Shown: positions 1 to 30,173 of the stretch, piece by piece
Layout of the letters: every line of letters starts with the position of its first letter
Numbering within the stretch: position 1 is the stretch's first letter
Source: Promethearchaeota archaeon
GTDB taxonomy: Archaea; Asgardarchaeota; Thorarchaeia; Thorarchaeales; Thorarchaeaceae
Length of the DNA: 30,173 nt
Assembly: GCA_027031765.1 (NCBI GenBank)
Contig: JALVPN010000211.1
Span: forward strand, 1 to 30,173
Direction of reading: 5' to 3'
Made by a program: the position numbers and the translations under genes
Notes under the pieces: model-generated
Told to the model about the DNA's origin: nothing
Databases searched by the model: none
The model's input: the letters and a program-made list of their open reading frames with translations, nothing else

Positions 1-2
1 TT

Positions 3-350
3 CCAGACGTCATACCAAGTGAAAGGACTCCTGTGAGGGAGAGGGCGATTGCCCCGCACCCAACTCTTAAACCGCAGAGCTTCATGCGAAGGATAGTCCG
101 TGCTGTAGTCCCACTGAGCAAGGGGGTGATACTCGACCCATTCTGTGGTGCGGGATCAACGCTTGCAGCTGCAGAAGCGTTAGGATATGACAGTGTAGGT
201 GTGGAAGTGAACCCCGACTATTTCGAAATGGCCAATAGAGCAGTTACCACACTGGCAAGGTTGGACGTTGACCCATGGTTTCTTGAGAAGCAAATGGAAG
301 GAAAGAGGAAGATGTTGGAACTGACTAGGTTCATGCTGAACGAGAGCTGA
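3..350 (+). CDS. DNA methyltransferase (N4-C/N6-A, beta-class-like), C-terminal part; truncated by window edge
   Basis: Frame is open from the window edge (PDVIPSERTPVRERAIAP...). Contains HPTLKP (HPTQKP-type) and the SAM-binding motif ILDPFCGAGST, followed by GVEVNPDYF. Confidence 0.9.
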   Translation, partial: PDVIPSERTPVRERAIAPHPTLKPQSFMRRIVRAVVPLSKGVILDPFCGAGSTLAAAEALGYDSVGVEVNPDYFEMANRAVTTLARLDVDPWFLEKQMEGKRKMLELTRFMLNES

Positions 351-768
351 CAAGTAGTATTTCCCCTCCTATAGTTGAGTTCCTTCTCAAGCATCCGATG
401 CTCATGCTCATTCTTGAGTAAGTTTCTCCAGTTCACGGATTCTCCACTCCAACTCTTGCATCTTCAAGATATTTGCCCATCCCATCGTCCCTGCTCGAAG
501 CGTGACGCTAGAATCCAGATGCCTTCGGTTGTCTGCTCCAGCAGGTTAGAAGGGCGACGCCAAGCGAGCTTCCTTCCCATCAAACCCTCTCTGTAGCTGG
601 CCTCTGAGAAGAGATACCGATGATCAAAGGAGGAGCCATTGGGACTGCCCAGCGCTCAGTCGAGCTGGAAAGTCGTCAATCATTTGCCACACATATCATA
701 CTGTTCGCTAGCAGATGTAGTTCTCAAGTATGGATGCCTTTCGACCACTCTATAGCATAGTGGACAAG

Positions 769-964
769 ATGCTCCTGTCAGGGTACAGACCCGTAACAGT
801 TCCAGAGGAGGCCTACACTGGCTACACAGCTCACTCGACTCGGACTATAGGAAACAATGGGCAAGGCGATTGCCAACGTCATCAAGGAATACGCTGAGAG
901 AAGGAAAGAGATAATCAAGGAGATTCAAGAAGCCAAGGCGAAGCTGGACAGACTGGAGCGGTGA
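769..964 (+). pseudogene. Possible degraded ribbon-helix-helix regulator; intact 35-aa tail ORF 857-964 overlaps the nuclease start (GTGA)
   Basis: Frame 1 gives MLLSGYRPVTVPEEAY. Frame 2 from 818 gives LATQLTRLGL*ETMGKAIANVIKEYAERRKEIIKEIQEAKAKLDRLER. Joining them needs one frameshift (about 817) and one TAG (848-850). Confidence 0.3.
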
Positions 965-1557
965 AGGATTTGAACCATAATTCGTATAGAGAATCAAGGA
1001 CGCTAGGTGGTATCTTTGATACATCGGTGCCCCTTCCAAGTGGATTGACAGCAAATCATCTTGAGAAGGCCTTGGAAGATGTTAGAAGAATCTTCGAGGC
1101 AATAAATAACGGATTGTCTACACATGGGCTACCTACAATGGAGAAGTTGATTCGGCTCAACCAATATAGCGGGATGGTCAGCGATTTCTTGACTAGAATG
1201 CTGGACAGGGTGAGCGAATTCAGGAGGCGTCCAGACACAGCATTTCCGGACCTTGAGAACCCGAGGACAAATGTTGGAGTGGAGGTCAAGGCCACTACAA
1301 GGGTTCCATGGAGTACTGTAGGACACAATGTTGCATCTGGCTGGTTCCTCATATCAGAGTACGATATTGATGAGAAAGGGTTGCCCAGTTTTAGAACGGT
1401 TTGGATAGGCGAGTTAGACAAGAGTGATTTTACATTTCATGGCAGAAGCAATAGGAGCAGGAGGACTATCACGGCTTCCATCAAGAAGGCTTCATGGGAT
1501 AAGAAAATGAAAAAGGTGTTTCAGAGAAGTTCTGGAGTACAGGGACAAGAACAATAG
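961..1557 (+). CDS. Putative type II restriction endonuclease, PD-(D/E)xK fold
   Basis: 198 aa with FPDL...VGVEVKAT catalytic-type signature. Same strand as and downstream of a DNA MTase, in an AT-richer segment. Confidence 0.65.
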   Translation: MKDLNHNSYRESRTLGGIFDTSVPLPSGLTANHLEKALEDVRRIFEAINNGLSTHGLPTMEKLIRLNQYSGMVSDFLTRMLDRVSEFRRRPDTAFPDLENPRTNVGVEVKATTRVPWSTVGHNVASGWFLISEYDIDEKGLPSFRTVWIGELDKSDFTFHGRSNRSRRTITASIKKASWDKKMKKVFQRSSGVQGQEQ

Positions 1558-1565
1558 AGGGACTC

Positions 1566-1606
1566 GTTTCAATCCCGGGATCAATCAGGAACGGGTGGAT
1601 AGAAAC
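1566..1606. repeat. 41-bp element with 10-bp imperfect inverted ends, CRISPR-repeat-like termini, single copy
   Basis: GTTTCAATCC-N21-GGATAGAAAC (1 mismatch). The minus strand ends in ATTGAAAC. Confidence 0.45.
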
Positions 1607-1749
1607 TTCACGTTACCAAATGGTTTGCTGGGCACCCTCCCGAAGGTTGCCACCAAGGACTCTCAACCCCTCATCTCCCCAGGAGTTACCAGGACCGGTT
1701 GACGGAAGCCTCTTAAGGACCTGCTGGCCGCGAGAGGTCACGGTTGAGG

Positions 1750-2739
1750 ATGAAGGACTACGACGTCATATTGGCGAGTGGCGCCGAACACCTGCGAGGA
1801 CGTTTCGAACAGCTCGGGTACCGGGTGTACGTCTCTGGGCTGAACTACGACGAGCGGCGGATGTTCCCGAACGGCGACATATATGTCAGGATTGACGGCG
1901 TGGAGGAGCTTGCAGACCGCCCTGTGAAGGTGATCCAGAGCTGCACGGGGTCGGGGACGGCAGACAGGGAGAGGTTCACAACATCCGACCGGGTTGTGGA
2001 GTTGCTCCTGATACTGAGCGTCCTCCAGCGGCCTGTCCGCACCGACACCGTTGGACACAAGAAGTACAAGTGGTCACCAGTGCCCCCACCGTCCAACGTG
2101 GAGGTCGTCCTGACCTTCCAGCCGTACTCATTGCAGGACAAGGCGTTCCTGACAGGCGAAGCGGTCTCGGCAAGGTGGGCGACAGAACTGATAGCACGGG
2201 AGTGCAACAAGGTCTGGGTCGTGAACCCGCATGCCCCACCGGACACTGACTGGGTCGTCAGGCTGCGTGAGCGTGGTGTCTACGAGGAAATCGACATTGT
2301 CCCCGACCTGGTGCGACACTGTGCTAAGAGGTTCTGCCGAGACGACTATGTTGTGGTGGCCCCAGATGAGGGCGGCCAGGAACGGTTCAGCGTACGTGGC
2401 TTCGGCAAGTGCCGCAACAACTCGTTCGCTGTGGAGGTGCAGGGCGAGCTGGATGTGGCTGGCCAAGAGGTCATAGTGGTGGACGACCTGACAAAGAGTG
2501 GTAGTACGCTGCTCAAGGCTGCTGAACGTCTGCGTGCCCTCGGTGCTGCAGGGGTCGCGATGGCGGTGGTGCATGTCCTCCCACTGGTGGACAGGGGAGA
2601 GGAACTCCTGCAGCGGCTGGTACGGCTCAGCAATGGTCGCATTGTGACTACGAACACCGTCTTCACAGAGACCTTCTGTGTTGAGAACCCCGACCTGACC
2701 TACAATATCGTGGACAGCCTAGTAAAGGCCCTTGGATAG
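1750..2739 (+). CDS. prs: Ribose-phosphate pyrophosphokinase-like protein (divergent PRPP synthase)
   Basis: FPNGDIYVRI (FPDGE-type), VKVIQS, QPYSLQDK, VVAPDEGG and PRT loop VIVVDDLTKSGSTL. ATG 1750 chosen; the ORF track starts at 1744. Confidence 0.8.
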   Translation: MKDYDVILASGAEHLRGRFEQLGYRVYVSGLNYDERRMFPNGDIYVRIDGVEELADRPVKVIQSCTGSGTADRERFTTSDRVVELLLILSVLQRPVRTDTVGHKKYKWSPVPPPSNVEVVLTFQPYSLQDKAFLTGEAVSARWATELIARECNKVWVVNPHAPPDTDWVVRLRERGVYEEIDIVPDLVRHCAKRFCRDDYVVVAPDEGGQERFSVRGFGKCRNNSFAVEVQGELDVAGQEVIVVDDLTKSGSTLLKAAERLRALGAAGVAMAVVHVLPLVDRGEELLQRLVRLSNGRIVTTNTVFTETFCVENPDLTYNIVDSLVKALG

Positions 2740-2856
2740 GACCATTGCCCCGGGTGTAGGCGCGGAGCACAGGCAACACATGAGAGCAGGCCACGTAGAC
2801 CGACTTCACAGTATACCCGAGGAGCGGTGTCTGTAGCGCGTCGTCTTTCACTTGAG
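2692..2856 (+). repeat. Direct repeat copy 1 (prs 3' end + intergenic + dead head of the 5504 gene)
   Basis: Manual alignment to 5370-5536: 142 identical positions over 167 columns (23 mismatches, one 2-nt gap). Confidence 0.95.
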
Positions 2857-3200
2857 GGCAATCGTGAACGGGTTGAATGTCTCTGGCCCCGTCTATGACG
2901 CAGAGTCGGAGCGCCAGGACCTTCAGCTTCGGGCCGAGCAGATAGGTCCAGGTGTCTACAATACGACCAGTGACGATACCATATCTATCAAGGGTCTTGG
3001 GGGGTTGTGTTGGAGAACGGCGAAGTGATATTGTTGCAGCCAGGGAGAAACAACCAACGGTCATAGGACTCTTTGATGTTGGTCTTGCCAAGGCGTCGCG
3101 GCTCTACGCCATCCAGTCGATGCTGCCAGCACCCGTCTGGATGATTTCCGGGAAAAGACTAATGACGGTGAGGTGCCGAGTCCCTGTAAGTGATGTTCTC

Positions 3201-4288
3201 GTGTCACGCCACAGGAAGGCCTTGATTGTTGTGCTCGTCATTGTGGTCAGTCTGATTGCTGTTGTAGGTGTCCACTTCTGGCTGACTGACGACACAATTG
3301 TTGAGACCCTGACCTTTGACGGTCTTGTACGTACGTATCGTGTCTATGTCCCCTCTTCGCTGAACTCAAGCCAGCCTGTACCCTCGTCATCGCTCTCCAC
3401 GGCGGCGGGGGTACTGGCAGGGGGATGGAACGGCTCACACTGGGACGGTTCAATGAGCTCGCAGACCGTGACGGTTTCATTGTCGTGTATCCCGACGCAG
3501 TAGAGCGGAACTGGAACGACGGCAGGGGCATCGCCTCATATCGCGCCCAACGGGACAACATCGATGATGTTGGTTACATATCTGCTCTCATTGACAGGTT
3601 CGTCGCTGAGAGAAACGTCGACCCAGAGCGTGTCTATGTCACTGGTATGTCCAATGGTGCCCTCATGAGCTATCGTTTCGCCTGCGAGCTCTCACAGAAG
3701 ATAGCTGCCATTGCACCTGTCTGTGGCCTCATGATTGGGAACTACACAGACTACGACCAACCCGTTCAACCCATCTCCGTTCTCATGATCAATGGTGAGG
3801 ATGACCCGCTGGTCCCGTGGGACGGAGGAGCAGTCCACTTCGGCGACCGTGAGCTGGGCCGTGTCACCTCGGTGGCCGACACATTGAGCTTCTGGGTGGA
3901 CCACAACAACCGTACGAGTCCCACCTCACGTGTGTGGGAGCCTGACCGGAGCCCGGATGATGGGACCCGCGTGTACCACGAGGCCTATGCCAACGGCACA
4001 GATGGCACCGAGGTCATTCTGTACGGTGTCCAGGGGGGCGGTCATACATGGCCCGGAGGCAGCCAGTACCTCCCGGAGAGCACAATTGGCAAGACCAGCC
4101 ACGACATCAACGCCTGCGACGTGATCTGGTCGTTCTTCAAGAACCACTCACGGACCGTAGGTGCGTCCCAATCACCTCCGGACGTCACCGTTCACGCCAA
4201 GACCGGGTCTTGGGTGGACTGGTCGTACTGCCCCCTTGTTGCGGGTCTTCCTTGGCGCTACACACTTGTCCGCGATGTCAGCGCTTGA
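3201..4288 (+). pseudogene. Membrane-anchored PHB-depolymerase/LpqC-family esterase, split by a 1-nt frameshift at about 3381-3383
   Basis: GTG 3201 starts MSRHRKALIVVLVIVVSLIAVVGVHFW...RTYRVYVP...QPVP. The other frame then reads LVIALHGGGGTG...VVYPDA...VTGMSNGALMS (GxSxG)...GGGHTWPGG. One extra C in the CCC run restores the frame. Confidence 0.85.
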
Positions 4289-4425
4289 GGACCCCTCGCT
4301 ACTCATATTTGGTAATTGTCTGCGCTTTGTGGCCTGCACCATGGACTGTTCCGCATCGTCAACATCAACGCACATTTATTGCATCCGTCCCAAGTAATGG
4401 CAGTTGCGAAACGGGATGGTCTGGC

Positions 4426-5154
4426 ATGTTGTTTGTGGTCTTCAGGGAGCCGGAGTTCATTAGTGAGTTCACACCCACTGACGCTCAGGACAGTCGAAGA
4501 ATCTTGGGGGTCATCCTAGACGGGTCCATTGGCATCAGTATCAGACATCTCTTCTCGACCGACTATCTTGACAGTACTCTTGACATGTTGAAGGACCCGG
4601 AGGCCGCTCTAGGTGAAGTCATGGAGGGTCACAGAAAGCTGATTGGCGTCTTGCAGAGCATCGCGGACACGGAAGAGCTGTTCAGCAAGGTGGAGACCCT
4701 GTAGGGCCCGACTCTTGAGGCAAACCTGCGGTTTGGTCTCGCTTCACTTGTCACGACAGTGCGCAGTCTGAGTGTTTCGCTCCGACATACTGATGTCCCG
4801 GCAGTCTCTGAAGAAACCCTGGGGGTGTTACGGGACGCAGTAGTGCCCATTTTTGAAGACGTAACTACAGAAATGCCAGATGCATGCTCCCTCCTCAGTC
4901 CGGACGACAAGGTGAGCCAACTTGCTGTTGGACTTGTTCTGGGCTACAATCTTGCTCTGCTTTCAGTGCTCGTGACTGTGACCGTTGCAGCGGCTGCCAG
5001 TGACACTGGGCTGGAGCAGTCACAGGTGGAGGAGCTTGAGTTGCTGTTACGCGACTGGACACAAGAACTTGCAGCGCAGCTCACCACTGTCCAGATGGAA
5101 ATAGACCCCTGGACGGCTTTCCTCCGACTCTCTGCCATTACCATTGACGACTAG
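4426..5154 (+). pseudogene. Acidic helical hypothetical protein interrupted by a single in-frame TAG (4702-4704)
   Basis: ORFs 4426-4704 and 4759-5154 are in the same frame and the 54 nt between them are open (GPTLEANLRFGLASLVTT). TATA-like ATTTATT at about 4374. Confidence 0.55.
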
Positions 5155-5172
5155 GCAGCGGAGTGACGACAC

Positions 5173-5367
5173 TTGATTCTATCAAGCGATGTCAAAGTGG
5201 GGTCAATAGTCATCATCGATTTGAGGTGTACTGTTGGTAGAGAACAGAGGGGTCGTAAGCCTTGGGTCGTAATCTCCATGCCTTCTCCAAGGGCTGTGCC
5301 GAGGCCTCCAAGTTATTCCTTGATGGACTTGACGAGATGTCAGGCAGGAGCACGCGCCCGCTCTTGA
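5173..5367 (+). pseudogene. MazF/PemK-family toxin N-terminal fragment
   Basis: VGSIVIIDLRCTVGREQRGRKPWVVIS matches the PemK pattern G-x-I-V-x-V-D-...-G-x-E-Q-x-G-x-R-P-x-V-V-V-S. Similarity is lost after about 5280. Confidence 0.7.
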
Positions 5368-5369
5368 TG

Positions 5370-5536
5370 GATCTGACCTACGATGTCGTGGACGTCCTGG
5401 TACGGGCCCTTGCACAGGACCATTGCCCCGGCTGCAGGCGCGGAGCACAGGCAACACATAAGAGCAGCCCATGTAGACTGACCTGATAGTATACCCGAGG
5501 GTAGTGGTGTCTGTGGTGCGTCATCTTTCACTTGAG
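5370..5536 (+). repeat. Direct repeat copy 2 (dead prs tail + intergenic + head of the 5504 gene)
   Basis: Translates DLTYDVVDVLVRALAQ versus the prs end DLTYNIVDSLVKALG*. The prs TAG corresponds to CAG here. Confidence 0.95.
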
Positions 5537-7177
5537 TTCTTATACGGCGAGAGGGGCGGCCGACAGGTCCCGGAGAGCGTGGACGTGTGTGTAGCGGTCG
5601 CGTTCGCAACGGCCCACTCGCTGGCAAATGGCAGGAGGCCAACTGTGCTTGCCCGGGTGGGGGTGCCCTTCTGGGTCGTCCAGGTCTCCGAGACGAGTTC
5701 GATAGTGCTGTCTGCAGTTGGAGAGTCGATGCGTGCGCTTGAGTTCAGTGAGAACAGGGCTGTGAGTGCCCTGCGACGGGTACTGAGCAGCGAGGTCGTA
5801 GAGCCGAAGGCTGTCCCCGGTGCCGTACAGACATGCCTTGAGCTACTGGGCACCGTGGAGCGGTCTGTGAGCTACGTGAGGAACCTTGAGAGGCCGTCGG
5901 TGCTCGAGTCTGTGGGCCCCCTGCTCCAGGAGGTGGAGCCCGGCAAGGAGCGGCCACTGTTGGAGACCACGCTGGACTCGCAGGGTGCACTTGAAACGAG
6001 CTCACAGTTCCAGCAGCTCCGGGATGCCACACAGACACGGATTGAGACCATGGAACAGGTGCTCTCGCTGGCCACGGAACGGCTGGACAGCCATGTCAGG
6101 ACACTGGACAACCTGTTCCAACACGAACATGAGCGTTGGGAGCGCCGGAAGCGCACGCAGGAGGAGATTGTAGAGCTTGAGATTGCAGAGCTACAAGAGA
6201 AGAAGCAGGACATGATCTACAGGCTGCGTGAGAAACACCGGATGGACATGCGGGCGCTGACCGCAGAGTTTGCAAGGGAGATAGGTACCGTAGAGGAGTT
6301 CTATGCAGACCTTGTAGAGATGACGCGGACCGCACGCGTAGAGATAGCCCAGATGGGAGAGAACGTGGAGCAGGCGCTCCAGGCCTTTGTGGAACTGTCG
6401 ACTAGGCTAGAGGCGGAGGCCTCCAAGTCTACAGGGCAGCTTGAAGAGCTGAGGAAGAGGGCCGAGGAGGTCAGGGCACGCAAGTCGGAGTTGGAGGCAA
6501 GGCTTGCAGAGGCAGAACGGGAGGCAGTGGACGAGATTGATGTCCAGATCCGTGACCGGAAGCACCGGCTCGTCGAGTTCGACATGGAACGGGACCAGAA
6601 GATGGGCGAGTTGCAGGAGCTGAGGGAGCGTGTGCGCACCTCCGCAAAGCAGTTGAAGACTGCCCTCGAAGAGCGCCTGGTGGTGCTCCGGAAAGAGTTG
6701 CGCAGCCTCATGGAATGGGCCCTCGACAACAACCGCGTCCCGGGGCTTGCACCCCTGACCCAGGTCGACATCAATGTGTTCGTTGTCAGGTTCGATGATG
6801 GTGACACCACAGTCCTTGTACCGGGCCACACACCGGAGGAGCGTATGGGACTGCCGGCAAGGTACAGCCCACTGAGTAGTGAGCTCGAAGACTTTGTCAG
6901 GGGGCTGTTGATGCGCCTGCTCAAGGAGAGCCCCGCGTTCGAGGGCATGTTCACGAAACAGTGTGTGCACGCGGACCTGCTCCACCGGATGTCAGCAGTG
7001 GAGGCGCTTGGGCCTGGCCTGGACGAGCTGCAGTCAAGACAGCTCCTGAAGGAAGGCGTCAGGGAAAGGCTTGTTGCGAGCTGGGATGCGTGGGCCGGGA
7101 AGTGCCCACGGTGCGGGGAGCAGGTATCGGCAGGGGTACAGTTCTGTCCGTCGTGTGGGGCCCTGCTGGGGGGCTGA
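5504..7177 (+). CDS. Long coiled-coil protein with C-terminal double zinc ribbon
   Basis: 557 aa with an E/R/L-rich heptad central region. C-terminus is CPRCGEQVSAGVQFCPSCG. Confidence 0.85.
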   Translation: MVSVVRHLSLEFLYGERGGRQVPESVDVCVAVAFATAHSLANGRRPTVLARVGVPFWVVQVSETSSIVLSAVGESMRALEFSENRAVSALRRVLSSEVVEPKAVPGAVQTCLELLGTVERSVSYVRNLERPSVLESVGPLLQEVEPGKERPLLETTLDSQGALETSSQFQQLRDATQTRIETMEQVLSLATERLDSHVRTLDNLFQHEHERWERRKRTQEEIVELEIAELQEKKQDMIYRLREKHRMDMRALTAEFAREIGTVEEFYADLVEMTRTARVEIAQMGENVEQALQAFVELSTRLEAEASKSTGQLEELRKRAEEVRARKSELEARLAEAEREAVDEIDVQIRDRKHRLVEFDMERDQKMGELQELRERVRTSAKQLKTALEERLVVLRKELRSLMEWALDNNRVPGLAPLTQVDINVFVVRFDDGDTTVLVPGHTPEERMGLPARYSPLSSELEDFVRGLLMRLLKESPAFEGMFTKQCVHADLLHRMSAVEALGPGLDELQSRQLLKEGVRERLVASWDAWAGKCPRCGEQVSAGVQFCPSCGALLGG

Positions 7178-7193
7178 ACGGCAAGCAGGATGT

Positions 7194-7421
7194 CTATGAG
7201 GATATGTAGTCCTGTGCCTTGTCCCGGGCCAGCCACGACTTTGTGGAGGCGCGCTCGACAAGGCCCTTCTCTTCAAGGGAGCTCAGGGCCTGCACGACAT
7301 CGTTGTGGTCGTAGGGGAGGCCGCGTCTGCGGAGAACGCGTGTGATAGCCCGCGGTCTGTGGCCCTGTCGCACTATGAGTGGGAGTATTGCGCGCTCAAG
7401 TTCTGTCAGGTCCTCGCTCAT
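7194..7421 (-). CDS. Small winged-helix protein
   Basis: MSEDLTELERAIL...DVVQALSSLEEKGLVER (LxxLEEKGLVER wing pattern). ATG 7421 chosen. Confidence 0.7.
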   Translation of the reverse strand: MSEDLTELERAILPLIVRQGHRPRAITRVLRRRGLPYDHNDVVQALSSLEEKGLVERASTKSWLARDKAQDYISS

Positions 7422-7585
7422 CGTCAACACAGGTCGATGGGCAGGAGCGAACATTTTAAAGATTGCCTTGCGGGTCTGTGCCCCCTCTTCGAGCGCGTAT
7501 CAGTCTGTGCCACGCATCAGCACGCCGTGGGACTGAGTAGAGGCACTCCGGAGAGGCCCAAGCGCGACCAGTGGGGCCGGAACAG

Positions 7586-8332
7586 ATGTCTGGAGACGAA
7601 AAGGAATACCATCTAGGACTTGCAAGGGGTGACATGCCAGAGAGGGTGCTCCTACCTGGCGACCCCATGCGCGCAAGGCTCATTGCAGAGAAATACTTTG
7701 ACAGTCCGACCGAGGTGGCCAAGAAACGCGAGTTCTGGAGCTACAGGGGCAAGTATAAGGGAGTGCCCGTTGGGGTGTGTTCGACCGGGATTGGCTGTCC
7801 TTCGGCTGCCATCACACTGGAAGAACTCATACGGGTCGGCTCCAAGGTGTTCGTGAGGGTGGGCACAGCAGGCGCCATCGACACCCAGCTGCGAGCCGGC
7901 GACCTCGTAGTCCTTACAGGTGCGGTGCGGGATGACGGGACTTCAAAGCAGTACGTGCCTGTTGAGTACCCGGCGGTGGCAGACCACACACTGATATCTG
8001 CCCTGATGAGAGCTGCCGAGGCGCGTGGCGTGAGGTATATGATGGGCATCGGACACAGCAAGGACGCATTCTACAGTGAGTACCCCGACATGATGGCCAG
8101 CCCCGAGGCAATGGAGATGCGCTGGAAGGCATTGAAACGTGCTGGCGTCATAGCCACAGAGATGGAGTCTGCAGCGCTGTATGTCATCGGGCAGCTAAGG
8201 GGCGTACGTGTGGCCACTGTGTGTGAGATAGTGGGGGAGCCCGTTGAGAACGAGGCAAAGATCCTAGACAGGCCCCGATTGGATGACCTCGTGCACGTTG
8301 CGCTGGACGCCATGACATCGGTCGAACTATGA
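7586..8332 (+). CDS. udp: Uridine/nucleoside phosphorylase (NP-I family)
   Basis: VLLPGDPMRA, TGIGCPSAAITLEEL, RVGTAG, EMESAAL. Confidence 0.9.
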   Translation: MSGDEKEYHLGLARGDMPERVLLPGDPMRARLIAEKYFDSPTEVAKKREFWSYRGKYKGVPVGVCSTGIGCPSAAITLEELIRVGSKVFVRVGTAGAIDTQLRAGDLVVLTGAVRDDGTSKQYVPVEYPAVADHTLISALMRAAEARGVRYMMGIGHSKDAFYSEYPDMMASPEAMEMRWKALKRAGVIATEMESAALYVIGQLRGVRVATVCEIVGEPVENEAKILDRPRLDDLVHVALDAMTSVEL

Positions 8333-8400
8333 CAGGTGTCGACATGGGCTGGTGGTGCCACCGGGGGCTGCCCGGGGATGAGCAGTCGGGCACTGCCCGG

Positions 8401-9180
8401 TCAGATACCACCGAACCAGACTTTCTTCTGGGCCTGCAGCAGGAGCTGTTCTGCTGCATGGATGTCGATACCAGTGGCGGCTGAGATGTCCTCAGGCTTT
8501 GCTGCAAGGAAGTCGGGCACCGTCTTGTAGCCAGCCTCTACGACTCGGCGTATGATTGGGTCCTGCAGACCGAGTTCGCGGAGCAGTGTGTGCAGCTCGT
8601 CCAGACGCTCCTGCACACGGGACGGGGGAGTGACGCTCGGAGGGGTCTCCGGCGGCCCGCTCACGGGGGGTGACACACTCGGAGTTGTTGTGGGTGGTAT
8701 GTAGGCCGGGACGTACTCACCATACGTGTCCACAAAGGCCGGACGGACGATGAACACACCCACCAACACCATTGCAGCTAGGAGTACAGGGACGGCAAGG
8801 CCCAGCACAGCAGCAGTGAGCGTGCCGTCTACTTGTCGGATTAGGACAATGGGGACGCGCCCCTCGGTGAGGAGGACTACCCACCGGGAACCCGCAATTT
8901 CTGTTGCGAGTGCCAGCCAGAACGGGGTGAACAACATCAGGCTGCCCGCCTCAAGGATTGTCAGTCGTCTTGCAAACTCCCACCTCAAACCGAAGGCAGC
9001 GATGGGCGGGAGGAGGATGACCACCATACTGATGATGGCCCACACAATGTGGACATTCCAGATGGCATCGAGAGTGTTCGCGTCTGTGACCCCATAGGTC
9101 ATGAGGGCGATGGCAGCACCACTGAGACACACTCCAGCAGACAACACTGCACCGAGAATCATTCCATAGCCGTATCTCAA
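8401..9180 (-). CDS. Polytopic membrane protein with Pro-rich linker and C-terminal RadA/Rad51-N-like helix-hairpin-helix domain
   Basis: About 4 hydrophobic segments, then YIPPTTTPSVSPPVSGPPETPPSVTPP, then VEAGYKTVPDFLAAKPEDISAATGIDIHAAEQLL. Confidence 0.8.
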   Translation of the reverse strand: MRYGYGMILGAVLSAGVCLSGAAIALMTYGVTDANTLDAIWNVHIVWAIISMVVILLPPIAAFGLRWEFARRLTILEAGSLMLFTPFWLALATEIAGSRWVVLLTEGRVPIVLIRQVDGTLTAAVLGLAVPVLLAAMVLVGVFIVRPAFVDTYGEYVPAYIPPTTTPSVSPPVSGPPETPPSVTPPSRVQERLDELHTLLRELGLQDPIIRRVVEAGYKTVPDFLAAKPEDISAATGIDIHAAEQLLLQAQKKVWFGGI

Positions 9181-9213
9181 GTCAATCCCTCAGCGAGGCG
9201 TCCTGACTTGAGA
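9175..9213 (-). promoter_or_regulatory. 10-bp perfect inverted repeat covering the TTG start of the membrane-HhH gene
   Basis: TCTCAAGTCA (9175-9184) / TGACTTGAGA (9204-9213), with inner CCTC-agc-GAGG hairpin. Confidence 0.45.
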
Positions 9214-9396
9214 AATGATGCTTCCGGCTCTTTTAGGTGTTTTGAGCGACCTGCATGTCAGGGCGCTGTCGCTTGCGACCGGCACCGGTCGGACAGCAGG
9301 TACAGGTACTGGCCCATGGCAACAGCCGGCAGGACCGTGGTGACAGAAGTCACAAGTCTTATTAGCTGCACCACAGGGCATGGCGCGAGAGGCAAG

Positions 9397-10482
9397 TTGA
9401 AACTCTTCTTCGTACTAGGCACACGCCCTGAGATCATCAAGATGGCACCTGTGGTTCACGAGTGTGAGGCGAGGGGGATTGAGCATTTCCTGCTCCACAC
9501 GGGCCAGCACCACTCAGAGTTCATGAGTGACACAATCTTCGAGGACATGGCCCTCCGTCGACCCGACAAGAACCTGCATGTGGGCTCAGGGACCCATGCT
9601 GAGCAGACCGCAAAGGCACTGCTGGGCATTGAACGCGAGCTCCTACGTGAGAGGCCGGATGTCATCCTGGTGGAGGGGGACACGAACGTGGTGCTCTCCG
9701 GTGCCATTGCAGCCGTGAAGCTCGGTGTACCGGTCGGACACATCGAGGCCGGACTGCGCAGCTATGACCTGAGGATGCCGGAAGAGCACAACAGGCGCCT
9801 TGCGGATCATGCCTCGAAGTACCTGTTCGCGCCGACTGAACGCGCTGCCAGCACACTGCATGGGGAGAACGTCTGGGGACAGGTCTACGTCACCGGGAAC
9901 ACGGTGATTGATGCCCTCGAGGAACGGATTGGCGCGGCCATGGACAGACCCGACATCGCAGCACAACTGGGTACGGAGGAGTACGCACTCCTGACAATGC
10001 ACCGTGCAGAGAACGTGGATGACAGGCGGATTCTTGAGGGGCTTGTCCGGGGCCTCCTCTCACTGGACGTCGACATAGTCTTCCCGGCACACCCGCGCAC
10101 GGTGAACCGCCTGCGAGAGTTCGGCCTGATGGACACTGTAGAACGCTATGAAAGAGTGCATGTGATAGAGCCGGTGGGCTACCTCGACATGCTCCGCCTG
10201 ATGAAGGGCTGCAAGTTCGTGCTCACAGACTCCGGGGGCATCCAGGAGGAGGTCACTGCCCCCAGCCTGAACAAGCGGGCCTTCGTACTGAGGACGTCGA
10301 CTGAGAGACCGGAGGCTGTAGAGTCAGGGCATGCCACTGTTGTGGGCGTCGACCCCACGGTCTTCCCGGACATGATCCGTGAGGCAGTTGACGAGGGACT
10401 TGACAGACCACGGCCATGCCCCTACGGCGACGGGCACGCAGCCAAACGGATTATCGACATACTGGAGCAGGGGCTCCACTAG
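9397..10482 (+). CDS. wecB: UDP-N-acetylglucosamine 2-epimerase (non-hydrolysing)
   Basis: TTG 9397 starts MKLFFVLGTRPEIIKMAPV; also HTGQH, EGDT, HIEAGLRS, MPEE, DSGGIQEE, PYGDGHAA. Confidence 0.95.
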   Translation: MKLFFVLGTRPEIIKMAPVVHECEARGIEHFLLHTGQHHSEFMSDTIFEDMALRRPDKNLHVGSGTHAEQTAKALLGIERELLRERPDVILVEGDTNVVLSGAIAAVKLGVPVGHIEAGLRSYDLRMPEEHNRRLADHASKYLFAPTERAASTLHGENVWGQVYVTGNTVIDALEERIGAAMDRPDIAAQLGTEEYALLTMHRAENVDDRRILEGLVRGLLSLDVDIVFPAHPRTVNRLREFGLMDTVERYERVHVIEPVGYLDMLRLMKGCKFVLTDSGGIQEEVTAPSLNKRAFVLRTSTERPEAVESGHATVVGVDPTVFPDMIREAVDEGLDRPRPCPYGDGHAAKRIIDILEQGLH

Positions 10483-10556
10483 AGAAGACGTATTAAGTGA
10501 TACAGTCCTGGTGGGGCAGTGGTGCTGGTCCATACATGTGACAGCAGGGGCAATGG

Positions 10557-11339
10557 ATGATGCCGCGGGTATGCCTGACCAACGATGATGGTTTCAACAG
10601 CCAAGGCCTCCAGGAGCTGGCACGGGCAATCAGGTCTGAGATGGAGGTCGTGATTGTCGTACCAGACGGGCAGCGCAGTGCTACAGGGAAGGGGCTCACG
10701 CTGAACCAGCCCATCCGGATTGCCGAGAGAGAGGTGCTCAGCGGCATCAGACTGGTCGTGCACACAGGGACACCTGCCGACTCGGTGATTATTGCAAAGT
10801 CGTTCTGCAACAACATTGACCTGATTGTCTCGGGGATAAACTCCGGTGCCAACCTTGGGTACCAGAGCATGTTCACCAGTGGCACTGTGGGTGCCGTGTT
10901 CGAGGCCGCATTTGTGGGGGTGCCAGCGCTGGCAGTCTCACAGGTGGTCAGACCTGAGGAGTGGTTTGCCCCCAGCGGGGTCGGGCGCGACTACACGAGG
11001 ATTTGCGAGATGTGCATGGACGTAATACGCCGAGTCCTCAAGAGGGGGCTCCCGGAGGGTGTCGACGCGCTGAACCTGAACTTTCCGGGCAGGGTCACTG
11101 AGAAGAGCAGGATTGTGGTCACAAGACCGACGCGCGTCCGCATGGCAAACGACCTTGAGAGACGTGTTGACCCCAATGGCAGTGCATACTACTGGATCCG
11201 GGGGTACCAGGTGGAGTCGGGGCCAGGGACAGATGCCTACGAGGTGTTCGAGAACGGGAACGTGTCGCTCTCGCCAATTGTCATAGAGAGCGTGGGTGAT
11301 AGGGAACTGGCCGCTGTGCGCGAGTTCATGGGCGACTGA
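10557..11339 (+). CDS. surE: 5'/3'-nucleotidase SurE
   Basis: LTNDDG, QRSATG, GTPADSV, SGINSGANLG, SGTVGA, DPNGSAYYW. Confidence 0.95.
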   Translation: MMPRVCLTNDDGFNSQGLQELARAIRSEMEVVIVVPDGQRSATGKGLTLNQPIRIAEREVLSGIRLVVHTGTPADSVIIAKSFCNNIDLIVSGINSGANLGYQSMFTSGTVGAVFEAAFVGVPALAVSQVVRPEEWFAPSGVGRDYTRICEMCMDVIRRVLKRGLPEGVDALNLNFPGRVTEKSRIVVTRPTRVRMANDLERRVDPNGSAYYWIRGYQVESGPGTDAYEVFENGNVSLSPIVIESVGDRELAAVREFMGD

Positions 11340-12345
11340 GCATCTCAAGGGCCGCCCAGAGAGCATCGGTCTCGGGCCGTGGCAGTGGCCGCTCACCGTG
11401 GTCATCCACAACTCGGCGGGTGCCCGGGTCGCTGACCGTCCGGCCAATTATGGTTGCCCGTACCCCCGCAGCCCCGATGCTGGAGACGACCCTGTCCGCG
11501 TGGCCGGCGTCGCAGGTCAGGAGCATGCAGCCGCTGCTGATGAGTTGCATGGGGTCAATCCCGAGGACGGAGCATATCGCGCGCGTCGCAGAGTGGACCG
11601 GGATGCTACGTGCATCCACCATGCAGCCGACAGAACTGGCATCGCAGAGCTCGTGCAGTGCGCCGGCCAGACCGCCCTCGGTCGGGTCGTGCATTGCCGT
11701 GACGTGCCCGGTCTTGAAGGCGACAACACCCTCTTTCACCACGCTGATCAGTCCGCGCATCGCTGTTGCCTGGGAGAGGACATCCTCATGGATGTGTGCC
11801 TGCAGGTAGTCCCACCCCTCTGTTGCAAGGATGGCAGTGCCCTCGATTGCAACCGTCTTGGTCATGACTATGGCGTCACCCGGCCGGGCACCGGCTGATG
11901 TGACATACTCGCCGGACTCGCTGAAGCCGAGCATGAACCCTGCCACGACCGGCTGACCCGTGCGGTCGGTCACCTCGGTATGACCCCCCACGACCGAAAC
12001 GCCGAGAGAGGCGGCTGCACTGTCAATCTGTCCCATTATGCGCTTCAGCTCGTCAGGGGTGGCACCACGTGGCAGCAGTATGGAGGAGAGGAACCATCTC
12101 GGCGGAATGCCGAATGTAGCAATGTCGTTCGCGTTCACATGCACAGCGAGGTAGCCAACGTCCTCAACGGAGCCTGTAATGGGGTCGGAAGCCGCAATCA
12201 GGACGCCCGTGCCAATACGGATGACAGCAGCGTCCTGTCCCAGGCCGGGGCCCAAGACGACATCCGGGTCCTCACGACCGAGGTTGGTGAAGACAATGCG
12301 TTCCAGGAGTCCGGGCGGCACCTTACCGGGGAGCAATGTGGGCAC
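11326..12345 (-). CDS. AIR synthase-related protein (PurM/HypE/ThiL-like family)
   Basis: GKVPP, GPGLGQDAAVI, SDPITG, VNANDIA, GGHTEVT, MHDPTEGGL, ISSG. GTG 12345 preferred to 12420. Confidence 0.9.
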   Translation of the reverse strand: MPTLLPGKVPPGLLERIVFTNLGREDPDVVLGPGLGQDAAVIRIGTGVLIAASDPITGSVEDVGYLAVHVNANDIATFGIPPRWFLSSILLPRGATPDELKRIMGQIDSAAASLGVSVVGGHTEVTDRTGQPVVAGFMLGFSESGEYVTSAGARPGDAIVMTKTVAIEGTAILATEGWDYLQAHIHEDVLSQATAMRGLISVVKEGVVAFKTGHVTAMHDPTEGGLAGALHELCDASSVGCMVDARSIPVHSATRAICSVLGIDPMQLISSGCMLLTCDAGHADRVVSSIGAAGVRATIIGRTVSDPGTRRVVDDHGERPLPRPETDALWAALEMLSRP

Positions 12346-12584
12346 CTCGACACCGTGCTGTGCGCAGGGGCCTGTTGCTGGTGCATGAAAAGTGGTATCA
12401 TCGACACCCAGACTGGGCACTCCTCACTCACTATGACACCAGACTCGCGGCCCCGTGCGCTGGTGGACGGGTGTGGACTGTACTAATAAATCAGACCCAA
12501 TGGGCCGGACTGTGGTCACACCATGCGACCTGTGGTGGGCCCGCGTGCAGCGCCGCAAGGACGGACAGACAGACATCACAGCAC

Positions 12585-14063
12585 TCAGTGTGAGAGGTAT
12601 GCCTCGGCCTCATGGAGGTCGTCCATGGAGAGGCGAGAGCGGGTCTGGCAGCCGGCCAGGAAGAGGCCGATTGCGGAGCGTGCGGCCATGACCTCTCTGT
12701 AGAGGTAGCAGCGGCCACCGCCGGCCCTTGCAACGAGGAACGCCCCGAATGTCTTCCTGAGGGCCGGCACTGCGAGTACCGCCTCAATGGGGTCGGCAAG
12801 GCCGTCCCTGCGGGCGCGGAGTGTTGTGGCCAGCTCCAGGGCCTCATAGTATGGCCTGTGGAGCAACGTGCACCAGTGCCGTTCGTGGGGGTTGACATTC
12901 ACCGCTGCAATGCGCACCTTCGACCTCCGGAGGAGGCGCGCCGCTTTTACCAGGTCCTTGACGGGCGTATACTGCTCGTGTCCGGGGCCGACAGACTGTG
13001 CCAGGGGGATGTTAGGTGCAAAGTCGGAGATCAGGACCACCAGGGGCTGGACATCACGGCTACGCATCCTCTCCCGTCGGACAACCTCAAGGGCTTTCAT
13101 GAGCGCCTCGGCAAGGGGTGTCAGTCCTGAGACCCGCAGGCGGGCAAGTGCGCGGTAGACCTTGTTCCAGTTGGTAGTAGGCGCCTGTACCTCGACTGCG
13201 CCACTGTCCTTGAAAGCGATGATACCGACGCGGTCCTTTGAGCCACGGGTCTCCCGTTCTATGCGCCCAATGACGTCCCGCACCTCCCTCATGCAGCCCT
13301 TCATGGACATGCTGACATCAACGACCATGAGCACAGTGAGTGGGACGCGACCAGTGAACACCGACTCGCGGATGTCCTCACGTCTTATGGTGAGGTGGCC
13401 GGTCTCAGAGGGGCGCTCTCCACGGGCAATGGCTGCCACGACCGTTGATGGCAGGTGGATGCTGTGGACTTCCGGCCCCGGAATCCTCCAGCGCGTTGGC
13501 CGGCCGTGTTCTTCAGACTCCGACGACTTCAACGAGCCCATGGCACGGGAGCTCACACTCTTGTGTACCCAGCCACCAGAGCTCACTGTTGAGCGGATCA
13601 TTGCCCGCGTCATGAGGTCACGCGGGTCGAAGAGCACCTCGCCAGTGTCGAGGTCGGGGAGCTTCACATAGAACGAGGAGTCGAGGTCGGGTGTGTCCCT
13701 GATGTCAGACTTTGGGCCCATGATACGAGAGGGGGGCCCACCGTCGTACGGGCGTGTCGCGGTGCCCCACTCGTCCCCCGGCTCCGGCGCCGCACGGCCA
13801 CGTTCGACCACATCAATGCCGGCTGCAGGGCCGCTCTTCCGCTTGACCATTGTCCGGAGCCACTTACGGATGAGTACGTACATGATGGGGATGAAGACTA
13901 TCGTGTCCACAATGATTGCCGGCACGCTCGGGACGCCAGCAATCGCCGAGCCGAGGAAAAAGTTGAGTGGGCTCCACATCAACCATGCAAGGTATGACAG
14001 TGTTACCACGGCCATGATGGTACATATGGTGCCCTTGACCGGGTCACCCTGGGGGTTCCTCAC
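12585..14063 (-). CDS. ChlD/CobT-like vWA-domain protein with N-terminal transmembrane hairpin; probable -1-frame continuation of the upstream AAA gene
   Basis: GRPTRWR...[10 protein letters not shown]...IRREDIRE ChlD-type pre-vWA segment. [13 protein letters not shown] (13305-13319), [13 protein letters not shown]. Hydrophobic residues about 12-30 and 47-65. Confidence 0.85.
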
Positions 14064-14083
14064 CCCCTCGGTGCTTTTTTTTT
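14045..14083 (-). promoter_or_regulatory. Candidate -1 programmed frameshift/slippage signal (A9 run + hairpin)
   Basis: Minus strand reads GGT AAA AAA AAA GCACCGA GGGGGT-GAGGA-ACCCCC AG GGTG. A9 is at 14075-14083, core 6-bp stem at 14051-14067, extended CACC/GGTG pairing. Confidence 0.75.
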
Positions 14084-15250
14084 ACCATCAGCCATGTCGG
14101 TCTCGACAACACGGCTCTGACGGCCGAACCTCCCACCGCTGAGCCGGGGGCCTGTGATGTCAGAGGACTCCGATGGCGACTCGGTCGGCGACTTGCGACG
14201 GTCTCGCTTCTCACTTATCGAGACAGCCTTGGTGATGGCCTCTTGGATCTCCTGTGGGGACGGGGGCTCGAGGAGCCCACCGCGTCGTGTCCGGTGACTC
14301 AGCGCCAGTCTGGCACCCAGTTGCATGTCCTCAAGTGTGACCTCGGTCCGTCCTGAGAAGGCTGAATGGGTCATGGCGACCTTGCTGATAACGATGTCAG
14401 GTCGTACGCCATCGACCTCAAGTGCGTCGCATGCCATCGCTATGGCACGCAGGCGGCTCCGTGACAGGACCACCTCTGGGAGCAGCTCACGTGCACGGAC
14501 AATCCGCTCCCGCAACTCCGTCTGTGCCGCTGCCCACTCCTCACGGAACATCTCCGGGTCGTCCTCGAATGCGAGGTTCCTGCGTACGAGCTCCATCCTC
14601 TGTTCCACGGTCAGGTGACGCCCCACTGCGACGTGCGTGGGGAACCGGTCCAGTAGTTGCGGGCGTAGCTCGCCCTCTTCCGGGTTCATCGTCCCTATCA
14701 ACACAAAGTCCGAGGGGTGGGCAACAGAGATACCCTCCCGCTCGACCACGTTCACCTTTGTGGCCGCTGCGTCGAGCAGGTCATCCACGAGGTGGTCAGG
14801 GAGGAGGTTGACCTCGTCGACGTAGAGGACGTTCTGGTTGGCCTCGGCCAAGATCCCGGGCTTCAGGGCCTGGATGCCCTCTTGCAGGACGCGTTCGATG
14901 TCCAGAGAACCGATGAGCCTGTCCTCGGTCGCCGACAGTGGGAGGTTGACCACCCGCATCTTGCGTCTCTTCACAGGCAGGGTCTCGCCACGTTCGATGC
15001 GCCGACGGCAGTCCTCACAGAGCAGACGTCCTGACGGGGCACAGCCGAACCTGCACCCCTCGACTGTCTCGACTTCAGGGAGGAGGTCTGCAAGCGCCCT
15101 CACGAGGGTGGTCTTTCCTGTGCCCTTTGGGCCGGAGATGAGGACCCCACCGATACGTGGGTTCACGCCGTTCAGGAGGAGAGCGAGCTTCAGCTCGTCA
15201 AGGCCGACAATAGCAGCAAATGGGAGGACTGGTCGCTGGAGTTCGGTCAA
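14060..15250 (-). CDS. ChlI/BchI-type AAA+ ATPase (Mg/Co chelatase I-like)
   Basis: PFAAIVG, Walker A GPKGTGKT, Walker [42 protein letters not shown]. Confidence 0.92.
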
Positions 15251-15322
15251 TATCTATCAGCTCGCATGCTGCACTGGCCTAGTTGGAACATCTCATAAAG
15301 GTGATGGTCCGCGTGATGGGTC

Positions 15323-16486
15323 ATGTCAGAGATGAACTCCGGTCTGTCACACATCCAGTGCCCACAGTGTGGAAAGGAGCACTCCCCCGACAGTGTAGTG
15401 ACGTACTGCCAGTGCGGCTCACCCCTGTTTGCAGTGTACGACACCGGACGTGTTGCTGAGCTGTTCAGCAGGGGCGAGTTCCCCACCCACAAGAGGTCGA
15501 TGTGGAGATATGGTGCCCTGTTGCCTGTACGGTCACCACAGTATGTTGTGAGCCTTGGGGAGGGGTGGACACCACTGCTGAGGATGGAGCGGCTCGGCAG
15601 ACACATAGGACTGCAGGGGCTCCGGGTCAAGGACGAGGGTAGGAACCCGACCGCAAGTTTCAAGGACAGAGGGATGTCGGCCTCGGTGTCGAAGCACCTT
15701 GAGCTGGGGAGGGAACACTTCGTGCTGCCATCAGCCGGCAACGCAGCGGTATCCCTCAGCGCGTACTGTGCATACGCTGGCGTGCATGCTACTGTCTTCA
15801 TGCCAGAGGACACACCCAGTCCATTTGTTTCCGAGTGCAAGATGTATGGCGCCGAAGTCGTGCTTGTGACGGGCACCATTTCCAACTGTGGCGCCCAGTT
15901 GCGCCGCCAGGCCAGGGAAGGGTGGACACCACTCTCGACCACCAAAGAGCCCTACCGTGTGGAGGGGAAGAAGACCATCATCTTTGAGATTGCCGAACAG
16001 CTCGGCTGGAGGCTGCCAGCTGCGGTCGTCTGCCCCACCGGAGGAGGCACTGCCATCGTAGCTGCTCACAAGGCACTCCAAGAGCTCAGGGCCATTGGGG
16101 CCGTCGAGGACCCCGGCACAAGGCTCTATGCGGTGCAGACGGAGGCGTGCTCCCCGATAGTTGAGGCCTACAACAATGGGACTGACGACGTTGCAGCGTG
16201 CCACAGACCAGGGCTGACAACCGCCTACGGGCTCAGAGTCCCACAGCCCTTTGCTGGGAGGCTGATACTCCGGGCACTGAGGGACACAGGTGGTAGGGCC
16301 GTGGCGGTCCCAGAGAGGGACATAGAGGAGATGAGGAGTGCAGTGGGGAGGCTCGGGGGACTGAACATATGTCCGGAGAGTGCTGCTGGCCTCACTGGAC
16401 TACGGGCACTGGTGGAAGCAGGGGACATAGACCCCAGCGAGGAGGTCGTTGTCCTGAACACTGCATCTGCTGCACGCTATCTGTGA
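15323..16486 (+). CDS. thrC: Threonine synthase-like PLP enzyme (fold type II)
   Basis: N-terminal CPQC...CQC, SLGEGWTPL, KDEGRNPTASFKDRG (PLP Lys), SAGNAA, EGKKT, PTGGG. Confidence 0.88.
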   Translation: MSEMNSGLSHIQCPQCGKEHSPDSVVTYCQCGSPLFAVYDTGRVAELFSRGEFPTHKRSMWRYGALLPVRSPQYVVSLGEGWTPLLRMERLGRHIGLQGLRVKDEGRNPTASFKDRGMSASVSKHLELGREHFVLPSAGNAAVSLSAYCAYAGVHATVFMPEDTPSPFVSECKMYGAEVVLVTGTISNCGAQLRRQAREGWTPLSTTKEPYRVEGKKTIIFEIAEQLGWRLPAAVVCPTGGGTAIVAAHKALQELRAIGAVEDPGTRLYAVQTEACSPIVEAYNNGTDDVAACHRPGLTTAYGLRVPQPFAGRLILRALRDTGGRAVAVPERDIEEMRSAVGRLGGLNICPESAAGLTGLRALVEAGDIDPSEEVVVLNTASAARYL

Positions 16487-16670
16487 CCGCCAGAGGACGC
16501 CGTGACCAGACAAGGATGGACATGTCCACCCTGCAGTATGCATGCAGGAGGTCATGGCATCAGCTGCTGACGGTGGACATGGTACGGCAGGTCTATTAGG
16601 GGGCAACCCGTCACTCGTAACGCCTCACGCATACTGATGATGGTAGCCTAGCAGGAGAGTCCAATGGGAC

Positions 16671-17825
16671 ATGGATGAAACTGGGAGTGATACGGCGCAT
16701 CACTACCGGGGCTTCAAGGAGTCGCTCCATTGCGGTAGGGCAGAGGGAGCGGTCATTGTTGTGCTCATCGTATTGTACCTCTGTGCAAGGGTGATGGGGA
16801 CAGTCCCGCTGTGGACGGTGGTCCTCGGACTGGTGTGTGGGACGTGGCTGGCGTTCAGGCCGTCCGAGTGGGCCGTGGAGGGTATCGAGAGCATTGCGGG
16901 CCACATGCGGGCCACAGCCTACGTGGCGGGAATGCTCTCAAGCCTCGCGAGTAACATGCCGGAGGCTGTTGTCAGTGGTATTGCTGCGTACTCCGGGTTT
17001 GTGCAACACGACCAGGACCTACTTGACATTGCTGTGCTCTCAGTGCTGGTCGCTGCCGGGTTCAACATGCTCCTCCTCGGGCTCACCATTGTGCTCTCCA
17101 CCCACGGGAAGGAAGACATGACGGTTCCCAGTGAGGCAATCAAGAAGGACACCGTGCTGATCCGGTGGACGATAGTCGCGCTAGCCTCAATGTTTGCACT
17201 TGGAGTCGTTGACGTCCTGTTCACGACTGGACCAGTAGAGCTCGTGCTCCCCCCTGCAGCAGCCTTCCTGCTATTCATATCGTACCTGGTGTATGCCGGT
17301 GCACTGGTGTCGGGCCGCAGTGACGAGGCTACCGGGACTGCTGTGCCGCACCACTCACGCAGGACCGCTGCAGCGCTGACAATAACCGGGTTCGTGGCCA
17401 TCTTCTTTGCAGGTGAAGTCCTGACCTCGTCTGTGGAGGGGCTCCTCGAACACTATGGTGGGGCCCTGAGCGGGATTGCAGACCCGGTCACGGTGGCAGC
17501 GCTAGTCCTGGGAGCTGCCGGTGCAGTGCCTGAACATGCGATTGCACTCGTGGCGGCGGCGCGCGGGAAGATTGGCATTGCAGTGGGCAACCTCATTGGC
17601 GGAGTCCTACAGATAGTGTTGCTCGTGATGGGCGGGATAGGGGTGTTCGTACCAATCCCGCTAGACCGCTATGTGCTCTTCCAAATCGTAGTGATTGCTG
17701 GTAGCCTCTGGTTCCTGAAACGGGCAATCACAGACGACCACCAGCTCGATGTCTTCGAGGGGGCTATGATCATGCTCCTCCAGATGTATGTGTTCGTGCT
17801 CCTCCTGTTCGGTACTCCGGTATGA
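16671..17825 (+). CDS. Ca2+/cation antiporter (CaCA family)
   Basis: Many TM segments and two alpha-repeat-like motifs, SSLASNMPEAVVS and GAAGAVPEHAIA...GNLIGG. Confidence 0.85.
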   Translation: MDETGSDTAHHYRGFKESLHCGRAEGAVIVVLIVLYLCARVMGTVPLWTVVLGLVCGTWLAFRPSEWAVEGIESIAGHMRATAYVAGMLSSLASNMPEAVVSGIAAYSGFVQHDQDLLDIAVLSVLVAAGFNMLLLGLTIVLSTHGKEDMTVPSEAIKKDTVLIRWTIVALASMFALGVVDVLFTTGPVELVLPPAAAFLLFISYLVYAGALVSGRSDEATGTAVPHHSRRTAAALTITGFVAIFFAGEVLTSSVEGLLEHYGGALSGIADPVTVAALVLGAAGAVPEHAIALVAAARGKIGIAVGNLIGGVLQIVLLVMGGIGVFVPIPLDRYVLFQIVVIAGSLWFLKRAITDDHQLDVFEGAMIMLLQMYVFVLLLFGTPV

Positions 17826-18447
17826 TGTGTGGGAGTATTAGGCGCAGGTCCTGTTGCCGTATGACAACATGAGCGGCACGTGCGACCTGTTCGTCACGGG
17901 GCCTGAAAGCAATGGCGAGGCCGGCCACCGAGAAGACAGGTACATCGTTCAGGCCATCGCCCACAAAGGCGGTCTCTGTCAGTGCAGTACCGAAGTGCTC
18001 ACATATCCGCCGCAGGCCGTCGACCTTGCCGTCCCAGCCGACCTGTACGTCGACCTCGCCTGTTAGCACACCGTCCCTGTGACCGAGATGGTTGGTCAGC
18101 ACATACTCGATGCCGAGCCGTCGGGCAACGTGGTCTGCGAGGACATCGAGGCCACCCGAGAGTACTGCAGTGTGGACGCCATGTTCTCGGAGGATTTGGA
18201 GGGTCTCTTCAGCACCCGGTGTGAGCTGGCTCCGCTCGACCGCTTCAAGGACTTGTGCAAGCGGCTGCCCCTTCCACAGTGCAGCGTCGAGCACTGCCCA
18301 CTCATCGTACGTGATCTGTCCATCAAAGTACATGTCGTAGTAGCGCTTGCCGGTCTCCTCAGTGCCAAAGAGCTGGTGCAGTCGCCACCAGATGCTGGTG
18401 TGGACTGTGAGCGTACCGTCAACATCAAAGACTACAAGCCGTATCAT
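17770..18447 (-). CDS. serB: HAD phosphoserine phosphatase-like (SerB family)
   Basis: FDVDGTL, LSGG, VGDGLND, GLAIAF. The 3' end overlaps the antiporter 3' end by 56 nt. Confidence 0.85.
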   Translation of the reverse strand: MIRLVVFDVDGTLTVHTSIWWRLHQLFGTEETGKRYYDMYFDGQITYDEWAVLDAALWKGQPLAQVLEAVERSQLTPGAEETLQILREHGVHTAVLSGGLDVLADHVARRLGIEYVLTNHLGHRDGVLTGEVDVQVGWDGKVDGLRRICEHFGTALTETAFVGDGLNDVPVFSVAGLAIAFRPRDEQVARAAHVVIRQQDLRLILPHIIPEYRTGGARTHTSGGA

Positions 18448-18501
18448 AGGGTCACATCCCGATATGGGCTCCTGTGGGGGTGTGCTGGAAGGGCCTGTCT
18501 G

Positions 18502-19155
18502 TCAGCTGCTGACCCCGTGTTCACGCTCGGCACGTGCCTCTTCTTCCAGGCGCAGGAGGATGTCTTCAATCCGTGAGTCAATGTCGTTGCCCTCTGCCTC
18601 AGGCCCTGTGAGGGACTCGAGGGGTGGCAGGACCCCGGCGCGCTCAAGTGTCAGCTCGGCCTCGATGGATGCCATCCGCTGTTCAACACGTTGCTCAGTG
18701 TCAACGGGGCTGGCAGAGGAGGACACGTCCTCTGAGAGGAGGTCTCTTGCGATAGATACGTGTTCGAGCGACTCGGCCAGTCTGTCCAGTTGTACCTGGA
18801 TCTCCGTGGGGTCCAGGGCACCACGCACCTCCTCAAGGGCCTCATTGGCAGCGGTCATGGCCCTCATCACGCTTGCCTGGTCACGCGCCTCCTCGATGCT
18901 GAACAGCGATGACTCGAGCGTCAGCATCTGCTGCTGGTACTTCGACAGCCTGTCCTCAAGGTCTATGGCAATCCGCAGGTGGGTGCGTGCGAGCCCCCTG
19001 TCACCACGGGCAGCAGCAACGCGTGCTGACTCCGCCTCCTGGGCAATCCGTGCCTCAATGTTCCGGATGCGCAGGGTCAGCGCGTTCAGTGCCCCACGGA
19101 TTTCGAGGATGCTGTGTTCAAGGTCAACCTCCTTCTTTCCGCTCAGGAAGCCCAT
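18502..19155 (-). CDS. Snf7/ESCRT-III family protein (Vps20/32/60-like)
   Basis: MGFLSGKK N-terminus, helical hairpin A..AAARGDRGLARTHL...LE..L..IEEA...V..AM..A..AL, acidic tail with LPPL and DIDSRIEDILLRLEE. GGTGA SD before ATG 19155. Confidence 0.8.
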   Translation of the reverse strand: MGFLSGKKEVDLEHSILEIRGALNALTLRIRNIEARIAQEAESARVAAARGDRGLARTHLRIAIDLEDRLSKYQQQMLTLESSLFSIEEARDQASVMRAMTAANEALEEVRGALDPTEIQVQLDRLAESLEHVSIARDLLSEDVSSSASPVDTEQRVEQRMASIEAELTLERAGVLPPLESLTGPEAEGNDIDSRIEDILLRLEEEARAEREHGVSS

Positions 19156-19194
19156 AGCAGTCACCCACTGTTCATGTCCGACTCGGGCCAGCCA

Positions 19195-19201
19195 TATTTA
19201 A
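19195..19201 (-). promoter_or_regulatory. TATA box of the ESCRT-III gene
   Basis: TTAAATA on the minus strand, about 40 nt upstream of ATG 19155. Confidence 0.55.
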
Positions 19202-19226
19202 GGCGTTGCAACACGCCGGCCCCGCC

Positions 19227-19841
19227 TCATACGGCTCCGGAGGCCAGCGATGGTGCCGCCCTGAACACGGCAGTGAGGAGGAGCACAGAAGCGAGAGTGG
19301 CCAGACCACACCAGTGGACGACGGCCATCGCAGGTGATGAGTCCCAGCCCCAGCTCAGGAGTGTTGCAAGGACTGCTGAGACCACCTCTGCTGCGCAGAC
19401 ACGGTTGTGCAGGTAGTAGTCGGCGAGCCGGGAGATATAGGAGTTCGGGGCCGTCGACGCGGGGACAGTACGGACACGCCATTTGGAGAGTGGGTATAGG
19501 GGCCTGAGACCACCGTCCATTGCGTCAACGGTCAGGTGGAGGAGCACCGGGACTGCCACCCAGAACGCCGGTGGGAACACGGGGGCGACGGACAGGAGGC
19601 ACAGCCAGGGTAACATCGAGTGCGTGACGAGGTCGCGGTGCCCGTGCTCGAGGTCATCACCTGCAAGCAGGATGTCAAGGTCTATGAACACACCGCAGCC
19701 GACCGCAGTGTAGAGCACATCTACTGGCGGTTGCAGGGGGTACCATAACAGTGCGACTAGGACAACAGTGGATGTGGCGTGGAAAGTGGGGAGCAGCAGT
19801 AGCACCACCGTGGTCAGACATGAGCGGTGTGACGTCGACAC
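19227..19841 (-). CDS. Membrane-bound metal-dependent hydrolase-like protein (YdjM/DUF457-like)
   Basis: PTFHA, GVFIDLD, HRDLVTHS, LHLTVDA...LYPLS pattern with hydrophobic segments. Exact start uncertain. Confidence 0.75.
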   Translation of the reverse strand: MSTSHRSCLTTVVLLLLPTFHATSTVVLVALLWYPLQPPVDVLYTAVGCGVFIDLDILLAGDDLEHGHRDLVTHSMLPWLCLLSVAPVFPPAFWVAVPVLLHLTVDAMDGGLRPLYPLSKWRVRTVPASTAPNSYISRLADYYLHNRVCAAEVVSAVLATLLSWGWDSSPAMAVVHWCGLATLASVLLLTAVFRAAPSLASGAV

Positions 19842-19951
19842 CTAGTGTCGACAGCCCAAGAGCCCGTATGGGCCCTCTGCACCATGCTCTGGCCACATCG
19901 AAAGGCTGTAATATCACCTCCGGCCGGTGCACACCTGCGGGTGGTACAGAG

Positions 19952-20761
19952 ATGACACTGTTGCGGACTGTCCAGCACGCTACAGAAGCAGCCAGGACCC
20001 ATATCATCGACAACATCGAGAAGAGACGGGAGAAGACAGGGACGACCAACCAGTATGGTGACCAGACGCTGGTGCTCGACCTCGACACTGAGAACCTAGT
20101 CATGGATGTACTCGGGACTGCAGACACCGACTTTGCGTTCCTGACCGAGGAACAGGGCCTCATAACAGGGGACAGGTCGCCGGAGTACTTGGCCATCATA
20201 GACCCCATAGACGGGTCTGTGAACCTTGAGAGGGGAGTGCCGCTCTGCAGCGTCGGGATTGCAGTGCTCCCATATGGGGACATCATGACATCGGATGACA
20301 TCGAGGTCTCGGTGATTGCCTCAGTCTTCACGGACGAGGTCTATGTTGCTGAGCGTGGCCATGGCGTCATGCTGAACGGGCGTCGTGTACGGCCATCAGA
20401 CACCAAGGACCCGACTGAGGCCATTGTGTCCTATGATACCCATCGCAACATGTCTGGAGAGTTCGGCCAGAGGTCACTCTCGGTGCTGGCTGGAGTAGGG
20501 GATATCAGGAGGACGGGCACCAACCTGCTTGACCTCTGCTGGACAGCGGCCGGCAAGCTGGACGCAATGGTCGACCTGCGGGACATCCTCGCAGTAATCC
20601 ACGTCAGTGGGACCCATATGGTGTCCGAAGCAGGGGGACACGTCATCGACGGCCATGGCAACCGGTTCGTAGTCCCAATCGAAGCTGGCAGGCGGATGAG
20701 CTACGTGGCCGCCTCTAACAGAGGACTTGCCGAGAGGCTGCTAGACCTGTTCAATACATAG
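19952..20761 (+). CDS. suhB: Archaeal inositol monophosphatase/fructose-1,6-bisphosphatase
   Basis: GDQTLVLD, LTEEQG, IIDPIDGSVN, DIRRTG...LDLCWTAAG. ATG 19952 chosen. Confidence 0.88.
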   Translation: MTLLRTVQHATEAARTHIIDNIEKRREKTGTTNQYGDQTLVLDLDTENLVMDVLGTADTDFAFLTEEQGLITGDRSPEYLAIIDPIDGSVNLERGVPLCSVGIAVLPYGDIMTSDDIEVSVIASVFTDEVYVAERGHGVMLNGRRVRPSDTKDPTEAIVSYDTHRNMSGEFGQRSLSVLAGVGDIRRTGTNLLDLCWTAAGKLDAMVDLRDILAVIHVSGTHMVSEAGGHVIDGHGNRFVVPIEAGRRMSYVAASNRGLAERLLDLFNT

Positions 20762-20863
20762 TCCACAGTTGTTACACACAGAAACCGCGTCTGGTGCGGC
20801 CGGATTACATATCTAACCCCTTATATTCAGAGCAGTGGGAGCAGTGTGCAGGGTGGAAACAAC

Positions 20864-21688
20864 ATGTCTACAGCCCAGAAGAGCATCCGCGATATGGTGC
20901 CGCCAAAGGTAAGAGAGAACATGCGTGACATCAAGCACAAGGTCGTCATCCTCTCCGGCAAGGGCGGCGTGGGCAAGACCACTGTGGCAACGAACCTGGC
21001 CATGGCATTTGCAAGGGACGGCCTTGAAACGGGCGTCCTGGATGTGGACATCTACGGGCCCAACGTCCCCAAGCTCCTCGGACTTGAGGGACAGCACCCG
21101 GCAGTGGAGGGTGAATCAATCCTGCCTGTCGTGGGCCCGCTCGGAGTGCGCGTGATGAGCATGGCGTTCCTCCTCCGGAACAGGGACGATGCCGTGGCGT
21201 GGCGAGGACCACTGGTCGCAAAGGTGATTGGCCAGTTCCTTGGCGATGTGCGCTGGGGAGCACTGGACATGCTCGTCGTTGACCTCCCACCTGGTACTGG
21301 CGACGAGATACTGAGCATTCTGCAGTCAATCCCCGATGCCGATGGTGTCATCATTGTCTCGACACCGCAGGAGGTCGCGGTGCTGGACGCCAGCCGTGCC
21401 GTCAGACTCGTGAAAAAGATGGGCGTCCCGGTGCTCGGCATTGTTGAGAACATGAGTGAGTTCGTGTGCCCCGAGTGTGGCAGCGTCCACAAGCTGTTCG
21501 GTGATGGCGCCACTCGCAGGGCCGCAGAGCAGTACGATATTGAACTCCTCGGCTCGCTACCACTCGACCCCCGAGTCGTCACCTTCAGCGACAAGGGCAC
21601 TCCGTTTGTGATCATGGAACCCGAGAGCAGGGTCGCCGGGGCATTCAATGCCCTTGTCACACGTCTGCGCGAAAAGATGGAAGTGTAG
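20864..21688 (+). CDS. mrp: Mrp/NBP35 (ApbC) Fe-S cluster carrier ATPase
   Basis: SGKGGVGKT, DVDIYGPN, WRGP, DLPPGTGD, STPQ, ENMS..CPEC. TATA-like CTTATATT at 20820. Confidence 0.95.
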   Translation: MSTAQKSIRDMVPPKVRENMRDIKHKVVILSGKGGVGKTTVATNLAMAFARDGLETGVLDVDIYGPNVPKLLGLEGQHPAVEGESILPVVGPLGVRVMSMAFLLRNRDDAVAWRGPLVAKVIGQFLGDVRWGALDMLVVDLPPGTGDEILSILQSIPDADGVIIVSTPQEVAVLDASRAVRLVKKMGVPVLGIVENMSEFVCPECGSVHKLFGDGATRRAAEQYDIELLGSLPLDPRVVTFSDKGTPFVIMEPESRVAGAFNALVTRLREKMEV

Positions 21689-21893
21689 TCAGTGGGAGCC
21701 CCGGAGAGGCACAGGATGGCAGACTGGTGACAGCACGGCCCCGAGCAGGTGACCCGAGAGCAGGTACAGACCAGCCGGGCGGTCGTCTACAGCTGCGCGC
21801 CATATGAGGACGCTGGACAGGGTACAAGCAACCCCTGTGCCCACCCACTCCCACTCTCGGTCCCGCTCCAAGTCGGTCCCGGGTGTATTGGTC

Positions 21894-22295
21894 TCAAGAC
21901 TCCTCTCCGTACGGTGTTGTGCCGTCAGACCCGCTGGCCTCAGACCCCGGTCTGGACTCCTCAGTCGTTGACTCGTCAGCTCCTGTCGGTTCCTCGGTGC
22001 CAGGCCCTGCAGACAGGAGCCTTGTAAGGAAGGGGTACTGCAGGACAAGACTCACAATCGCGAGGACTATGGTGATCCAGACTGTGGTCTCAGGCCCGAA
22101 CATGACCAGGGGGTTCAGTACCATGTTGCTGGGGGATGTCTCGAAGAGTGTGGACTGGAACCACACAGGGATAGCAAATGCCATGGGCAGGCAGACTATG
22201 ACCAGTAGGATGATGCTGGCTATTATCTCGGCCGTGTAGGTCAGTACCTTCTTCAACGTGCTGTCGATAGCTCTCCTTGCCTGTGTCAACTTCAA
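21894..22295 (-). CDS. Hypothetical two-TM membrane protein with acidic tail
   Basis: TTG 22295 preceded by GAGGAC. Two hydrophobic segments and an E/S/T-rich C-terminus. Confidence 0.6.
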   Translation of the reverse strand: MKLTQARRAIDSTLKKVLTYTAEIIASIILLVIVCLPMAFAIPVWFQSTLFETSPSNMVLNPLVMFGPETTVWITIVLAIVSLVLQYPFLTRLLSAGPGTEEPTGADESTTEESRPGSEASGSDGTTPYGEES

Positions 22296-22603
22296 GTCCT
22301 CGCGGTAGGCGGAACGGTGTCGTCCTTTAAAACTTGGTGCTGGGAGTGTACGGCCTAGCTGCCCTGTTACGCTCATGGGCTGAGTGAACCGGTATGTGCC
22401 AGAACCATGCATGCACGACAACGTACGACAGTGCCAACAGCTTGCCCTCTAGTGGGAGTCAAGTAGGACGGCGGGGGCAAGAGAGAACGAGGACTTGGGG
22501 AGATAGAGATAGTGGTTGAGATGGACGGAGAAGGACTTGTGCCCCCGCAACTGTTCCAACACTCTACAGACCTTTTCTGGATTTAAGGAAATCTGGGACG
22601 TCT

Positions 22604-22624
22604 GTATTGCGGAGTCCGCAATAC
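22604..22624. promoter_or_regulatory. Perfect 21-bp palindrome, operator-like
   Basis: GTATTGCGGA-G-TCCGCAATAC, between TATA-like boxes at about 22581-22587 and 22654-22663. Confidence 0.55.
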
Positions 22625-22691
22625 TGGCGACATACTATTGGAAATATCACAATCCTTAAAAGGGGCGCTGTGGACGTGACTCTTGGTAAGT

Positions 22692-22833
22692 GTGTTGAGG
22701 AGGCGCCACAACCACTCGTCGTGCCAAGGCGAGTTTCCCTCCCTCCTGAAATCCTAGTCGCACAGAAGTGCACACATCCTCTCCTCCTCAAGCAACCAAA
22801 GCGAACCGTTCTTGTTTTGGCGCCTCCTCACAC
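22692..22833 (+). ncRNA. Candidate stem-closed structured RNA (or MITE-like element), family unknown
   Basis: TGAGGAGGCGCCA (22696-22708) / TGGCGCCTCCTCA (22818-22830) perfect 13-bp IR extended by GTG/CAC, two internal hairpins, TTAAAA about 30 nt upstream. Confidence 0.35.
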
Positions 22834-22947
22834 CTCACCCACTCGGTCTTGTCCTGTTGTTACAATGTCATCTGTCTTGAGCACCACAGTCCCGTGTCCG
22901 CACGAGGTGGCGCAAGACGGCAACCATCTGCTGTGTGGGAGGGCCTG

Positions 22948-23193
22948 CTAGTCGTCCAGGTCAAGGTCTATGATTTCCTGTACCCGTCCCATGGAGAACA
23001 CTTCTAGCAGGAAGGGCATGTGGGCTTCTCCGACCTTGAGCCACGCATAGCCATCGCGCCGGTAGTATACATACTTCACAGCGTCGTACCGTACCTCAAC
23101 AAGAGAGCCGTCAGGTAGCTCGTTGAGGTCGAAACACTCGAGGGACAACTCATCGTCACCACCCTTGGGGGTGGTGAGATAGAGACGGTCCAC
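22948..23193 (-). CDS. Small hypothetical protein (81 aa)
   Basis: GTG 23193 preceded by GGTGAAGG. Globular beta-rich composition, acidic tail IIDLDLDD. Confidence 0.55.
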   Translation of the reverse strand: MDRLYLTTPKGGDDELSLECFDLNELPDGSLVEVRYDAVKYVYYRRDGYAWLKVGEAHMPFLLEVFSMGRVQEIIDLDLDD

Positions 23194-23598
23194 ACCTTCA
23201 CCCGATGGTAGGATCAGTGCGGCGTGCGGCCTTGTAGTGGGTGTCCATGTCTGAGGTAGGCTTATACACTTACACGCGAAGGCGCCGCTAGCGGCTCTCA
23301 GCATGGCGTACGCGCGAAGGTCGACCATCTCGGTTTCTTCCGGGGCGTGTGGTGGGGCAGCGGGAGGACCCGTCTGTCTGACGGGAATGTGCCATTTCCA
23401 CTGCCGTCATTGGGGTCTCTACTACATATAAGGCAACGGGCACGCAGGGCGCGCCAAGGGCCGTAGAACGGGCCTGTGGACGTTGTGGTGGACGCTGTAG
23501 GGAGGCCCCACACCAAGGAGGTACGAGTGCTGTTATAAGCTGCTGGGTATGGTTGCGGGAGGTCATACGGGCCCGTCCCGGCCAAACAACTGACCACA

Positions 23599-24285
23599 CT
23601 AGTCTGCGCGCCCCTCCACCCGCCGTCGTGCTTCCTCATAGACGCCTTCGAGCGACCCGAAGACGACACTGGCCCCTGACTCAAGGAGGGTCTCACGACT
23701 TGTCTCCCCGGTGGTGACGCCCCAGAACTCGATACCGGCACGCTGGGCGGCCACGCCGTCTATGCTCGCATCACCCACATAGGCGACCTCGGATTTCTGG
23801 ACGCCCAGCTGCTCACACAACTTCAGCAGGCCGTCCGGGTAGGGCTTCGGGTTTGGTGACTCGTTGCGTGTCTGGATGACCTCAAAGAAGTCGTCCAAGG
23901 GTATCCTCTCACGGATGATGTCCACAGCATGACGGCCGTTGTTGGTCAGGATTGCAGTCTTGAGGCCCAGAGAACGGATTTGCCGGACGACGTCCAGCGC
24001 ACCCTCTATTAGGGTCGCAGCCTTTGCTGCGTCACCCTCGTGACAGTTGAGGAGGGAGTCCACTTCTCCCTCCATCCGGGCCCACTCCTCCTCCGAGATG
24101 CCCTTGCTAATGAAGTACTGGCGCGCCTTGTACTTTGAACTCGATATCCCGTCAGCGGGCTCCAGCAGGTCAGCGGGCATCCCTCTATCAATATAGTAGC
24201 GTTTTGTATCCCGCCGCATTGCTTCAAGAGGGAGTGTGAGTTTCGTTATTGTGCCGTCGAGGTCGAATATGAGGGCCTTGAGCAA
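23599..24285 (-). CDS. HAD-family hydrolase (phosphoglycolate phosphatase-like)
   Basis: IFDLDGT, LTNN, KPYPDG, YVGDASID. Confidence 0.9.
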   Translation of the reverse strand: MLKALIFDLDGTITKLTLPLEAMRRDTKRYYIDRGMPADLLEPADGISSSKYKARQYFISKGISEEEWARMEGEVDSLLNCHEGDAAKAATLIEGALDVVRQIRSLGLKTAILTNNGRHAVDIIRERIPLDDFFEVIQTRNESPNPKPYPDGLLKLCEQLGVQKSEVAYVGDASIDGVAAQRAGIEFWGVTTGETSRETLLESGASVVFGSLEGVYEEARRRVEGRAD

Positions 24286-24361
24286 CGCGCCATCACAAGA
24301 CGGACATCAGCGCAGCCTACTTAAAGATAGCCCCAGCGCACTGCCGCCACGCAGACGGCAG

Positions 24362-25012
24362 CTACTGTGACGGGGCCTCGACCACATGCTTACAGATGGC
24401 AGTGGTGACCAGTGGTAACGACCGGCCATAGAAGTGACCCTCGTCAGGGAGGAACTCGGTGTGGACAGTCGCTGATACCAGGCCCTCTTTGAAACGGCCC
24501 ATGTCCTTGGGGGGGACAATGGTGTCCCTCAGGCCATGATACATCAGCACAGGACAGGTTATGGAGGCAAGGCGCTGCTTGAGGTCGTCGGCCTCGGAGG
24601 CGATTGAATAGGATGCGCTCAGAGCGGACACAGATGCGGGGCGGATGTCGGCAGCCACACAGAGGGCGACCGAGCCACCGAACGAATAGCCGACAACCCC
24701 CACACGTCTGCACCCTACTGCACGGGTGAGCGCAGCAAAGGCAGCACTGGCGTCCTGGACCGCACCCATAACACCCTCATACCTGTGTCGCACACGGGGC
24801 ACACCCCTGAAGTCGAACCTAAGAGAAGCGATACCGTGGTCATAGAGGGCGTCACAGAGTGCAATCACAACTCCGTTGTCCATGTCCCCACCGTATAGTG
24901 GGTGCGGGTGGAGTACGAGTGCCGCCGCGTGCTGCTCCTCCGGAGTGTGGAGTACGGCTTGCCTGTCAGTCCCGTCCACTGTGAAGTGGATGTGCGTGAA
25001 GGGCCTCATCAC
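24362..25012 (-). CDS. Alpha/beta-fold hydrolase
   Basis: LHPHPLYGGDMDNGVV, LRFDFRG, GYSFGG nucleophile elbow, HGLRDTIVP, GHFY. Confidence 0.88.
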   Translation of the reverse strand: MMRPFTHIHFTVDGTDRQAVLHTPEEQHAAALVLHPHPLYGGDMDNGVVIALCDALYDHGIASLRFDFRGVPRVRHRYEGVMGAVQDASAAFAALTRAVGCRRVGVVGYSFGGSVALCVAADIRPASVSALSASYSIASEADDLKQRLASITCPVLMYHGLRDTIVPPKDMGRFKEGLVSATVHTEFLPDEGHFYGRSLPLVTTAICKHVVEAPSQ

Positions 25013-25521
25013 ACGCCGGGCTCCTCAATGGCCTTGATGCAGAGGCCCTCAGAGTCAGCATGTCGTGACACTCTGACCCGGACAGGGGGTGCAACACCAG
25101 TGGCCACCGACCCCACAAACGGTATGCATGTGGAGTCACAGTACAGGCGCCCGTGCTGTACAAAGGCCTCATACTGGGGGCAGTGGGAGTGTGTGAACTC
25201 AGCGACACGACCAGACTGCCAGTGGACATCCATCTTGGCACCAAGGAGAGAGCCCAGGACTCTCCACGCATCTGCTGCACCTGCAACAGATGGCTCAAGA
25301 GAGAGCTGCTCCCGGAGTCGACCTGCGACACCTTCACCCAGACGTCGGAACACCTCTTCAAGGGCCTCAAACCCCACCTCACCGAACCTTGCTCCGATGA
25401 CCTCTGCTGTCGTGGCAATCAACTCGTTGATGAACTCTCTCAGCTGGCCGACAACCAGTCCTGACGGTACCAGTCCGTGGACCGCAATGCTACGTAACAG
25501 ACCCATGGTACTGACCCACAC
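25009..25521 (-). CDS. V4R/ATC-hydrolase-like small Cys-containing protein
   Basis: Helical N-half (FRRLGEGVAGRL), then HCPQY...YCDSTC...C. ATGA overlap with the hydrolase. Start uncertain. Confidence 0.6.
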   Translation of the reverse strand: MWVSTMGLLRSIAVHGLVPSGLVVGQLREFINELIATTAEVIGARFGEVGFEALEEVFRRLGEGVAGRLREQLSLEPSVAGAADAWRVLGSLLGAKMDVHWQSGRVAEFTHSHCPQYEAFVQHGRLYCDSTCIPFVGSVATGVAPPVRVRVSRHADSEGLCIKAIEEPGV

Positions 25522-25704
25522 CCCCCAGTCAGGCGGGGAATATAAGTTGTTAGAGGCCGGTCATCAGGCGCACATCGTGACTCCAGGTCGGAGTGGCAGC
25601 ACTATCTAGTTGCTGGCATGGGATCCGGAGTGGACGACCTACAGGGTATCTGTCGACTGGGAGTACCGACACGGACGAACAACAGACCTACATTGCTGGT
25701 CCTC

Positions 25705-26253
25705 TCAGTCGAGCACAACACCAGTCCGGTTGAAGTCCACCACCATGGGGGTCGACCTAGGCATACCGGCCGTGGCGAACATCCTGTAGGACCACTGCAA
25801 CCTGACCGCAAAGACCCACGACGATGACACTGATGCGTTGTAGACTGTGAACTTGTCGTTGATGTCATGGACCGTAGAGGAGAGCGTGAACTCGTGCGTG
25901 TACCCGGAACTGACGAGGCGATACTCCTCGGGTACGCTAAGACCAAAGGCCGTGTAGCTCAGCTTGTCGCGGTTCAGGAACACTGTGGCGCTCATCCCAG
26001 TAATCTGGATGTTGCCCTGGAAAGTGTATGGGGCCTGGAACCGGAATGTGAGACGCATGACTGGGTCGACTGTGTGGTTATCTATGTCGAGGTTCGAGAG
26101 CCGGATTTCGAGCAGTTCGACCTGCATGTCCTTTAGGAGGTAGTAGCTGCCACTGTAGTAGGACGCCGTGTTCACAAGTGATACTGCACTGATCACACCG
26201 ACCAGTATCATCAGTGCTACGACGCGGTCCTGAGTTTTCGGGTCTGAAATCAT
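25705..26253 (-). CDS. Membrane-anchored exported beta-rich protein (LEA_2-like fold possible)
   Basis: Single N-terminal TM, alternating beta patterns, N-x-S/T sequons NHT, NAS, NRT. Confidence 0.7.
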   Translation of the reverse strand: MISDPKTQDRVVALMILVGVISAVSLVNTASYYSGSYYLLKDMQVELLEIRLSNLDIDNHTVDPVMRLTFRFQAPYTFQGNIQITGMSATVFLNRDKLSYTAFGLSVPEEYRLVSSGYTHEFTLSSTVHDINDKFTVYNASVSSSWVFAVRLQWSYRMFATAGMPRSTPMVVDFNRTGVVLD

Positions 26254-26312
26254 CTCTCACTCAGACACCTGACCCTCAAGAGGAGATATCATCCTTCCGC
26301 TCGGCGCAGGGG

Positions 26313-27191
26313 TCATGCAAGGAGAACAAGGCCCAAGTAGTGTACCGCCCATGGGAAGAGCGCCAGCACGGAGGGTAGTGGAATACCGGGCAGTAGCCTG
26401 CCGGGCCGGGCAAGAACAAACACATTGACCGATATCCCAGTGAGCATGAGTACCACGGACATCAGCCAGACAAAGGGCGGGAAGTAGACGAGCGTGTGGG
26501 CGGCAAGTAGAGAGAAGACCACGTAGTCCCCGACGCCGACGGCCGCGGCCCTTGTCTGGACGCGTGTGTAGTCAAAGGGGTCAACACCGACATGTCCTTC
26601 AAGCTCTGTCGGCACCGATGCTCGGCTATGACGTACAATGAGATAGTCCTCCACAACAAGGGTGGTCACTATCACGGCGATGCTCGACGTGACCGTGATG
26701 ATGCCCAGGAATGTGCCGAACACGCTGCCATAGAATATGACGAATAGGTTCCTGACGGCGGGCGGGAGCGCATCAATGAGTACAAGGATGAGCGCAAGCA
26801 TCGACACCCCCAGCGACACCACCAGTAGTATCCCCTGCGCCACACTGGTCGCACCCTTGAACATCAGGAGCAAAAAGGCCTGACCTATGAACAGCGAGAC
26901 CGCGTACGTGAGTGGCGATACCACAAATGCGACTACCAAGCGTCGACCAAGATGCCGGTGACGACGCAGGGCCCACGAAAGCAGGAGTACAACAGCAGCC
27001 CCGAGGACTGTCGACACGACGGCCTGGATGACGAGGGCACCCAGTGTCATCTCTTGGGGCTGACCGACGACTTCGCCAATGTAGGGTGTGGTCAAGACAG
27101 ATGCCGCAATACCTGAGCCTACTGCGAGAGGAATGGAGGAGAGGATGACGAGCTGAACACGCGGACGTTCCACAGTGGACAACCCCAGCAT
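26313..27191 (-). CDS. Presenilin/SPP-family (A22) GxGD intramembrane aspartyl protease
   Basis: Multi-TM. First Asp in VVEDYL (26646-26648), VGVGDYVVFSLL (GxGD, 26526-26537), PAL-like LLPGIPLP near the C-terminus. Confidence 0.8.
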   Translation of the reverse strand: MLGLSTVERPRVQLVILSSIPLAVGSGIAASVLTTPYIGEVVGQPQEMTLGALVIQAVVSTVLGAAVVLLLSWALRRHRHLGRRLVVAFVVSPLTYAVSLFIGQAFLLLMFKGATSVAQGILLVVSLGVSMLALILVLIDALPPAVRNLFVIFYGSVFGTFLGIITVTSSIAVIVTTLVVEDYLIVRHSRASVPTELEGHVGVDPFDYTRVQTRAAAVGVGDYVVFSLLAAHTLVYFPPFVWLMSVVLMLTGISVNVFVLARPGRLLPGIPLPSVLALFPWAVHYLGLVLLA

Positions 27192-27374
27192 GCGACTGGA
27201 GTGGGCAGCCACACCTAAATGGAATTGGATTGATGCAGGTACGTTGCAGGGCTGGCTGTCTTTCAGTACGGCTGTCCCTATTGGGACCTGTGCAGCCAGT
27301 ATGCAGTGGGCCCAGTGGCCTGTCAGTGAAATAAAAAGAAAGGAGGGGGACAGTAGTCCCCTTCAGGTTGTACT

Positions 27375-29297
27375 CTATCGCTCCCGCAGCAGCAGGTAGC
27401 CGCCGACCAGGATTACGACAGCAGCACCGACCGCGCCTGCGACGATTGCCATGGTGAACTCGGGCGCACCGCCGGTCGGGGTGGTCGTCGTCGTAGTAGT
27501 GGTCGTCGTCGTAGTAGTGGTCGTCGTCGTAGTAGTGGTCGTCGTCGTAGTAGTGGTCGTCGTTGTGGTCGTTGGTGGGGTCCAGCTCCTATCAGGTCCG
27601 AAGACGTAGTTCGGGTTGTAGGTCAACTCGGTGAACTCACCAGCCACGTACTCCGAAACGTTGAACGGACCAGAGGTAATCATGGCCTCCGCCGGTGGGT
27701 GCGGATCCCACTTGTTCCAGCCCTCAAGACCAATCGTCAAGAAGAAGTGCTCCGGGATGATGGTCTTGTAGGCCACCGTGTGCAGGTGCCAGTACGACTC
27801 CGAACTGAACTCAACGACGAGCCTGTATGTCGTCGGCGCGTACGCAGCGGTCATCTCCTTCAGGTCGGGCCCTATCGGGTTGCCCGGTGCGTCACGATAG
27901 TAGTTCAGCGTGTACGCCACGTCGTCGGCGGTCAGAGGTGTTCCGTCCGTCCATGTGGCGTTTTGTATGAGGTCAAACGTGAGTCGCGTATGTCCTTCCG
28001 GCACCGCAGGGTTGTCCGCGTGGGTCTCTATGACATAACTCTCAGCCAACCACGGCATGTCCTTTCCTTTCGGGTCGATTGTGACTAGGCTGTCGTAGAG
28101 CATCATCAGCACGTTGTTCGTGTATGCCGAGCTGCTCGTCATGAAGTTGAAGGTGTCGATGTCAAGTGGGTTGCTCCAGCGGAACGTACCGCCGAAGGGT
28201 GCGCCCTCCTGACCGCCCTTCAGGTGCACCTTGTAGTTGGTCCACCAGCCTGGGACACCTCCGCTCACATCGTTGACATAGCCCTCGAACCTGTCGGTCC
28301 GGTAGGCTGAGAGGAGGATGTTCTCGTAGCAGATGATCATTGGGCATGCGTGCACCCAGATCTCCTGCATGGCGAAGGCTGCGTCGTAGACGTCCTGGTA
28401 GTCGGTCGAGTGGAGCAGTGCGTCCCTGTACGAGTCGTAGGTCGAGTTGCGCCAGTTCGGGAAGTTGTAGAACGGCCTATCGGCGTACTCGGACCAGAAC
28501 TCGTAGGCCAGCCAGTCCACGTCGAAGGACCCAAAGCTCGTGCCCAGGAAGACGATGTCGTAGTCCTGGTGGTAGTAGAGCCGGACGAGGTACTCGTAGA
28601 AGTCAGTCGGCACAGACTCGGCATCGATCTTGAGGGCTTGGAGGGCTTCTGCCACTTTCTGGCCGACCTCAATGGCGATGTTTGAGGACTGAGCACACTC
28701 GACCTTCACGTGGAACGGGTTGCCGTGCGGGTCGTTCCTCTTCTTGGTAACAGGGTCAACGGTGAAGCCGGCCTCGTCGAGCAGTTTGTTGCCGAGCTCA
28801 ACATTGGCCTCGTAGTACGTGTACGGGAGGAGCCCCTCGCATGAGAACGGGTTCACCTTCGGTACACACGAGTCCTGTGGCTCGGACAGGCCGTCCCACA
28901 CGTTATCCGAGATTGCCTCCTTGTCCAGCGCAAAGGCAAGCGCTCTCCGGAACGCCGTGTAGTTGAACGGGTTCTTCGCGGTGTTTATGGTAACGTAGCC
29001 GTAACCGTTTCGGATGACGTTGGCGACCTCGACGTGCTCTGCCTGCTCTAGTGCTGGCAGGTGGGTCGGGTCGACCATGTCACCGATCAGGTCGATTTCG
29101 TTGTTCTGCAGCGCGAGCACTTGCTGGTCGTCGCCCTTGATTACGTTGTATACAATCTTGTCCACGAAGGGGCCAGTCTTCTTGAAGCCAGGCAACGGGA
29201 TTGTCTGTGCCTTGGCCCACATCGGGGAGATTGCCATCAACGTAAAAGCAGCGACAAGTGCCAGTGCAAGGACTCGCTTTGCACGCTTGTCAAGCAT
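27375..29297 (-). CDS. ABC transporter peptide/nickel-type solute-binding protein (family 5) with poly-Thr stalk and C-terminal TM anchor
   Basis: ATG 29297 with signal peptide MLDKRAKRVLALALVAAF. FRRALAFALD, WTDGTPLTADDVAYT, SGPF. 31 Thr, then a TM ending LLLRER. TATA-like CTTTTATT about 60 nt upstream. Confidence 0.92.
   Translation of the reverse strand: MLDKRAKRVLALALVAAFTLMAISPMWAKAQTIPLPGFKKTGPFVDKIVYNVIKGDDQQVLALQNNEIDLIGDMVDPTHLPALEQAEHVEVANVIRNGYGYVTINTAKNPFNYTAFRRALAFALDKEAISDNVWDGLSEPQDSCVPKVNPFSCEGLLPYTYYEANVELGNKLLDEAGFTVDPVTKKRNDPHGNPFHVKVECAQSSNIAIEVGQKVAEALQALKIDAESVPTDFYEYLVRLYYHQDYDIVFLGTSFGSFDVDWLAYEFWSEYADRPFYNFPNWRNSTYDSYRDALLHSTDYQDVYDAAFAMQEIWVHACPMIICYENILLSAYRTDRFEGYVNDVSGGVPGWWTNYKVHLKGGQEGAPFGGTFRWSNPLDIDTFNFMTSSSAYTNNVLMMLYDSLVTIDPKGKDMPWLAESYVIETHADNPAVPEGHTRLTFDLIQNATWTDGTPLTADDVAYTLNYYRDAPGNPIGPDLKEMTAAYAPTTYRLVVEFSSESYWHLHTVAYKTIIPEHFFLTIGLEGWNKWDPHPPAEAMITSGPFNVSEYVAGEFTELTYNPNYVFGPDRSWTPPTTTTTTTTTTTTTTTTTTTTTTTTTTTTTTTPTGGAPEFTMAIVAGAVGAAVVILVGGYLLLRER
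27481..27552. repeat. Tandem repeat, 4 exact copies of an 18-mer within the poly-Thr linker
   Basis: (GTGGTCGTCGTCGTAGTA)x4 plus a partial copy. The Thr run spans 27480-27572. Confidence 0.97.
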
Positions 29298-29819
29298 ATT
29301 CTCTCTATCTCCTTCCAAGTCGGAATCGGATTGTGGCTCATCTGATAGCCGCTCAATAAAAGCATTATGATGGCCGGAAACACACATAGGACTGCATCGG
29401 AGTGGCCCATCAGGGACGCCCCGCACGGTACTGTATGGTATTGCTGGAGTCCGGAGGTACAACACGCAGGCCAGACACAGGAAACAATCAAGTCCGACCT
29501 GGTACCTCTGGCAAGTGAGGGACGGGCCCGATACATGGTGGCTGCAACCACTGGCTACTGCCAGTAGAGCTGTAGACGCCGATGAGGGGCAGCCCTCGCT
29601 TTCCACACCTGATCACGCCGCACTATACTCCAGTACACTGCGGTCACCGGAAGTGTGACAGCCAGACTGCGAGAGTGGACTGGAGCATGAACCGTCCACA
29701 GTGTGGATGGGGCAGCCGCAACCAGAGTACTCAGGCCAGTGGGACAGGGGCCCAAGCACAGCACCACTAACAGGGCCAGGTGGTAGTGTGGACCGGCAGG
29801 TGCAGTGCGCGGCATCACA

Positions 29820-30173
29820 CTAGCGTTCACGCAGACGCGGGTTGAGCACCTGGTCAAGTGTGTGGCCCACGAAGGTGAATGACAAGGACAGGACCGTAAT
29901 CATGAGGCCCGGGAAGATTACGACCCACCACGCCCCTGAACTGAAGCCCCCTGCGGACTGCGCGTCAGCGAGCATGCGGCCCCAGCTCGGCTGGCTCGGG
30001 TCTGTGAGGCCCAGGAAGGCGAGCCCGGACTCCGAGAGGATTGCGCTCACGACGCCGAGAGTGATGTCTGCGAAGAGCAGGGGCGTCACATTTGGCAAGA
30101 CGTGTCTTATGATGATGTAGGTGTCAGAAGCGCCGATGGCACGGGCGGACTCCACATAGGCCTTGTTCTTCTC
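29820..30173 (-). CDS. dppC: Dipeptide/oligopeptide ABC permease (DppC/OppC), C-terminal part; truncated by window edge
   Basis: EAA motif YVESARAIGAS, IIRHVLPN, ESGLAFLGL, PSWGRML, WWVVIFPG, LNPRLR. Confidence 0.92.
   Translation of the reverse strand, partial: EKNKAYVESARAIGASDTYIIIRHVLPNVTPLLFADITLGVVSAILSESGLAFLGLTDPSQPSWGRMLADAQSAGGFSSGAWWVVIFPGLMITVLSLSFTFVGHTLDQVLNPRLRER

Follow-up and report, generated by a model that had tools for sequence, protein, structure and literature searches.

Frameshifting of chlD-type genes at A-rich sites, which the original prediction for the locus described here had given as background, is borne out by the literature (Antonov et al. 2013 NAR, PMC3711429; Atkins et al. 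2016, PMC5009743; Kuznetsov et al. 2022, PMC9227772). Twenty-three "magnesium chelatase" fs-genes, including those of Methanocaldococcus and Methanococcus, have been described and three of them validated; in E. coli reporters carrying chelatase poly-A sites, frameshifting reached 63, 40 and 10% with 11, 9 and 7 A's, respectively, the stage at which the slip takes place not being resolved (PMC3711429). A review covers fs-chlD in a section entitled "Magnesium chelatase: also regulatory?", and structure potential 3' of the chelatase shift sites is described there as not conserved in sequence (PMC5009743). Genes of this kind occur in genomes that lack cobN/chlH and have no B12 or chlorophyll pathway ("stage 1"), where their function is unknown (PMC9227772). 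Another gene that invites comparison is dnaX, whose tau and gamma products arise in E. coli by -1 programmed ribosomal frameshifting (PRF) at A_AAA_AAG and in Thermus thermophilus by transcriptional slippage at A9, as summarized by Antonov et al. 2013 (PMC3711429).

The locus analyzed here lies entirely on the minus strand of a 30,173-nt stretch of DNA from a Promethearchaeota archaeon (GCA_027031765.1, JALVPN010000211.1:1-30173), hereafter the window. Its two adjacent ORFs, one for a ChlI-type AAA+ ATPase and one for a vWA protein, most probably constitute a single chlD-type gene with a programmed recoding site that would yield a short and a long product; we put the probability of this reading, which is based on sequence comparison, at about 0.88. 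The locus appears to be a member of the published fs-chlD poly-A recoding family, in which it would represent a new lineage using an already known mechanism. As in that family, we found a ChlI-type AAA+ ORF followed in the -1 frame by an overlapping ORF for the vWA/MIDAS half of ChlD, an A_AAA_AAR/poly-A tract whose place and register are conserved under selection, and fused homologues that are in frame; as there, a short and a long subunit would come from one gene with no separate chlI gene beside it, and the known family likewise includes archaeal members and genomes without cobN/chlH. An article by Antonov published in MBE in 2020, cited by Kuznetsov et al. 2022 (PMC9227772), is reportedly also concerned with fs-chlD genes. 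What sets the present locus apart is its Thorarchaeota/Asgard lineage, for which the literature searched gave no link to fs-chlD recoding; a two-helix membrane hairpin plus some 170 additional residues linking the AAA+ domain to the vWA domain (the nearest vWA clusters outside Thorarchaeota are 280-335 aa long); and the restriction of the recoding to one Asgard family.

The 0-frame ORF (14060..15250, minus strand), delimited as an ORF and by profile matches, encodes a ChlI-type AAA+ ATPase of 396 aa, the short product. It matches NCBIfam TIGR02030 (BchI-ChlI) at 1.6e-115 and the Pfam families AAA_5, AAA_lid_2 and Mg_chelatase, and its Walker A (GPKGTGKT at residue 40) and Walker B (VLYVDE at residue 141) motifs are intact. 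The -1 frame (12585..14081, minus strand) is open from within the A run to its stop at 12585 and corresponds to the last 496 residues of the long product, comprising a linker, two hydrophobic helices, a vWA/MIDAS domain and a C-terminal domain; the nominal vWA ORF is 492 aa long. This half matches Pfam VWA_2/VWA and TIGR02031 (3e-19), and its MIDAS motif (DxSxS) is intact as DVSMS at residue 645 of the long product. Both ORFs match TIGR02442 ("putative cobaltochelatase"), the ATPase covering positions 2-346 and the vWA half positions 403-613 (2e-32) of its 641 positions, which suggests that they are two halves of one ChlD-type protein. Kyte-Doolittle windows place two hydrophobic segments at about residues 407-425 and 436-462 of the long product (13866..14033, minus strand); these are retained in 19 of 19 aligned orthologs and are predicted to form a membrane hairpin that separates the AAA+ domain from the vWA domain. 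The ATPase tail, otherwise variable and charged, contains the motif GG(R/K)FGRQ at about 14105-14125 (minus strand), some 15 codons 5' of the run; the motif is also conserved in orthologs and is common to the short and long products.

The 3' end of the ATPase ORF reads GAT GGT AAA AAA AAA GCA CCG AGG GGG TGA. Its A9 run (14075..14083, minus strand), the putative recoding site, is read as AAA AAA AAA in the 0 frame (phase 0) and presents the heptamer A_AAA_AAA (X_XXY_YYZ) in the 0-frame phase. The 0-frame TGA stop (14060..14062, minus strand) lies 12 nt past the run, which is also its most frequent position in the 55-species census described below, and overlaps the nominal GTG start of the vWA ORF (14061-14063) as GTGA; across loci, this stop is embedded in Ile/Val-Arg codons of the -1 frame (ATA AGR/GTG AGR). 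After the run, the -1 frame continues as AAA AAA AGC ACC GAG GGG GTG AGG AAC CCC. A TAA in the -1 frame (14082..14084, minus strand) takes its T from GGT and its two A's from the first two positions of the run; together with the start of the conserved peptide considered below, it restricts the register change to the seven A's that remain or the 11 nt after them. The TAA itself is not conserved: it is present only where the preceding Gly codon is GGT, and it occurs in the window and at 12 of the 55 junctions in the orthologous loci. Conceptual translation across the junction gives 888 aa, of which 392 residues are shared with the short product and 496 follow the shift.

The run is beyond chance. 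Among the Lys codons of nine ORFs in the window, AAG outnumbers AAA by 92 to 16, and three of these AAA codons are those of the run. The genome to which the window belongs, a MAG of 2.95 Mb with 59% GC and 95% completeness, contains only eight A/T runs of at least 9; in a genome-wide check of all eight, the A9 run was the sole one situated between two long ORFs, none of the other seven showing this two-ORF pattern; the A9 run is apparently also the only one of the eight located within coding sequence. That the run has been kept as pure AAA despite a roughly 6:1 preference for AAG and the rarity of such runs in the genome argues that it acts as a nucleic-acid signal and not simply as Lys-Lys-Lys. 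The distribution of A/T runs in this genome is non-monotonic: there are 74, 14, 4, 6 and 1 runs of length 6, 7, 8, 9 and 10, respectively, and one of 13, so that lengths 7-8 are depleted and lengths of at least 9 are in excess (8 observed vs 2.9 in the iid expectation). The seven other long runs (C55:12197, C66:10451, C67:21025, C101:4117, which is a T13, C139:11081, C165:24244 and C167:7516) are apparently intergenic or located at 5' ends.

An alignment-based scan of Candidatus Thorarchaeota/Promethearchaeota MAGs yielded orthologous loci from which we compiled a census of 55 Thorarchaeota species-level loci with a complete junction. A poly-A run occupies the same place in all 55 species and in 21 genomes of the family. 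It comprises at least eight A's in 54 of the 55 species and seven in the remaining one; 40 species have exactly A9, and 53 have at least nine. A -1 shift is needed to join the two ORFs in 49 of the 55 species, with A9 in 39, A10 in six, A11 in three and A7 (CCA AAA AAA TAA) in one, whereas four species are in frame (three with A10 and one with A11) and two are in the third register. The run falls in codon phase 0, 2 or 1 in 41, 8 and 6 species, respectively, and every phase variant offers an A_AAA_AAR heptamer. The three nearest relatives (75-76% identity in the ATPase) have A9 in phase 0 and need a -1 shift. Lengths of 384-470 aa, mostly about 396-400 aa, were found for every one of the best 120 ATPase clusters from NCBI, JGI, ENA and Logan; they indicate that the ATPase ORF ends just past the run and that independent assemblies as a rule show the split state. 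A mean column identity of 70% points to strong purifying selection on both halves.

Two kinds of variants deserve separate mention. In the L013/L063 lineage, the long run is interrupted (GGG AAA AAG AAA CAG CCA AAA AAA TAA); all that remains is an A7 heptamer that abuts the 0-frame stop and is perfectly phased as X_XXY_YYZ. This variant is the best hint that a ribosome may be able to shift here. Two assemblies (L040 and L079) would need a +1 instead of a -1 shift, one having A9 with a shifted upstream phase and the other A8, and an assembly error, an additional indel or a genuine difference in length could account for them. More generally, the six assemblies of the 55 that are in another register could reflect length instability at the DNA level.

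The original prediction had proposed that slippage on the A run lets one locus give two products, a short one and a long one, and the comparisons above speak for it: the run and its register are conserved (55/55 and 49/55), and the orthologs are not cleanly separate genes. Its account of the local sequence (the 3' end of the ATPase, the TAA in the -1 frame, the open -1 frame, the spacer and the stem) was reproduced in full, as were the 888-aa product and its junction peptide. It had also asked whether the run is truly A9 or a misread A10; A9 was found again, with a word depth of about 14x, in an independent Logan assembly of what is probably the source run, a hydrothermal-vent metagenome represented by contigs, which drop rare length variants. 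A search for public sequencing runs with this sequence listed this DNA run alone and no RNA run.

We considered whether the two ORFs might be ordinary separate genes, with the vWA protein initiated by termination-reinitiation at the GTG that overlaps the ATPase stop as GTGA and with the run merely encoding Lys-Lys-Lys. The overlap in the window is consistent with this explanation, as are the annotation of two genes in every public Thorarchaeota record examined and the presence of a GTG or ATG at most 23 nt from the run in 11 of 51 split loci. However, most orthologs have ATA, ATT or GTA at the position of the GTG in the window, and in 39 of the 51 split loci no ATG, GTG or TTG occurs in the vWA frame before +47 to +63 nt after the run, where the first available start is already within the first membrane helix. 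Ahead of the first widely shared ATG (14013-14015), the alignment reveals 16 codons conserved as protein (14016..14063, minus strand), which encode the highly conserved (I/V)RNPRGDPIKGTIC(A)I; the column entropy of the RNPRGDPIKGTIC codons is 0.55, 0.27 and 1.48 by codon position, a third-position wobble that is seen in the -1 frame only and that argues for selection on this stretch as protein. Since most split loci have no early start codon, gene callers choose inconsistent and truncating internal starts, giving vWA products of 476, 433 and 477 aa. The conservation of a pure AAA run against codon preference also speaks against separate genes, which we consider a very improbable explanation of the locus, even if some independent initiation of the 492-aa vWA protein may take place at the GTG in the window.

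In-frame fused homologues indicate that the two halves belong to one protein. A natural in-frame JGI protein of 880 aa is 67% identical to the 888-aa conceptual product, which it matches colinearly across the junction in an alignment that spans residues 9-886 and has a single gap; this JGI protein was the single fused form recovered in a search among longer proteins, in which unrelated long proteins crowd the candidates, so that the figure is not a count of fusions. In other Asgard families, AAA-TM-vWA is one uninterrupted ORF: the split is limited to a single family of Asgard archaea, and the genes sampled in its sister families are in frame. Within the family, one species (G012; locus L022, G012:C20) has a genuinely in-frame gene of 893 aa that still keeps an A10 run, and its two sister species (L101 and L102) are split and have A9. 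It could be imagined that the run is a site of phase variation, in which replication slippage between A9 and A10 within populations turns the long protein on and off, and the occurrence of A8, A9, A10 and A11 in otherwise similar contexts, with four species in frame and two in the third register, fits such a switch. Yet a switch should leave a mixture of states and not the same -1 state in 49 of 55 species; the fusion in G012 differs from its sisters by more than the homopolymer count (A9+CCCCG became A10+CG); the Logan contig contains no length variant, with the reservation already made for contigs; and no other chlI gene could supply the short subunit when the locus is "on". We give phase variation as slim a chance as separate genes. 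Less credible still is the idea that the split reflects homopolymer sequencing or assembly error, or the decay of a once-fused chlD into a pseudogene. Homopolymers are indeed error-prone, and a few assemblies show in-frame A10 or A11, but the same out-of-frame state recurs across independent projects and assemblers, with about 50 species and over 100 protein clusters showing it, A9 is present in the independent assembly, and the strong purifying selection and the intact Walker and MIDAS motifs do not suit a pseudogene. On these comparisons, sequencing error can be excluded as a general explanation.

A programmed recoding site would thus be expected to work as follows. Standard decoding through A9 would meet a stop four codons on and give a soluble ChlI-like AAA+ protein of 396 aa. 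In a fraction of expression events, the register would move back one base within the A run, either because RNA polymerase adds one extra A and produces an A10 transcript or because two tRNA-Lys slip by -1 on A_AAA_AAA. After the slip, the same N-terminal 392 residues would continue into the two membrane helices and the vWA/MIDAS domain to give 888 aa. The short and long products, which have an identical AAA+ module, would then co-assemble into a ring tethered to the membrane by the long subunits; such co-assembly is expected by analogy with ChlI/ChlD.

As to which molecule slips, we give transcriptional slippage slightly better than even odds and ribosomal -1 frameshifting slightly worse than even odds, and the two may coexist. 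RNA polymerase slippage would be favored by the length of the runs, which is at least nine in 53 of 55 species where seven A's suffice for tandem tRNA slippage, by the occurrence of the run in three codon phases, by the retention of A10 in the in-frame gene of G012, and by the lack of a conserved stimulatory structure. A long A/T run that is indifferent to codon phase, as found in these 53 species, is the pattern of the Thermus dnaX type. The A_AAA_AAR heptamer in every phase and the phased A7 variant beside a stop make ribosomal frameshifting equally compatible with the sequence. Of the elements of a canonical -1 PRF cassette, the heptamer was found, and a structure 5-9 nt 3' that is conserved among orthologs was not. 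In G012, the short form could be made by slippage in the opposite sense, by analogy with Thermus dnaX.

The original prediction had described the site as a classic -1 PRF layout with a hairpin. The layout is indeed present in the window, where a stem-loop (CACC..GGGGGU-GAGGA-ACCCCC..GGUG; 14045..14073 with its core at 14051-14067, minus strand) has its core after a 7-nt spacer and folds in ViennaRNA at -20.4 kcal/mol (z -2.59; 3 of 200 dinucleotide shuffles fold as well), but the hairpin is not conserved. RNAalifold gave no consensus structure for 60 distinct orthologous junctions. Of these 60, only the sequence of the window can form all six core pairs, and at least five of the pairs are possible in six; over the 50 nt 3' of the run, the orthologs have a mean z of -0.9. 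The nearest relatives lack the hairpin and fold at only -3.8 to -9.5 kcal/mol. We therefore rejected a conserved stimulatory hairpin. The stem-loop is specific to the genome of the window and not a conserved part of the device, and in that genome it would be a local enhancer at most.

In dnaX and in the present locus alike, two AAA+ subunits with a common N-terminus come, or would come, from one gene through a poly-A site and assemble into one complex, and "split" and "in-frame" genomic configurations are both natural. In dnaX of E. coli and Thermus, however, the long form is the one in frame, whereas here it is the short form; the two-ORF dnaX genes described by Antonov et al. 2013 (PMC3711429) resemble the present locus in this respect. 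The protein family and function of dnaX are unrelated, and of the upstream SD and the downstream hairpin that E. coli dnaX requires, neither is conserved here.

With respect to the class I chelatases ChlIDH and CobNST, the locus possesses the corresponding AAA+ (I/S) and vWA-MIDAS (D/T) modules with intact motifs, and it probably works like a ChlI/ChlD pair. It differs in that its D-like subunit is predicted to be membrane-anchored. CobN/ChlH (PF02514) was not found in the genome of the window (0/1, 95% complete) or in the family genomes (0/41), the controls being positive, and a second ChlI-type gene was not found in the genome of the window. The absence of CobN/ChlH means that membership in the class I chelatases proper is not supported and that classical tetrapyrrole metalation is unlikely. 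The locus may thus be a ChlI/ChlD pair without the large subunit, like the published "stage 1" fs-chlD genes, and its membrane anchor offers a clue that such orphan pairs might be MoxR/vWA-like machines and not chelatases. We tentatively speculate that slippage on the A run is a switch of localization and stoichiometry, in which a Pol II-like archaeal RNA polymerase would slip so as to convert part of a soluble AAA+ pool into membrane-anchored AAA+-2TM-vWA subunits of a mixed ring acting on a non-tetrapyrrole client; we regard this more specific proposal as rather unlikely to be right in all its parts, and if true, it would provide the first documented case of programmed transcriptional slippage among Asgard archaea.

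Among prokaryotes, Asgard archaea have the transcription and translation machineries most closely related to those of eukaryotes. For the study of recoding, the locus would provide a lineage-wide case (about 50 species) in these archaea and a natural system for asking which of the two slips, a Pol II-like polymerase or the ribosome. For annotation, the placement of the vWA start at an internal ATG in every public Thorarchaeota record examined removes the conserved peptide and sometimes a membrane helix, and the true products are probably of about 396 and about 888 aa.

The gene order, threonine synthase (divergent), ATPase-vWA, a HypE/ThiL-like PurM-family gene and SurE, is conserved across Thorarchaeota loci; as all nearby genes are syntenic, it gives no specific functional link. 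A 232-aa ORF (15247-15945, minus strand) shares 4 nt with the start of the ATPase ORF and was rejected as a possible operon partner: it has no Pfam or NCBIfam match and is a shadow, in antisense, of the threonine synthase gene on the plus strand (15323-16486). On the other side of the locus, 165 nt 3' of the vWA ORF and on the same strand, the PurM-superfamily gene (11326-12420, minus strand) best matches HypE (5e-39) and ThiL (5e-29), all matches being below the family cut-offs. It is not located beside the fused homologues of other Asgard families and is kept at this position in 86 of the retrieved Thorarchaeota loci.

Follow-up and report, generated by a model that had tools for sequence, protein, structure and literature searches.

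Two overlapping open reading frames on the minus strand (positions 12585-15250) of a 30,173-nt stretch from a Promethearchaeota archaeon (Thorarchaeaceae; contig JALVPN010000211.1, GCA_027031765.1; hereafter the window) are likely to form a single recoded gene of the fs-chlD kind, which would give rise to a short soluble ATPase and a membrane-tethered 888-aa long form that act on a non-tetrapyrrole client. Genes of the fs-chlD kind rely on a −1 slip on a poly-A run to produce a short subunit and a long one, also in organisms that lack the large chelatase subunit (Antonov et al. 2013, PMC3711429; Kuznetsov, Milenkin & Antonov 2022, PMC9227772).

The zero-frame ORF (14060-15250, minus strand) encodes the short product, a 396-aa soluble ChlI-type AAA+ ATPase with Pfam AAA_5, AAA_lid_2 and Mg_chelatase matches. 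It matches ChlI in the PDB (6l8d) with an E-value of 1.7e-98. The original prediction had described the Walker and Arg-finger motifs as intact, and across 51 relatives conservation reaches 92-100% for Walker A, Walker B and the sensor-1/Arg-finger block. Four cysteines (C66, C70, C78 and C81; 15008-15055, minus strand), all 100% conserved in the same relatives, lie in an insertion in the AAA+ domain that is a probable zinc ribbon. The C-terminal tail is low-complexity and basic, ending in ...DGKKKAPRG before a TGA. Profile scores place the ATPase in the ChlI clade and outside the MoxR clade; ChlI was the best match, and the MoxR-clade profiles AAA_3 and bpMoxR scored 18.4 and 20.7 bits (both below 27).

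The second ORF (12585-14063, minus strand) lies in the −1 frame, shares a GTGA overlap with the ATPase ORF and encodes 492 aa, in which a pair of hydrophobic helices and a basic cluster precede a linker and a vWA domain. A single-chain family, TIGR02442, matches both halves, with positions 2-346 aligning to the ATPase (457 bits) and positions 403-613 to the vWA ORF (112 bits). The vWA domain (12879-13343, minus strand; Pfam VWA_2 and VWA) has a complete MIDAS, made up of D249-x-S251-x-S253 (13305-13319) together with T315 and D347. All five residues are invariant among relatives, in line with the earlier reading of an intact DxSxS motif. A Foldseek search with the model of the vWA ORF retrieved generic vWA domains, NorD included, as best matches. 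Past the end of the ChlD/TIGR02442 profile match, the protein extends into a C-terminal helical domain (residues 396-492 plus stop codon; 12585-12878, minus strand), for which AlphaFold2 predicts helices across residues 392-491 with block-mean pLDDT of ~81-93 (391-470) and 53-64 (471-492).

Immediately after the shift site, the vWA ORF encodes two segments that the original prediction had picked out as hydrophobic. Helix 1 spans residues 8-30 (13974-14042, minus strand; ~404-426 of the fusion), and helix 2 spans residues 47-73 (13845-13925, minus strand) and runs into a basic cluster at residues 66-76. In Kyte-Doolittle windows of 19 residues (KD19), hydrophobicity peaks at 1.75 (residues 11-31) and 2.39 (residues 41-69; together nt ~13857-14033), and the rest of the protein stays below 1.6; a Na/Ca exchanger encoded in the same window, taken as a membrane control, gives 1.7-2.46. 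None of the 51 aligned homologues has lost either segment, and the median KD19 is 1.77 for helix 1 (n=50) and 1.99 for helix 2. AlphaFold2 models both as helices with block-mean pLDDT of ~76-89 overall (~81-87 for helix 1, residues 11-30; ~78-89 for helix 2, residues 41-70).

This is the pattern of a helical hairpin anchor: two hydrophobic segments of ~20 residues, an uncharged loop and a basic flank on one side, with helix 1 borderline. The loop (residues 31-46) carries no net charge, and the C-terminal flank has a median net charge of +4 among homologues. Because these flank charges obey the positive-inside rule, the AAA+ and vWA domains are both predicted to be cytoplasmic, as had been proposed, and the hairpin is most likely inserted in the cytoplasmic membrane with both of its ends inside. 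Alternatively, the same segments could form a helical element buried within a soluble AAA-vWA protein and serve, for example, in oligomerisation or ring docking. We consider this unlikely. The borderline hydrophobicity of helix 1 is matched by soluble SurE (1.78) and by the N-terminus of the ATPase itself (1.83), simple position-independent sums on the Hessa scale are positive for both helices (medians +2.4 and +4.5 kcal/mol), and Pro32, Pro59, Trp27 and Asp/Asn53 are conserved in or next to the helices, all of which would suit a buried element. However, helix 2 is on par with the Na/Ca exchanger helices, no other part of the protein is as low in sequence identity or as high in hydrophobic fraction as the two segments, the distal flank is strongly basic beside an uncharged loop, and in the AlphaFold2 model the hairpin stands free beside a low-confidence linker.

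That linker (residues 78-192, ~115 aa; 13488-13832, minus strand) carries GIDxx... motifs and is predicted to be unstructured (pLDDT <50), and its residues 78-170 have a mean column identity of 0.76. It is without counterpart in the ChlD profile, and the TIGR02442 match within the vWA ORF begins only at residue 169. A complex prediction of the ATPase core (1-345) with residues 74-240 of the vWA ORF scored 0.00, which speaks neither for nor against docking of this region.

The search for ChlD-like proteins with a hydrophobic linker, which the original prediction had called for, found the hairpin-plus-linker module in 37 of 43 genomes from its own family. It was not found in any of 157 other Asgard genomes or of 120 in-frame relatives from Bathyarchaeia, whose linkers have a median KD19 of 1.07. 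Among 1.84 billion sequence representatives, the sole full-length match came from the 50%-identity cluster to which the module itself belongs. Besides this cluster and fragments, the search returned two repeat proteins, one cadherin-like and 3500 aa long and the other of 957 aa, which we rejected as spurious since the matches were short, repeated and compositional. We found nothing relevant in the literature on a membrane-anchored ChlD or on a chelatase frameshift in Asgard archaea. The hairpin-plus-linker module is new to the fs-chlD family; the production of short and long subunits through a −1 slip on poly-A has already been published.

Recoding is very probably the source of the 888-aa AAA-hairpin-vWA long form, judging from the −1 frame, the conserved A-run and a coding signature that mostly lacks a start codon. 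In the studied locus the slippery run is an A9 (14075-14083, minus strand), read as GGT AAA AAA AAA GCA in the ATPase frame; the TGA of the ATPase follows 12 nt past the run, and a −1 slip on the A9 in silico gives the 888-aa product without interruption. An A-run of at least 7 occurs at the same place in all 58 related loci (A9 in 42, A10 in 10 and A11 in 4), lying 9-12 nt ahead of the ATPase stop in most of them, and the vWA half is in the −1 frame in 51 of the 58. These counts support the recoding that the original prediction had assumed, with the poly-A run as the passage from the ATPase frame into the vWA frame. All Lys codons at the site are AAA, leaving an unbroken run of at least 9 A in 56 of the 58 loci. 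The whole genome contains just 8 A or T runs of at least 9.

A different reading is that these are two ordinary genes joined by GTGA stop-start coupling, one for a soluble ChlI-like ATPase and the other for a hairpin-vWA protein with a start of its own; there would be no fusion, and the A-run would only encode Lys-Lys-Lys. The GTG at 14063 does overlap the TGA in the studied locus, codon 17 or 18 of the vWA frame is an ATG in every relative, and gene callers annotate proteins of 476-493 aa. However, the N-terminal extension of the vWA frame (14016-14063, minus strand), with the motif V/I-RNPxGDPxKGTxCxx, appears to be translated whether or not a start codon precedes it. Codon-position entropies of 0.50/0.28/1.50 over the 15 codons that separate the ATPase stop from the first ATG are a clear sign of coding constraint. 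The extension nevertheless opens with a canonical start, GTG, in only 9 of 57 loci, the studied one among them, and with ATA (26), GTA (17), ATT (4) or GTC (1) in the other 48. At 9 loci, again including the studied one, a TAA closes the vWA frame directly ahead of the run, so that in these loci this frame can be entered solely through the run. The invariably AAA Lys codons, the in-frame variants with one additional A and a fusion of 880 aa annotated in one relative also speak against separate genes, and a device of this kind is already validated for chlD, where runs of A7 to A11 gave 10-63% frameshifting in reporter tests (PMC3711429). We therefore regard two separately initiated genes as quite improbable, and recoding as the better account of the locus.

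On sequence grounds, the locus has the features of an fs-chlD gene: its two halves match one family, its A-rich run is accompanied by a −1 half and a nearby stop, and its downstream half is mostly startless yet coding-constrained up to the shift site. The −1 event may be ribosomal slippage or the addition of one extra A by RNA polymerase, as the data are equally compatible with both. A local stem-loop with a GGGGG...CCCCC core, 7 nt past the run (14045-14073, minus strand; MFE −25 kcal/mol, z −3.0), may stimulate slippage in the studied genome only; as a stimulatory RNA structure of the whole family it was dropped, with a median z of −0.83 over 59 loci. Among the data sets listed as holding this stretch there was no RNA, only DNA contigs (Logan) of the probable source sample.

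We also considered that the frame break is a homopolymer sequencing or assembly error, or a DNA-level phase variation, and that the true gene is an in-frame chlD of 889 aa. Poly-A tracts readily give rise to errors and replication slippage (PMC3711429), and 4 of the 58 loci are in frame, each with one A more than its nearest relatives, while 1 has one A fewer. This account is very unlikely, however, given that the −1 state is common to 51 independent assemblies from many studies, that a zero-frame stop follows closely on the run in most loci, and that the A9 also appears in a Logan assembly of the source run, obtained independently with a second assembler at 14x depth and without a reported indel.

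The original prediction had noted that the window holds no chlH or cobN large subunit and had asked for a check of the genome for these and for cobalamin genes. CobN/ChlH (PF02514) was found neither in the window nor in the 95%-complete genome, and CobN was found in none of 24 genomes of the same family; the same search recovered CobN/ChlH in 6 other Asgard genomes and 5 controls. The corrin pathway was judged by two markers, CbiD (PF01888) and CbiX (PF01903), which were not found in the genome either. Because CobN/ChlH, CbiD and CbiX were not found, a role as a tetrapyrrole chelatase is unlikely. All NCBIfam scores also fell below the equivalog cut-offs: BchI-ChlI gave 385.8 bits for the ATPase (cut-off 466.95), BchD-ChlD gave 246.4 and 69.2 bits for the two halves (cut-off 499.55), and Cob-chelat-sub (TIGR02442) gave 457.5 and 112.4 bits (cut-off 779.45). 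The gene product is not an ordinary soluble cobaltochelatase subunit within a complete cob pathway. That it is nonetheless the membrane-anchored motor of a true class I tetrapyrrole (Co/Mg/Ni) chelatase, whose large subunit went unassembled or is too divergent to detect, is highly improbable: the best family matches are indeed ChlI/ChlD and 'putative cobaltochelatase', with ChlI structures matched at E 1e-98, but against this stand the missing partner and corrin markers, the sub-threshold scores and the clean deletion of the gene in three relatives.

In those three genomes, which belong to the same family, the AAA-vWA gene is precisely deleted, whereas the AIR-synthase-like gene still stands beside thrC. 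A link to this downstream neighbour, suggested earlier, is not supported; we ruled it out as an obligate partner because it is kept where the AAA-vWA gene is deleted. The two genes are 164 nt apart, with a TATA-like motif in the gap, and the neighbour is a HypE-like paralogue, the true HypE and the best ThiL being encoded elsewhere in the genome. The Na/Ca exchanger lies near the locus here and in only 1 of three Bathyarchaeia genomes, and we attribute its proximity to coincidence. The neighbourhood is syntenic throughout the family, and no candidate client emerges from it.

In the model that we favour, standard decoding would yield the 396-aa ATPase and a −1 event on the A9 would yield the 888-aa protein, in which the AAA+ domain is followed by the basic tail, the two-helix hairpin, the unstructured conserved linker, the MIDAS vWA domain and the helical C-terminal domain. 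Insertion of the hairpin would tether a fraction of the motor subunits at the membrane, and the frequency of slippage would set the ratio of short to long forms. If the motor works in the manner of ChlI/ChlD, CobS/CobT and NorQ/NorD, its short form would assemble into a hexameric ring that the long form joins or docks on, placing the vWA domain at the ring pore, where its MIDAS could engage an acidic residue of the client. Because the genome and the family are without CobN/ChlH and corrin genes, the client is probably something other than a tetrapyrrole chelatase subunit, namely some membrane or membrane-proximal protein, which might be remodelled or loaded with a cofactor or metal. More tentatively, and with somewhat less than even confidence, we suggest that one Asgard family (at the level of Thorarchaeaceae) has made the ChlI/ChlD motor into a membrane-tethered remodelling or metallation machine unrelated to tetrapyrroles, in which poly-A recoding doses the subunits bearing the anchor and vWA domain and ~100 aa of conserved unstructured linker dock the membrane client.

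'Orphan' ChlI/ChlD pairs exist in organisms that make neither chlorophyll nor B12, and a long subunit that is apparently at the membrane would be a concrete clue to their function. Recoding at this locus would alter the cellular location of the protein besides its length. For annotation, the two ORFs are best described as one recoded gene. The membrane-anchored form as bait, the conserved linker and the natural knock-outs in sister genomes all provide handles for a search for the client. The locus is also one more likely archaeal case of programmed frameshifting or transcriptional slippage, of which very few have been proven in archaea (PMC8211752).

The closest relatives outside the family are in-frame ChlD-like fusions from Bathyarchaeia (L065-L067; P0128-P0247), whose AAA+ domains are 58% identical and vWA domains 35% identical to those of the locus. 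The Cys4 insertion is common to both groups, and CobN was likewise not found in the three Bathyarchaeia genomes checked. However, the Bathyarchaeia fusions are single ORFs of ~790-800 aa that have neither an A-run of at least 9 at the domain boundary nor a hydrophobic hairpin, and they lack the AIR-synthase-like neighbour. With ChlI/ChlD and CobS/CobT (PDB 6l8d, 8osf), the locus shares an AAA+ ATPase with all catalytic motifs and a MIDAS vWA domain, and a ring with a pore-docking vWA subunit would be expected here too; in CobST, the vWA domain moves to the ring pore (bioRxiv 10.64898/2026.10.09.757910). It differs from these chelatases in its missing CobN/ChlH and corrin genes and its sub-cut-off scores, as well as in the predicted membrane hairpin, the extra C-terminal helical domain and the Cys4 insertion in the AAA+ domain.

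NorQ/NorD likewise combines an AAA+ ATPase with a MIDAS vWA protein, and NorQD acts on and matures a membrane enzyme, cNOR (PMC9976466), comparable to the non-tetrapyrrole client that we propose by analogy. In Bat-like operons, membrane-bound vWA proteins are encoded beside MoxR, and the vWA domain of Borrelia BB0173 faces the periplasm (PMC5700661). The vWA form described here is predicted to be membrane-bound as well. However, its ATPase is of the ChlI clade, unlike that of MoxR-type pairs (NorQD, CbbQO, RavA-ViaA and Bat), its anchor is part of a single polypeptide, set between ATPase and vWA, and would be reached by recoding, and its charge pattern predicts a cytoplasmic vWA domain, unlike that of BB0173.

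The nearest likeness is to fs-chlD, which occurs in archaea and bacteria, some without a Chl or B12 pathway. Both have ChlI-like AAA+ and vWA halves in two frames, a poly-A run (A7-A11) with a −1 shift, and a short product that ends just past the run. ChlD-type proteins usually carry a soluble acidic or Pro-rich linker at this position. In contrast to fs-chlD, the ~170 residues that follow the shift site here consist of a hydrophobic hairpin and a conserved unstructured segment, and this hairpin-linker module, unlike fs-chlD generally, is confined to one Asgard family.

The window belongs to a metagenome-assembled genome from Thorarchaeota (Asgard), which measures 2.95 Mb, has 59% G+C and is 95% complete. 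Two ORFs on its minus strand, an AAA+ ATPase ORF of 396 aa (14060-15250) and a vWA ORF of 492 aa (12585-14063), meet in a GTGA overlap where the GTG of the vWA ORF shares bases with the TGA of the ATPase. A run of nine adenines (A9; 14075-14083, minus strand) lies 12 nt before this stop and is read in the ATPase frame as GGT AAA AAA AAA GCA. The vWA ORF occupies the -1 frame, which is shut by a TAA directly ahead of the A9 and is open from the run onward. Re-reading of one A gives an uninterrupted product of 888 aa, the fusion proposed in the original prediction.

We scanned one genome per species for this locus and obtained 67 loci, 58 of which span the junction. An A-run occupies the same place in all 58 (42 loci with A9, 10 with A10, 4 with A11 and 2 with A7 or A8). 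In most loci the ATPase stop falls 9-12 nt past the run, and in 51 the vWA ORF is shifted by -1 against the ATPase frame. Four loci (L001, L013, L039 and L050) encode in-frame fusions of 893-913 aa and have runs one A longer than those of their respective nearest relatives, and a single locus (L049, A8) has a run one A shorter. Such one-base differences among close relatives might reflect noise in the assemblies, heterogeneity within populations or true allelic variation; if the in-frame variants are genuine, slippage there would yield the short form, the ATPase alone, instead. The A9 length itself was reproduced by a second assembler. Two further loci (L009 and L012) require a +1 shift, probably as a result of other indels. 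At the junctions of L029 and L035, an A7 run abuts the ATPase stop (CC AAA AAA ATA A), substituting for the usual A9 in the former and additional to it in the latter, and the slippery site has therefore shifted position within the family.

The 15 codons from the ATPase stop to the first ATG carry a clear coding signature, with codon-position entropies of 0.50/0.28/1.50. The codon at the head of this stretch is ATA (26 loci), GTA (17), ATT (4) or GTC (1), and a canonical start (GTG) is found there in only nine loci, the window included. Because the extension is conserved but lacks a start codon, it must be entered from the ATPase frame. An RNA hairpin of -25 kcal/mol lies 3' of the A9 in the window but is unconserved (median z of -0.83 in relatives), which leaves the A-run itself as the signal. 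The -1 event on this run would be ribosomal or transcriptional slippage, either of which fits. A or T runs of at least nine are scarce, numbering eight in the 2.95-Mb genome. The other seven, at C55:12197, C66:10451 (A10), C67:21025, C101:4117 (T13), C139:11081, C165:24244 and C167:7516 (contig:position), might include further slippage sites.

Poly-A recoding of chlD-type genes is already published. For bacteria and Methanocaldococcus/Methanococcus, a cluster termed 'magnesium chelatase' was described whose members have -1 poly-A sites, and A7 to A11 runs gave 10-63% frameshifting (Antonov et al. 2013, PMC3711429). Frameshifted chlD genes (fs-chlD) also occur in organisms without the large subunit or pathway, where their function was called unknown (Kuznetsov et al. 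2022, PMC9227772).

By sequence comparison, the ATPase belongs to the ChlI type and matches solved ChlI structures with an E value of 1.7e-98. Both halves match one single-chain profile, TIGR02442 ('putative cobaltochelatase'), the ATPase ORF at positions 2-346 and the vWA ORF at positions 403-613. The latter match starts only at residue 169, so the first ~170 residues beyond the shift site lack a ChlD counterpart. The motifs originally described as intact are indeed retained: Walker A, Walker B, the sensor-1/Arg-finger block and the sensor-2 region show 92-100% conservation across 51 relatives, and all five MIDAS residues of the vWA domain, those of DxSxS included, are invariant in the relatives' alignment. 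The AAA+ domain also carries an inserted Cys4 cluster (CxFxC...CxxC; C66, C70, C78 and C81 of the ATPase; 15008-15055, minus strand), which is invariant across the 51 Thorarchaeota relatives, is shared by Bathyarchaeia fusions and is probably a zinc ribbon.

The region past the shift site starts with a conserved extension of 16 residues and continues with two hydrophobic helices, a basic cluster ([11 protein letters not shown]) and a strongly conserved segment at residues 78-192 of the vWA ORF. Peak Kyte-Doolittle scores (19-residue window) are 1.75 for helix 1 and 2.39 for helix 2, with medians of 1.77 and 1.99 in 51 homologues; all other parts of the protein remain under 1.6, and a Na/Ca exchanger in the window scores 1.7-2.46. 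The helices have the lowest identity in the protein (0.59-0.66) and the highest hydrophobic fraction (0.65-0.78). AlphaFold2, supplied with a 51-sequence alignment, predicted helices at 8-30 and 47-73 (block-mean pLDDT ~76-89). Taken by itself, helix 1 does not exceed the hydrophobic peaks of soluble SurE or the ATPase, and both helices have positive values in a simple summation on the Hessa scale. The inter-helix loop is uncharged and the flank beyond helix 2 has a median net charge of +4. This pattern fits a hairpin with both ends inside, which would make both the AAA+ and the vWA domain cytoplasmic, in agreement with the two segments and positive-inside topology first proposed.

The segment of about 115 residues that follows (78-192; 13488-13832, minus strand) has a mean column identity of 0.76 (residues 78-170) yet is predicted to be disordered (AlphaFold2 pLDDT < 50), and is probably a binding segment. 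Cadherin-like repeat proteins gave short, repeated matches to it that we judged compositional; no other outside matches were obtained.

Residues 1-170 of the vWA ORF were found in 37 of 43 same-family genomes and in none of 157 genomes from 26 other Asgard families, and among 1.84 billion representative proteins the sole full-length match belonged to their own cluster. The nearest outside relatives are in-frame Bathyarchaeia fusions of ~790-800 aa, and the linkers of 120 of them have a median Kyte-Doolittle peak of 1.07 (maximum 1.62); a boundary A-run of at least nine was absent from the three Bathyarchaeia loci examined. PF26791.1 (Pfam) is present in the domain lists of these relatives (P0128-P0247). 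A literature search for membrane-anchored ChlD found no such paper, and the hairpin seems novel within the fs-chlD family.

The downstream AIR-synthase-like gene (11326-12420, minus strand) had been suggested as possibly linked. It is, from its sequence, a HypE-like AIR-synthase-family paralogue, scoring 134 bits against a cut-off of 252 and lacking the C-terminal Cys of HypE; the true HypE and the best ThiL are located elsewhere in the genome. Among 60 same-family genomes, 56 have the gene. It lies downstream in 62 loci, but synteny across the family extends to the entire region. A spacer of 164 nt containing a TATA-like motif precedes the gene. In three same-family genomes the AAA-vWA gene has been excised and thrC directly adjoins the AIR-synthase-like gene (L073, G002:C11; L074, G014:C54; L075, G171:C8), with 70 aa of the vWA C-terminus (54% identity) left behind in L075. 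We found no evidence for a functional link. These clean deletions indicate that some lineages can do without the motor, and the three loci are natural knock-outs that lend themselves to phyletic profiling.

The absence of chlH/cobN noted for the window extends genome-wide: searches of the 95% complete genome for CobN/ChlH, CbiD and CbiX were negative, making a role as tetrapyrrole chelatase unlikely. None of 24 same-family genomes gave a CobN match, while the same search was positive in six other Asgard genomes, and CobN was also absent from the three Bathyarchaeia genomes. The original sequence observations were confirmed. Of the interpretation, the anchor, the recoding and the orphan status hold up, the mixed rings and the membrane client are putative, and the AIR-synthase-like link is not supported. 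By analogy, the short form would build the ring, the long form would be its membrane tether, and the vWA/MIDAS domain may be presented to a membrane-associated client. Such a motor would resemble CobS/CobT, where ATP shifts the vWA domain to the ring pore, and NorQ/NorD, where a ring with one vWA subunit matures a membrane enzyme.
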